Shown here piece after piece: positions 1 through 39,014 of a DNA stretch of 39,014 nt (within the stretch, counting starts at the first letter, position 1; each line of letters opens with the position of its first letter). The notes below the pieces were generated by a model, which made no database searches, was not told the origin of the DNA, and was given only the letters and a program-made list of their open reading frames with translations. The stretch lies in contig NZ_RAWQ01000078.1 of NCBI RefSeq assembly GCF_003668965.1, positions 1 through 39,014 of the forward strand, read 5' to 3'. The translations under genes were made by a program, and so were the position numbers. This DNA comes from Corallococcus sp. AB030 (GTDB lineage: Bacteria; Myxococcota; Myxococcia; Myxococcales; Myxococcaceae).

Positions 1-105
1 CACTCGCACCATCCCCATCCCCTCTTCGCCCCAGCATCGCCATCCAACCACAGGGGTCTGACATGGACTCGACGTCACCCGTCGGGCCAGCACGGCCCCG
101 GACCC

Positions 106-176
106 CATGCGGCGAAAACCTGTCCGACTGTCGGACAAGTTTTGAGGAAACCGGCTCCGGGCGGGCGCCGCTGTCC
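106..176. repeat. Copy A of a ~65-bp repeat unit containing the near-perfect palindrome AAAACCTGTCCGAC-T-GTCGGACAAGTTTT (perfect core TGTCCGACTGTCGGACA at 121..137). Flanked by an A-run and a T-run, like a bidirectional intrinsic terminator or a dimeric operator
   Basis: Direct reading: the 17-bp perfect palindrome is followed by TTTT and preceded by AAAA. The unit recurs at 243..310 with ~88% identity. Confidence 0.6.
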
Positions 177-242
177 GTGTCATCACCTTGGCGTTGGCAC
201 GCCCGACGTCGCTCAATGGCGGGGCTGGCGTGGCCCCGGGCC

Positions 243-310
243 TCATGCAGTGGAAACCTGTCCGACTGTCGGACAAGGTTGGAGGTAACCGGCCCCGGGC
301 GGGCGCCTCT
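243..310. repeat. Copy B of the same ~65-bp palindromic repeat unit (core TGTCCGACTGTCGGACA at 259..275), followed by a GC-rich hairpin GGGCGGGC...GCCCGCCC
   Basis: Direct alignment with copy A. Centre-to-centre spacing is 138 bp. Confidence 0.6.
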
Positions 311-457
311 CTTCGTGGGCCCGCCCCACCGTCCGCGCCTGCATCCCGTCGTTCCCCATTGCCGCACCCCGCCAAGGCGCGCGCCGTCGCGGAGACCACA
401 GGGTCACGGACCCTGTTGGCGAACTCCTGGCGGCCTACCTGAGGTTAGGCTTCAGCC

Positions 458-1309
458 ATGGCGTCCCCCTCCATTCCCGCCCCCGTCGTCCTTTTGGGGG
501 GCGGCAAGATCGCCGAAGCCCTCATCCTGGGACTGTTGCGGTCCGGCCACGTACGTCCTTCGGACCTTCGCGTCACGGTGCGCCGGCCCGAGCGCGGAGA
601 GGAATTGCGCTCCCGGCACGGCGTGCACGTCCTCGTGGACAACGCGCAGGCGGTGCGGGGCGCGGCCGTAGTCGTGCTGGCGGTGCGACAGGCGCAGCTG
701 CGGGACCTGATGGCGGTCATCTCGCCTGCCTTGGAACCTGGGCAGACCGTGGTGTCGCTCTCCGCGGACGTACGACTCGCGCAGTTGGAAGCGGCGTTGC
801 CCTCCAGCGTCTCTGTCATCCGCGCCCTGCCCCATACGCCCGTGCGCGTGGGAGCAGGCGTGACGCCCCTGTCGGCCGGAACTCGGACGACGGAGGCCGC
901 GAGACAGGCCACCGAGTCCGTCTTCGCGGCGACGGGACGGCCCATGTGGATGACCGAGGAAGCGCTCACGGTCTGCACGGGCGTGTGCGGCACGGGCCCC
1001 GCGTATGTCTTCCGCTTCGTGGAGGCCCTGGCCCTGGCCGCGATGGCGCACGGAATGGACGCGGCGGAGGCGGCGGCACTCGCGAAGGAAACGCTCATTG
1101 GCGCGGCGAAGCTGTTGGCCGAACCCGGCGCCACCACCCCTCGCCTCATCACGGAGATAGCGACCCCGGGAGGCATCACCGAGGCGGGCCTGATGGCGAT
1201 GGACTCCCACGGCCTCCCTCGCGTCGTGGGCGAAGCGGTCTCCGTCGCCATCCAGCGCACCCGGGAGCGCGCGGACGCGAACGCCGCGGCCTACAGCGCG
1301 CCGAAGTGA
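458..1309 (+). CDS. proC: Pyrroline-5-carboxylate reductase
   Basis: N-terminal Rossmann motif VVLLGGGKIAEALILGL and a conserved P5CR C-terminal domain (CTGVCGTGPAY, ITEIATPGGITEAG). The 283-aa length matches the family. Confidence 0.9.
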   Translation: MASPSIPAPVVLLGGGKIAEALILGLLRSGHVRPSDLRVTVRRPERGEELRSRHGVHVLVDNAQAVRGAAVVVLAVRQAQLRDLMAVISPALEPGQTVVSLSADVRLAQLEAALPSSVSVIRALPHTPVRVGAGVTPLSAGTRTTEAARQATESVFAATGRPMWMTEEALTVCTGVCGTGPAYVFRFVEALALAAMAHGMDAAEAAALAKETLIGAAKLLAEPGATTPRLITEIATPGGITEAGLMAMDSHGLPRVVGEAVSVAIQRTRERADANAAAYSAPK

Positions 1310-1974
1310 CGCTTGATCCCCCGCTGGCCTCCAGGCGTGACGATGAGGCCGCGAGAGTCGGGCTGACGTTCCACCCATCCCAATGAGAACACCCGGGCGG
1401 CGAGCGCCGCGCCCAGCGCCCCTGCAAGGTGGTCGCGCCGCTCGCTCCAGTCCAGGCAGCGGTGGGCGAAGTGGCGCCGCTGCTCGCGCACGGGCGCCAG
1501 GTCGATTCCGAAGTCCTGGAACCACGCCTCGCCGCTCGGGGTGAGCGCGAACGCGCGTTTACGAAGGGCGAGATGCCCGGCCCGCAGGAGCGCGTCGGTG
1601 ATGCCCATGCCCAATCTGCCCGCAAGATGGTCGTAGCAGTAGCGCGCGGCACGCAGGGGTTCCGGAGTCACTGACGCACGGGGTCCACGGACCGCCACGG
1701 TCATCAGCGCTTCCACCATCCGCGCCACGGTGGGCGTGGCGATCCGGAACACCTTGTTGCGCCCCTGCCGGGTGGCGCGGACCAGCCGGGCCTGCTCCAG
1801 CCGCTGAAGGTGCGCGGTCGCCGTCGCGGGGCTGACGCCCGTGCCGAACGCGAGTTCCTTCGCGATGAGCGCCCGTCCCTCCATGAGCAGCTCCAGCATC
1901 CGGATCCGCGTGGCGTCCCCCACGGCCGTCGCCAGCGTCGTGAGGTCCGGCCCTGCATTCATCGTTCGTTCCAT
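1291..1974 (-). CDS. ArsR/SmtB-family winged-helix transcriptional regulator with a ~130-aa C-terminal domain of unknown function
   Basis: HTH region RIRMLELLMEGRALIAKELAFGTGVSPATATAHLQRLEQARLV. Start set at the ATG (MERTMNAG) inside the longer track ORF. Divergent from the P450 gene, and its 3' end overlaps the proC 3' end by 19 nt. Confidence 0.75.
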   Translation of the reverse strand: MERTMNAGPDLTTLATAVGDATRIRMLELLMEGRALIAKELAFGTGVSPATATAHLQRLEQARLVRATRQGRNKVFRIATPTVARMVEALMTVAVRGPRASVTPEPLRAARYCYDHLAGRLGMGITDALLRAGHLALRKRAFALTPSGEAWFQDFGIDLAPVREQRRHFAHRCLDWSERRDHLAGALGAALAARVFSLGWVERQPDSRGLIVTPGGQRGIKRHFGAL

Positions 1975-2037
1975 GACGAACCATTTTCTAACACACGGAC
2001 ACGGCAACGGCAGCAGAGTGCCCGGCCACGAGGACCG

Positions 2038-3159
2038 ATGACACCACCCACCGACCCGTATCAGGCCGTCACCCACACCGACCCGTACCCCTACTACGCG
2101 GGGCTTCGCGCCCGGGGAGGACTGCACCGCGTCCCCGGCTTCGGGCCATGGATCGCGGCGGATGCGGCCACCGTCCGCGCGGTGCTCACGAGCGAGCACT
2201 GTCGGGTCCGGCCACTGTCGGAGCCGGTGCCTCCGCATCTGGTGGGCACCGCCGCCGGGGCCCTCTTTGGCCGGCTGGTGCGGATGAACGACGGAGGCTC
2301 CTACCCCGCCGTGAAGCAGACGCTTTCACGCGCATTGCCGGAGGCGCTGTGTGAGGTCGAAGCGGAGAGCCGCCGCTGGGCGGCACGGCTGTTCGCGACG
2401 CCATCACTGTCTCGGCTGCCGGACACCGCCCTCCAGCTTCCCGTGTTCGTGCTGGGGTCGCTGCTGGGCTTCCCGGAAGACACGCTGGAGGCGAGCGTGC
2501 AGGACGTGGATGCCTATGTCCGCTCGGCCGCCGGTCCTCCTGCGGGCAGTGAGGGTGCGGCGAGGCTGAACGAACGCGTGGCGGCCTGCTTCCAGTCCAC
2601 GGCGAGGACCGCGTTCACGACGCGGCTTCTGGAAGGCCATGGCTCGGAGGACCTGCGCATCCCGAACGCCGTGGGCCTGCTCACCCAGGCATATGAAGCG
2701 ACGGCCGGGCTCCTGGGCGCGACGCTGCGGGCCTTCGCTCACGTGCCCGAGTTGCGCGAGCAGCTCTCACATGGCGCGTGCACGATGGACGACGTGGTCC
2801 AGGAAGCGGCTCGACACGATTCGCCGGTCCAGAACACGCGACGCTTCACCCATGCCGCCGCGACCATCGCGGGTCAGGCGCTGGAAGCCGGCGCGACCGT
2901 GGTCGTCGTGCTCGCCGCCGCGAATCGGGATCCACTCGAGAATCCCCGGCCCGACGCCTTCCTGCCAAAGCGCGCGCGGCGCCAGAGCTTCACCTTCGGC
3001 CTGGGCTCGCATGCCTGCCCCGGGCCCCTGCTCGCGACGACGATGGCAAAGGCGGCGGCGGAGCGTGTGCTCGCGAGCGGCCTGGACCTGTCACCGTTGT
3101 CGGGCCCCGTCACCTGGCGTGCTTCCACCAATGCCCGCGTCCTGGGAGGACTGGAATGA
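2038..3159 (+). CDS. Cytochrome P450 monooxygenase
   Basis: Heme-binding loop FTFGLGSHACPGPLLA (FxxGxHxCxG) and ExxR motif EAARHDS. Start chosen at the MTPPTDPY ATG inside the longer track ORF; 374 aa is short for a P450, so the true start may be an upstream GTG. Confidence 0.8.
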   Translation: MTPPTDPYQAVTHTDPYPYYAGLRARGGLHRVPGFGPWIAADAATVRAVLTSEHCRVRPLSEPVPPHLVGTAAGALFGRLVRMNDGGSYPAVKQTLSRALPEALCEVEAESRRWAARLFATPSLSRLPDTALQLPVFVLGSLLGFPEDTLEASVQDVDAYVRSAAGPPAGSEGAARLNERVAACFQSTARTAFTTRLLEGHGSEDLRIPNAVGLLTQAYEATAGLLGATLRAFAHVPELREQLSHGACTMDDVVQEAARHDSPVQNTRRFTHAAATIAGQALEAGATVVVVLAAANRDPLENPRPDAFLPKRARRQSFTFGLGSHACPGPLLATTMAKAAAERVLASGLDLSPLSGPVTWRASTNARVLGGLE

Positions 3160-3500
3160 TTGCTGTCATCTTCGAGGTCTGGACACACGAGTCGCATCGG
3201 CAGCGATACCTGGACCTCGCGGCGGAGCTGCGGCCCCTGCTGGCGGACATCGACGGCTTCATCTCCATCGAGCGGTTCCAGAGCCTCAGCACCCCGGGGA
3301 AGATGCTTTCCCTGTCGTACTGGCGCGACGAGGCGGCGGTGGCGGAGTGGCGGCGACAGGAGGCCCACCGTGAGGCCCAGCGCGAAGGCCGAGGAGGCGT
3401 GTTCAGCGACTACCGCCTGCGGGTGGCGCACGTCGTGAGGGATTACGGCTTGAAGGACCGGGCGGCCGTGCCCGCCGACAGTCGCACCGTGCACGACTGA
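3156..3500 (+). CDS. Antibiotic-biosynthesis-monooxygenase (ABM/ActVA-Orf6-like) family protein, translationally coupled to the P450
   Basis: 114 aa with MIAVIFEVWT...LSYWRDEAAVAEWRRQEAHREAQ, a typical ABM ferredoxin-like fold signature. Its ATG overlaps the P450 stop (ATGA). Confidence 0.75.
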   Translation: MIAVIFEVWTHESHRQRYLDLAAELRPLLADIDGFISIERFQSLSTPGKMLSLSYWRDEAAVAEWRRQEAHREAQREGRGGVFSDYRLRVAHVVRDYGLKDRAAVPADSRTVHD

Positions 3501-3583
3501 CGCGGCCGGCGCACGGCGGCTGTCTTCCCGCCCGTCCCTCCCATGCGGGCCATGACTCCCCCACCTTCTTTGGGGGGTGAACG

Positions 3584-3982
3584 ATGAAGCGAGGCCATTG
3601 GAGAGGTGCCTGGGGGCTGGCTGCCGCGCTGCTCGGGCTTCCGGCGGTGGGGCAGATGGAAGGCCCACCCGAGGGTGCGTCGCAATACTCCTGCTTCGAA
3701 GCGGCGCGCCAGGGCAGCTCGGTGAGCGAGAGCATCGCGGCGCAGCTCTGCCAGGGTGCCCGTTCCGACACCCCGGCACGGTGCTTCCTCCGGGTGCAGG
3801 AGAAAGGCTTCCTCGCCGACCCGCAGGCGCTCCAGCTCTGCCAGTACGCCCAGCCCTCGGATGATCCCGCGGCCTGCTTCTTCAAGGCGCGGACCTCCTC
3901 GTTCCTGGACGAGACACAGCTCCTGGAGCTCTGCCGCCCGCCCATCGCGCAGATGCTGAAGATGTGCCCCTACGGTCCGTGA
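3584..3982 (+). CDS. Small secreted cysteine-rich protein with three internal CF...LC repeats
   Basis: Signal peptide MKRGHWRGAWGLAAALLGLPAVG. Repeated motif C-F-x(n)-L-C (CFEAARQ..AQLCQ, CFLRVQ..LQLCQ, CFFKAR..LELCR). RBS-like GGGGGTGAA precedes the ATG. Confidence 0.6.
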   Translation: MKRGHWRGAWGLAAALLGLPAVGQMEGPPEGASQYSCFEAARQGSSVSESIAAQLCQGARSDTPARCFLRVQEKGFLADPQALQLCQYAQPSDDPAACFFKARTSSFLDETQLLELCRPPIAQMLKMCPYGP

Positions 3983-4000
3983 GGCTTCAGGCCGTGGGGC

Positions 4001-6685
4001 TCACCGGGCGCGGAGGAACGCCTTGACGCTCGGGGACTGGAGCTTCTGGGACTCGATGCACAGCCGGATGGACTCCAGGGCCCGGGTGAGCGCGCGCGGT
4101 CCGCCTTCAATCTTGTCCACGCGGGGCGTCAGGAACGTCTCCACCTGCGCCAGGTGGATGTCATCGCAGAGGCTCCCCGTCTGGCCAATCAGCCGACCCA
4201 GCTCATCCGAACGCAGCCGCTGGGTCAGCGCATCGAAGTGCGTCTGATAGAAGTTCCACGCCAGCGACTGCGACTCCGGCAACATCAACGCCATCCGGAG
4301 GATGCTCTGCGAGTCCCGCACATCGAAGTCCGGCGACACCACGAGCCCCAGCGCCCGCCACAACAGCTCCGGGTTCCGGAAGTAGCCCAGCGACATCAGC
4401 AGCCGGGAACGCTCGGTGCGGTCCTGTTCCTTCCTCGCCGCTTCCAGCAGCGCGTCGAACAGCGCCGCATCGCCGTGCGTCGCTGCTCGGGGCAGCGCGG
4501 CACTGAACGCCTCCGGGTCCACCGACTTCCGGTCCGCCAGCCATGCGCGCACCAGGGGCAGCGCCTCCTTCACCAGCCGAGGGTCATCGCCCAGACCACC
4601 GGCCAGCCGGAGGAACAGGGAGCGTGAATCCTTCACGGAGTCGTCCTCGCCCGGCTTCGGCACCCAGCCCATGGCCCGCGCACGCGCCGAGTAGAGCGAG
4701 GCCACCCACGCGCGGAAGCGCTGGCGCTCCTCGGGCGTGAGCTGCTCCAGACGCACGAGTTCCAGCAGCGAGGCACCGCTCTGCACCACGAGCCGGTTCG
4801 TCGATTTCGCGGAAGCAGGCACCGACTTCAGCGCCTCCCCCAGCGGCAGGTCGCCCCGGCTCACCGCCGCATCCACATCCGCCCAGAGCGCCATCTGCTC
4901 CGCGGGAGTGAAGGCGGCGGCCGGAGTCGCGAGCAGCTTCGTCAACTGCTCGCGGGTGTAACCGCTGCGGTAGTAACCCGTGCCGCCCGCGTTGAGCAGC
5001 ACCCACGCCGGGCACTGCTTCGTGGGCAACGCGACCTCCGCGGACGGCCCCTGCAACATCGAGCACACCCGCGACGACTGCGTGCCCGTGCCCACGCGAA
5101 GACACACGGGCACCTGCCATTCCTGCCGCGAGTCCGCCTTGGAGCCCACGGGCAGGTACCGCTCCTGCGACAGCTTCACGGACGGAGCACCGCCCGCCGG
5201 GCACGACAGCTGCGCGGTGATCCGAGGCGCCCCGCTCCGCTCGATGAACCCGCCGAAGGATTGCGCCACCTCCGGCCCCGCCGCCTGGGACAGGTCCGCG
5301 AGGAAGTCCTCCATCGTCGCGACCTTCCACTCGTGCTTGCGGACATAGCCCCGGAGGAAGTCGCGGAAGCGCTCGGGGCCCATCCAGGCCTCGTACATGG
5401 CGATGACGGACGAGCCCTTGTCATACGTCGTCCCGTTGTCGAACGAGCCCACGATGTCGTCATTGCTCTCCACCGGCTTGCGAACGGGCAGCGCCGACGC
5501 CAGCTCATCCGACGCCAGGGCGGAGCGGGTCGCGGACATGGCGCGCTCCTGCTGGTAGTCCCAGGACGGCTCCAGCCGGTCCACGGTCTGCCGGTCCAAC
5601 CACGCGGTGAAGGACTCGTTCAGCCAGATGTCGTTCCACCAGGAGCAGGTGACGACGTCCCCGAACCAGTAGTGGCCCAGCTCATGGTTGGCGATGACCG
5701 CGTACGACTTGCGGCGGGCCAGCGTCTCCTCACCGGGAGGAATGAGCGTGAGCGGCTGCCCGAGTGCGACGATGCCCGGGTGCTCCATGGTGCCCCAGTA
5801 CCGGGGCACGACCGCCACATCGAGCTTCTCGTACGGATAGGGCTGGTCGAAGAAGTCCTCCAGTCCCTTCACGATGCGAGGCGTGATGCTCGCGGCGTAG
5901 CGCGTCTCCGCGCCCCGGCCCTTGGGGACGATGAAGCGCAGCGGCACGTTCGTGCGTCCCACGGTGCCGGCCTCGACGATGTCGAACGGCCCCACCATGA
6001 AGGCCACGAGGTAGCTGGGCATCGGCTTGCTCTCCGCGAAGGTGACGCGCTCCAGTCCGTCCGCCAGCGGCTCGCGCGACACGACGGGATGGTTGGCCAG
6101 CGCCACGTGTCCGGCCTTCACGGTGAAGCGCAGACGCCACGGCACCTTGAAGGTCGGCTCGTCGAAGCACGGGAAGGCGCGGCGCGCGTCGATGGGTTCG
6201 AAGAACGTGTAGAGGTAGGGCTCACCGCCCTCCTCCACCCCGTAGATGCCCTGGCTGCGCTCGCGGTCCACCTTGCCGGTGAAGTCGAGCAGGAGCTGGG
6301 CCTTGCCCACCGGCAGCTCCTCCGGCAGCAGCAATCCCAGACGTCCTTCGGGCGCGGTGACAGGCTTCGCATCGAACGTGCGGCCCGCCACGGTGACACG
6401 AGCACGCGTCACTTCCACGTCCTGCGCATGCAGCCACACCTGGCGCACGGGCTCGCGGACCTCCACGTCGATGGTGACGCTGCCCGGGTACCTGTCCTCC
6501 TAGGGCACGAGCTTCAGATCCAGCGCGTAGTGCACGGGCCGAACGGTGTCCGGCAGCCGCAGCGCGGGGGGCAGGGCCTCCGGCCACGAAACGGAGGGCG
6601 GCGCGGATGCAGTCGGCGCGGCCTCCGGCGCGTGGGCGCAGCGGACGGTCAACACCACCAGGGCGAGGAGTGGGAGCAGTCGCAT
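4001..6685 (-). pseudogene. pepN: Aminopeptidase N (M1 family zinc metallopeptidase) interrupted by a single in-frame TAG at 6500..6502. The N-terminal 61 codons (6503..6685) carry the signal peptide, and the open body runs 4001..6466
   Basis: The body carries the gluzincin motif HELGHYWFGD...WLNESFTAW and the upstream GAMEN-like region. The short upstream ORF in the same frame encodes MRLLPLLALVVLTVRCAHA plus the conserved M1 N-terminal motif VRPVHYALDLKLVP. The single stop sits between LKLVP and EDRYPGSVTIDVEV, the conserved P..F.G.V.I motif. Confidence 0.7.
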
Positions 6686-6846
6686 GGGGCGCAGCGTAGA
6701 CCATGCGCGGGTCGCGCACCGCGCCTACGTCTCGGCTCGCACCCACAGCATTCTTGAAATGTCTCCAATCCGTGAAGCAGTGATTTCAACCCCGCGAGCC
6801 GCTACGGTCCTGATCCCCCCGCATCACCCCCTAGCCGAGGATAAAC

Positions 6847-7161
6847 ATGTTTCGTCGCAGCAGCGTTCTTCCCTCCCTCTTCGTGTCCCTGCTTTTCGTC
6901 GTGGGCTTCGCGTCGTCGGCCAGCGCTGACACCTACCAGACCTATGTGACGCCCACGGCCAATGGCTATCAGATTGGCACGTACCTCCCCAACCAGCCCA
7001 CCGGGAACTTCAGCAGCGCCGCCGACACCGCCCGCCGCTTCTGTCAGGACCAGGGCCACAGCGGCGCGCAAAGCTTCACCACCGCCATCCGTGGCTCCGC
7101 CTTCTCGTTCATCGTGGGTACGAATGGCGTGGGCAACTGGCTGAGCTATCCCCTCATTTGA
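6847..7161 (+). CDS. Secreted repeat-module protein, 5' portion: signal peptide plus module 1 (NGYQIGTYLPNQPTGNFSSAADTARRFCQDQGH...GTNGVGNW). Truncated by the insertion at 7141
   Basis: Signal peptide MFRRSSVLPSLFVSLLFVVGFASSASA. SD GAGGA lies 6 nt before the ATG. The terminal codons LSYPLI* come from the inserted element. Confidence 0.65.
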   Translation: MFRRSSVLPSLFVSLLFVVGFASSASADTYQTYVTPTANGYQIGTYLPNQPTGNFSSAADTARRFCQDQGHSGAQSFTTAIRGSAFSFIVGTNGVGNWLSYPLI

Positions 7162-7247
7162 AGATTCCCCTCGGAGAATGCATGAGCAGCCGAGCGAGCA
7201 AGCTCAGAGGGGAAATCGAAAATGAGGGGATGCTTCAGGGCAACTGG
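7132..7247. mobile_element. MITE-like 98-bp insertion (7141..7238) with ~19-bp imperfect terminal inverted repeats (CTGAGCTATCCCCTCATTT / AAATGAGGGGATGCTTCAG), flanked by 9-bp direct repeats GGCAACTGG (7132..7140 and 7239..7247)
   Basis: Direct reading. The element has lower GC than its flanks. Deleting 7141..7247 (107 nt) joins 6847..7140 in frame to 7248..7577, giving one signal-peptide plus two-module ORF. Confidence 0.6.
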
Positions 7248-7577
7248 GGCACCACCGGCAATTCCAACGTGACCATGCTGGAGACCGTCACCTGCTTCAC
7301 TTCCAACTCGGGCGTCACCTACACGACTCCCGCAGTCAATGGCTATCAGATTGGCACGTACCTCCCCAACCAGCCCACCGGGAACTTCAGCAGCGCCGCC
7401 GATACCGCCCGCCGCTTCTGCCAGGACCAGGGCCACACCGGCGCGAGCAGCTTCACCACCGCCATCCGTGGCTCCGCCTACTCATTCGTCGTGGGCACGA
7501 ACGGCGTGGGCAACTGGGGCACCACCGGCAATTCCAATGTGACCATGCTCGAAACGGTCACCTGCATCACGCAGTAA
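7182..7577 (+). CDS. Secreted repeat-module protein, 3' portion (remaining tail of module 1 plus complete module 2). Lacks a signal peptide as annotated and is probably the distal part of one gene split by the insertion
   Basis: Module 2 (7327..7517) is ~93% identical in DNA to module 1 (6950..7140). The ATG at 7182 is preceded by GGAGA, but the N-terminus lies inside the inserted element. Confidence 0.55.
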   Translation: MSSRASKLRGEIENEGMLQGNWGTTGNSNVTMLETVTCFTSNSGVTYTTPAVNGYQIGTYLPNQPTGNFSSAADTARRFCQDQGHTGASSFTTAIRGSAYSFVVGTNGVGNWGTTGNSNVTMLETVTCITQ

Positions 7578-7589
7578 CCGACAGTCCGG

Positions 7590-7617
7590 GGACCGGGGCT
7601 CCTCGCGGCCCCGGTCC
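7590..7617 (+). terminator. GC-rich hairpin GGACCGGGGC-N8-GCCCCGGTCC downstream of the repeat-module gene
   Basis: 10-bp perfect stem, 13 nt after the stop at 7577. Confidence 0.5.
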
Positions 7618-7669
7618 ACCGGGTGTCTTCCAGATGCACGCGGCGGTGGAGTGGGTCAGGATGCGGCCC

Positions 7670-8491
7670 ATGTCCAACCTCCAAGGCAAGACCCTCTTCA
7701 TCACCGGCGCCAGCCGCGGCATCGGCAAGGCCATCGCGCTGCGCGCGGCCCGCGACGGCGCCAACATCGTCATCGCCGCGAAAACCACGGACCCGCACCC
7801 CAAGCTGCCCGGCACCATCTACACGGCGGCGAAGGAGATTGAAGAGGCCGGCGGCAAGGCCCTCCCCTGCGTGGTGGACATCCGCGACGAGGCGCAGATC
7901 CACGCCGCCGTCGCCAAGGCCGTGGAGACCTTCGGCGGCATCGACATCCTGGTGAACAACGCCAGCGCCATCAGCCTCACCGGCACGCTGGAGACGCCGC
8001 TCAAGCGCTTCGACCTGATGCACGGCATCAACACGCGCGGCACCTTCGCGTGCTCGCAGGCGTGCATCCCGTACCTCAAGAAGTCCTCCAACCCGCACAT
8101 CCTCAACAACTCGCCGCCGCTCAACATGGAGCCGCGCTGGTTCGGCCCCCACGTGGCCTACACCATCGCGAAGTACGGCATGAGCCTGTGCGCGCTGGGC
8201 ATGGCGGAGGAGCTCAAGGACGACGGCATCGCCGTCAACACGCTGTGGCCCCGCACCGTCATCGCCACCGCCGCCGTGCAGAACCTGCTGGGCGGCGACG
8301 ACACCATCAAGGGCAGCCGCACGCCGGAGATCATGGCCGACGCCGCGTACACCATCCTCACCAAGCCCAGCCGCTCCTTCACCGGCAACTTCTGCATCGA
8401 CGATGAAGTGCTGCGCGCCGCCGGCGTCACCAACCTGGACAAGTACCAGTCCGTCCCCGGCGCGGAGCTGCTGCCCGACTTCTTCCTCTAG
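7670..8491 (+). CDS. SDR-family NAD(P)-dependent oxidoreductase (HSDL2-like short-chain dehydrogenase)
   Basis: TGASRGIGKAIA glycine-rich cofactor motif, NNAS, catalytic YxxxK (YTIAKYG). Start taken at MSNLQGKTLFITG; a TTG further upstream at 7634 is possible. Confidence 0.8.
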   Translation: MSNLQGKTLFITGASRGIGKAIALRAARDGANIVIAAKTTDPHPKLPGTIYTAAKEIEEAGGKALPCVVDIRDEAQIHAAVAKAVETFGGIDILVNNASAISLTGTLETPLKRFDLMHGINTRGTFACSQACIPYLKKSSNPHILNNSPPLNMEPRWFGPHVAYTIAKYGMSLCALGMAEELKDDGIAVNTLWPRTVIATAAVQNLLGGDDTIKGSRTPEIMADAAYTILTKPSRSFTGNFCIDDEVLRAAGVTNLDKYQSVPGAELLPDFFL

Positions 8492-8505
8492 CGCGTCTTG
8501 GCCCC

Positions 8506-9426
8506 ATGCCCCCGCGCAAGCTCCAGCGACACCTGGTCTGGCTCGAGTCCTTCACCGCCGCCGTGGAGGCAGGCAGCATCGACGCCGCCGCGGAGCACCT
8601 GGGCGTCGCCCGCTCCGTCGTGAGCGAGCACATCCGCGCCCTGGAGGAAGCGCTCGCGGATGGCGCCGCCCTGCTGGAGCGGGGGCCGGGCCGGCGCCTG
8701 CAACTGTCCGCGCGAGGAGAGCGCCTCTACGCGGGCACCCAGACGCCGCTTCACCAGCTGGACGTGAAGCGGCTGATGGACCTGGCCCGCGTGGAGCCCA
8801 CCCTGCGCCTGGGCCTCAACCCCACGCTGTCCATGTCGCTGCTGGGTGGCATCGCGCAGGACGCCGCCGCCGCCGACCTCAAGCTGGTGGTGGGCTTCGG
8901 CGGCTCGCACGAGCTCATGCGCCAGGTGCAGACGCGGCAGCAGGACCTGGCGCTCGACTTCACACCCCTGCCCCCGCACGAGGGCGTGGACACAGAGTCC
9001 CTGCTGCGCATGTCCTTCGCGGTCATCGCGGGCCCCGACTCCCCGCTCGCGAAGGCGCACGCCTCCCGCCGCACCCTGGACGTGAAGGACCTCCAGGGCC
9101 AGCGCTTCGTGGACTGGCTGCGGGACGACCCCTACGGCGGCGCCAACAGCGCGCGCTTCGCAGCGCACGGCGTGTCCGTCACCGAGGTCGGCCGGGTGGA
9201 GAGCTTCCTCCACCTCTACGAGCTGCTGCGCGCCTACAAGGCCTGCACCATCGCCCCGGACGTACGCCCCACCCAGCCCTTCCCCTCGGACCTCCACGTC
9301 TGGCCCCTGCGCGAACAGGAGCCCCAGGTCGTGGAGGTGGTGGCCGTCTGGCCCTCCGGAGGCCTCAGCCCCGCCGTCCAATCCATCCTTGACGGGCTGC
9401 GTCGCCGCCTGAACAAACGGCGATAA
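8506..9426 (+). CDS. LysR-family transcriptional regulator
   Basis: N-terminal HTH LVWLESFTAAVEAGSIDAAAEHLGVARSVVSEHIRALEEAL followed by a substrate-binding domain. Lies 14 nt after the SDR gene and 93 nt before the hydroxylase gene. Confidence 0.85.
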   Translation: MPPRKLQRHLVWLESFTAAVEAGSIDAAAEHLGVARSVVSEHIRALEEALADGAALLERGPGRRLQLSARGERLYAGTQTPLHQLDVKRLMDLARVEPTLRLGLNPTLSMSLLGGIAQDAAAADLKLVVGFGGSHELMRQVQTRQQDLALDFTPLPPHEGVDTESLLRMSFAVIAGPDSPLAKAHASRRTLDVKDLQGQRFVDWLRDDPYGGANSARFAAHGVSVTEVGRVESFLHLYELLRAYKACTIAPDVRPTQPFPSDLHVWPLREQEPQVVEVVAVWPSGGLSPAVQSILDGLRRRLNKRR

Positions 9427-9519
9427 TCCGACGAAGACGTCGAATTCTGCCGGATTTCCGTCTTGCAGTGGGGTGCGTATTCTTCAGGAGTCCTGCATCT
9501 CCTGAAGGAGCCGCTCGCG

Positions 9520-11115
9520 ATGACGCCCACGGAACGGACCATTGCCCGCCTTCCCGCCCACCTGCGCCGCTACGTGGTGGGCCAGGACTACGCGGCGTAC
9601 ACGCCCAGGGATCAGGCGGTGTGGCGGCACATCCTGGGGCAGCTGCGCGAGCACCTGAGCGACAAGGCGCACCCCGTCTACCTGGAGGGCCTGGAGGCCA
9701 CGGGCATTGGCGCGGAGGCCATCCCCAGCCTGGACGAGATGAACGAGAAGCTGTCCCAGCTGGGCTGGTCCTGCGTGGCGGTGCGCGGCTTCATCCCGCC
9801 GGCCGTCTTCACGGAGCTGCAGGCGCTGGGCGTGCTGGCCATCGCGGCGGACATCCGCACGCACGAGCACATCCAGTACACGCCCGCGCCGGACATCGTC
9901 CATGAGAGCGCGGGCCACGCGCCCATCATCGCGAACGCGCGCTATGCCCAGTACCTCAAGGCCGTGGGGCTGGTGGGCTTCAAGGCCATCGCCAGCGTGG
10001 AGGACCAGGCCGTCTTCGAGGCCATCCGCAACCTCTCCGTGGTGAAGGAGGACCCCACCGCGACGGAGGAGGAGATCGCCCACGCCCAGGCCCGCCTGGA
10101 GGCCGCCAACGCCAGCCACCGCTACATCAGCGAGAGCACCCGCGCGAGCCGCCTGTACTGGTGGACCGCGGAGTACGGACTGATTGGCGACCTGAAGCAC
10201 CCGCGCATCTACGGCGCGGGCCTGCTGTCCAGCATCGGCGAGGCCCGGCACTGCCTGACGTCCGCCGTGCACAAGCTGCCCCTGGGCGTGGCGTGCGCGG
10301 ACACGGACTACGACATCACCCGCATGCAGCCGCAGCTCTTCGTGGCGCGCGACTTCGAGCACCTCTTCGAAGTCCTGTCCGAGTTCGAGTCCACGCTCGC
10401 GTGGAAGCGCGGCGGAGACCTCGGCCTGAACGAGGCGCTGCGCGCGCGCACGGTCAACCACCTGGTGCTCGCGGACGGCCGCGAGGTGACGGGCAAGGTG
10501 GTGGAGCTGCTGCCCGCCGCGAAGGACGTGGCCCCGGGCCTGTCCACCGCGCTGGCCCGGTTGGAGGGCCCCATCCTCACGTCCATGAACGGGCACGCCC
10601 TGGACAAGCCGTTCAGCGGCGCGGCGCTGGTCGCCTTTGGCCAGGGCACCCTGCCGGAGCGCGGGAACTTCACGCTCACGCTCGACAGCGGGCTGGTGCT
10701 GGAGGGCTTCGCGGTGGGCGGCGGAGAAGTGATTGCCCTGCGCGGCACGCTGGCCGGACAAGAGCTGACGCTGCCGTCCATGGCGCGCCTGTACCTGACG
10801 GAGCGGCTGCCGTCCGTGGCGGGCGGCCCCGCCGACCCGGGCACGTGGGACGAGTGGTTCGGGGAGATGGACGCCTTCACCGCGGGCGACGGCGAGGCCC
10901 AGGCGCGCGAGCGCAAGGCGCAGGCCCTGCCCCCGTCGCTGGCCGCCCTCTACACGGAGGTGCGCCGCATCCGCGAGACGGGACAGCTGGCCGCCGAGCG
11001 GCTGGAGCAGATCGCCCGCGCGTCCACGGACTTCCCCACCGACTGGCTCCTGCGCGCCGAGGTCGCGGAGCTGCGCGGCGAGGTGCCCGCGAGGCGCGAG
11101 GCGGCGCAGGCGTAG
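9520..11115 (+). CDS. phhA: Biopterin-dependent aromatic amino acid hydroxylase (phenylalanine 4-monooxygenase-like), long form with a ~270-aa C-terminal extension of unknown function
   Basis: Iron-binding motif YTPAPDIVHESAGHAPII (xPDxxHExxGHxP) and a second His/Glu region. SD AAGGAG lies 11 nt before the ATG. An 8-bp inverted repeat TTCAGGAG/CTCCTGAA overlaps the RBS. Confidence 0.8.
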   Translation: MTPTERTIARLPAHLRRYVVGQDYAAYTPRDQAVWRHILGQLREHLSDKAHPVYLEGLEATGIGAEAIPSLDEMNEKLSQLGWSCVAVRGFIPPAVFTELQALGVLAIAADIRTHEHIQYTPAPDIVHESAGHAPIIANARYAQYLKAVGLVGFKAIASVEDQAVFEAIRNLSVVKEDPTATEEEIAHAQARLEAANASHRYISESTRASRLYWWTAEYGLIGDLKHPRIYGAGLLSSIGEARHCLTSAVHKLPLGVACADTDYDITRMQPQLFVARDFEHLFEVLSEFESTLAWKRGGDLGLNEALRARTVNHLVLADGREVTGKVVELLPAAKDVAPGLSTALARLEGPILTSMNGHALDKPFSGAALVAFGQGTLPERGNFTLTLDSGLVLEGFAVGGGEVIALRGTLAGQELTLPSMARLYLTERLPSVAGGPADPGTWDEWFGEMDAFTAGDGEAQARERKAQALPPSLAALYTEVRRIRETGQLAAERLEQIARASTDFPTDWLLRAEVAELRGEVPARREAAQA

Positions 11116-11152
11116 GACCCGTCGCTTCGAATCCCAGACGGATGACGCATAA

Positions 11153-11188
11153 CGGCCCGGTCGACCTCTTCACGAGGTCGCCGGGCCG
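11153..11188. terminator. Bidirectional terminator-like hairpin (15-bp stem with one bulge, loop TTCAC) between convergent phhA and the LysM-peptidase gene
   Basis: CGGCCCGG(T)CGACCTC-TTCAC-GAGGTCGCCGGGCCG read directly. Confidence 0.6.
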
Positions 11189-11218
11189 AATCACTTCCGG
11201 GGGCTTTCGCCGCCGGGG

Positions 11219-12937
11219 CTACTTGTTGATGCGCACCATGGCCACGTCGTAGTGGCGCTCCGTCACGTAGCCGTTCGCGGCCTTGCCGGGGCGGTACATG
11301 TTCCCGGTCTTGTCATCCACGTAGAAGCGGTTGTTCGGGTTCGTGTCCTTGCCCGTGCTGGCGTTCTTCGTGCCCGGGTCGTGGAACGTGTAGTAGGTGC
11401 GGCCCTTGTCGTCGACGCCGCGGCCCGTGATGGTCACGAAGTGGTCCGTGAGGCCGTCCGCGTTGTAGCTCGCGTCCTTGTGGCTCACGCCCACGACCAC
11501 CGGCTTGCCGGCCTCCAGCTGCTTGTCGATGTAGCTGCGGCCCTCGGCGGCCTTCTTCGAGTCCACGTTGAGCGCGCCGACGCCGTTCTCGCTCTTGCCC
11601 ACCTGGATGCGGCGGTCCGGGCCCAGCACGGTCGCGCCGGAGTCACGCGCCATCGCCGTCGCGGCCTTGAAGCACGCCGTGTCGCTCGCGGTGTAGCCGT
11701 GGCCGTTCTCGAACTGGCTGTAGTACGGCACCTTCACGTGCACCGCCGGCTTGTCCTTGGACGGGGCCACCTGCTCCGTGTTCGCCGGGGCCGCCTCCGT
11801 GGTGGGCTTGGAGGTGTTCGTGCCCTGCGTCGTGGGCTTGCCTTCCGTGGTGCCCGGCTTCGAGCCGTTGTTCACGGACGGGGGAACCACGCCCGTGTTG
11901 GTGTTGGCCGGCTTGGTCGTGGTGCCCGACTTCTCCTGCTTCAGCATCGCGAGGGCGTCCTTCGCCTCCGACTTGAAGCGGTTGGCCACGCCCTTCTGCA
12001 CGTCCTTGGAGCTGCCGGAGAAGTGCACCAGGGTGCCGCTGGCGTTGGTGCGGCCGCGCTCGGCGTAGATGTCCTTGATGAGCTGCTCGTCGCTCACCTT
12101 CGCGGGGTCGCGCCCGTTGAGCGCCTTCTTGAAGATGTCGTCCGCCTTGCCCGGGCCGTGCTGCACGGAGGTGGACCAGGCCACGTCCCGCAGCGCCGCG
12201 GAGCGCTTGTCCAGGTCGATGCCCGTCGCCTTCTTGATGTTGGCGGCGCCCGCGTCGTAGTGCGTGGTCTTGATGTAGTCGTGCTGCGCCTTGTCGAAGC
12301 CCTTCGGGTCCTTCGCGGCCAGCTGCTTCCACGCGGCGGAGAACTCCGCGGTGCCCGGCTTGCTGCCCGACAGCGCCTTGTGGAACTCCGGGTTCGTCTT
12401 CTTCAGCGAGTTGACGAACGACTGCGCGGACCCGTTCGCGGAGGCGAACTGGTAGGAGCCGTAGGACACGCCGCCCTTGTCACCCTTGCCCGTGGACACG
12501 GTGCCGGGGCCGCGCGCCTCGTACTTGCGGCTCAGCCCGCCCAGCTCCCCGTTGGTCGCGCTGCTGGAGTTCGTGTTCGCGGCGGGCGTGGTCGCCTTCG
12601 CGCCGTCCGTGGACTGCGTGAAGCTGTCGCCCGACGTCTTCGTCCCCGCGCTCGACTTGTTGGTGCCCTTCGTGTCGAAACCGTCCTGCACCTTCAGCGT
12701 CTGGCCGGCCAGGATCTTGTTCGGATCCTTGATGTTGTTCGCCTTGGCCAGCGCGTCAACGGTCGTGTTGTAGCGCTTCGCGAGGCCGGAAAGCGTGTCG
12801 CCCGAATTGACGCGGATGTTGGAGACGGTCACGGAGAAGACCCCTCTATGTCTGGCCGCGACCAAAGGCGCCGCGGACATGCTTGGATTGCCCGGATTAT
12901 CGAAAGGCAATGCGATCAGTTTCGCATTCCCAGTCAC
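11219..12937 (-). CDS. LysM-domain protein with a central putative lysozyme-like/peptidoglycan-active domain and a C-terminal papain-like cysteine peptidase (Peptidase_C39-like) domain. No recognisable signal peptide
   Basis: LysM: [50 protein letters not shown]-terminal domain: [28 protein letters not shown]...DHFVTITG...FHDPG (Cys/His/Asp order of C39-like peptidases). Linkers are Lys/Thr/Asn/Ser-rich. Start is uncertain: GTG at 12937 or ATG at 12880, neither with a good SD. Confidence 0.65.
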
Positions 12938-13025
12938 AATCGTGTGAAACCAGTGATTCCAGCAATTTCAGTTTCAACGGATCGATCCGCTGAGACTGAA
13001 GAACCTGCCCAGGAGGACCAGTCCG

Positions 13026-14060
13026 ATGTCCAGGATCCAACCGGAATTCAAAAATTTTGCATTGCTGTTTGCCATTTGCGTCACGAGCGCGGTCCCGGAC
13101 GCCTCGGCTCAGGGGTCCGAGGGACTCACGGGGGTCTATTCGAACAAGAGCGGGACGCTCGCCATCGTCGAGGGCAGCAACGAGACGCTCGTGCACTTCG
13201 CGGGCTCGTTCCCGCAGGGCAGCAGCGCGGGCACCTGCGATTGCGCCCTGGTCGTCCAGAAGAAGACAGCCACGAATTGGTCACTTCATCAGGCGGGTGA
13301 GGAAGACGCCTGGACGCTGCGCGTCAATCCCAAGCAATTCGTCCTGGAGTCGGGTCCGTCACCGTCCTGTTGCGGCGCCGGCTATTCAGGCAAGGACACG
13401 TTCGCCCGGAGCACCTCCAAGCCGCTGAGCATCTGCAAGGTGAAGGTGTCCAAGGCGGTCTTCCACGCGTCTGACGCGGCCAACACGCCGCGCAAGGCGT
13501 TCGTGGTGTCCGGGGACGCGGTGGAGGCCTACGTCGACCCGGTGGAGCCGGACTTCCTCGCCGCGCGCTTCCAGGGGCCCCAGAAGGCCACGGCGGGGCT
13601 GCTCAAGCGCGAGGACCTGGACTGCGCGTCGGAGTCAGCGCCCACGGCCGCGAAGGCTCCCGTGGCCGCGGACAAGCTCCAGCCGTTCGCGGGGACGTGG
13701 GTGGAGCTGACGCGTCAGGGCAAGGGCTTCGTGGTGCTCAAGCCCTGCTCGGCCGCGACGCGCAGCTTCACCGTCAAGCCCGCGACGGGCGAGGTGGAGG
13801 TGCAGCTGGGCCAGGAGGCCACGACGATGAAGGTGACGTCCGTGGAGGCCGGCAAGGGCGCCGGGGCCTGGGTGCTGGGGCTCACGGCCGCGGACGGCAA
13901 GCCGGAGGCGCTCCAGTGGAAGACGGCCGACGCCGCGAAGGGCACCGTGACCGTGAGCAGCCCGGACCTCTTCTCCCAGAGCCACGACTACGTGCGCCAG
14001 GAGAAGAAGTCCGCCTTCCCGTCCAAGCAGGAGACGGGGTGCGACGAGTTCGAGCGCTAA
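13026..14060 (+). CDS. Secreted hypothetical protein (signal peptide, several Cys pairs)
   Basis: Signal peptide MSRIQPEFKNFALLFAICVTSAVPDASAQG with SD AGGAGGA upstream. Divergent from the LysM-peptidase gene across an AT-rich 88-bp spacer. Confidence 0.6.
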   Translation: MSRIQPEFKNFALLFAICVTSAVPDASAQGSEGLTGVYSNKSGTLAIVEGSNETLVHFAGSFPQGSSAGTCDCALVVQKKTATNWSLHQAGEEDAWTLRVNPKQFVLESGPSPSCCGAGYSGKDTFARSTSKPLSICKVKVSKAVFHASDAANTPRKAFVVSGDAVEAYVDPVEPDFLAARFQGPQKATAGLLKREDLDCASESAPTAAKAPVAADKLQPFAGTWVELTRQGKGFVVLKPCSAATRSFTVKPATGEVEVQLGQEATTMKVTSVEAGKGAGAWVLGLTAADGKPEALQWKTADAAKGTVTVSSPDLFSQSHDYVRQEKKSAFPSKQETGCDEFER

Positions 14061-15637
14061 CGCGCCCGTGAACGCCGCCGGGCCCGCAGGCCCCCGCCGA
14101 GCAGCAGCGCGACGAGCGCACCGGACAGGGGGCCACCCGCGGCCTGGCAGCCACCGTCATCCGAGGGCGTGCGCGGATCATCGATGGGATCCACGGGCCT
14201 GCCCGCGTCCACGGTCCCCGCATCGGAGGTGCCCGCGTCCGCGCCGGCATCGGGCGTCCCAGAGTCGGATCCGGCGTCCGTGCCCGCGTCCATCGACTCG
14301 AGCGGCGCGCAGGACGCGGCCTGGCCGGTGGCCGCGATGCACAGCCGGCCATAGCGGCCCAGGCCTTCCATCCGGCCGTCCACGACCGCCACCATCACGC
14401 GCGTGGCGTCATCCGCGGCCACCTGGGCGCGCAGGGCGTCCGGCCCGTCCACGGTCGCCACCCGCAGCACGGCGTCATCCGTGACGGCCGCGACGACCAG
14501 GTGCACCGTGGCCGGGTCGATGCCCGGCTCGGGCTCGAACGAGGCGCCCACGAAGGAAGCGCCGCCGGGGAGCTCGAAGATCCGCGAGGCCGCCGCCGCG
14601 ACGCGCACGCGGTCGATCGTGGTGGGGAGCTCCGCCGCCGTCTTCGCCACCGATGCATAGCCCTCCCCTCGCGCGTAGCCGAACCCTGGCGTCGCGCGCG
14701 GGCCGGTGCCCAGGTTCCAGGTGGCGAATTGGGCGAAGGCCGCGTCGAAGCTGGAGGCGAAGTCGCGGCGCAGACAGGTGTCCAGCAGCACCGGCCAGCG
14801 GGCCTCCGGCTGGCGCACGGACTCCTCCAGCAGCGCGACGAGCGCGCCGTCACCGTAGCGCTCGCCCACGAACTGGAAGAAGAGCCCCGCGCCGTAGATG
14901 AAGGTCACGCCCGGCCCCGCGGGGTCCAGCACCAGCGTGCTGTCCGGAGTCAGCATGTAGCCGCGGGTGAAGTGCTCCAGGTCGTCGAGCGCGGGCTCGA
15001 AGCGCTCGGTGGCCCAGACGGCGGTGCCCTCGGAGGCGACGCCGCCCAGGTCGGGCCGGTAGGCGGCCTGCACCGCGTGGAAGAACTCGTGGCTGGCCAG
15101 GATCTCCACGGCCTCTGCGTCGGACGGGTAGTTGTAGCCCGTGAAGTCGTTCTCCTGGAGCATGAAGCCGGTGCAGCGCGTGACGCCCTCCAGGCAGGTC
15201 TCCTGCCGGAAGGCGCCGTCGCCAATCCTCGCGAAGTCCACCAGGTACACGTCGAAGCGGCCGTCGCCGCCGTCGTCCCCGGCCGGATTCGTGTCGTCGG
15301 GCGGCAGGCGGAAACCCAGGTCCACGTAGGACGTCGCCACGCGTTCGTAGGTGCGCCCGACGAGCTCCACGAAGTCGGGCACGCCGGTGCCATCCGCGTC
15401 CGCTGGCGGCACGGCGTGCGTGCCCTGGCGGGTGAAGTGGATGCGGAAGCGCCCGCCCGGCGACACGACGGACTCCACCGTGTCCTCGGGCTCATAGCGC
15501 GGCGCCTGCGCGCCAGGCGAGGTGGGCCGCCCGGACTCGGCGACCCGCTTCTGTACGGCCTCCCGCTCGTGCGGGAGGCCGCGCGGGGTTCCCGCGCCGG
15601 CCAGCAGCAGGAGCAGCGTGGGAACCCCGGGGGTCAT
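14057..15637 (-). CDS. Secreted zinc metalloprotease with a C-terminal MYXO-CTERM sorting domain
   Basis: Start at MTPGVPTLLLLLAGAG (signal peptide). HEFFHAVQ zincin motif. Thr/Asp/Ala/Gly-rich linker then GGCQAAGGPLSGALVALLLGGGLRARRRSRAR (GC...hydrophobic...RRR). ATG overlaps the stop of the upstream lipoprotein gene (TGATG). Confidence 0.75.
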   Translation of the reverse strand: MTPGVPTLLLLLAGAGTPRGLPHEREAVQKRVAESGRPTSPGAQAPRYEPEDTVESVVSPGGRFRIHFTRQGTHAVPPADADGTGVPDFVELVGRTYERVATSYVDLGFRLPPDDTNPAGDDGGDGRFDVYLVDFARIGDGAFRQETCLEGVTRCTGFMLQENDFTGYNYPSDAEAVEILASHEFFHAVQAAYRPDLGGVASEGTAVWATERFEPALDDLEHFTRGYMLTPDSTLVLDPAGPGVTFIYGAGLFFQFVGERYGDGALVALLEESVRQPEARWPVLLDTCLRRDFASSFDAAFAQFATWNLGTGPRATPGFGYARGEGYASVAKTAAELPTTIDRVRVAAAASRIFELPGGASFVGASFEPEPGIDPATVHLVVAAVTDDAVLRVATVDGPDALRAQVAADDATRVMVAVVDGRMEGLGRYGRLCIAATGQAASCAPLESMDAGTDAGSDSGTPDAGADAGTSDAGTVDAGRPVDPIDDPRTPSDDGGCQAAGGPLSGALVALLLGGGLRARRRSRAR

Positions 15638-16617
15638 CACGGCAGGAAGGACCACCGCAGGCGGATCGACCCGGAGCTGGCCGTCGAGCTCACCTTGCCC
15701 GTCGTGTTGCACTCCTCCTGGATCGCGGGCTCATAGAAGTCCTTGACCTGCAGCTTCACGTGACGGCCGTCCGCCAGCTGGACCAGGTAGACCTTGTTCG
15801 TCATCTGCAGGCAGGAAGCGTAGTCCCAGTACGAGAGGGTCTGGGTCGCCGGGCTCTGAAGGCCAAACGAGTCCCCGGTGAACGTGCAGGTGTCGGGCGT
15901 GTAGTAGTTCTCCGCCACGAACTGCGCATCCGTGGGCACGGAGGTCACCGACTCGAACGTCGTGCCGTCCGCCGTCTGAGCCACGGTCACGCACGACGGG
16001 CCGGACACGCCGCTGTTGAAGCGGACGACGTAGCGGCGCACCGCGACGTCCCACGCGGTCGAATCCAGCGAGGACTGGTCATCGATGTAGACCTTCTCCA
16101 GGCCCGTCGCCGTGAAGCGCGCGTAGGTGTACGAGTCCGGCACCGCCGTGCCACCCCCGCGGCCATCCAGGTACGTGAGGTGCTCGCCCGCCGTCGTGCC
16201 CTCTTCGATCACGCCGCCGTCGGAGACGACCGTGCGGAGCCGGAGCTTGTCGATGCTCTGCTCCGTGCAGGCCACGGCGTTGCGGCACAGCTCCGCGCCG
16301 CCATCCGTGGGAGGCGTGCCCGCGTCGGTGGTCGTCCCGGCGTCAGTGGTGGTGCCCGCGTCCGTCTCACCGCCCGTGCCCGCGTCCGTCTCAGGCTCTT
16401 CGGTCGGAGTCAGGGTGCGCTGCTCGCACTTCTTGTCCGCGTTGCAGGTCCAGGCCTTGCCTGCGGGGGCCGCCCCCTCATCGCGGCAGTCGAACGCATC
16501 CACGCACTCGTCGCTGCTGCATCCCGGCGCCACCACGGCCAGCGCGAGGGCCGCCAGGGCCCCCATGCCGAACCACCGTGCACTGCTCTTCCGGACCGCC
16601 CCTTCGGGGTTGCTCAT
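15637..16617 (-). CDS. Lipoprotein with TDAG-repeat linker and a Cys-rich C-terminal domain, unknown function
   Basis: Lipobox LALAVVAPGC. Repeats ETDAGTGGETDAGTTTDAGTTTDAGTPPTDGG. ATG at 16617 with SD AAGGTGA. Translationally coupled to the MYXO-CTERM protease. Confidence 0.65.
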   Translation of the reverse strand: MSNPEGAVRKSSARWFGMGALAALALAVVAPGCSSDECVDAFDCRDEGAAPAGKAWTCNADKKCEQRTLTPTEEPETDAGTGGETDAGTTTDAGTTTDAGTPPTDGGAELCRNAVACTEQSIDKLRLRTVVSDGGVIEEGTTAGEHLTYLDGRGGGTAVPDSYTYARFTATGLEKVYIDDQSSLDSTAWDVAVRRYVVRFNSGVSGPSCVTVAQTADGTTFESVTSVPTDAQFVAENYYTPDTCTFTGDSFGLQSPATQTLSYWDYASCLQMTNKVYLVQLADGRHVKLQVKDFYEPAIQEECNTTGKVSSTASSGSIRLRWSFLP

Positions 16618-16711
16618 CGTCGTCACCTTTCACCGCGGAGACCCGCCGCCGTTCGATGGGGACGATCTCTATTCGATAACGATTCTCATTTTCAATATCG
16701 ACGATTCACTT

Positions 16712-25507: not shown

Positions 25508-26374
25508 TCAAGAAAACATGCGCTGCAGGTCCAGTAACATCACCGGATCCGGCAGCCCCGGCGCCCGGAACGTTCCGGGAAGCTCGGCCGGCTTGAACTT
25601 CTGCAGCACACCCAGCACCCGGGTGGCCGCCAGCCCTACGTTCCGCCCCGCCAGTTCCGTGAGGACGAACAGCTCCTCCGCCTGGGCCGGCGCACCCAGC
25701 AGTGCTGGAATCGAACAGATGGGCCATAGCGCCTGCGCGTGGGGATAGACGCCCGCCACCGGCCCGCTCTGCACCGGGAGCACGCTGAACGCCTCGCCCC
25801 GGGGTACCACCTGGGAGACGCAACCCAGCGGGACGCCGAACAGCACCCCCTGGGACTCCAGCACCAGCGCCCGCTCCGGGGGCGCGTCCGCATAGTGCAC
25901 GGGCCGGGGCTCTGGCGGGGTCGCCCGGGGGCCCGCCCGGTGCGGCAGCGCTTCCACGATGAGCTCCAGGTACAGCCGGTCCTTGTGCAGCACCGCGCCC
26001 CGGCTCAGCGGCGCCAGCGAGTCCGCCAGGCCCGGAGGCAGCAGGAAGAACGGGTCCCTCGCGACGTCCGCGACCTCCACCACGGCGCGCACCCGCACCG
26101 CGAGCGTGGGGCTGACGTCCAGGACCACCACCATGCCCGGCACTTCCTCAGGCAGGCCGCCGAGCAGCGCGGCGAGGTCCTTCACTTCCAGTACGCCGCG
26201 CAGACTCGCGCCGCGAGCGCCCGGCATCGCGACCTCGATGACGGAGGTGGCCTCCACCGCGTAGCGCGTCTCTCCGGCCTCCACCAGCAGGCAGAGCCGC
26301 CGTCCGCTTTCAAAGGGCACGGCCCGGGACCCTAGCAGCCTTCCAGCGTTGGGTGCTAAGCCCTGAACAGTCAT
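25508..26374 (-). CDS. Protein with two CheW-like domains
   Basis: RLCLLVEAGETRYAVEATSVIEV...GVLEVKDLAALLG and a second ALVLESQGVLFGVPLGCVSQVV...VLGVLQ block. Start taken at the ATG (MTVQG); its start codon overlaps the divergent gene's ATG (CATG at 26372..26375). Confidence 0.6.
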   Translation of the reverse strand: MTVQGLAPNAGRLLGSRAVPFESGRRLCLLVEAGETRYAVEATSVIEVAMPGARGASLRGVLEVKDLAALLGGLPEEVPGMVVVLDVSPTLAVRVRAVVEVADVARDPFFLLPPGLADSLAPLSRGAVLHKDRLYLELIVEALPHRAGPRATPPEPRPVHYADAPPERALVLESQGVLFGVPLGCVSQVVPRGEAFSVLPVQSGPVAGVYPHAQALWPICSIPALLGAPAQAEELFVLTELAGRNVGLAATRVLGVLQKFKPAELPGTFRAPGLPDPVMLLDLQRMFS

Positions 26375-27761
26375 GGCGCGACTGCTCCTCGTCGACGACG
26401 AAAAGATCGCCCGCAATCTCTACGGCGACTACCTCACGGCCGCGGGACACCTGGTCACGGCGGTGCCCACCGTGGCGGACGCGAAGGCAGCCCTCTCCGC
26501 GGCGCGGTTCGACGCGGTGGTGACGGACCTCATCCTCCCCGGCGGCGACGGCATGGAGGTGCTTCGCCACGTGCGCGAGCGCTACCCCGGCGTGGAGGTG
26601 CTGGTCATCACCGGCCTGGACAAGGTGGCCCCCGCGGTGCGCGCCATCAAGAGCGGCGCGGCGGAGTACCTGGTCAAGCCCGTGGCGCCGGAGGCCCTGG
26701 AGCACGCGCTGCGCCGCGCGCTCACCACGCGCGACCTGATGCGTGAGAACGCGTCCCTGCGCCAGCACGTCGCGCTGCTGGAGGCGGGCCAGCGCATCGC
26801 CACCACGCTCGACCGCGAGCGGCTGTCCACGGCCGCGTCCGACGCGCTGGAGTCCATGGCCAACGCCTCCGCGGTGATGCTCCTGGAGCGGGACCCCGGC
26901 GGCACGGGCTTCCGCTCGCACGGCATGCGCGGGCTGCCGGTGGACCTGCACGAGGCGCTCGTCCCGCTGCTCATCGAGCGGCTTTCGGGCACGCGCACGC
27001 AGGTGGAGCTCGACGGACTTCAAGTTCCCTGGCCGCGCACCCTCTCCTTCCCCGCCGTGGACGGCGAGCTGGTGCTGGGCCACGCGGTGCTCTTCCACGA
27101 CAACGCGCCCGCGGAGCACCACGCGGAGACCGTGGGCTTCCTCGTGCGCAACTGGGCGCTGGCCCTGCGCAACCTGGGCCGCTTCGCCGCCGTGGAGGAC
27201 CTGGCCTACGTCGATGATCTCACCCGCCTGTTCAACACGCGCTACCTGCACCTGGTGCTGGACCGCGAGGTGAACGAGGCCCTCCAGACGGAGCGCCCCT
27301 TCTCCCTGCTGTTCCTGGACCTGGACCGCTTCAAGGCCATCAACGACACGCACGGGCACCTGGTGGGCTCGCGGGTGCTGGTGGAGGCCGCGCGCGTGCT
27401 CAAGGGCTGCGTGCGCGACCCGGACGTGGTGGCGCGCTTCGGCGGCGACGAGTACGTGGTGCTACTGCGCGGCACGGACTCCGGCGGGGCCCTCAAGGTC
27501 GCCGAGCGCATCCGCCGCACCATGGAGACCCATCAGTTCCTGGGCCGCGAGGGGCTGGCGCTCAAGCTCACCACCTGCATCGGCGTGGCCAGCTTCCCGG
27601 AGCACGCCCAGGACAAGGACCACCTGCTGGACCTGTCCGACCGGGCCATGTACCGGGGCAAGCGCGGCACCCGGAACGTCGTCTACATGGCGGCGCAGGA
27701 CCTGGAAGCCACCCCGGCCGAGCGCCGTCAGAATCCCCCGCCCCCGCAGGGCCAGGGCTGA
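26373..27761 (+). CDS. Response regulator receiver, GAF-like and GGDEF (diguanylate cyclase-like) protein, with a GGDEY variant of the active-site motif
   Basis: MARLLLVDDEKIARNLY...DAVVTDLILPGGDGMEV...LVKP. GGDEF domain RLFNTRYLHLVLDREV...DLDRFKAINDTHGH...RFGGDEYVVLL. Confidence 0.8.
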   Translation: MARLLLVDDEKIARNLYGDYLTAAGHLVTAVPTVADAKAALSAARFDAVVTDLILPGGDGMEVLRHVRERYPGVEVLVITGLDKVAPAVRAIKSGAAEYLVKPVAPEALEHALRRALTTRDLMRENASLRQHVALLEAGQRIATTLDRERLSTAASDALESMANASAVMLLERDPGGTGFRSHGMRGLPVDLHEALVPLLIERLSGTRTQVELDGLQVPWPRTLSFPAVDGELVLGHAVLFHDNAPAEHHAETVGFLVRNWALALRNLGRFAAVEDLAYVDDLTRLFNTRYLHLVLDREVNEALQTERPFSLLFLDLDRFKAINDTHGHLVGSRVLVEAARVLKGCVRDPDVVARFGGDEYVVLLRGTDSGGALKVAERIRRTMETHQFLGREGLALKLTTCIGVASFPEHAQDKDHLLDLSDRAMYRGKRGTRNVVYMAAQDLEATPAERRQNPPPPQGQG

Positions 27762-27775
27762 ACGCCGGACGCGCG

Positions 27776-28171
27776 CTACTTGCGCAGGCTGCCCACGGTG
27801 AGGTGCTTGGGCAGCTCCACTTCCGCGGGCACGCCGCCGCCGCCGCCGCCCTCGCCCACCGCCTCCACCTCTTCGTGAGACGCGCCGGTGGTGATGAGGC
27901 GGTACTTCTGCGACGCCTCGCGGTCGTGCTGGGCCTGCTCCGGATCCAACCGCGCGATGAGCTGCCAGAAGAGGGCCGCGTGCTCGCGCTCCTCGTCCAT
28001 GACGTGCCGCAGGATGGCCTTCGCCTCCTCGTTGTCCGTCGCGTCCAGGTGCGCGGCGTAGAGGTTGATGGCGTCCAGCTCCGCCTCGATGTTGAGCCGG
28101 ATGGAGCGGGCCAGTTCGGAGTCCGTCAGCTTCCGGGGCACCAGCGAGTGGAACGGGTTCGTCTGCGGCAT
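27776..28171 (-). CDS. encC: Encapsulin cargo: ferritin-like/rubrerythrin-like protein with a C-terminal encapsulin targeting peptide
   Basis: 131 aa. Ferritin-like helix pair with EAELDAINLYAAH...DEEREHAALF (ExxH iron ligands). Gly-rich flexible linker GEGGGGGGVPAEVELPKH then LTVGSLRK, which matches the M. xanthus EncB/EncC targeting sequence. No shell gene in the window. Confidence 0.7.
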   Translation of the reverse strand: MPQTNPFHSLVPRKLTDSELARSIRLNIEAELDAINLYAAHLDATDNEEAKAILRHVMDEEREHAALFWQLIARLDPEQAQHDREASQKYRLITTGASHEEVEAVGEGGGGGGVPAEVELPKHLTVGSLRK

Positions 28172-28327
28172 GAGGACCTCAGCGACAGGGAGGGTTTCCA
28201 GCAAGCGAGCGGGCAACGACGTTCCGTCAGGCCGGGCTGGAGGACGTGCGCGAGCATCCGTTCGGTCGCGAGCGCGGTCAACCGAATCCCGCTGGGGGTG
28301 CGTTGCGCGTGAACACCTGCCTCCGCC

Positions 28328-29857
28328 ATGCTCCCGTGCATGGAGACCCCCTCGCCGCTCGCGCAGCTGCTCCAGGCCCTGGACGCGGGGGACCTGGAGA
28401 AGGCACGGGTCGCGGCCGTGGCGCTGCAACGCGCCAACGCCCATACCCATCAGGTCGCCGCGGAGGTCCTCCATGAGCTGCGTCAGCCCCTCCTGGGCGC
28501 GAAGGCCTACGCCCAGCTGCTGGCCGAGGAAGGAGGCTCCAGCGGCCCGCTGAAGCTGCTGCTCGCGCAGGTGGAGCGGATGGAGCAGATTGTCTCCGAC
28601 TTCATCCGCCTGGCCAGCGAGCGGCCGGCCCCGCAGCAGCGGCTGTCCCTGGCCGCGCCCATCTGGGCGGCGGCGAAGGTGTTCAGCGTCAACCCGGACT
28701 CGGCGCGCATCTCGCTGGAGGTGGAGGCCCCCGAGGACCTCACCATCCAGGGCAACGCGCGGCTGATTGAGCAGCTCACGCTCAACCTGCTCAACAACGC
28801 CCGCGACGCCATGTCCGGCCGGGGCCGCGTGAAGGTGACGCTCACGCGCGATGGCGCCTCCGCGGCCCTCTACGTTTCCGACTGGGGACCGGGCATCCCG
28901 GACGAGCTGAAGACGCGCATCTTCGAGCCCTACGTCTCCGCCAGCAAACGCGGCACGGGCCTGGGGCTCGCCGTCTGTCGTCGCATCGCGCAGGAGCACC
29001 ACGCGCAGGTTGCCCTGGTGCCGCCCACGACGCTGCGCGAGGTGCCGCCCCCGGCCACGGTGTTCCGCGTGCTCTTCCCGCCCACGGACGCGCCGCGCCC
29101 GCCGCGCAAGCGCCTGCTGGTGGTGGACGACGAGGGCATCATCCGGATGGTCTTCAAGGACCTGATGGACAAGGAGTGCGAAGTCATTGAAGCGGCCACG
29201 GGCGAGGCCGCGCTCGAAATCCTCCGCTCGTCGCGCGTGGACCTCATCGTCACGGACAAGAACCTGCCCGGAATCTCCGGCCTGGAGCTGGCCCAGCACG
29301 CGCGGAAGCTGGACCCCGCGTCGCGCGTCATCCTGATGACGGGCTACCCCTCGCTGGTGACGACGCAGCAGGCGCTGCAGCTGGGCCTGGTGGACTACCT
29401 GCTCAAGCCCTTCGACGACATCCGACAGGTGCGCGCGCTGCTGCGGCAGGCGCTGTACACGCCGGCCGCGCCGCCTGTCCCCGCCCCCAGCGCTGGCGTG
29501 CGCCGGGTGGACGTGCTGGAGGACAACCCGGCCACCGCGCGGCTGATTTCAGAGGCGCTGACGCTGCTGGGCCTGGAGGCGCGCGTCGTCGCGGGCGCGG
29601 AGGTGGCCACCATGGATCCGCCCGTGGGCGTGGTGGTGTCTTGGGACTTCGCGCCGGCCTACGGCAAGAAGGCGCTGGAGCTGGCCCGGGCCCTGAGCCA
29701 GGGCGCGCCCTTCGTTGTCCTGGCCGAGCACCTCACCATGGACACGGCGCTGGCGTCGCTGCGCGCCGGGGCCGCCGCGTGCCTGCCCAAGCTGCTCTCC
29801 GACACCACGGCGCTCAGCCGCGAGCTGGGCCTGGCCTTCAAGAAGACCGCTTCCTGA
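28328..29857 (+). CDS. Cytoplasmic hybrid histidine kinase (HisKA, HATPase_c, receiver, degenerate receiver-like domain); no transmembrane or sensor domain
   Basis: H-box HELRQPLLGAKAYAQLL. N and G boxes LNLLNNARDA...GTGLGLAVC. Receiver LLVVDDEGIIR...DLIVTDKNLPGISG...LKPF. Confidence 0.8.
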   Translation: MLPCMETPSPLAQLLQALDAGDLEKARVAAVALQRANAHTHQVAAEVLHELRQPLLGAKAYAQLLAEEGGSSGPLKLLLAQVERMEQIVSDFIRLASERPAPQQRLSLAAPIWAAAKVFSVNPDSARISLEVEAPEDLTIQGNARLIEQLTLNLLNNARDAMSGRGRVKVTLTRDGASAALYVSDWGPGIPDELKTRIFEPYVSASKRGTGLGLAVCRRIAQEHHAQVALVPPTTLREVPPPATVFRVLFPPTDAPRPPRKRLLVVDDEGIIRMVFKDLMDKECEVIEAATGEAALEILRSSRVDLIVTDKNLPGISGLELAQHARKLDPASRVILMTGYPSLVTTQQALQLGLVDYLLKPFDDIRQVRALLRQALYTPAAPPVPAPSAGVRRVDVLEDNPATARLISEALTLLGLEARVVAGAEVATMDPPVGVVVSWDFAPAYGKKALELARALSQGAPFVVLAEHLTMDTALASLRAGAAACLPKLLSDTTALSRELGLAFKKTAS

Positions 29858-29864
29858 AAAAGAC

Positions 29865-29909
29865 TCCGGCCCCGGGCGCCCCGCTTTCGCGGAGCCCACC
29901 GGGGCCGGA
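29865..29909. terminator. Bidirectional terminator-like hairpin (11-bp stem TCCGGCCCCGG / CCGGGGCCGGA with a structured loop) between convergent kinase gene and groEL
   Basis: Direct reading. Confidence 0.5.
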
Positions 29910-29942
29910 AACCCTACGAAGCTACGGAGCCGTCAAGTCGGC

Positions 29943-31634
<1,692 letters not shown>

Positions 31635-31661
31635 TTAGCACTCGGCCATGTCGAGCGCCAA
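31635..31661. promoter_or_regulatory. CIRCE (HrcA operator) inverted repeat TTAGCACTC-N9-GAGCGCCAA upstream of groEL
   Basis: Left arm is a perfect match to CIRCE consensus TTAGCACTC-N9-GAGTGCTAA; right arm has 2 mismatches. Lies ~50–75 bp upstream of the groEL ATG. Confidence 0.75.
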
Positions 31662-31765
31662 CATAAGGGCCGCATCGACGATGTCAACGGAAAGGGGCAG
31701 ACGTGTGGGCCTGAGGACGCCTACTGGCCCGCCCGGGTGGGGGGCCCGGGCTGCCCGGGAAGGCC

Positions 31766-32122
31766 CTACTCCGCGAAGCGCACGAGGTTGAGCAGCTGCC
31801 CCATGTCCAGGGGCTTCTGCAGGGTGATGGCGACGCCCTTGCGCAGGCCCCGGTCGGAGATGTTGGCGTCCGTGCTGGCGGTCATCATCAGGACGGAGAT
31901 GCGCTGGAAGCGGGGATCCGCCTTCAGCATCTCCGTGAAGTGGATGCCGTCCAGGTGGGGCATCAGGTAGTCGGTGATGACCAGCCCCACGGGGTGACGC
32001 TCCATGATGTCCAGGGCCTGGAGCGCGTCCGACGCCGAGAACACGGTGTAGCCATGCATCTCCAGGTAGCGAGAGAGCATGGTGCACAGCTCGTAATCGT
32101 CGTCGACGACCAGGATGTTCAC
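31766..32122 (-). CDS. Single-domain CheY-like response regulator
   Basis: MNILVVDDDYELCTMLSRYLE...VGLVITDYLMPHLDGIHF...LQKP. 118 aa. Confidence 0.8.
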   Translation of the reverse strand: MNILVVDDDYELCTMLSRYLEMHGYTVFSASDALQALDIMERHPVGLVITDYLMPHLDGIHFTEMLKADPRFQRISVLMMTASTDANISDRGLRKGVAITLQKPLDMGQLLNLVRFAE

Positions 32123-32210
32123 GGGGTTCGGGCCGAAACGGGGCGCTGGAAGGTAACAGCGACGCCGGTCGTTGACAACGCGAAGGACGGCTTCTTAGCT
32201 GCCGGCCCGA

Positions 32211-33284
32211 ATGGCGAAGCGCATGGCGAAGCAAGGGGAGGCGCGGGACATGGACGCGCGGCTGGAGGGAGTCGCGGACGCCTTCGAGGCGAGGGACTTC
32301 GAGGCCGCGCTCACCAGCGCCGACGCCCTGCTCCGGGACGTTCCGGACTCACCAGAAGCCCTGCACTACCGGGCCGCCGCGCTGGTGGAGGTGGGACGCC
32401 TGGAGGACGCGGGCAAGGCCTATGGCGCCGCCCTCAAGATGGCCCCGGAAGACCTGGAGATCCTCTTCGGCGCGGCGGAATTCCTCGTGTGCCGCACCGG
32501 CGAGGACCGCGAGGCGGTGGAGGAAGGGCTGGAGTGGTGCGGCCGCGGGCGGAAGCTGGCGCAGCGGGCCGATGACGTGGAACTCGTCTACGAGTTCCTC
32601 CTCCTGGAGGGCATGGGCCTCAACCAGCTGGGGGAATGTGAGTCCGCGCTGAAAATCCTGGACCAGGCGCTGACGCACATGCCGCGCTCGACGGACGCGC
32701 AGCTGGAGCGGGGCATCGCGCTGTTCGAGTTGTGCCGCTTCGCGCCCGCGCAGGAGGCCTTCGAGCGGGTGTTGAAGGACGCGCCGGACGAGGCCTGGGC
32801 GCACCACTACCTGGGGCTGGTCGCGGAGCGGCGCCAGGATGCGAAGGAGGCGAAGAAGCGCTTCTCCCGGGCGCAGGCGCTGGCCCCGGAGGAGCTGCCG
32901 CCGCCGGTGGCACTGGAGGAGGCGGCGTTCGACCGCGCGGTGGAGGACGCGATGCGCGCCCTGCCCTCCCAGGTGAAGCAGTACATGGACAACGTGACGC
33001 TGGCGGTGGAGGACCTGCCGTCGGATGAGGACCTGCTGGGTCAGCAGCCGCCACTGTCACCGTGCATCCTGGGGGTGTTCCGGGGCACGCCCGTGGGCGA
33101 GCGCAGCGTGATGGACGCGGCGGATCACTTCCCGCCCTCCATCGTGCTGTACCAGAAGAACCTGGAGCGCTTCGCGCGCACCCGCGAGGAGCTCATCGAA
33201 CAGATTGGCATCACGGTGATGCACGAAGTCGGTCACTTGATGGGTCTGGATGAAGACGACCTGTGGGAGCGGGGGCTGGACTAG
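32211..33284 (+). CDS. TPR-repeat protein with a C-terminal zincin-like minimal metallopeptidase domain (Zincin_1/DUF1025-like)
   Basis: TPR-like helices in the N-terminal half. C-terminal ...IGITVMHEVGHLMGLDEDDLWERGLD (HExxH-type). Confidence 0.65.
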   Translation: MAKRMAKQGEARDMDARLEGVADAFEARDFEAALTSADALLRDVPDSPEALHYRAAALVEVGRLEDAGKAYGAALKMAPEDLEILFGAAEFLVCRTGEDREAVEEGLEWCGRGRKLAQRADDVELVYEFLLLEGMGLNQLGECESALKILDQALTHMPRSTDAQLERGIALFELCRFAPAQEAFERVLKDAPDEAWAHHYLGLVAERRQDAKEAKKRFSRAQALAPEELPPPVALEEAAFDRAVEDAMRALPSQVKQYMDNVTLAVEDLPSDEDLLGQQPPLSPCILGVFRGTPVGERSVMDAADHFPPSIVLYQKNLERFARTREELIEQIGITVMHEVGHLMGLDEDDLWERGLD

Positions 33285-33304
33285 CGCCGTTCTCCCCTGC
33301 CCTG

Positions 33305-33607
33305 ATGCGCGCCATGCATGCATGGACGAAGCTGGGGCTGATGGCGGTGCTGGGTCTGACGGGCTGTCTGGGCGACGACGACGAGGAGCCGCGCACGTGT
33401 CCGCAGGTGGTGGTGTTCGCGCGCTCGGACAGCGAGACGTGCCAGTCCTTCCCGACGCCGTGTGACGTACCGGAGGGGTACGTCGAGTGCTGCGGCGGCC
33501 TCTTCGGGGGCTGCGCGGGGAACGTGTCCGGGAACACCTGCGTGGATGATCCGTCCGACACGTGCCAGCCCGGGGGCAGCGCGGACTGCCCGGGCATCTG
33601 CCAGTAG
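33305..33607 (+). CDS. Small cysteine-rich lipoprotein (about 12 Cys in ~75 mature residues)
   Basis: Lipobox LGLTGC after MRAMHAWTKLGLMAV. Mature part CLGDDDEEPRTCPQ...CCGGLFGGCAGNVSGNTC...CPGICQ. Confidence 0.55.
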   Translation: MRAMHAWTKLGLMAVLGLTGCLGDDDEEPRTCPQVVVFARSDSETCQSFPTPCDVPEGYVECCGGLFGGCAGNVSGNTCVDDPSDTCQPGGSADCPGICQ

Positions 33608-33612
33608 GCGTC

Positions 33613-36012
33613 TCAGGCGGCGCGCGAGCCCTTGTCCTCGAAGTAGGCGCGGCGGGCGCGGGCGCAGGTGGGGCACTGCCACTGCACCAGGGTGAGGTGG
33701 CGGTCGCCCAGGACGACGGCCTCGTGGCGGAGCGACTCCCGTGGGGCCTCGCTGGTGGCTCCGCAGGCGCAGCGCAGCCGGCCCAGCGTGGAGAGCAGCT
33801 CCTGAGGGCTGGTGATGGGGATGGCGGACCCGGCGCTGTCGCCCCGGTGGTCCGCGTCGAACTTGCGTGCGAAGGCGCGGCGCCGGCCCCAGGCGCGGCC
33901 CTTTCGCCAGAGCGCCACCGGGCCGCCCTGCGCGATGACGAACCACAGCACGAGGCACGTCGCGATGACGCCCAGGAGGATGGCACCCGCCTCGCCGGAC
34001 GGAACGGACGAGGCCTGGTGGCGGGCGGCCCGGCTCCTGAGTTGGATGGCGTAGCCGCGCTGGGCCTCGGTGGCGCGCACGGCCTTCACGTACTCGGCGA
34101 TGCGCTCGGGCGGGACCGAGTCCGCGGTGCTGCGGTAGCTGTAGTCGAGCAGCAGCGTCTTGCCTTCGGCGCGGGTGTCGGCCACGAAGCGGAAGGCCGG
34201 ACCGTCCACGACCTCGTACTCCGTTTTGACAGGGGGCAGCTCGCCGGCCTTCAGCGTGATGCGGTGGCGGGCGAAGACGGGGTGCTCCACCTCCAGCGGG
34301 AAGGCGCGGTGGGAGTAGTTCGGCACGGCGAGGTGCTGGCGGAGGCCATGCGCGCGGAACTCCCGGCGACCGTCCGAGGTCCAGAAGTCCTCGATGCGGT
34401 AGTGCTCTTGCGTGACGAGCACGTTCGTCACGGTGTCGTCGTCCACCGACATGGGCTTCGCGATGGAGATGTCCGCGTCCGTCTTCGCGTAGTAGTTGAA
34501 GTAGAGGCGGGACACCTCGGACAGGGACGTGCCCGCGAGCGCGCGGCGCATGGAGTTGGCGTCCGCCCCCGTGCGCGTGGTGACGACGTCGAGTGTCGCG
34601 GCCCCGTCGCGGCCCATCGCGACGTAGGTCTCGTCCACGAAGAGGGAGGGCTCCGTCAGCGTGGGCGTGGGGATGACGGAGAGCGCCGTGGTGGCGGGGG
34701 CGACAAGGAGGGCCCGGCCGTAGGAGGGCGGTTCGTAGCTTTCCAGCCCGCCGCGCTCCAGCGTCGCCGTGGGGTCCACCCACAGCTCGCGGCCGGCCAC
34801 GGTGGCGTGGACGATGACGTGGTTGAACGCGGTGGCGGTGGGACGCAAGCCGTCCAGCAGCTGCGTGAGGTCCGTGCTCACGAGCGCCGGCTGCGCGTCG
34901 ATGCCCAGCCCCTTGAGGAGCGATACCAAGAGGAGCGACTTGTCCTTGCAGTCGCCGAAGCGGCGCTGGAGGACCTCGTCGGGCGGATGGGGCTGGTGGG
35001 AGTTGGGGCCCATCTCGATGCCCAGGTAGCGCACCTCGTCCTGGACGAAGCGAAGCGCGGCGAGGAAGCGCGCCTCAGGGGTCGGCTCCTTCGACAGCCG
35101 GCGGACCTCCTGTTCCAGCGACTTCGAGCGGGCGGGCACCTGGAACAGCGTGGAGGCCCAGCGCGCGACGTCGTTCCAGTCCTTGTATTCGCTGAACTGG
35201 ATCCACGGGTAGACGGGCTGCCAGCCGGGGACGTTGTCCTCGTGGCGGACCGCGGGCACGTGGCGGCGCTCCAGGATGATTTCACGCTCGCCGTTCAGCA
35301 TCGACTCCGAGCGCGACAGGCCCGGCGCGGCGAAGTCCCGGATGAAGAGCGTGCGCCCCCGCCCTTCCGGCCACAGCAGCCGGTAGGCGAAGTGGACCAC
35401 GGGATAGGAGTGGCCCACGCCGACGACGTCGGAGAAGCGTCCGCCAAAGACGGGGTTGGCGCCTTCGAAGGAGTACGCGACCTCCACCGTGTCGCCCACG
35501 CGCACGTCGCGGAGGAAGGGCACCACGGAGAGGTTGCCGTTGTAGAGCCGGTTCTGGAGCTCGGTCTCCTGCTGGATGACCCGGGCCTCGGCAGGCTGGA
35601 AGACGTCCTCGCGGCGGCCGTCGCGGATGCGCCAGATGCCGTGGACGGTGAGCTTCTGGTACGTCGGATCGAAGCGGAACTGGATGTCCGTGACGCGGTC
35701 GATGCCCCGCGGAGAGAGGACCTTCTGGGCCGAGTGCAGGTAGTGCACGCGCGATGGGCCGGACACGCGCACCTGTTCCTCGATCAGCAGCCGGGAGACG
35801 CTGGTCTCCTCCTCGCCCTCGGGAGTCGGGCCGGGGTCTGGAGGAATGGGAAGCGGCTTCACCCACGCGGCGGGAGGCCCGACGCGGAACGGCCTGGCGT
35901 TCGTCGCCGCCGGTGCTGCCCCGGCGCTCAAGGACAGACACAGACACAGCAGCAGGACGGGCACCGGAAAGAAGCCCGGTGCCAGGAGGACGGAACGGAA
36001 GGTTCGGCGCAT
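33613..36012 (-). CDS. Transglutaminase-like cysteine protease family protein (DUF3857-like N-domain plus transglutaminase core) with a C-terminal TM helix and cytoplasmic Cys4 zinc-ribbon tail
   Basis: Signal peptide MRRTFRSVLLAPGFFPVPVLLLCLCLSLSAGAAPA. Core RRFGDCKDKSLLLVSLLKGLGIDAQPALVST...NHVIVHA (Cys-His-Asp). TM AGAILLGVIATCLVLWFVIAQ. CxC...CPTC at the C-terminus. Confidence 0.7.
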   Translation of the reverse strand: MRRTFRSVLLAPGFFPVPVLLLCLCLSLSAGAAPAATNARPFRVGPPAAWVKPLPIPPDPGPTPEGEEETSVSRLLIEEQVRVSGPSRVHYLHSAQKVLSPRGIDRVTDIQFRFDPTYQKLTVHGIWRIRDGRREDVFQPAEARVIQQETELQNRLYNGNLSVVPFLRDVRVGDTVEVAYSFEGANPVFGGRFSDVVGVGHSYPVVHFAYRLLWPEGRGRTLFIRDFAAPGLSRSESMLNGEREIILERRHVPAVRHEDNVPGWQPVYPWIQFSEYKDWNDVARWASTLFQVPARSKSLEQEVRRLSKEPTPEARFLAALRFVQDEVRYLGIEMGPNSHQPHPPDEVLQRRFGDCKDKSLLLVSLLKGLGIDAQPALVSTDLTQLLDGLRPTATAFNHVIVHATVAGRELWVDPTATLERGGLESYEPPSYGRALLVAPATTALSVIPTPTLTEPSLFVDETYVAMGRDGAATLDVVTTRTGADANSMRRALAGTSLSEVSRLYFNYYAKTDADISIAKPMSVDDDTVTNVLVTQEHYRIEDFWTSDGRREFRAHGLRQHLAVPNYSHRAFPLEVEHPVFARHRITLKAGELPPVKTEYEVVDGPAFRFVADTRAEGKTLLLDYSYRSTADSVPPERIAEYVKAVRATEAQRGYAIQLRSRAARHQASSVPSGEAGAILLGVIATCLVLWFVIAQGGPVALWRKGRAWGRRRAFARKFDADHRGDSAGSAIPITSPQELLSTLGRLRCACGATSEAPRESLRHEAVVLGDRHLTLVQWQCPTCARARRAYFEDKGSRAA

Positions 36013-36191
36013 GGCGGAAGGGCGCTCATCATGGAGCCCGGATGACGCGCCGGGCAAGGCGCCCCCCTGGGACACCGGGCGAGCGGCCCCGCTTCATTCA
36101 CCAGTGAAAACCGTCATGCAGGCCAAGCCTGGAATTGCCGTGACACGGGCTAGGGTTCCGGCCATCGGTTGGAAGGCCCAGGAGGCTGGCG

Positions 36192-37160
36192 ATGGTCAAC
36201 GTGAGGCAGGTCGCGACGCGGCTGAAGAGTGCGTTCCTGGCGGACCCGGAGCGCTTCTATACGAACGAGACAGGAGCCTGGGTGGCGGGGATGCCGGCGC
36301 CGAGCGACATCCGGGTGACAACGGGCCGGGAGCCCTTCTGGATCAACCTGGGCTACTGGAAGCACGTGGAGAAGGTGGACGACTCCAACGTGGAGCGCGT
36401 GGGGGAGCTGTTCCGGTCCGCCCAGGCGGAGATGGCGCGCCTGTTGGCGAGGACGGCGAAGCTGGGGCCCGGGGATGCCGTCTTGGACTGCGGCTTCGGT
36501 TACGCGGACCAGGACCTGCTGTGGGCGGAGGAGTTCAAGCCCGCGAGCATCGTCGGGGTGAACATCACGCCGAACCAGGTGAAGGTGGGCCGGGAGCGCG
36601 TGAAGCTGACGGGGTTGGAGGACGTGGTCCGGCTGGAGGTGGGGAGCGCGACGGCGCTGCCTGGGCCGGAGGGAGCATTCGACGTGGTGTTCGCGCTGGA
36701 GTCCGCGATGCACTTCCGGATGCGGCAGGACTTCCTGCGCGAGGCCTTCCGGGTGCTGAAGCCGGGAGGCCGGCTGGTGATGGCGGACATGGCGCAGAAG
36801 ACGGACCGTGAGGCTGGAGCCGGACTCCGAGCACGGCTGCGCTACCGCTACTGGCGGGGGCTGATTGCCTTCCCGGAAGAGAACGTCTGGTCGACGGAGC
36901 GCTACCAGTCGGAGCTGCGGCGGGCGGGGTTCCAGGACGTGAAGGTGGAGTCCATCGCGGAGGATGTGTACCCGGCGGTGAACACGGCGCTGGTGGCGCT
37001 GCGGGGCATAACGCAGCTGGAGCGCAATCCGGGGAGCACGTCGCTGCACCAGGTGCGCGCGGACGTGCACAAGGCGATGCGGATGACACCGGAGCAGCTC
37101 CAGTGGCCCGCGCTGTTCAACTGCGACGAGTACGCCGTGGTGTCCGCGCGCAAGCCGTGA
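36192..37160 (+). CDS. Class I SAM-dependent methyltransferase
   Basis: Motif I VLDCGFGYADQ, acidic loop, LKPGGRLVMAD. SD AGGAGG 6 nt upstream of the ATG. Confidence 0.75.
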   Translation: MVNVRQVATRLKSAFLADPERFYTNETGAWVAGMPAPSDIRVTTGREPFWINLGYWKHVEKVDDSNVERVGELFRSAQAEMARLLARTAKLGPGDAVLDCGFGYADQDLLWAEEFKPASIVGVNITPNQVKVGRERVKLTGLEDVVRLEVGSATALPGPEGAFDVVFALESAMHFRMRQDFLREAFRVLKPGGRLVMADMAQKTDREAGAGLRARLRYRYWRGLIAFPEENVWSTERYQSELRRAGFQDVKVESIAEDVYPAVNTALVALRGITQLERNPGSTSLHQVRADVHKAMRMTPEQLQWPALFNCDEYAVVSARKP

Positions 37161-37202
37161 CCGTGGTTGACGGACTGGGGCGGAGCGGCGGTAATCGGAA
37201 GC

Positions 37203-37301
37203 GGTAGGGCCTCCGGACCTGGTGGCCGGCCCGGTCTTCAAAACCGGTGAGGGGCTGCGAGAGCAGTCCCTGGCGAGTTCGATTCCCGTGCCCTACCGCC
37301 A
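37203..37301 (+). tRNA. selC: tRNA-Sec (selenocysteine), anticodon UCA, CCA encoded
   Basis: 99 nt. 8-bp acceptor stem GGTAGGGC/GCCCTACC. Discriminator G then CCA. Anticodon arm CCGGT-CTTCAAA-ACCGG (U33, UCA, A37). Long variable arm with an 8-bp stem (GGGGCTGC-GAGA-GCAGTCCC). T-arm GCGAG-TTCGATT-CCCGT. This is the 8/5 architecture typical of bacterial tRNA-Sec. Confidence 0.8.
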
Positions 37302-37444
37302 ATACTTCCGAGGGGTTACGCCCCACCTGCCCTGTGGATACCGTACCCTGCTGCGTCCAGGCGCGTCCAGACCAGTCCACTCGACTGCGTTACCGCTGCG
37401 TTACTGCGCAGCAGGCAACGGCGAGGACTCAGCAACGGGCTCCC

Positions 37445-38359
37445 TTAGGGGAACATCACGTTGCCAAACACGACAGTACGCGACCCATCTTCCTCCCAGA
37501 GCTTGAGTGAGAAGGGCCCTCGGGTTGTTTCTGGTGAGGCCTCGGCTTCCACAACAACCCGACCGACGTTTCCTCCTGGAATTGGCATTCGCTGCCATAC
37601 GCGGATCACCTTCAACTCCACGCCAGCCTTGCCTTTGAGCGTTGCGCCCTTCGCGAGCCATGGCTGAGCCCCGGCCTTCACGTCCAACTTGATGTCCACC
37701 GCTACGCCCGTAGTGGAGCGATAGCTCGTGATGTAAGAGGCCGTCAGGTCACTCCCAGAGACTTGGGAGAACTCAAGGGTCACGACTTGCCCGGCCACAC
37801 CACGCTCGTCCATTCCTCCGGTGGAGATCAGGCCCGCCAGCCCTCCCGGAGCATCGTGCTCGGCCATCAGTCTTGCGTTCTCATTTTGGCAGCGCAGCAA
37901 TTCCGCATGCGCCTCGCGGGCTTCCTGCTGGTACGTCTCAATCGTCCGCTTTCCGCGATAGACCTCAATGAGAGACTCGGCCTTTGCCGGATGGATCCGC
38001 AAAAGGAAGAATGCACTCAAGGGGGCTGCGCCATCCCTGAATCGCACGACCAGACGAAACCGCTCGCCTGGAGCTACACGCGACGAAGGCACCAGTCGGA
38101 TTGTGGCTTGCCCCACATCCACCAGTGCAAAGCGATCTCGCCCCTCCAACTCGACACTGTCGCGCATCAGGTCGGAATCGAAGAAGAGAGCCGTCGAGAG
38201 TCCAGAGCTGATCGCGATCTCGGGGGTGACTTGAACATCGTCCGGCGACAATTCGATGCGTCGTGCGCCCGGCACCGACGCTGAACCCTCTGACTGAGCG
38301 ACGGCCGTTTCGGCCACGAACAGCAGGCCCAGGAGCACGACGAAAGAAGAAGATGACAC
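37445..38359 (-). CDS. Secreted hypothetical protein (signal peptide; central coiled-coil region), possibly a Myxococcales paralogous-family member
   Basis: Signal peptide MSSSSFVVLLGLLFVAETAVAQS. No recognisable catalytic motifs. Confidence 0.5.
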   Translation of the reverse strand: MSSSSFVVLLGLLFVAETAVAQSEGSASVPGARRIELSPDDVQVTPEIAISSGLSTALFFDSDLMRDSVELEGRDRFALVDVGQATIRLVPSSRVAPGERFRLVVRFRDGAAPLSAFFLLRIHPAKAESLIEVYRGKRTIETYQQEAREAHAELLRCQNENARLMAEHDAPGGLAGLISTGGMDERGVAGQVVTLEFSQVSGSDLTASYITSYRSTTGVAVDIKLDVKAGAQPWLAKGATLKGKAGVELKVIRVWQRMPIPGGNVGRVVVEAEASPETTRGPFSLKLWEEDGSRTVVFGNVMFP

Positions 38360-38385
38360 TCGGCGATTACTCCCAGGTGGTGCTG

Positions 38386-38856
38386 TTACTCAAACTCGCT
38401 CACCGCCCTCACGTATTCGCTCGTGAAGATACGGCCATTGGAAGGTGAGTCGTTTCCGGGCTCGCGTGCCATTCCTCGTTCCCCGTCTTTCACGTCGTAG
38501 ACCTCCAGGCAGACAGGAAAACTGTCGCCCTTTGGCGTAGTCGCCGAGGTGAGTCGCCCGTAAACGCGGTCTCGCACGATTAGCCGACCAGACAGAACTG
38601 TCCCGTGCGGCATTTCCTCCCAATCGCCGTACAAGAACACCTGGGCAGGGCCTTCCCGAACAGAAATGAATTGCGGGCGGTCACGGGTGAAAACGGCTTC
38701 GTGCCTGTCTCCAATGTCGATGCCCAGCTTCGCCATGGCCTTCACAGCACCCTTTGGGCACGGCTCCGGAGGAGGTGCCGGACGCACTTGCGGCCCTGGG
38801 CACGCGAGCGCCGTGCATGCCGCCGCCGTGCCGACAGCACGGGCCATGACGCTCAT
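38386..38856 (-). CDS. Hypothetical lipoprotein
   Basis: MSVMARAVGTAAACTALAC lipobox-like signal from the ATG at 38856. An alternative GTG at 38919 is preceded by AGGAGG. No known domains recognised. Confidence 0.45.
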   Translation of the reverse strand: MSVMARAVGTAAACTALACPGPQVRPAPPPEPCPKGAVKAMAKLGIDIGDRHEAVFTRDRPQFISVREGPAQVFLYGDWEEMPHGTVLSGRLIVRDRVYGRLTSATTPKGDSFPVCLEVYDVKDGERGMAREPGNDSPSNGRIFTSEYVRAVSEFE

Positions 38857-39014
38857 GCCCTTCTTCGCGGGCTTCGAGGGGAACTGAAGGGGCTGCGTCT
38901 CTTTCGGCTGCGTCGTCACGGTGGCTGAAACCTCCTGGAGCGTCGCGGGGAGAGCGACGGCCGCAGCGGTGGCCTCCGGCCCGGTGGGAGCTGCGGCGCG
39001 ATCAGCTTGAGGTG

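Follow-up and report, generated by a model that had tools for sequence, protein, structure and literature searches.

Can a gene that lacks nothing but one sense codon still supply its enzyme, or has it been lost, and how recently? The question is raised by a locus of Corallococcus sp. AB030, at which the gene of an M1 aminopeptidase is cut by a single in-frame TAG. We analysed this locus within a window of 39,014 nucleotides, the whole of the stretch of DNA under study and an entire contig of the strain. With a probability of about 0.72, we conclude that the stop is a very recent nonsense mutation private to this strain, that the allele is null and that the gene is a nascent pseudogene. A first reading, made from the sequence only, had placed a nonsense mutation before a sequencing error and a sequencing error before readthrough, and this ranking holds. 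AB030 is one of 23 Corallococcus strains that were sequenced on an Illumina HiSeq 2500 (2x250) and assembled with SPAdes 3.7, and it groups with AB018, AB032C and others (PMC6306037). It is a member of C. exiguus, and the best protein matches of its M1 aminopeptidase carry this species name.

The gene lies on the minus strand. Its reading frame opens at ATG 6685..6683 and runs through 61 sense codons (MRLLPLLALVVLTVRCAH...ALDLKLVP) to TAG 6502..6500, the whole N-terminal fragment from ATG 6685 up to the TAG being MRLLPLLALVVLTVRCAHAPEAAPTASAPPSVSWPEALPPALRLPDTVRPVHYALDLKLVP. After the stop the frame continues as EDRYPGSVTIDVEV... and is uninterrupted for 832 codons, to TGA 4003..4001. Read in the same frame directly past TAG 6502..6500, it gives EDRYPGSVTIDVEVREPVRQVWLHAQD..., and the junction segment across the stop is LKLVP-x-EDRYPGSVTIDVEVR. 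The list of open reading frames reports two pieces, 6500..6685 (61 amino acids) and 4001..6466 (821 amino acids, from a GTG). The sequence-only reading had spoken of 61 and 821 codons in one frame; the frame and the coordinates stand, while the part that follows the TAG in fact counts 832 codons, 821 being the number obtained from GTG 6466. The positions of all features are collected in Table 1.

Table 1. Features of the interrupted aminopeptidase locus (positions in the window)
Feature	Position	Strand	Remarks
Interrupted M1 (ERAP1-like) metallo-aminopeptidase gene	4001..6685	-	894 codons including the internal TAG; TGA 4001..4003
Internal TAG, codon 62	6500..6502	-	TCG (Ser) in the closest relative
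N-terminal fragment, 61 codons + TAG	6500..6685	-	
Conserved first-strand block of the N-domain, LRLPDTVRPVHYALDLKLVP	6503..6562	-	abuts the stop on its upstream side
First in-frame GTG past the TAG (codon 74)	6464..6466	-	mechanical start of the 821-aa ORF
ATG, codon 222	6020..6022	-	GGAG 9 nt upstream; start of the 673-aa RefSeq CDS
Peptidase_M1_N (PF17900), residues 50-226	6008..6538	-	TAG inside; Pfam 114.8 bits, cut-off 25.8
Peptidase_M1 catalytic domain (PF01433), residues 263-475	5261..5899	-	Pfam 173 bits, cut-off 27.7
ERAP1_C (PF11838), residues 561-874	4064..5005	-	intact; Pfam 199.5 bits, cut-off 38.2
GTMEH, residues 298-302	5780..5794	-	intact; inside Peptidase_M1
HELGH-X18-E zinc site, HELGHYWFGDVVTCSWWNDIWLNE, residues 334-357	5615..5686	-	intact; inside Peptidase_M1
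Probable lipoprotein-type signal peptide, MRLLPLLALVVLTVR then Cys16	6638..6685	-	predicted from the sequence

A six-frame scan of GC3 and codon-position composition was run over the window, and TAG 6500..6502 proved to be the only stop with a genuine coding signal on both sides. Other stops had been candidates as well. TGA 33613..33615, considered as a selenocysteine codon in view of the tRNA-SeC nearby, is the true end of a gene for a DUF3857/transglutaminase-like protein, with nothing recognisable after it; TGA 32349..32351 and the other TAG candidates are antisense shadows, with low GC1 or a reversed codon-position GC pattern. The aminopeptidase gene is monocistronic, its upstream neighbour being divergent and its downstream neighbour convergent, so that no polar effects of the stop are to be expected.

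The assignment of the two pieces to one M1 aminopeptidase, as proposed from the sequence, was borne out by domain and structure searches. When the two parts were joined as a protein of 894 residues, with X at the stop, Pfam recognised three domains, all above their gathering scores. Since the Peptidase_M1_N profile spans the stop, the two parts do not lie side by side by chance. The zinc site has HEXXH with a Glu 18 residues further on, as in M1 enzymes, and HELGHYWFGDVVTCSWWNDIWLNE is identical in close orthologues. The exopeptidase motif GXMEN, whose Glu binds the substrate N-terminus, is present as GTMEH: its G, M and E are there, and the last residue is H, not N. The same variant was found in 15 of the 15 orthologues examined, distant ones included. 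Judged by these profiles and motifs, the AB030 gene is a complete three-domain M1 (ERAP1-like) metallo-aminopeptidase once it is joined across the stop.

The joined protein also matches solved four-domain M1 enzymes of the ERAP1-like or oxytocinase type, namely the puromycin-sensitive aminopeptidase PSA (8sw0), glutamyl aminopeptidase (4kx7), ERAP1 (6t6r) and IRAP (4z7i). These matches include the N-terminal strand that bears the stop, HEXXH-X18-E and ERAP1_C; for PSA 8sw0 the match covers AB030 residues 35-833 (E = 1.5e-92), and the LRLPDTVRPVHYALDLKLVP block aligns to the structured N-terminus of this human enzyme. In contrast to the solved enzymes, the protein of the AB030 clade is bacterial, has a probable lipoprotein-type signal and carries GTMEH rather than GAMEN.

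An export signal had been noticed in the first reading; its type can be refined. The N-terminus consists of MR, LLPLLALVVLTV and R-C16, and the Cys is invariant in 15 of 15 aligned orthologues. The lipobox of distant orthologues is canonical (LAAC or LVAC), but that of Myxococcaceae departs from the canonical form by an R or H at position -1. The signal is most likely of the lipoprotein type, and the gene would thus encode an exported, probably lipid-anchored, M1 zinc aminopeptidase. All orthologues have in common a hydrophobic segment at the N-terminus, a block LRLP..V.P..Y.L.L and, near position 16-20, a conserved Cys. The stop had been described as lying inside a conserved N-terminal motif. 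This is correct for the surroundings, LRLPDTVRPVHYALDLKLVP-x-E being strongly conserved; it is not correct for the stop column x itself, which is variable (S, T, K, A, E or Q, and G in one more distant homologue).

If the TAG arose by mutation in AB030, one would expect a sense codon in relatives. All other sequenced Corallococcus, and related Myxococcaceae too, have the gene at its full length. A scan with one genome per species yielded 29 loci, 26 of which had an alignment reaching the stop column, and a sense codon was found there in all 26 of these loci, from Myxococcaceae and relatives. Serine (TCG) is encoded in C. coralloides KYC2213 and C. interemptor, and threonine (ACG) in another five species of Corallococcus; Myxococcaceae and Archangiaceae at a greater distance have GCG, GAG, GCC, CAG or TCC. 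TCG, AAG, GAG and CAG are one base change from TAG; ACG, GCG, GCC and TCC are at least two steps away. Protein comparisons gave the same picture. A cluster at 90% identity has 44 members, and in the 13 full-length ones that were examined (890-895 amino acids) residue 62 was S (10), K (2) or T (1). The orthologue comparison by which the sequence-only reading had hoped to recover the ancestral codon thus gave a sense codon; the closest relatives have TCG (Ser), which is a single base from the stop (TCG to TAG).

That reading had also envisaged that orthologues might naturally start at the downstream GTG, in which case its account would be refuted. None of them does so. A protein search returned 1,548 homologues at E <= 1e-50; among the best 120 of these, nearly all have 845-950 amino acids, and two are much shorter (588 and 655 amino acids), both labelled 'partial'. 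The cluster members examined have 890-895 amino acids, save for AB030's own fragment of 673. From these homologue lengths and cluster members, no orthologue starting at or near the GTG was identified. Full-length orthologues of 894-910 residues align collinearly with both the 61-codon piece and the body, at up to 99.8% identity, and none of them begins past the stop.

The nearest allele comes from a C. exiguus strain with a complete genome (CP183924.1), whose protein is identical to that of the window at 892 of 894 residues (99.8%). Over the 2,685 nucleotides of the gene, 12 differences separate the two alleles. Ten of these differences are synonymous, and the remaining two are P39 (window) versus S39, and TAG versus TCG. 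P39 is found in all other aligned orthologues, so that S39 is derived in the CP183924.1 strain. A second sense allele segregates in the species: two C. exiguus assemblies, AB032C and GCA_013155175.1, have AAG (Lys) at codon 62. The window gene shows 76 differences from this AAG allele, against 12 from the TCG strain. Common gene neighbourhood extends on both sides with CP183924.1, and on the downstream side only with AB032C, the upstream neighbourhood being strain-variable, with a gene for a PKD/Kelch protein there in AB032C.

The simplest history of the locus would be a single C-to-A transversion on the gene strand, equivalent to G-to-T at window position 6501 of the plus strand, which would have turned TCG (Ser) into TAG at codon 62; the altered base is accordingly A on the gene strand and T on the plus strand. 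Translation from ATG 6685 would then yield 61 residues and no more, namely the signal peptide plus a linker and the first N-domain beta-strand. No useful amounts of the catalytic body would be made, and the allele would be null, a nascent pseudogene. Among 12 cluster members of exactly 894 amino acids, used as the reference, no window residue other than the stop is private to AB030, so that the 832 codons after the TAG contain zero private amino-acid changes. Because this remainder is without any private change, the mutation would have to be very recent.

A base-call error would likewise leave the gene completely free of decay downstream of the stop, and this counts against a real mutation. 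With such an error, the organism would have TCG, and the A at the second codon position would be an artefact of a draft Illumina/SPAdes assembly. Only one draft genome has the stop, constraint is not relaxed in the remainder of the gene, and no second assembly with the truncated product confirms the TAG: exact-sequence look-ups with the 821-amino-acid ORF (as in the DNA reference, and with Met1), with products starting at codons 80, 92 and 126, and with the 61-amino-acid fragment returned only the RefSeq entries of AB030. Moreover, oxidative damage during library preparation produces C-to-A/G-to-T changes, the class observed here. Against this, artefacts of library damage are present in a low fraction of reads and rarely reach the consensus. 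The site is outside any homopolymer or repeat, and the mean coverage of AB030 was 55x, contigs below 7x having been removed (PMC6306037). Over 8.7 kb aligned to CP183924.1, no indels were found other than a MITE-like insertion described below. The other 11 differences in the gene fit purifying selection, ten being synonymous and the single nonsynonymous one being derived in the other strain; this 10:1 spectrum points to natural polymorphism and not to random error, and together with the scarcity of indels it indicates that detectable error in the contig is very low. The MITE-like insertion itself, in the adjacent gene, is impossible as a base-call error, and shows that real disruptive events occur at the locus. 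We therefore consider a consensus error unlikely, though it is the alternative to be taken most seriously, and put the odds of a real mutation over it at about 3.5:1. A change that is real in the organism would probably leave it with no functional protein from this gene.

Could the stop nevertheless be used, as an attenuator of expression that is overcome by readthrough (through a near-cognate or suppressor tRNA, or a pyrrolysine-like system) or by downstream reinitiation? A few properties of the site would suit such functional recoding. The column tolerates S, T, K, A, E and Q, and G in one distant homologue, so that an inserted residue would probably be tolerated; an AGGAGG string is completed by the TAG; and the codon before the stop is one for Pro, termination after a C-terminal proline being reported as slow in E. 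coli. Yet the stop is private to AB030 and conserved in no relative compared, contrary to what would be expected of a readthrough signal. TAG is moreover an ordinary terminator in the window: it ends three Pfam-supported genes (an SDR at 7634..8491, a response regulator at 31766..32194 and a TPR-zincin at 32211..33284) and about 7 of the 21 genes predicted from GC3. No tRNA that would decode UAG was found within the 39,014 bp, the only tRNA there being tRNA-SeC, which reads UGA. The 131 nucleotides around the stop showed no excess of RNA structure (minimum free energy -50.5 kcal/mol; mean of shuffled sequences -54.1; z = +0.93). In a scan of 6200..7600 by Rfam E-value, only hairpin noise below the threshold came up, on the MITE, hence no Rfam element at the site, and a promoter and terminator scan of 6300..7000 gave no hits.

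Reinitiation was examined on its own. The GTG at 6466 had been suggested as a restart giving a cytoplasmic enzyme; such a product would indeed be without the export signal, but the start is not favoured, since the codon has no Shine-Dalgarno motif within 4-12 nucleotides upstream and lies 29 nucleotides past the AGGAGG. RefSeq does not use it either: the annotated product begins at ATG 6022 (673 amino acids). When all in-frame ATG, GTG and TTG codons from 63 to 260 were scanned, SD-like motifs were present only at codons 80, 92, 118, 126, 222 and 242, and reinitiation was rejected as a route to functional enzyme, as the better contexts (codons 80, 126 and 222) delete progressively more of the N-domain. 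Any reinitiated product would be without the signal peptide and at least the first N-domain strand. On these grounds recoding appears very improbable, in agreement with the last place that readthrough had been given initially; the unconserved stop, the use of TAG as an ordinary terminator and the lack of RNA structure all speak against it. Some leakage through the stop after the C-terminal proline is conceivable, and with it trace readthrough, whereas programmed readthrough is without any indication.

The two sense alleles of C. exiguus suggest a further route, as TAG is one step from both TCG and AAG and is formally a T|AG chimera of the two. A crossover between the first and second positions of the codon, or a conversion tract of very short length there, could have joined the T of one to the AG of the other, and both parental codons do exist in the species (TCG in CP183924.1, AAG in AB032C and GCA_013155175.1). 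However, the window matches the TCG-allele strain on either side of the codon (the 12 against 76 differences reported above), and codon 65, three codons past the stop, is AGG in the window and in CP183924.1, not ACG as in AB032C, which would limit the tract to at most about 10 nucleotides. With flanking polymorphisms of the TCG type on both sides, and none of the AAG type at the two nearest informative sites, a single C-to-A change is the more parsimonious, and intracodon recombination is hardly to be expected. Least probable of all the scenarios considered is a leaky intermediate, in which slow termination at Pro-UAG-G would let near-cognate readthrough maintain some exported enzyme, and codon 62 could pass between TCG and AAG by way of the stop. 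We thus retain a recent nonsense mutation as the best explanation.

Seen against known systems, nothing here is novel: the enzyme family is well known, and the stop is an ordinary nonsense allele private to one strain or, with less likelihood, a base-call error. The M1 aminopeptidases of Myxococcaceae, such as WP_434300325.1 of C. exiguus, WP_014397703.1 of C. coralloides DSM 2259 and the 'peptidase, M1 (aminopeptidase N) family' protein of M. xanthus DK 1622, represent the same gene, with the same domains and motifs. The AB030 protein has 894 codons like those of its relatives, with 99.8% identity to its C. exiguus counterpart from CP183924.1 and 96.3% to that of DSM 2259; Corallococcus and other Myxococcaceae relatives have Ser, Lys or Thr at codon 62, whereas the stop is in the AB030 copy only. 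Strain-specific nonsense pseudogenes, annotated as CDS with an 'internal stop', offer the closest parallel: one base, one strain, an intact remainder of the ORF and a split annotation. From ordinary cases of this kind AB030 differs in nothing, the one curiosity being a stop that is a single step from both TCG and AAG.

The probable consequence is that a single strain of a predatory myxobacterium has lost the function of one exported peptidase, with no new biology implied. Such a loss agrees with the plasticity that has been reported for the predatory gene sets of Corallococcus (PMC6306037). This M1 peptidase is not named among the cargo of M. xanthus OMVs in those passages of the literature that were retrieved. 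A practical consequence concerns annotation, as RefSeq shows the locus as two proteins and not as one pseudogene. The 61-amino-acid fragment is an exact match to WP_368667381.1, a 'hypothetical protein', and the C-terminal 673 residues are WP_368667383.1, an 'ERAP1-like C-terminal domain-containing protein' which, starting at ATG 6022, is without almost the whole N-domain. Such fragments can pollute databases and pan-genome counts.

A separate observation concerns the divergent neighbour upstream. Relative to CP183924.1, the window has an extra 97 nucleotides at 7141..7237, with a GC content of 53% against about 67% locally. The insertion is flanked by a direct repeat of 9-10 bp, (G)GGCAACTGG, and ends on both sides in imperfect inverted repeats, CTGAGCTATCCCCTCATTT and its complement, which match at 16 of 19 positions. 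It folds as one long hairpin (-51 kcal/mol) and looks like a MITE; further copies were found neither in the window nor in 32 fetched loci. The hairpin splits the neighbour gene into ORFs of 104 and 139 amino acids. The uninterrupted form of this gene encodes a two-repeat protein of 207 amino acids, which has a hydrophobic segment at its N-terminus and matches no Pfam family.

The M1 aminopeptidase gene of AB030 carries an in-frame TAG at codon 62, a position that proved to vary inside C. exiguus: most strains have TCG (Ser), AB032C and one other assembly have AAG (Lys), and AB030 has TAG. The TAG codon is one step from TCG and also one step from AAG. In sister species, ACG (Thr) is present. 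In RefSeq, the interrupted gene is recorded as two separate proteins, without annotation as a single pseudogene; the larger of the two starts at ATG 6022, so that nearly the entire N-domain is missing from it.

Coordinates of the features discussed (window positions unless a locus is named; L030, CP183924.1 locus; L031, AB032C locus; L032, GCA_013155175.1 locus)
Feature	Position	Strand	Remark
Codon 62 of peptidase gene	6500..6502; L030 3184..3186; L031/L032 1184..1186	- (window)	
WP_368667381.1, 61 aa, hypothetical	6500..6685	-	RefSeq
WP_368667383.1, 673 aa, 'ERAP1-like C-terminal domain-containing protein'	4001..6022	-	RefSeq
Exopeptidase motif of M1 aminopeptidase, GTMEH	5780..5794	-	
ORF, 104 aa	6847..7161	+	one half of 207-aa gene of CP183924.1
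MITE-like insert, 97 nt	7141..7237	+	missing from C. exiguus CP183924.1
Direct repeats bordering the insert	7131..7140 and 7238..7247	+	
ORF, 139 aa	7158..7577	+	other half of 207-aa gene of CP183924.1
tRNA-SeC gene, anticodon TCA	37203..37301	+	

The neighbouring gene is divided by a short insert with a GC content of 53%, imperfect terminal inverted repeats (16/19 matching) and a target-site-like direct repeat of 9-10 bp, (G)GGCAACTGG, around it. The insert is predicted to fold as a single long hairpin (-51 kcal/mol), and it is on this fold that it is classed as MITE-like. Neither the window nor any of the 32 retrieved loci yielded a further copy, and an Rfam search gave only sub-threshold miRNA-hairpin noise. 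In CP183924.1, the counterpart is undivided (L030 2216..2839) and encodes a hydrophobic N-terminal segment followed by a repeat of about 80 residues, present twice in tandem (...NGYQIGTYLPNQPTGNFSSAADTARRFCQDQGH...VGTNGVGNWGTTGNSNVTMLETVTC); no Pfam family was found for this protein. Since the insert splits this gene, AB030 has lost the integrity of both members of a pair of neighbouring genes that are transcribed divergently.

Strains also differ upstream of the peptidase gene (L031 1..1000 compared to window 6686..7600). AB030 and CP183924.1 have the small two-repeat protein gene, then an SDR gene and a LysR regulator, whereas AB032C has a gene for a PKD/Kelch beta-propeller protein of 758 aa, together with a stretch of about 650 bp in which no gene is called.

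Elsewhere on the contig, a tRNA-SeC gene is present; no convincing selenoprotein candidate with an in-frame TGA was found within the window. Finally, the exopeptidase motif of the AB030 peptidase is GTMEH, compared to the canonical GAMEN. All 15 orthologues examined, ranging from Corallococcus to Longimicrobium and Polyangium, share this variant, which may mark a distinct M1 subfamily.

Follow-up and report, generated by a model that had tools for sequence, protein, structure and literature searches.

Several kinds of non-autonomous DNA transposon (MITE) are known from bacteria. The classical examples, Correia elements in Neisseria, RUP in Streptococcus pneumoniae and ERIC/IRU, are around 100–150 bp long and are present in tens to hundreds of copies per genome. 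MIC231 and other IS4-family MITEs, related to IS231 of Bacillus cereus, consist of insertion sequence ends only and are mobilised in trans by a DDE transposase. Within the IS4 family, the transposase of IS10 shows a preference for acting in cis, and IS10 has a hotspot target with the consensus NGCTNAGCN. IS10 duplicates 9 bp of its target on insertion, and the sequences that it targets are loosely conserved (PMC10359306). Here, we analyse a locus of Corallococcus at which a gene for a predicted secreted tandem-domain protein is split by a short palindromic segment, and for which an empty allele, filled alleles, a target duplication and sister copies together make a well-documented case of a probable MITE insertion.

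A 98-bp palindromic element within a secreted-protein gene

The analysed window is a 39,014-nt stretch of Corallococcus sp. AB030 (contig NZ_RAWQ01000078.1), in which the interrupted gene and the segment that interrupts it comprise the following features.

6847–7161, plus strand: ORF1, 104 aa, made up of a signal peptide, a cut module 1, the element-encoded residues LSYPLI and a TGA stop
7132–7140, no strand: left copy of the target-site duplication, GGCAACTGG, forming in-frame Gly-Asn-Trp codons of module 1
7141–7238, no strand: MITE-like element, 98 bp, non-coding and palindromic nearly throughout
7141–7159, plus strand: left terminal inverted repeat, CTGAGCTATCCCCTCATTT, of which nt 1–5 and 8–17 equal the IS10 inside end
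7158–7577, plus strand: ORF2, opening within the element, with possible starts at TTG 7158, ATG 7182 and ATG 7230
7220–7238, minus strand: right terminal inverted repeat, with the reverse complement CTGAAGCATCCCCTCATTT
7239–7247, no strand: right copy of the target-site duplication, GGCAACTGG
7317–7574, plus strand: module 2, chimeric, its 5′ part deriving from ancestral module 2 and its 3′ part from ancestral module 3
7509–7517, no strand: a second, unoccupied GGCAACTGG at the equivalent position in module 2

The element, with a GC content of 0.53 compared with 0.69 for the window and 0.63 for the surrounding gene, has GGCAACTGG on either side as a perfect 9-bp direct repeat. The initial annotation had described a 98-bp segment of lower GC at 7141–7238, flanked by a perfect 9-bp repeat, and its coordinates proved correct. 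It had also described imperfect terminal inverted repeats of about 19 bp; the termini CTGAGCTATCCCCTCATTT and CTGAAGCATCCCCTCATTT indeed match at 16 of 19 positions, and the symmetry reaches further, into arms of 41 nt that are 73% complementary. The whole element is predicted to fold as a single hairpin, with a free energy of −52.6 kcal/mol as RNA (z = −7.8) and −26.3 kcal/mol as DNA (z = −5.9), and none of 200 shuffled sequences folded as stably. Open frames crossing the element reach 30–32 codons at most, leaving it without transposase coding capacity.

The first half of the split gene, ORF1, starts with a Sec-type signal peptide (residues 1–27, ending in ASA before D, with the cleavage site read from the sequence). 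Its module 1 is cut after GVGNW and continues into six foreign residues (LSYPLI), so that the protein lacks the last ~19 residues of the module, including the second cysteine. Translation would end at a TGA at 7159–7161 that lies inside the element, in line with the earlier proposal that the element supplies the stop of the first ORF. The second half, ORF2, comprises the 19-aa tail of module 1 and a complete module 2, with no signal peptide. Although ATG 7182 is in frame with ORF2, the NCBI annotation begins at ATG 7230, giving a 115-aa product. Exact-protein look-ups of the window ORF1, and of ORF2 read from ATG 7182, found neither on record. Deletion of 7141–7247 (107 nt) leaves an open frame of 624 nt encoding 207 aa, a signal peptide followed by two modules, and the in-frame fusion of both ORFs that had been anticipated for this removal is thus obtained.

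Empty and filled alleles, and the fate of the split gene

Orthologous loci were retrieved from other assemblies through the neighbouring SDR protein. In the complete C. exiguus genome CP183924.1 (L088), the same two-module gene lacks the element and has a single GGCAACTGG. Positions 1–3294 of this locus match window positions 3847–7140 with 99.5% identity, positions 3285–6624 match 7238–10577 with 98.4% identity, and both match blocks overlap at the single GGCAACTGG. L088 is the exact pre-insertion allele. Its 207-aa protein (P0157), one of two C. exiguus proteins of this length returned by a cluster look-up, differs by 2 residues from the virtually excised window protein. At L001, a three-module locus, exactly 107 bp are missing relative to the window and GGCAACTGG is single-copy. 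Seven assemblies (L012–L018) have an intact 296-aa gene, the element being absent across 5.6–8.8 kb.

A filled allele was found in assembly GCA_012985235.1 (L019), which carries the element at the same site with all 98 bp identical to those in the window, between flanks of 98.66% identity over 5,611 bp, aligned gap-free. A 104-aa ORF1 homologue is annotated in L019. The 115-aa ORF2 product in the cluster look-up shows that the insertion and the split gene are common to three assemblies, and both half-ORFs are open in three assemblies. The insertion is therefore a presence/absence polymorphism at a locus that is otherwise 98–99.5% identical among C. exiguus strains. The uninterrupted two-module gene that the initial annotation had looked to in related strains is present in L088, alongside three-module genes in seven assemblies.

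Could the 98 bp instead be a spacer, or a regulatory hairpin, that is conserved in the intergenic region of two genes which were always separate? Such a segment might well fold into a very stable hairpin and contain a stop codon, a GGAG and ATG codons, as this one does. However, eight assemblies of the same species have the gene uninterrupted at this site, the homologues of other species are single proteins of 117, 207–211 or 296 aa, and the same 98 bp is found at unrelated loci. Rather than a spacer in all orthologues and no further copies, the opposite was observed; the empty sites refute the spacer, to which we give practically no credence. The earlier reading, in which a MITE-like element inserted with duplication of 9 bp of its target and split the gene for a secreted protein of tandem modules, stands, on the evidence of the empty sites and of copies with different duplications. 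The insertion is recent and present in a subset of Corallococcus exiguus strains; events of this kind are ordinary.

The host gene has a history of its own. Its module is ~89 aa long with two invariant cysteines. The DNA of modules 1 and 2 is 91% identical across a stretch of 201 nt, 92% identical across one of 63 nt, and 87% identical when whole 267-nt units are compared; the two modules are equally similar (89%) in strains without the element. The similarity seen at first is thus real, but the figure then given (~93%) was too high, both for the cores (91–92%) and for whole units (87%). The idea that the duplication is recent did not hold: most Corallococcus species have three modules, the commonest state across the genus, and the window gene is a contraction from three to two. 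At informative sites compared with the three-module L001, module 2 shows the pattern 2222...3333, being module 2-like for its first ~150 nt, with a crossover between unit nt 139 and 155 in the FTTAIR region. Since module 2 is chimeric, the gene arose by contraction through unequal recombination rather than by a new duplication.

Homologues of the repaired protein are confined to Corallococcus and a few metagenomes, all are uninterrupted, and they fall into sizes of 117 aa (one module), 207–211 aa (two) and 296 aa (three). As module number varies from one to three among Corallococcus species, the array expands and contracts by unequal recombination, and the existence of an intact two-module allele (L088) places the contraction before the insertion. 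In the sequence of events that we propose, a three-module gene would first have contracted to two by unequal recombination, and the element would then have entered module 1, in one C. exiguus lineage. The module family is rare, accounting for 16 of 1.84 billion representative clusters; Pfam gave a sub-threshold YecR match only, and Foldseek of the module against the PDB gave no significant match.

A leaderless second product from an element-borne start is possible on the sequence, and reinitiation following termination at 7159–7161 is conceivable; the GGAG (7173–7176) and ATG 7182 are base-paired within the predicted hairpin of −52.6 kcal/mol. Because ORF1 is truncated, and the remainder lacks a signal peptide and lies behind a very stable hairpin, the gene is most likely inactivated, with loss of function. 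Within the gene, the window and L019 differ at three positions only (6866, V7D; 6959, A38V; 7103, F86Y), all non-synonymous and all in ORF1. These changes fit relaxed constraint, their number being too small for a test.

A very improbable alternative is that the interruption is tolerated, either by ribosomes bypassing from one in-frame GGC-AAC-TGG copy to the other, or by termination and reinitiation at the GGAG and ATG. The duplicated 9 bp are in frame on both sides of a strong hairpin, and both half-ORFs are open in three assemblies. The open half-ORFs are nevertheless to be expected without any rescue, since the insertion is young. Known bypass elements, namely T4 gene 60 and the yeast mitochondrial byps, combine take-off and landing codons that match, a stop immediately following the take-off codon and a gap of ~27–55 nt. 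Here, matched codons are present, but the gap measures 107 nt and the stop lies six codons beyond the putative take-off codon, unlike in T4 gene 60, and the locus does not fit a translational bypass element of the known kind. Furthermore, the three gene differences between the window and L019, all non-synonymous, give no sign of purifying selection, and the module needs its second cysteine and export. We regard it as similarly improbable that the insertion, instead of simply killing the gene, has a regulated outcome brought about by signals in the element, through ribosome hopping or reinitiation, or, in a related form, that a myxophage-spread family is kept for such an effect. If this were true, hopping over the 107-nt hairpin would restore the full secreted protein, and reinitiation coupled to the TGA would yield a new cytoplasmic leaderless module. 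Inactivation, the preferred reading, would make the locus a naturally occurring knockout polymorphism that affects a rare secreted tandem-domain protein.

Two observations concern the neighbourhood. An M1 aminopeptidase gene on the minus strand (4001–6685, 894 codons) has a TAG at codon 62 (6500–6502), where L019, L012 and L013 have TCG (Ser). The TAG may reflect a true nonsense mutation in the window strain or an error of sequencing; if it is real, two adjacent genes are broken. In four assemblies (L001, at 3892–6496, L014, L017 and L018), a gene for a 726–781-aa PKD/Kelch beta-propeller protein lies between the repeat-protein and SDR genes. It is absent from the window (7578–7633), L012, L013, L015, L016, L019 and L088, and is a second presence/absence polymorphism adjoining the first.

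Related copies and IS10-type termini

To find further copies, one genome per species was scanned for two conserved cores of the element, which recovered 98-bp copies in Myxococcus dinghuensis, M. qinghaiensis, M. xanthus AM003 and Corallococcus sp. RDP092CA (L006, L007, L008 and L009). A pattern built on one arm added copies from metagenomes (L020, the same as L035; L022, the same as L031; and L045) and, in high-GC viral contigs, L053 and L054. A copy in a prophage-like region of M. virescens (L052) came from a six-frame peptide census of 5.8 billion proteins, in which one called protein overlaps a copy. In total there are 11 distinct sites, 10 of them beyond the window locus and all unrelated. 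Three further loci (L002, L003 and L010), which share a 12-nt terminal core with the element and have unrelated interiors, were taken as distant relatives or as members of other families and left out of this count.

Perfect 9-bp duplications flank the element at 7 of the 11 sites, every one different (GGCAACTGG, GTACAGGCC, CGTTCAGGG, ATTGGGGGC, GGGCTTGTC, GGGCGGGAG and CTCGGCGAC), and one further site matches at 8 of 9 positions; the probability that two 9-mers match by chance is about 4e-6 per site. The remaining three (L006, L045 and L053) have no clean duplication and are decayed. The copies form three subfamilies with 78–97% identity overall and 78–81% between subfamilies, and at nearly all of the terminal nt 1–5 and 8–20 the 11 copies show no or almost no variation. 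Between genera, copies reach up to 95–96% identity although they are non-coding and non-orthologous, which suggests recent movement. Ten of the 11 copies are 98 bp long and one is 99 bp.

That length is nearly constant even though the subfamilies differ at ~20% of positions (alignment A5, 11 copies), and an asymmetric 5-nt bubble between the arms (GAAGA / TCGAT) is inherited as well in the same alignment. Together, the constant length and the inherited bubble suggest that a length or phasing constraint may act on so short a transposon.

Conserved folding might point to a gene for a structured small RNA, or to a module that regulates at the RNA level, with a hairpin under selection, and 90.7% of cells do pair across the 11 copies. 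This pairing, however, comes from invariance: the covariation score was reached by 60 of 500 shuffles, and the number of double-change pairs by 89 of 500. Rfam gave only sub-threshold, generic miRNA-hairpin matches, and a promoter and terminator scan of 6650–7700 found no sites. With covariation no better than in shuffles, a function of the RNA structure is unsupported, and we consider it even less probable than translational rescue of the gene. The palindromy is in any case expected from two copies of one transposase-binding end, as in the transposon reading that we favour.

Of the first 17 nt of the element termini, CTGAGnnATCCCCTCAT, 15 (nt 1–5 and 8–17) are the same as in the inside end of IS10. 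For this comparison, IS10 ends were taken from Tn10 on plasmid R100, with the inside end CTGAGAGATCCCCTCATAATTT and the outside end CTGATGAATCCCCTAATGATTTT. The longer end reads are as follows.

IS10 inside end: CTGAGAGATCCCCTCATAATTTCCCC
IS10 outside end: CTGATGAATCCCCTAATGATTTTGG
Left end of the element: CTGAGCTATCCCCTCATTTGAAGATTCCCC
Right end of the element, as reverse complement: CTGAAGCATCCCCTCATTTTCGATTTCCCC

The CTG at nt 1–3 and ATCCCCTCAT at nt 8–17 occupy identical offsets in the element and in the inside end of IS10, amounting to 13 fixed positions, and ATCCCC(T) starting at nt 8 after CTG is common to the element and to both the inside and outside ends of IS10. A Shewanella relative of IS10 with a transposase of 50% amino acid identity keeps CTGGCGGATCCCCTCATAA. 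Because the motif is kept at this level of transposase identity, it marks the IS10 group. The element does not encode a DDE_Tnp_1 (PF01609) transposase and, having no coding capacity, is a derivative rather than a member insertion sequence of the IS10 group. It is very probably a non-autonomous DNA transposon (MITE) with ends of the IS10 type (IS4 family).

The resemblance to IS10 could alternatively be fortuitous, with the copies belonging to another class of mobile palindrome, such as REP/BIME sequences moved by a RAYT (Y1) enzyme, Correia-like elements or a derivative of a different IS family. Duplications of 9 bp are also made by IS1, the IS903 group of IS5 and IS256. The searches made here found no partner transposase, and none of eight duplicated targets resembles the IS10 hotspot NGCTNAGCN. 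Against this, the 13 fixed positions lie at IS10 inside-end offsets, the motifs also occur in a distant IS10 relative, and the length of the duplication equals that of IS10. REP elements make no target duplication and are short imperfect palindromes, often clustered; Correia elements duplicate TA. REP/BIME mobilisation by RAYT was rejected, since duplications of 9 bp occur and each copy stands alone. Overall, we judge a chance likeness to IS10 very unlikely, if slightly less so than either translational rescue or an RNA function.

The partner searches covered several collections. A tblastn search with the IS10 transposase against the window and all fetched loci gave no match; among the best 120 of 1882 relatives of the IS10 transposase, the named ones were all gammaproteobacterial, with no myxobacterial partner. 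A profile-based transposase scan of viral contigs recovered only IS10 itself and close relatives, and an end-pattern scan of viral sequences found no autonomous partner with matching ends. The single-arm pattern scan of metagenomes gave MITE copies and chance matches only, with no autonomous partner, and blastn of the element against plasmid and phage collections gave no match.

Returning to a MITE with IS10-type ends, these ends and the 9-bp duplications indicate that the element was most likely mobilised in trans by a transposase of the IS10 group (IS4 family). A DDE transposase of this group, supplied in trans, would bind both ends and excise the element by cut-and-paste, and the same enzyme would insert it at target cuts staggered by 9 bp. 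Copy number per genome looks very low, whereas MITEs usually have many copies in a genome: the scan gave one perfect-core match in each of four species-representative genomes, and a profile search of the 39-kb window and the other fetched loci showed none of them to contain a second copy. The cis-preference of IS10 transposase would account for so few copies; the low number could equally reflect a nearly extinct family.

Additionally, three of the 11 copies are located in prophage-like or IMG/VR viral contigs of 67–68% GC (L052:3175–3272, L053:3521–3618 and L054:2225–2322), the L052 copy sitting amid Bro-N and phage tail genes. Myxophages may spread the element. The terminal core ATCCCCTCATTT is also present at L010:4706–4809 in a Roseiarcus MAG, and at L002:4717–4806 and L003:4716–4802 (Deltaproteobacteria MAG), and in the Roseiarcus MAG the copy is flanked by a perfect duplication of 9 bp, GGGCGCAGC. 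Miniature elements of the IS10 type may thus be present in several phyla.

Comparison with known systems

No description of MITEs in Myxococcaceae or of this element family, and nothing relevant on IS10-derived MITEs, was found in the searchable literature; the element seems to represent a MITE family of Myxococcaceae that had not been described before. That miniature transposons disrupt genes is well established, and no general concept is changed. The family ties a deltaproteobacterial element to IS10-type ends, and its 98-bp signature offers annotators an explanation for hypothetical genes that appear 'split' in assemblies of Corallococcus and Myxococcus.

Among described systems, IS10/Tn10 (ISVsa5-family transposase in RefSeq) has the CTG start, the 9-bp duplication and a loose target preference in common with the element. 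IS10, however, is 1329 bp long and carries a transposase, whereas the element has 98 bp and none; IS10 resides in Gammaproteobacteria and the element in high-GC Myxococcaceae; and the arms of the element are similar over ~41 nt, unlike the ends of IS10. MIC231 is likewise a non-autonomous derivative that keeps only the ends of an insertion sequence, but it is larger, can carry passenger genes, has IS231-type ends and is hosted by Firmicutes. Miniature derivatives of the Tn3 type follow the same concept and are recognised by terminal repeats and duplication length; they differ in their 38-bp ends, 5-bp duplications and replicative transposition. Correia, RUP and ERIC/IRU elements resemble the Corallococcus element in being palindromic and non-coding, in lying in or beside genes, in forming RNA hairpins and in being able to alter expression. 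They have other duplications, in contrast to the 9-bp duplication, the IS10-type ends and the apparently one or few copies per genome of the element described here.

Follow-up and report, generated by a model that had tools for sequence, protein, structure and literature searches.

The closest characterised relatives of the two catalytic domains considered here belong to effectors of T6SSs. One is the C-terminal domain of V. cholerae VgrG3 (PDB 4noo, 4nso), a periplasm-acting wall glycosidase that is fused to the VgrG spike and neutralised by the periplasmic protein TsiV3, and whose catalytic Glu/Asp pair we take to be E827/D842. The other is the toxin domain of B. fragilis BtaeB (Bfe7, 617 aa), which was crystallised with its immunity protein BtaiB, a 125-aa barrel (9jdd, 9jg8/9jg9; Li W et al., 2025, Cell Host Microbe 33:1901, as cited in PMC13402684); BtaeB is secreted by means of the adaptor BtapC. 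Among myxobacteria, TsxE/TsxI of M. xanthus (MXAN_5572/5571) combines a LysM-bearing wall-directed enzyme, here with an amidohydrolase_2 domain, with an unannotated immunity partner presumed to be periplasmic; the pair mediates kin antagonism in a T6SS-dependent manner and lies in the vgrG2 operon (PMC5801462). A different type of wall enzyme is C25GH19C of Corallococcus silvisoli c25j21, which has an N-terminal LysM, a lysozyme-superfamily domain of the GH19 type and no signal peptide; its authors predict non-classical secretion, and its clade is confined to the same seven myxobacterial genera (PMC10875029). The VgrG3-type domain also occurs in jumbo phages, in structural virion or tail proteins of 966-1925 aa (phrog_34863, phrog_26249; the "putative VgrG protein" of Dickeya phage AD1), where a contractile injection device breaches the peptidoglycan. 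With regard to predation, the Kil and T3SS* systems of myxobacteria kill or lyse prey on contact, and the effector of either is still unknown (PMC10433427). A T6SS has been found to make no contribution to predation by M. xanthus.

Here we describe a divergent gene pair of Corallococcus sp. AB030, located in a 39,014-nt stretch of contig NZ_RAWQ01000078.1 (the window) that holds 21 genes. We consider it reasonably probable that the two genes form a self-contained module, in which a bifunctional peptidoglycan-hydrolase toxin is exported independently of Sec and Tat and is held in check by a periplasmic immunity protein. What the analysis shows directly are the domain identities, the conserved catalytic residues, the missing signal peptide, the co-conservation and joint loss of the pair and purifying selection; the toxicity, bond specificity and export route of the effector and its inhibition by the neighbour are what we infer. 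The features of the locus are collected in Table 1.

Table 1. Features of the effector gene, its divergent neighbour and the adjoining intergenic regions (window positions; residues of the effector are numbered along the 572-aa ORF unless stated otherwise).
Feature	Position	Strand	Remarks
GC-rich hairpin CGGCCCGGTCGACCTC-TTCAC-GAGGTCGCCGGGCCG	11153..11188	.	read from sequence, separates the effector from the convergent hydroxylase gene
Corrected effector CDS	11219..12832	minus	537 aa, GTG start, stop 11219-11221, product MTVSN...
BtaeB-type papain-fold (C39-like) cysteine peptidase/amidase domain	11222..11746	minus	residues 398-572, PDB 9jdd_A
Key residue Q408		minus	
Key residue C422	11672-11674	minus	
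Key residue H499	11441-11443	minus	
Key residue D520	11378-11380	minus	
Linker 2, Thr/Pro/Lys/Asn-rich	11747..11965	minus	K+T+N+S 46.6%, variable length, dN/dS 0.5-0.9
VgrG3-type C-terminal muramidase domain, chitosanase-fold	11966..12544	minus	residues 132-324, PF21277
Putative catalytic E140, D153	12518-12520, 12479-12481	minus	by alignment to 4noo_A
Linker 1, Thr/Ser/Asn/Lys-rich, low-complexity	12545..12688	minus	K+T+N+S 56.5%, length varies among orthologs
LysM, peptidoglycan-binding	12689..12814	minus	residues 42-83 (product residues 7-48), PF01476
Shared divergent promoter region	12833..13025	.	GC 0.544, highly conserved across Corallococcus
GAAACTGA, two copies	12968-12975 and 12916-12923	read on minus	within the divergent promoter region
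Putative periplasmic immunity protein (neighbour)	13026..14060	plus	344 aa
Neighbour signal peptide	13026-13109	plus	residues 1-28, cleavage motif ASA-QG (...ASA|QG), heuristic
Neighbour N-terminal 8-stranded barrel	13122-13415	plus	residues ~33-130, 4 invariant Cys
Neighbour SH3b-like domain	13422-13625	plus	residues ~133-200
Neighbour BtaiB/Tp0751-like barrel	13656-14057	plus	residues ~211-344

An earlier note on this DNA had read the 572-aa ORF at 11219..12937 (minus strand) as a LysM, lysozyme-like and C39-like protein without a signal peptide. The ORF is present, and its start at 12937 belongs to an upstream extension without a coding role. We place the true start at the GTG at 12832 (ORF residue 36), because AGAGGGG lies 8 nt upstream (12841-12847), the orthologs begin with MTVSN or MTGVSN directly before the LysM, ATG occupies this position in eight of nine Corallococcus orthologs, and indels further upstream are not multiples of three. 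The effector thus begins only 6 residues ahead of the LysM. This moves the start even further downstream than the note had assumed and strengthens its point: judged together with the orthologs, the corrected product has no signal peptide, and none appears upstream in frame either. The same holds for the wider family, as a signal-peptide heuristic (not SignalP) was positive for none of 114 VgrG3C-type homologs and for three of 144 homologs of the C-terminal domain, which leaves about 250 effector homologs without a signal peptide by this heuristic; 17 of the 20 neighbour homologs were positive. Compartment assignment by the heuristic therefore gives a signal-peptide-like N-terminus on the neighbour side and none on the effector side.

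The product of the corrected gene has about 57 kDa, a pI of 9.6 and a K/(K+R) ratio of 0.73. Its richness in Lys, Thr, Asn and Ser, also pointed out in the note, is the highest among the 21 genes of the window (K+T+N+S 34.8%; K 10.2% against a background of 4.1%, N 6.3% against 1.8%), and this extracellular-type bias is common to the effector and its Sec-exported neighbour. The horizontal acquisition that the note had derived from AT-rich flanks fared less well. AT-richness applies to the upstream spacer and not to the downstream intergenic region 11116..11218, which has a GC content of 0.68. Since the spacer on the promoter side alone is AT-richer and GC3 reaches 0.95, composition gives no sign of a recent foreign origin; the CDS as a whole has a GC content of 0.673 (window 0.692), and recent horizontal transfer was rejected on these grounds.

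HMM and PDB searches confirm all three parts of the architecture. The LysM matches PF01476 at E 2.4e-15 over positions 2-42 of the 43-position profile, its 56.6 bits lying well above the gathering threshold of 20.9, and a search of the effector against NCBIfam gave sub-threshold matches in this region only. The central domain is covered by T6SS_VgrG3-like_C (PF21277) over profile positions 1-182 of 183 (E 2.8e-53; 181.1 bits, threshold 27), an enzymatic toxin family that also includes V. cholerae VgrG3, and it matches the VgrG3C structures 4noo_A and 4nso_A at about E 1e-29 (4noo_A E 1.1e-29). In this alignment E140 and D153 coincide with KYE...NGD of 4noo_A and are kept in at least 90% of 16 orthologs; the motif GG(V/A)SYG(S/C)YQ lies inside the domain and is aligned as well. 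By this likeness the effector would act as a periplasmic wall glycosidase that a periplasmic protein neutralises. Unlike VgrG3, however, it is not fused to a spike: the VgrG core (gp27/gp5-like) is absent and Pfam shows the LysM alone ahead of the muramidase domain, with a second catalytic domain behind. C25GH19C differs in turn by its GH19 domain in place of PF21277, its single catalytic domain and the lack of a described partner. The muramidase domain evolves under constraint (dN/dS 0.25-0.36), whereas linker 1, with values of 0.9-1.6, evolves neutrally.

The absence of a signal peptide, an N-terminal wall-binding module and C-terminal catalytic domains together make a layout that resembles an endolysin, and a lysin from a prophage, either endolysin or tail lysin, could be suspected. 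Two PHROGs match the VgrG3C domain at E 1e-42 to 1e-44, and 82 phage records, among them the jumbo-phage proteins, share 34-42% identity with it. These matches are confined to that domain: the C-terminal peptidase is covered by no phage record and the partner has no PHROG match. The effector is a free-standing chromosomal protein of 537 aa that carries a peptidase domain in addition and is accompanied by an inhibitor-like partner, the two being vertically conserved as a pair across genera, and its GC3 indicates full adaptation to the host. The window carries housekeeping or signalling genes, with no phage, integrase or holin gene and hence no lysis cassette. In other genomes, too, the pair has so far been consistently missing from inducible prophages and from the vicinity of holins. 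A phage derivation is accordingly extremely unlikely, and prophage origin was rejected for want of phage context in the window.

The C-terminal domain finds its nearest solved relative in the toxin domain of BtaeB. The match to 9jdd_A and 9jg8_C, entries annotated as "Peptidase C39-like domain-containing protein", has an E-value of 1.5e-21 and brings Gln, Cys and His into register. Q408, C422, H499 and D520 are invariant across 16 orthologs and nearly invariant in 126-147 distant homologs; among 126 of the latter each of the four is conserved in at least 90%, and the His is invariant. As its third catalytic residue the effector has Asp where BtaeB has Glu. As to the C39-like assignment of the note, the Cys..His..Asp arrangement is upheld by the match to these PDB entries and by the conserved residues, but Peptidase_C39_2 (PF13529) itself scores 18.7 bits where 24 are required, through the C-terminal half of the profile only, and just four of the 126 family members attain E 1e-3. 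On sequence grounds we regard the domain as a divergent relative within the Peptidase_C39_2 clan and not as a called member. The family amounts to 1198 representative clusters and is fused mainly with peptidoglycan-binding modules (among the 126 members PG_binding_1 in 34, LysM in 13, PG_binding_3 in nine, PG_binding_2 in three and SH3_3 in two), while a few members carry other wall hydrolase domains. Both catalytic domains thus map to enzymatic toxin families with conserved catalytic residues, and neither was assigned to a non-enzymatic structural family.

The divergently encoded neighbour, which the note had described as a secreted Cys-containing hypothetical protein and a possible immunity or partner protein, indeed carries a signal peptide, and six of its cysteines are invariant. 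Neither as a single sequence nor as a profile did it give Pfam, PHROG or PDB sequence matches, and it shows no sequence relation to TsiV3. A possible likeness of its C-terminal barrel to BtaiB is confined to the level of the fold, with 13% identity, and Foldseek did not recover it; the neighbour has three domains where BtaiB is a single barrel, and its own two barrels show no internal duplication (hhalign probability ~1%). The immunity function that we propose for it draws on three observations: it is the sole gene co-conserved with the effector in five genera, both genes were lost together in one strain, and it is Sec-exported. A homolog of its N-terminal part in Hyalangium stands alone, without an effector, and looks like an orphan immunity gene; a metagenomic homolog, likewise of the N-terminal part only, adjoins the start of a LysM at a contig end. 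Counting against immunity are the large size of the protein and the divergent, not operonic, arrangement of the two genes. Moreover, no neighbour homolog was found beside related proteins with LysM and VgrG3C domains only (the 235-aa ORF downstream of the one at locus L026 is unrelated), and an extra LysM-peptidase paralog in one strain is without a partner of its own.

In each of the 19 full-length loci, which come from Corallococcus, Cystobacter, Archangium, Pyxidicoccus and Myxococcus sp., the two genes lie side by side and are divergently oriented. Their flanks differ from genus to genus, and a comparison of 15 loci revealed no third gene in common, nor did the roughly 20 related loci; we read the pair as an accessory module in differing genus contexts. 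In strain RDP092CA (L023) a single deletion of ~2.5 kb has taken the 5' parts of both genes together with the promoter. All ten Corallococcus orthologs are intact, and dN/dS values of 0.25-0.67 in the folded domains and ~1 in the linkers point to purifying selection.

Myxobacteria remodel or remove peptidoglycan during development, and two wall-cleaving domains combined with a LysM could also serve an endogenous autolysin in myxospore formation or developmental lysis, with the neighbour as a periplasmic regulator or brake; the tightly conserved divergent promoter would fit such specific regulation. Yet the pair is patchy and dispensable: it is deleted in one Corallococcus strain, no three-domain ortholog was seen in M. 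xanthus, and it sits in a different context in each genus. It also evolves faster than its surroundings (85-93% identity for the effector and 84-92% for the neighbour, against 94-98% for flanking genes). The relatives of the effector are toxins and virion lysins, and an autolysin would still require an unexplained export route. We therefore hold a developmental role to be quite unlikely.

With regard to delivery, the note had left the choice between a contact-dependent and an alternatively secreted effector. Genes for VgrG, PAAR, Hcp, an adaptor or Rhs were not detected in the window, T6SS, PAAR and Rhs markers were likewise missing at the ~20 related loci, and PAAR, VgrG and Rhs were not found among the 126 homologs of the C-terminal domain. 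The effector carries no MIX, PAAR or VgrG-type loading domain. Similarity to BtaeB is limited to its last ~170 residues (residues 424-590 of 9jg8_C), so that the N-terminal loading region of BtaeB has no equivalent, and a counterpart of BtapC is absent, as no adaptor-like gene is conserved nearby. Neither linkage nor a loading domain thus marks T6SS cargo at the window, at the related loci or among the homologs. Furthermore, a published comparison reports that C. exiguus and six of its relatives, all of them carriers of the pair, lack a T6SS (PMC8466578); in these species the pair is intact and under purifying selection. In this respect the host differs from B. fragilis, and the module differs from TsxE/TsxI by its other catalytic domains, its divergent arrangement and its lack of linkage to vgrG. 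The alternatively secreted branch of the proposal thereby survives, as no T6SS, PAAR or Rhs markers were found and the literature reports no T6SS in the species group.

A classical T6SS pair, whose effector would ride on a distant VgrG/PAAR spike into neighbouring cells as in VgrG3, BtaeB and TsxE, would nevertheless account for a signal-less effector with a periplasmic partner, and for the T6SS affiliation of the nearest relatives of both catalytic domains. Linkage to vgrG is moreover dispensable in M. xanthus, where T6SS effector-immunity loci are scattered (PMC5801462; PMC10433427), and Corallococcus group B (L008, L009) as well as some other genera with the pair reportedly possess a T6SS (PMC8466578). 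Weighed against the missing spike genes and loading domain, the lack of a conserved third gene and the retention of the pair in the reportedly T6SS-free C. exiguus group, this explanation appears unlikely, and delivery in this species group is probably not by T6SS.

Passive release is the other route to be considered. The effector could be a predatory "public-good" lysin set free by lysis or in vesicles, with the neighbour as a co-secreted accessory or unrelated protein. Many hydrolases are released non-specifically by myxobacteria (PMC10433427), the signal-less Corallococcus LysM-GH19 enzyme is regarded as extracellular (PMC10875029), and the amino-acid composition is of the extracellular type. 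A dedicated periplasmic inhibitor, however, is sensible only if the enzyme enters the periplasm of the producing cell or of related cells. For this reason we prefer transit through periplasms, or injection into them, to a passive release that would leave the enzyme on the far side of an intact outer membrane. Delivery is thus probably active, and passive release very unlikely.

For an actively delivered, non-T6SS module we favour a contact-dependent predator apparatus as the route, either the Kil/Tad-like system with a needle-less T3SS* or an Afp-like contractile element. A Sec-exported inhibitor would then be needed for self-protection, since such export passes through, or injects into, the periplasms of predators, and the pair shows just this arrangement. 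The specific assignment of the pair as a non-T6SS effector-immunity module that is cargo of the Kil/Tad-like apparatus with its needle-less, secretin-less T3SS*, or of the Afp-like contractile element of Corallococcus, is tentative and of fairly low probability, and it has against it that M. xanthus, in which Kil and T3SS* were defined, is not among the species with full-length three-domain orthologs.

In the mechanism that we propose, the effector would be synthesised in the cytoplasm, which offers it nothing to cleave, and would leave by a route independent of Sec and Tat. Once in a periplasm, the LysM would dock it on the sacculus, the VgrG3-type domain would cleave glycan strands through its Glu/Asp pair and the BtaeB-type Cys-His-Asp domain would cleave peptide stems or cross-links, so that attack in both directions of the polymer would lead to rapid lysis. 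The neighbour, which reaches the producer's own periplasm through Sec, would serve as the inhibitor. By analogy with the action of BtaiB on BtaeB, we predict that the C-terminal barrel of the neighbour blocks the cysteine peptidase; its N-terminal barrel with the SH3b-like part possibly covers the muramidase domain.

If this holds, the pair offers a concrete and testable candidate for the missing cargo of Kil/T3SS*, being conserved, selected, signal-less and guarded by a periplasmic protein, in a lineage for which the absence of T6SS is reported; at the least, non-T6SS delivery would mean a new export route for wall-degrading toxins. More widely, the ~250 homologs that lack a signal peptide and are joined to wall-binding domains may mark a general class of non-Sec wall toxins across secretion systems. 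The toxin-immunity family of BtaeB and BtaiB, whose structures were first solved in 2025 from gut Bacteroides, would extend to soil predators, and the natural fusion of a glycosidase and a peptidase could be of practical interest as a lysin directed against Gram-negative bacteria. Should delivery turn out to occur by an ordinary T6SS or by lysis or vesicles, the pair would be a routine addition to a known class.

Some observations concern the intergenic regions. A promoter scan returned no sigma-70 consensus in the divergent promoter region, and another spacer in the window is AT-richer as well. The hairpin downstream of the effector gene was missed by a terminator scan that depends on a T-tract and whose matches were at chance level; judged from its sequence, it is likely to act as a bidirectional terminator.

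Judged from sequence, the pair formed by the LysM protein and its divergent neighbour is predicted to comprise a wall-hydrolase toxin with two activities and a periplasmic, immunity-like partner of several domains; it is built from T6SS-type toxin modules yet apparently uncoupled from a T6SS. The reading frame proposed for the effector in the earlier note (11219..12937, minus strand) exists, but its first 35 codons are non-coding. Sixteen orthologs begin with MTVSN or MTGVSN directly ahead of LysM, and AGAGGGG stands at a spacing of 8 nt before the GTG at 12832. In an alignment with nine other Corallococcus genomes, eight carry an ATG at exactly this position, and just 5' of it there are indels whose lengths are not divisible by three; we therefore assign the effector a length of 537 residues. 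Residue numbers below follow the longer frame, in which residue 36 is residue 1 of the product. The effector is 99% identical to a C. exiguus entry. All ten Corallococcus orthologs are full-length, and their folded domains show dN/dS of 0.25-0.67, while the two low-complexity linkers evolve neutrally (dN/dS about 1).

The domain order suggested previously holds. LysM occupies residues 42-83 (Pfam, E 2.4e-15) and is followed by a complete lysozyme-like domain (PF21277, T6SS_VgrG3-like_C; residues 132-324, profile 1-182 of 183, E 2.8e-53). The latter matches crystal structures of the Vibrio cholerae VgrG3 C-terminal domain (4noo, 4nso; E 1e-29), with which the Glu and Asp of its KYE...GD motif and its SYG-containing motif align; both acidic residues are kept in at least 90% of orthologs. 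The claim of a C-terminal cysteine peptidase stands on PDB matches; in Pfam, Peptidase_C39_2 stays below threshold in the last 175 residues (18.7 bits, cut-off 24). This region matches 9jdd_A and 9jg8_C, "Peptidase C39-like domain-containing protein" (E 1.5e-21), with papain-type Gln, Cys and His aligned; the third papain-type residue is Asp in the effector and Glu in BtaeB (9jdd/9jg8). No ortholog varies at Q408, C422, H499 or D520, and across 126-147 distant homologs these residues are nearly invariant. An exhaustive HMMER search gave 1198 representative clusters for this family. Among 126 of the best, partners are mostly peptidoglycan-binding modules: PG_binding_1 (34), LysM (13), PG_binding_3 (9), PG_binding_2 (3) and SH3_3 (2), with other wall hydrolase domains in single cases each, one eCIS_core, and no PAAR, VgrG or Rhs domain. 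These overwhelmingly peptidoglycan-binding partners place the substrate of the C-terminal domain in the cell wall.

As had been noted, the effector lacks a signal peptide, its N-terminus leading straight into LysM. By a hydrophobic-segment heuristic, signal-peptide-like N-termini occur in 0/114 VgrG3C-type and 3/144 C-terminal-domain homologs, compared with 17/20 homologs of the neighbour, which served as positive control; the missing Sec signal is thus a trait of the whole family rather than an annotation slip. The reported Lys/Thr/Asn/Ser richness was likewise borne out (K+T+N+S 34.8%, highest of 21 window genes; Lys 10.2% versus 4.1% and Asn 6.3% versus 1.8% background; K/(K+R) 0.73, pI 9.6), and it peaks in the linkers. 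The neighbour shares the Lys-over-Arg bias (K/(K+R) 0.72), in keeping with an existence outside the cytoplasm. AT-rich flanks had been called compatible with horizontal acquisition. Only the promoter-side spacer is AT-richer (GC 0.544; downstream spacer 0.68), and with a GC3 of 0.95 and a CDS GC of 0.673 versus 0.692 for the window, there is no compositional evidence of recent foreign origin.

The neighbour is, as anticipated, a secreted Cys-containing protein, with 344 residues, a signal peptide ending in ...ASA (followed by QG) and six invariant cysteines. Its sequence has no match in Pfam, PHROG or PDB, and its homologs form only 20 clusters, all myxobacterial. It lies adjacent and divergent in 19/19 loci with a full-length effector ortholog, drawn from Corallococcus, Cystobacter, Archangium, Pyxidicoccus and one Myxococcus species. 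Conservation of the remaining flanking genes does not extend beyond Corallococcus, and an all-against-all gene comparison of 15 loci found no third common gene. In Corallococcus sp. RDP092CA (its locus L023, 9889..10195), one deletion of ~2.5 kb took the spacer together with the 5' portion of each gene, leaving the neighbour's last 40 and the effector's last 65 codons; this strain is a ready-made natural tester without the immunity candidate for competition assays. In Hyalangium gracile, a neighbour homolog truncated to its N-terminal part occurs by itself, as orphan immunity genes do. Comparison of truncated relatives established no tie between the neighbour's N-terminal barrel plus SH3b-like part and the muramidase. 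In Corallococcus sp. CP114039 (its locus L025, 3190..6943), the full effector is directly followed by an extra LysM + C39-like paralog of 282 residues and a lipoprotein-like Exo_endo_phos gene. Toxin-type genes seem to have a small hotspot at this site. Across ten Corallococcus genomes the divergent spacer hardly varies; GAAACTGA occurs in it twice, the copies lying 52 nt apart, as a candidate regulator-binding site, and no sigma-70 consensus was detected there.

The two hydrolase domains, the missing signal and the constant pairing support the earlier proposal of an alternatively secreted, wall-targeting effector with a nearby partner. Most likely, the effector would find no substrate in the cytoplasm and leave the cell Sec-independently; in a periplasm, LysM would attach it to the sacculus, the VgrG3-type domain would cleave glycan strands, and the Cys-His-Asp domain peptide stems or cross-links. 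The Sec-exported neighbour would act as a periplasmic inhibitor guarding producer and kin, its C-terminal barrel being the predicted peptidase blocker. Such a guard implies that the effector does reach predator periplasms, which would make active transit or injection more likely than a passive release to the outside of an intact outer membrane. Were the effector a lysin that is released passively and the neighbour unrelated to it, the neighbour would be left without explanation, and we give this reading little credence. That the effector is a developmental autolysin and the neighbour its periplasmic brake is improbable, since the pair is dispensable and patchily distributed. A prophage endolysin is hardly credible: virion proteins of jumbo phages do contain the VgrG3C domain, yet phage context is absent from the window and no phage record includes the peptidase domain.

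The name of PF21277 and both solved relatives point to a T6SS. The 9jdd entry is titled [quoted passage not shown]; BtaeB is Bfe7, described as secreted alongside Bfe5 with BtapC as adaptor (Li et al. 2025, cited in PMC13402684). There is also a precedent in Myxococcus xanthus TsxE, a T6SS-delivered LysM enzyme whose immunity partner, like the neighbour here, is unannotated (PMC5801462). We nevertheless consider an ordinary T6SS cargo effector unlikely. The match to BtaeB is confined to its last ~170 residues, and the effector here has no loading domain. The search for T6SS, PAAR or Rhs markers recommended earlier found only housekeeping and signalling genes in the window, and no secretion gene accompanies the pair in the 15 loci. 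Our own scan covered the window and the pair loci; for the carriers' genomes we rely on a comparative study, which reports that strain EGB has lost most T6SS components and that C. exiguus and six relatives have no T6SS (PMC8466578). The pair is intact in the strains or species reported to lack a T6SS (loci L001-L006; proteins P0001, P0012, P0121, P0124). Other routes exist in these organisms: Kil (Tad-like) and the needle-less T3SS* are prey-killing and lysis systems whose effectors are not known, the M. xanthus T6SS having been found to play no part in predation (PMC10433427), and C. coralloides has an Afp-like contractile element (PMC4122934). The pair is of interest for its export route, and because the effector is a candidate cargo, open to testing, of contact-dependent lysis by myxobacteria. 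The effector's toxin domains also occur with other apparent export tags (WXG100, T7SS-like N-termini, eCIS_core). A Chloroflexota MAG protein (P0084) fuses VgrG3C to WXG100 (T7SS-type), and in P0155 and P0172, both of the C39-like family, the N-termini are helical (MS..LGADVD.LR.L...) and recall T7SS signals of actinobacteria.

Coordinates of the pair and of other features of the window
Feature	Position	Strand	Remarks
Effector	11219..12832	-	
Shared promoter region	12833..13025		
Repeat copies	12916..12975		
Neighbour	13026..14060	+	
Region adjoining neighbour	14057..16626	-	551-aa protein without Pfam match; HmuY-like protein (15637..16626)
Major Vault Protein homolog	16712..18988	-	758 aa; Vault, Vault_2/3/4, MVP_shoulder domains
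Valyl-tRNA synthetase	20580..24074	-	C-terminal tail ~110 aa, histone H1/HC2-like, Lys/Ala/Pro-rich
Response-regulator ORF	24128..25474		beside valyl-tRNA synthetase gene
GC spike	24501..25000		GC 0.836, inside response-regulator ORF
DUF2381 protein	37445..38359	-	lower-GC right end of window, GC 0.60-0.61

The region adjoining the neighbour is variably present among Corallococcus strains and had no tBLASTn match in three of the compared loci (L001, L004, L006). The vault homolog carries the full eukaryote-type domain set and is 93-98% conserved across Corallococcus, and the DUF2381 family is largely confined to myxobacteria.

Follow-up and report, generated by a model that had tools for sequence, protein, structure and literature searches.

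The gene at positions 27776..28171 on the minus strand of a stretch of 39,014 nucleotides from Corallococcus sp. AB030 (contig NZ_RAWQ01000078.1; this whole stretch of DNA is called the window) encodes a small ferritin-like protein that ends in an encapsulin targeting peptide (TP), and it lies among signalling genes. The locus raises the question of whether this protein is an encapsulin cargo, where the shell that it would enter is encoded, and whether its neighbours take part in its expression. In Myxococcus xanthus, the system consists of the shell protein EncA, of EncB as the cargo encoded in the same operon, and of EncC and EncD as secondary cargos, which are encoded elsewhere and are co-encapsulated (PMC8229669). 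EncA, EncB, EncC and EncD of M. xanthus are among the best-characterised encapsulin proteins, with crystal and cryo-EM structures, a native cargo stoichiometry and engineered use as iron and EM reporters. According to a 2021 review, natural co-encapsulation of a secondary cargo has been shown in M. xanthus alone (PMC8229669). Here, we find that the window gene very probably encodes the Corallococcus EncC, a secondary cargo of the family-1 encapsulin iron-storage compartment that would be loaded in trans. Nothing in the data contradicts this explanation, which is the best available.

Identity and extent of the encC gene

The encC coding sequence comprises 131 codons and a stop codon. It starts with an ATG at 28171 and ends with a TAG at 27776..27778, and the product of 131 aa reads MPQTNPFH...GEGGGGGGVPAEVELPKHLTVGSLRK (the full 131 residues taken from the window are MPQTNPFHSLVPRKLTDSELARSIRLNIEAELDAINLYAAHLDATDNEEAKAILRHVMDEEREHAALFWQLIARLDPEQAQHDREASQKYRLITTGASHEEVEAVGEGGGGGGVPAEVELPKHLTVGSLRK). 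Since the N-terminus MPQTNPFH is kept in nearly all EncC orthologs and a GAGG sits 7 nt upstream of the ATG, the 131-aa reading is considered correct. In a cross-genus alignment, the conservation of the DNA 5′ of encC also shifts in character at this ATG. The mechanical list of open reading frames contained a 507-aa version of the same frame starting from an upstream GTG; it was rejected, as the added part overlaps the real kinase gene in antisense.

A search of the PDB sequences returned M. xanthus EncC (PDB 7S8T) as a full-length match (residues 1-131, E=3.5e-64), with weaker matches to the encapsulated ferritins Rru_A0973, a P. furiosus fusion protein and EncB. Two family models scored above their cutoffs, Pfam EncFtn-like PF22277 with 36.5 bits (cutoff 27) across residues 22-82 and NCBIfam EncB_fam NF058679 with 111.2 bits (cutoff 90). 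Compared to the M. xanthus ortholog, MXAN_4464, 105/131 residues are identical overall (80%); the folded domain accounts for 89/100 (89%), the linker for 9/22 and the last nine residues for 7/9. These matches, along with the ferroxidase residues described below, bear out the initial annotation, which had placed a 131-aa ferritin-like protein of the EncC type at this position. Judging from its sequence, the window gene carries every tested feature of EncC/EncFtn FLP-TP membership, and it is a straightforward ortholog of the structurally and functionally characterised EncC at a conserved genomic position.

An identical EncC protein is encoded in GCA_013248915.1, GCA_013155175.1 and GCA_003668935.1 and is recorded as a Corallococcus multispecies entry. 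The best matches to the window DNA are contigs of the C. exiguus group (99.1-99.9% identity), and identity is 97.9-99.9% across the Corallococcus loci compared; the source strain belongs to the C. exiguus group.

Ferroxidase residues, linker and targeting peptide of EncC

Residues 1-100 (27872..28171, minus strand) form the EncFtn-type two-helix ferritin-like domain that is recognised by PF22277. The ferroxidase residues of the Rhodospirillum rubrum EncFtn (Rru_A0973) are E32, Y39, E62 and H65 (PMC5012862). Since EncC aligns to Rru_A0973 with a shift of +1 residue, these correspond to E31, Y38, E61 and H64 in EncC, the last two within an ExxH motif. All four residues are present in the window protein and each is common to at least 90% of 61 aligned sequences, as is the window residue at most positions of the domain. 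Rru_A0973 (PDB 5DA5) and the Haliangium ochraceum EncFtn have the same two-helix fold, cross-dimer ferroxidase centre and C-terminal TP as EncC. They differ from it in sequence (~33% identity; PMC5012862), in having a T=1 shell gene directly beside them and in a TP of the SLGIGSLK type, unlike LTVGSLRK.

The domain is followed by an acidic, Gly-rich and variable linker at residues 101-122 (EEVEAVGEGGGGGGVPAEVELPK; 27806..27871, minus strand). Among the 61 sequences, per-column conservation drops to 0-0.6 at roughly residues 108-122. The linker differs in length and composition between genera, and the 10-20 residues that precede the TP differ freely among EncC orthologs, both in sequence and in length. 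The window linker is more Gly-rich than that of M. xanthus EncC (GEGGGGGG vs KEGAAPSP), and the preceding residues are PKH and EKR, respectively.

The targeting (cargo-loading) peptide LTVGSLRK occupies residues 124-131 (27779..27802, minus strand). When all six frames of the 39 kb window were scanned with a regular expression for the TP motif, the sole match was at 27785..27802, two residues before the encC stop, and no further TP-bearing cargo was found in the window. A C-terminal motif close to LTVG[SNGT][LM]R occurs in about 50 of 58 full-length ortholog translations, drawn from 66 loci of different genomes. The published TP is LTVGSLR for EncB, EncC and EncD, and PEKRLTVGSLRR for EncC (PMC11126975, PMC10402063). 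The C-terminus had been read from the beginning as a Gly-rich linker plus LTVGSLRK, a reading that agrees with the M. xanthus peptide and with the conservation of the TP next to a variable linker. Such a pattern is the signature to be expected of a flexible tether that carries a docking peptide.

The terminal Lys of the peptide is found in all full-length Corallococcus EncC orthologs scanned, except one labelled C. terminator strain BB12-2. Outside Corallococcus it was seen in just one closely related MAG, and other genera mostly have Arg, as does M. xanthus EncC, in which this last Arg makes electrostatic contacts with D214 and Y217 of EncA (PMC11126975). By this comparison, Lys for Arg at the end of the TP appears as a conservative change that is typical of Corallococcus.

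The window protein is known from sequence alone, and in its main features it resembles M. xanthus EncC (MXAN_4464, UniProt Q1D3Y8, PDB 7S8T), a cargo of the T=3 EncA shell. The lengths are 131 and 130 aa, and the two proteins have the same ferroxidase residues, the same layout of linker plus TP, a locus adjacent to groEL2 and a location apart from the encB-encA operon. M. xanthus EncB (MXAN_3557, PDB 7S5C), the primary cargo, shares the EncFtn-type domain and a related TP with the window EncC, but the match is weak (E=1.8e-06). EncB has 157-163 aa and is operonic with encA; unlike in the window protein, its linker is rich in Pro and Ala and further residues follow the TP. With the NCBIfam EncB 'exception' model, the window EncC reached 30 bits vs a cutoff of 210.

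The shell operon lies elsewhere in conspecific genomes

A tblastn search of the 39 kb window with M. xanthus EncA, the query having been verified against PDB 4PT2, gave noise matches only (E>4), in keeping with the earlier statement that the window holds no shell gene. It is in assemblies of conspecific strains, rather than of the source strain itself, that the shell operon was found. One of them, GCA_003668935.1, encodes the identical EncC on contig RAWP01000027.1 and has the encB-encA operon on RAWP01000015.1. Another, GCA_009909105.1, has the two loci on a single contig, JAAAPK010000002.1, with encC at ~371 kb and encA at ~915 kb, i.e. ~544 kb apart. Since encA and the primary cargo gene encB lie hundreds of kb away, EncC would be a 'secondary cargo' that is recruited in trans. 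Recruitment in trans was what the initial annotation had proposed; it had named the absence of a shell gene from the genome as grounds for giving up the idea, and the conspecific assemblies contain that gene.

The shell protein itself is highly similar in the two genera: Corallococcus EncA is identical to M. xanthus EncA at 272/287 positions (95%), and D39, D214 and Y217, which contact the TP in EncA (PMC11126975), are unchanged. The Corallococcus EncB encoded beside encA ends ...PLTIGSLRRGGGSGG... and carries PLTIGSLRR. In addition, a gene for a sigma-54-dependent response regulator (receiver, Sigma54_activat and HTH_8 domains) directly follows encA and is itself followed by an M23 peptidase gene in 16/16 Corallococcus loci that extend far enough; one example is at 6898..8322 in the encB-encA locus of GCA_003668935.1 (L015).

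Across 66 encC loci from different genomes, which cover Corallococcus, Myxococcus, Pyxidicoccus, Citreicoccus, Hyalangium, Vitiosangium, Archangium and related MAGs, encA was not found within 8 kb of encC in any (0 of 66). The order TPR-zincin / response regulator / groEL2 / hybrid kinase / encC / response regulator-GGDEF / CheW-like / ValRS is kept in most of them. Because the order is kept and encA is never near, the separation of encC from the shell is regarded as ancestral to the group and not peculiar to the source genome. Among the genomes compared, both Myxococcaceae and Archangiaceae keep encC apart from the shell gene. The cargo had been termed an 'orphan', which is right insofar as it is encoded away from its shell, but the arrangement is not unusual, since M. 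xanthus EncC is normally encoded in this way, as published (PMC8229669). The feature is not new, and the location away from the shell is textbook for the M. xanthus system. The family-1 secondary cargos BfrB and FolB of Mycobacterium tuberculosis likewise have shell-distant loci and a C-terminal loading peptide (PMC8229669), though they belong to protein families other than that of EncC.

Neighbourhood and upstream region of encC

Pfam assignments place encC between the genes for a receiver-GGDEF protein (26373..27761, plus strand) and a hybrid histidine kinase (28328..29857, plus strand). On the side of the GGDEF gene are those for a CheW-like protein (25508..26416, minus strand), a response regulator (24128..25474, minus strand) and ValRS (20580..24074, minus strand). 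On the kinase side are those for GroEL (groEL2) without groES (29943..31586, minus strand), a single-domain orphan response regulator (31766..32194, minus strand) and a TPR-zincin protein (32211..33284, plus strand). A CIRCE-like inverted repeat, TTAGCACTC-N9-GAGCGCCAA, lies upstream of groEL at 31635..31661, between the orphan response regulator gene and this groEL without groES; it has 2 mismatches to the consensus, and 0 chance matches are expected. The receiver-GGDEF protein, the hybrid kinase and the CIRCE-regulated groEL2 had all been named as neighbours previously, and all are recovered here. In M. xanthus, groEL2 (MXAN_4467) is likewise without groES and lies downstream of the orphan response regulator gene MXAN_4468, with a CIRCE/HrcA-controlled promoter between them (PMC9040617). 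The order of the encC locus matches that of M. xanthus AM003, and encC is in the position orthologous to MXAN_4464, beside groEL2/MXAN_4467 and the response regulator gene MXAN_4468.

Other genes of the window were noted in passing. The ValRS has a C-terminal tail of ~110 residues (residues ~1047-1159) that matches histone H1-like HC2 and extensin profiles, which are low-complexity models; the tail is called in conspecific contigs as well. A protein of 758 aa that is homologous to the eukaryotic major vault protein is encoded at 16712..18988 (minus strand), ~9 kb from encC, and is present in a conspecific contig too. It matches the Pfam Vault repeats and MVP_shoulder (9e-45) and, in the PDB, rat/human MVP with E ~1e-139 (residues 111-742 against MVP 214-857); no relevant paper on a bacterial or myxobacterial major vault protein was found in the literature searched. 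Further along are genes for an HmuY-like protein of the haem-binding family (15637..16626, minus strand) and for a LysM protein whose C-terminal domain resembles the VgrG3 of type VI secretion (11219..12937, minus strand). Between these two, the region 13026..15712 holds ORFs of 344 and 551 aa that have no Pfam match.

The encC gene is convergent with the GGDEF gene, with 14 bp between the stops, and divergent from the kinase gene, with 156 bp between them, and the opposite-strand kinase separates it from groEL2. For these reasons encC is read as monocistronic, with no co-transcription with any neighbour. Within the 156-bp intergenic region shared with the kinase gene, the promoter-like motif TTGACC-N17-GATGCT (28253..28281, minus strand) lies ~80 nt upstream of the encC ATG. 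When 18 upstream regions were aligned (from Corallococcus, Myxococcus, Pyxidicoccus, Hyalangium, Citreicoccus, Vitiosangium, Archangium and MAGs), GTTGAC and GATGCT were invariant at a -35/-10-like spacing and the flanking and intervening sequence diverged, which suggests that this motif is encC's own putative promoter. When 27500..28500 was scanned for generic sigma-70 promoters and terminators, there was no match; the scan missed the motif because the -10 hexamer of the latter matches only 3/6 positions. The region upstream of encB has TTGACG-N17-GAGGGT, which is just loosely similar to the encC motif, and no conclusion is drawn from it. Since a sigma-54 activator gene follows encA, sigma-54 promoters were also sought; a simple pattern found no such site in the three upstream regions scanned, one of encC and two of encB.

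Further upstream of the putative promoter, the alignment has a near-invariant GCAACGC block. The start of the kinase gene on the other side is ambiguous: the product has 509 aa from an ATG at 28328 and 505 aa from an ATG at 28340, and each of the two is used in public annotations. An AGCATG block at the upstream one of these two ATGs is invariant across genera, as is the GCAACGC block. The two blocks could be the start or promoter of the kinase itself, or a shared operator.

The initial annotation had also seen in this placement a hint that encC is co-regulated with stress responses, so that groEL2 with its CIRCE element, the hybrid kinase, the response regulator-GGDEF protein and encC would make up a stress module that tunes the supply of cargo. 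The gene order kept in most of the 66 loci, which span several genera, fits such a module, as do the conserved blocks in the divergent region shared with the kinase. Moreover, the encapsulin system and chaperonins are both stress-responsive (PMC7355545), and the regulation of secondary cargos, on which the 2021 review had no data, is reported there as unknown (PMC8229669). However, encC is in no operon with these genes, being convergent with one neighbour and divergent from the other, and groEL2 lies beyond the opposite-strand kinase with a CIRCE/HrcA promoter of its own. Conserved gene order alone is weak evidence for co-regulation, because the whole ~15 kb block is syntenic, housekeeping ValRS included, and the order may reflect general stability of the chromosome. 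In addition, MXAN_4464 is not named in the main text of the mSystems paper on the MXAN_4468 regulon (PMC9040617). With an opposite-strand kinase in between and a promoter-like motif of its own, encC gains no support from gene organisation for the hint, and we consider a common stress module unlikely. A narrower version, in which the back-to-back placement with the kinase and the shared invariant blocks reflect direct control of secondary-cargo supply by the kinase or the response regulator-GGDEF protein, is improbable too; if true, it would offer a first handle on the EncB:EncC:EncD loading ratio.

Proposed function of EncC

In M. xanthus, EncC forms decamers with ferroxidase centres (PMC11126975), its encapsulation in EncA is known (PMC11126975, PMC10402063), and at ~52% it is the most abundant of the native cargos (PMC10402063). 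Starvation induces the M. xanthus encapsulin system, for which a protective role against oxidative stress through iron sequestration has been proposed (PMC7355545). The sequence, family, catalytic and targeting residues and synteny of the window EncC, and the shell operon seen in conspecific genomes, are the observations from which a function can be proposed by analogy. Decamer formation, encapsulation and iron oxidation by Corallococcus EncC are what the M. xanthus experiments would predict. The gene would be transcribed alone from its conserved putative promoter. The two-helix domains of EncC would pair into dimers, each chain contributing its E31, Y38, E61 and H64 to a di-iron ferroxidase centre, and five such dimers would close into a decameric ring. 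Thanks to the flexible Gly-rich linker, LTVGSLRK could dock in the inner-face pocket of EncA during assembly of the T=3 shell. Once enclosed, EncC would oxidise Fe2+ that arrives via the shell pores, with the iron laid down as a mineral core, and this core may protect the cell in starvation and oxidative stress.

A gene that is transcribed separately and at a distant locus might instead be expressed independently of encA, with a substantial share of EncC remaining unencapsulated and working as a free decameric ferroxidase; isolated EncFtn decamers are indeed active in vitro (PMC5012862). Against this, so strictly conserved a TP points to selection for encapsulation, the ferroxidase activity of EncFtn is higher inside the shell according to reviews (PMC8229669), and native M. 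xanthus particles contain EncC as their main cargo (PMC10402063). A large pool of free EncC therefore seems quite unlikely.

EncC is extremely unlikely to be a di-iron enzyme of the COQ7/demethoxyubiquinone hydroxylase or rubrerythrin type that is free in the cytosol and has no link to encapsulin, as could be read from the record names 'demethoxyubiquinone hydroxylase family protein' or 'ferritin' (NCBI/UniRef) and 'rubrerythrin' (JGI) and from partial Pfam matches just over the cutoffs (COQ7, 25.6 bits; Rubrerythrin, 25.9 bits): these matches cover just 2-59 of 169 and 5-69 of 137 profile positions, NCBIfam DMQ_monoox_COQ7 NF033656 gives 14.5 bits vs a cutoff of 180, a single ExxH motif in a folded part of ~100 residues amounts to half a four-helix bundle, encapsulated ferritins account for all of the best matches, and the conserved C-terminal TP would have no role in such enzymes. 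Both identities were rejected on score and coverage and are effectively refuted by the family scores. Rubrerythrins also typically carry a C-terminal rubredoxin-like domain, which would not fit EncC, whose 131 aa end in the linker and TP.

Annotation and significance

These names are nevertheless widespread. Public records use 'demethoxyubiquinone hydroxylase family protein', 'ferritin' or 'rubrerythrin' for the identical protein and for many orthologs, despite an EncB_fam score above the cutoff, and it looks as if EncC orthologs are systematically misannotated. The misleading names could be corrected with the NCBIfam EncB_fam model, and beyond annotation the window encC matters little. For the myxobacterial encapsulin system as such, the conserved promoter-like motif, the fixed neighbourhood and the divergent kinase gene may serve as a starting point for asking how the expression of a secondary cargo relates to shell assembly.

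Follow-up and report, generated by a model that had tools for sequence, protein, structure and literature searches.

Is the selenocysteine tRNA (tRNA-Sec) gene, selC, of Corallococcus sp. AB030 a working gene, and does the DNA that follows it belong to an integrated island or to the host's own flank? In enterobacteria, selC is a classic target of islands, and a preliminary description of the stretch analysed here (39,014 nt in full; hereafter the window) had referred to the gene as a classic integration hotspot for genomic islands. The features that bear on the question are collected in Table 1.

Table 1. Features of the selC locus, with coordinates in the window
Feature	Position	Strand	Basis or detail
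Class I SAM-dependent methyltransferase, conserved upstream neighbour	36192..37160	+	Pfam Methyltransf_11/31/25
Candidate tRNA promoter (predicted)	37167..37195	+	TTGACG 37167-37172, 17-nt spacer, GGTAAT 37190-37195
tRNA-Sec (selC), anticodon UCA, bacterial 8/5 fold, CCA encoded	37203..37301	+	ARAGORN, Rfam RF01852
Attachment-site identity block, tRNA positions 34-99, anticodon loop to CCA	37236..37301	+	L025 repeat, L024 copy
23-nt 3′ flank common to both cassette alleles	37302..37324	+	GC hairpin GGGGT-TAC-GCCCC 37312-37324
Low-GC hypervariable allelic cassette, ~1.4 kb	~37325..38740	.	GC ~0.60, GC3 ~0.68-0.70
DUF2381/TIGR02268 protein, 304 aa, signal-peptide-like N-terminus	37445..38359	-	Pfam PF09544, NCBIfam TIGR02268
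Membrane Ser/Thr kinase, C-terminal ~208 of ~615 aa	38386..39014	-	Frame open to window edge

ARAGORN called a single tRNA in the whole window, a tRNA-SeC with anticodon tca, at exactly the coordinates given in the preliminary description. The Rfam tRNA-Sec family agreed, matching 37203..37297 with a covariance score of 70.5 bits (E value 1.3e-12), well above the gathering score of 47. The predicted fold has an energy of -52.5 kcal/mol (z = -3.1 relative to shuffles). Its acceptor stem is a perfect 8 bp (positions 1-8 with 88-95), and its D stem has six pairs (11-14 and 16-17 with 22-27) with a bulged A15 and a 4-nt loop, UGGU. The anticodon stem of five pairs carries a 7-nt loop, CUUCAAA, in which the anticodon (tca at position 36) is preceded by U and followed by A. 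Four of the five positions of the T stem are paired (71-75 with 83-87), A74·C84 being the sole non-pair in the fold, and the molecule ends with discriminator G96 and an encoded CCA at 97-99. The acceptor stem, the UCA anticodon with U33 and A37, the discriminator G and the encoded CCA had all been read in this way beforehand. The extra arm had been recognized too, with a stem of 8 bp; it is indeed long, but we count nine pairs (48-56 with 61-69, one of them G·U) below a GAGA loop. In anticodon, 8/5 arrangement, D stem, long arm and covariance score alike, the sequence shows what was looked for in a bacterial selC. The gene is a genuine, ordinary bacterial selC of the 8/5 type and, as such, already known in kind. 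Mechanically called open reading frames do extend over it, as had been noted (36150..37241 and 37117..37380 on the minus strand, 37222..37506 and 37247..37510 on the plus strand). A protein-only gene track misses the tRNA, and the value of the tRNA itself is that of an annotation point only.

A genome scan gave 19 myxobacterial loci. Loci are referred to below by number where necessary; L006 is C. llansteffanensis CA051B, L017 C. interemptor AB047A, L023 the strain of ENA assembly ERZ23579034, L024 Corallococcus sp. CA047B, L025 Corallococcus sp. BB11-1 and L026 strain CA054B. tRNA-Sec was present in 14 Corallococcus loci besides the window and its sequence was identical in 11 of these, an identity that holds across species in which the neighbouring methyltransferase is only 84-95 % identical. 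Among three distinct tRNA-Sec sequences, the 33 pairs of the fold were 97 % paired and four showed double-compensatory change: two in the anticodon stem of L004 and two in the extra arm of C. llansteffanensis, which also has one change from C-G to U·G. All nine substitutions counted among these three sequences lie in stems and retain pairing. The A74·C84 mismatch is invariant in the sequences of this count; a tenth substitution, C84T in the T stem of L023, lies outside the count and turns the mismatch into an A-U pair.

The upstream side of the gene is conserved as well. The product of the methyltransferase gene shares 95 % identity with its counterpart in Corallococcus coralloides KYC2213. 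tRNA-Sec comes directly after this gene in eight loci of the genome scan and in five further close relatives, and the tRNA-Sec of BB11-1 sits in a different upstream context. The best NCBIfam match of the methyltransferase, a 'double selenoprotein' family, was rejected, as its 65 bits against a cut-off of 460 reflect generic methyltransferase-domain similarity. Elsewhere, the window also encodes an 820-aa DUF3857 protein. Exact matches to this protein, to the methyltransferase and to the DUF2381 protein were looked for without result, whereas GroEL led to close relatives. Between the methyltransferase and the tRNA, a TTGACG-N17-GGTAAT motif ends 7 nt ahead of the tRNA 5′ end. Both hexamers are invariant in nine aligned Corallococcus loci while neighbouring bases vary, and both are also retained in BB11-1, where the upstream genes differ. 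A scan around tRNA-Sec for promoter and terminator consensus sequences called none; it missed this motif because GGTAAT fails the scanner's rule of an A at position 2. With no call from the scanner, the motif is therefore presented as a candidate promoter, proposed from its conservation.

That the gene might be a pseudogene or remnant, a tRNA-like leftover such as a displaced attachment-site fragment with no working tRNA, is so improbable as to be negligible: the one non-canonical T-stem pair, A74·C84, speaks for it, and against it stand the full length, all five helices, a covariance score far over threshold, the unchanged sequence of the gene across species despite only 84-95 % identity in the protein next to it, the compensatory changes in L004 and C. 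llansteffanensis, the conserved promoter-like motif upstream and the character of the true fragments (CA047B, 9824-9889; BB11-1, 13755-13818), which start at position 34 and are called by neither ARAGORN nor Rfam.

Selenocysteine use in the lineage of AB030 is documented through C. coralloides DSM 2259. That strain has three selenoprotein genes in a survey in which the Sec trait is defined by SelD/SelA/SelB, and several Myxococcus species have two or three in the same survey (PMC5029168, Supplementary Table S2). AB030, a draft genome, was placed in the same species group as DSM 2259 in a 2018 study (PMC6306037). No selA, selB, selD, formate dehydrogenase or UGA/SECIS selenoprotein genes lie within the 39,014 nt of the window, and in a search for SelA homologues with an Anaeromyxobacter dehalogenans query (PMC1794560 supplement) the best 120 matches were all Anaeromyxobacter-like. 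Family knowledge and the published genome surveys would give the gene the following role. Transcription of the tRNA probably starts at the conserved promoter immediately before it. After serine has been attached, SelA would convert the charged tRNA to selenocysteinyl-tRNA with selenophosphate from SelD, and SelB would deliver it to UGA codons with a SECIS hairpin behind them in a few selenoprotein mRNAs. The gene would mark a strain able to decode UGA as selenocysteine, and its presence affects the annotation of formate dehydrogenase-type genes with an in-frame TGA.

The relatives of AB030 show what becomes of selC when it is used as an integration site. Conservation across nine species ends exactly at the CCA; beyond it, almost all species have different DNA, much of it GC-poor. 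In four loci (C. llansteffanensis, C. interemptor, L023 and BB11-1), a tyrosine integrase gene (PF00589) starts ~110 nt past an intact tRNA-Sec. The sequence of L023 follows that of the window at 98.8 % identity, ending precisely at 37301, past which the two are unrelated; occupied and empty sites therefore exist in very close strains, which lends indirect support to the view that these elements may be active in excision and integration.

The structure of the attachment site emerges from two loci, BB11-1 and CA047B. In BB11-1, the intact tRNA-Sec occupies 9790-9888, and its positions 34-97 recur without mismatch at 13755-13818 as a 64-nt direct repeat; the repeats bracket a decayed element of ~3.9 kb with a frameshifted integrase. 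The direct repeat is seen at this one decayed element, the sequences of C. llansteffanensis, C. interemptor and L023 ending before the far side. In CA047B, an integrase of the same family is directly preceded by tRNA positions 34-99 only (9824-9889), with no intact tRNA, an arrangement that may represent a secondary site or a rearrangement. The far end of the intact elements was sought in C. llansteffanensis, C. interemptor, L023 and CA047B and was not found; in the first three the sequence runs out. The repeat in BB11-1 and the copy in CA047B thus place the start of the identity block at the anticodon loop's first base. A 22-nt match of 91 % in L002 (tRNA positions 57-78, E value 0.1) was discounted as probably due to chance.

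The tRNA variants point to the origin of this block. In the element-bearing strains C. llansteffanensis and L023, they are confined to positions 34-99, and the C. llansteffanensis variant is identical to the element-borne copy of CA047B; the element therefore supplies the 3′ two-thirds of the tRNA once integrated. This matches the general mechanism of islands in tRNA genes, the principle of the Islander database, in which the element supplies the 3′ part of the tRNA (PMC4383910). On the evidence of the relatives, selC serves a family of tyrosine-integrase elements in the genus as their site of attachment on the chromosome. The attachment sequence equals the tRNA from its anticodon loop onward, up to the 3′ terminus, so that integration would regenerate an intact tRNA from the element's copy and leave the 3′ fragment of the host tRNA at the element's opposite end. 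The variant 3′ parts supplied in this way could conceivably change Sec decoding, the copy in L023 repairing the T-stem A·C. These observations mark selC as a recombination target in Corallococcus and define its attachment block as tRNA positions 34-99. The idea of an integration hotspot thus stands for the genus, as in the four loci with an integrase, but, within the range of the data, not for this genome: neither integrase nor repeat lies past the tRNA in the window or in up to 12.5 kb of its close relatives. Where a repeat does occur it is a block of 64-66 nt beginning at the anticodon loop, rather than the short 3′-terminal repeat that had been envisaged.

The elements of C. llansteffanensis, C. 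interemptor, L023 and CA047B have in common an integrase module (94-95 % DNA identity) and a module of HTH_17 and primase-like DUF3854/DUF5906 genes (87-91 % identity). Between these two modules the cargo differs, and several of the cargo genes are defence-like (a DUF4365 nuclease domain, a T5orf172 domain, a GTPase). In all four loci, a gene for a 388-aa kinase follows; like the Xre genes, it may be cargo. The family is new within a known general class, the tyrosine-integrase islands at tRNA genes. As a small group with a slot for defence-like cargo, it is of modest wider use.

Whether the site is occupied in AB030 was examined in the window and its closest relatives, of which L020, L021 and L022 are 99.4, 99.2 and 95.3 % identical to the window. 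No integrase was found in the 1.7 kb of the window past the tRNA, nor downstream in L020, L021 and L022 (4.3 kb), CA054B (12.5 kb) and L001 (9.8 kb). We searched the window and all loci for repeats with the last 14 to 45 nt of the tRNA, allowing mismatches, and with the whole tRNA by blastn-short. Copies above chance level occurred only in CA047B and BB11-1; the window and the flanks of L020, L021, L022, CA054B and L001 (up to 12.5 kb) gave only chance-level matches of 15 nt or less. The repeat of the tRNA 3′ end that had been predicted downstream was accordingly absent from the 1.7 kb of the window and from 4.3-12.5 kb of its close relatives. It had been expected beyond the window, but the window is most likely the whole contig, ending inside the kinase gene, in which case the assembly continues no further. 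Within the reach of the relatives' flanks (up to 12.5 kb), the selC site in the window thus appears unoccupied by the element family found in relatives. Separately, the downstream sequence of CA054B holds a DDE transposase; an IS element lies 147 nt past tRNA-Sec, and VapE-like, Mrr and PD-(D/E)XK genes with a GC content of 0.48-0.54 lie 6-12 kb downstream.

The DNA that follows the tRNA in the window begins with a 23-nt flank that is exact in the window, L020, L021, L022 and CA054B and has one substitution in L001, all diverging past 37324. The GC hairpin in this flank could have a role in termination or processing. Two genes then run toward tRNA-Sec from the minus strand. The preliminary description had taken such neighbours to be hypothetical secreted proteins or lipoproteins, and the first does have a signal-peptide-like N-terminus; it is, more precisely, a DUF2381/TIGR02268 protein (Pfam PF09544, 2e-39; NCBIfam TIGR02268, 279 bits vs 76) with 100 % identity to a protein from Corallococcus sp. 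AB030, and the second is a Ser/Thr kinase. The kinase part in the window aligns to residues 408-613 of a 613-aa Pkinase protein of L001, and the complete kinase gene is present in L020, L021 and CA054B. PADLOC matches of the kinase to PD-T4-6 and mad6 cover only the generic kinase domain and were not counted in favour of a defence role; no PADLOC model matched DUF2381.

The DUF2381 gene and the kinase part have a GC of ~0.60 and a GC3 of 0.68-0.70, compared with 0.69 and 0.93 before them. Identity is low here too. Before 37300, L022 is 95-100 % and L001 87-100 % identical to the window; across the cassette, as far as ~38800, the window is 37-78 % identical to both per 60-nt bin, and past ~38800 identity returns to 88-98 % within the window's part of the kinase gene. 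Further upstream in the kinase gene, L022 and L020 are 87-99 % identical. Through the methyltransferase and the tRNA, L022 and L020 are 100 % identical, and the 23 nt that come next in L022 are those of the window. The proteins diverge as well: the DUF2381 protein is only 61-62 % identical to the proteins at the same position in L022 and L001, and the kinases of the window type and the L022 type are 92.5 % identical before residue 400 and 73 % after it. L001 and L022 carry the same second allele type, and both types have low GC3.

Three readings of this DNA were weighed. The one suggested by the preliminary description is that the genes past the tRNA are the start of a selC-integrated island, with its integrase and tRNA repeat further downstream. 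The drop in GC (0.69 to 0.60) and GC3 (0.93 to 0.68-0.70) directly past the tRNA, the gene content that differs here in nearly every species, and the near-identical CA054B, with its IS element at 147 nt and its VapE-like, Mrr and PD-(D/E)XK genes at 6-12 kb, all fit such an island; the window's downstream DNA thus has the atypical composition and the variability between strains of an island, but an integrase and a displaced tRNA fragment are both absent within 1.7-12.5 kb of the window and its close relatives. The boundaries tell against it further. The first 23 nt after the CCA are common to both alleles, whereas element junctions fall exactly at the CCA, and on its far side the divergent DNA ends within the kinase gene, the remainder of which is 88-98 % conserved; the divergence therefore points to an allelic cassette, arisen by allelic replacement, rather than an inserted island. 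As both allele types have low GC3, the low GC is therefore a property of the gene pair and not a mark of recent arrival. An island at this site is, on balance, improbable; the instability of the flank seen in CA054B leaves some probability for an old and large one, or for a decayed one with its fragment far away.

The second reading fares somewhat better, though we still consider it unlikely: the cassette could be a separate, paralogous kinase/DUF2381 locus, put beside the tRNA in some strains by rearrangement or gene conversion, rather than an allele. Corallococcus has many DUF2381 paralogues at 55-69 % identity, which is also the distance between the two alleles, and a repeated family would lead one to expect a contig that stops, as this one does, within the kinase gene. 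The two types nevertheless agree in position, orientation, gene length (304 aa in both) and both flanks, and identity switches abruptly, at points within homologous sequence. Moreover, if a paralogue were the donor in a gene conversion, the outcome would still be an allelic replacement, and to that extent this reading overlaps with the explanation we favour.

With high confidence, we prefer the third reading, namely that selC is functional, that its site is empty and that the downstream DNA is native flank with a diverged allelic kinase/DUF2381 cassette. The cassette, set in native flank, is made up of the DUF2381 gene and the part of the membrane Ser/Thr kinase gene that encodes the extracytoplasmic C-terminus. 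The identity profile suggests that strains swap it through homologous recombination, for which the tRNA side and the conserved kinase domain would provide flanking homology. In a literature search of limited breadth, we found no earlier description of a kinase/DUF2381 allelic cassette, and nothing on TIGR02268.

What would keep two such alleles apart is a matter for speculation. DUF2381 and the tip of the kinase might be a co-evolving pair of ligand and sensor, whose distinct alleles are kept by diversifying or balancing selection and swapped by recombination anchored in the tRNA and the kinase domain, a proposal to which we attach little probability. If true, it would fit a locus for strain recognition, phage sensing or a phase-variation switch. 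A bounded hypervariable cassette could in any case help to explain the role of the large and little-characterised myxobacterial DUF2381 family.

Each component of the locus has a known counterpart. The tRNA resembles E. coli-type bacterial tRNA-Sec and RF01852 in its UCA anticodon and in the 13-bp coaxial helix formed by an 8-bp acceptor stem and a 5-bp T stem; it also resembles the E. coli type in its 6-bp D stem with a 4-nt loop, long extra arm and G discriminator. It differs in the invariant T-stem A·C mismatch (52:62 in standard numbering, by our own count), the bulged A in the D stem and an anticodon stem of only five clear pairs, departures that are too slight to put its membership in question.

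The elements of the relatives are comparable with islands in tRNA genes, including those at selC in enterobacteria: they place an integrase beside a regenerated tRNA and have selC as target and, as in tRNA-gene islands generally, the element gives the 3′ part of the tRNA and the displaced fragment lies at the far end. They differ from both in their myxobacterial host, and from tRNA-gene islands in the long identity block, 64-66 nt from the anticodon loop rather than the extreme 3′ end. The window, by contrast, offers the target only, its site unoccupied and with no island. P4-like satellites are small integrative elements with integrase, excisionase-like HTH and primase-helicase modules and a variable cargo slot. 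Judged by domain content, the elements of C. llansteffanensis, C. interemptor, L023 and CA047B are similar in having an integrase, HTH_17/DUF3854/DUF5906 modules and a cargo slot, and differ in that capsid-hijacking or helper-phage genes were not seen in the element sequence covered.

For the genes past the tRNA, the nearest parallel is found in M. xanthus, where clusters of kinase and DUF2381 genes have a proposed role in phase variation, as cited in a preprint (bioRxiv 10.64898/2026.08.28.747804). The window shares with these clusters of the TIGR02268 paralogous family the pairing of a kinase gene followed by a DUF2381 gene. It differs in that, even between near-identical strains, the DUF2381 gene together with the final ~110 kinase residues makes up an allelic block with sharp bounds and deep divergence.

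Among the Corallococcus strains compared, the DNA beside the tRNA-Sec gene (selC) includes a sharply delimited block of ~1.4 kb in which between-strain identity is only 37–78 %, although the same strains show 100 % identity across the neighbouring tRNA and return to 88–98 % past the block. Two allele types were seen, one in the window and the closely matching loci L020, L021 and L026 and the other in loci L022 and L001. Locus L026 additionally carries an IS element 147 nt past tRNA-Sec, its insertion point being at the very end of the DUF2381 gene; this element aside, L026 is 97.5–100 % identical to the window in this region.

Features of the window and of the relatives' loci (L-coordinates follow each locus's own numbering)
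Feature	Location	Strand	Remarks
Imperfect palindrome, ~100 nt	window 7141..7238		41-nt arms, 73 % complementary
572-aa protein	window 11219..12937	-	LysM domain; T6SS VgrG3-like C-terminal (peptidoglycan-degrading) domain
Major Vault Protein homologue, 758 aa	window 16712..18988	-	Pfam MVP_shoulder, 9e-45
Valyl-tRNA synthetase	window 20580..24074	-	
Sharply delimited block, ~1.4 kb	window 37325..38740		DUF2381; last ~110 residues of membrane Ser/Thr kinase
IS element, ~1.48 kb, DDE_5 transposase (407 aa)	L026 11097..12320	-	Corallococcus sp. CA054B
tRNA-Sec, 3' 66 nt only	L024 9824..9889		ahead of integrase element; Corallococcus sp. CA047B
Cyclic-nucleotide-binding + TIR protein	L005 11285..12193	+	~1.7 kb after tRNA-Sec; Corallococcus sp. 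CA053C
2101-aa protein, eCIS_core + ubiquitin-hydrolase (UCH) domains	L018 698..7003	+	directly after tRNA-Sec; C. exercitus AB043A
eCIS_core protein	L004 14307..16100	-	

The tyrosine-integrase elements that dock at tRNA-Sec in the relatives have an integrase (P0001) with 95 % identity to UniProt Q5ZPC0, which suggests that the family moves between genera; the recorded source of Q5ZPC0 is Archangium disciforme, from another myxobacterial genus. In the element-bearing locus L023, the tRNA-Sec (4287..4385, minus strand) displays a C84T substitution, by which an A-U pair replaces the T-stem mismatch A74.C84 that is invariant elsewhere, and position 84 lies within the part of the tRNA that is supplied by the element. 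Locus L024 has an element preceded by the tRNA fragment, without an intact tRNA; upstream of the fragment are the housekeeping genes pyrD and folD, while the element is followed by kinase, Xre and kinase genes in an orientation opposite to the window's arrangement. This could represent a secondary-site insertion or an inversion.

The palindrome detected in the window recurs within the integrative elements of loci L025 (12554–12651, 82 %) and L017 (15556–15653), and looks like a small dispersed repeat. Elsewhere in the window, the 758-aa protein also returned Pfam matches to the Vault, Vault_2, Vault_3 and Vault_4 repeats; Major Vault Protein is eukaryotic, and this homologue is encoded by a bacterial genome. 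The valyl-tRNA synthetase has a Lys/Ala/Pro-rich C-terminal tail matching histone-H1-like HC2 and extensin-like profiles, and a LysM protein is also encoded.

Finally, other DNA was found to follow tRNA-Sec in further relatives. The two C. exercitus strains (loci L003 and L018) differ entirely in the DNA after the tRNA, with L018 encoding the 2101-aa protein; a second eCIS_core protein is encoded at locus L004. In locus L005, the DNA that immediately follows the tRNA is low in GC and contains the TIR gene. In PADLOC, the product of this gene matched a TIR effector model at 1e-111 and, along its full length, the Pycsar effector PycTIR (9e-101).
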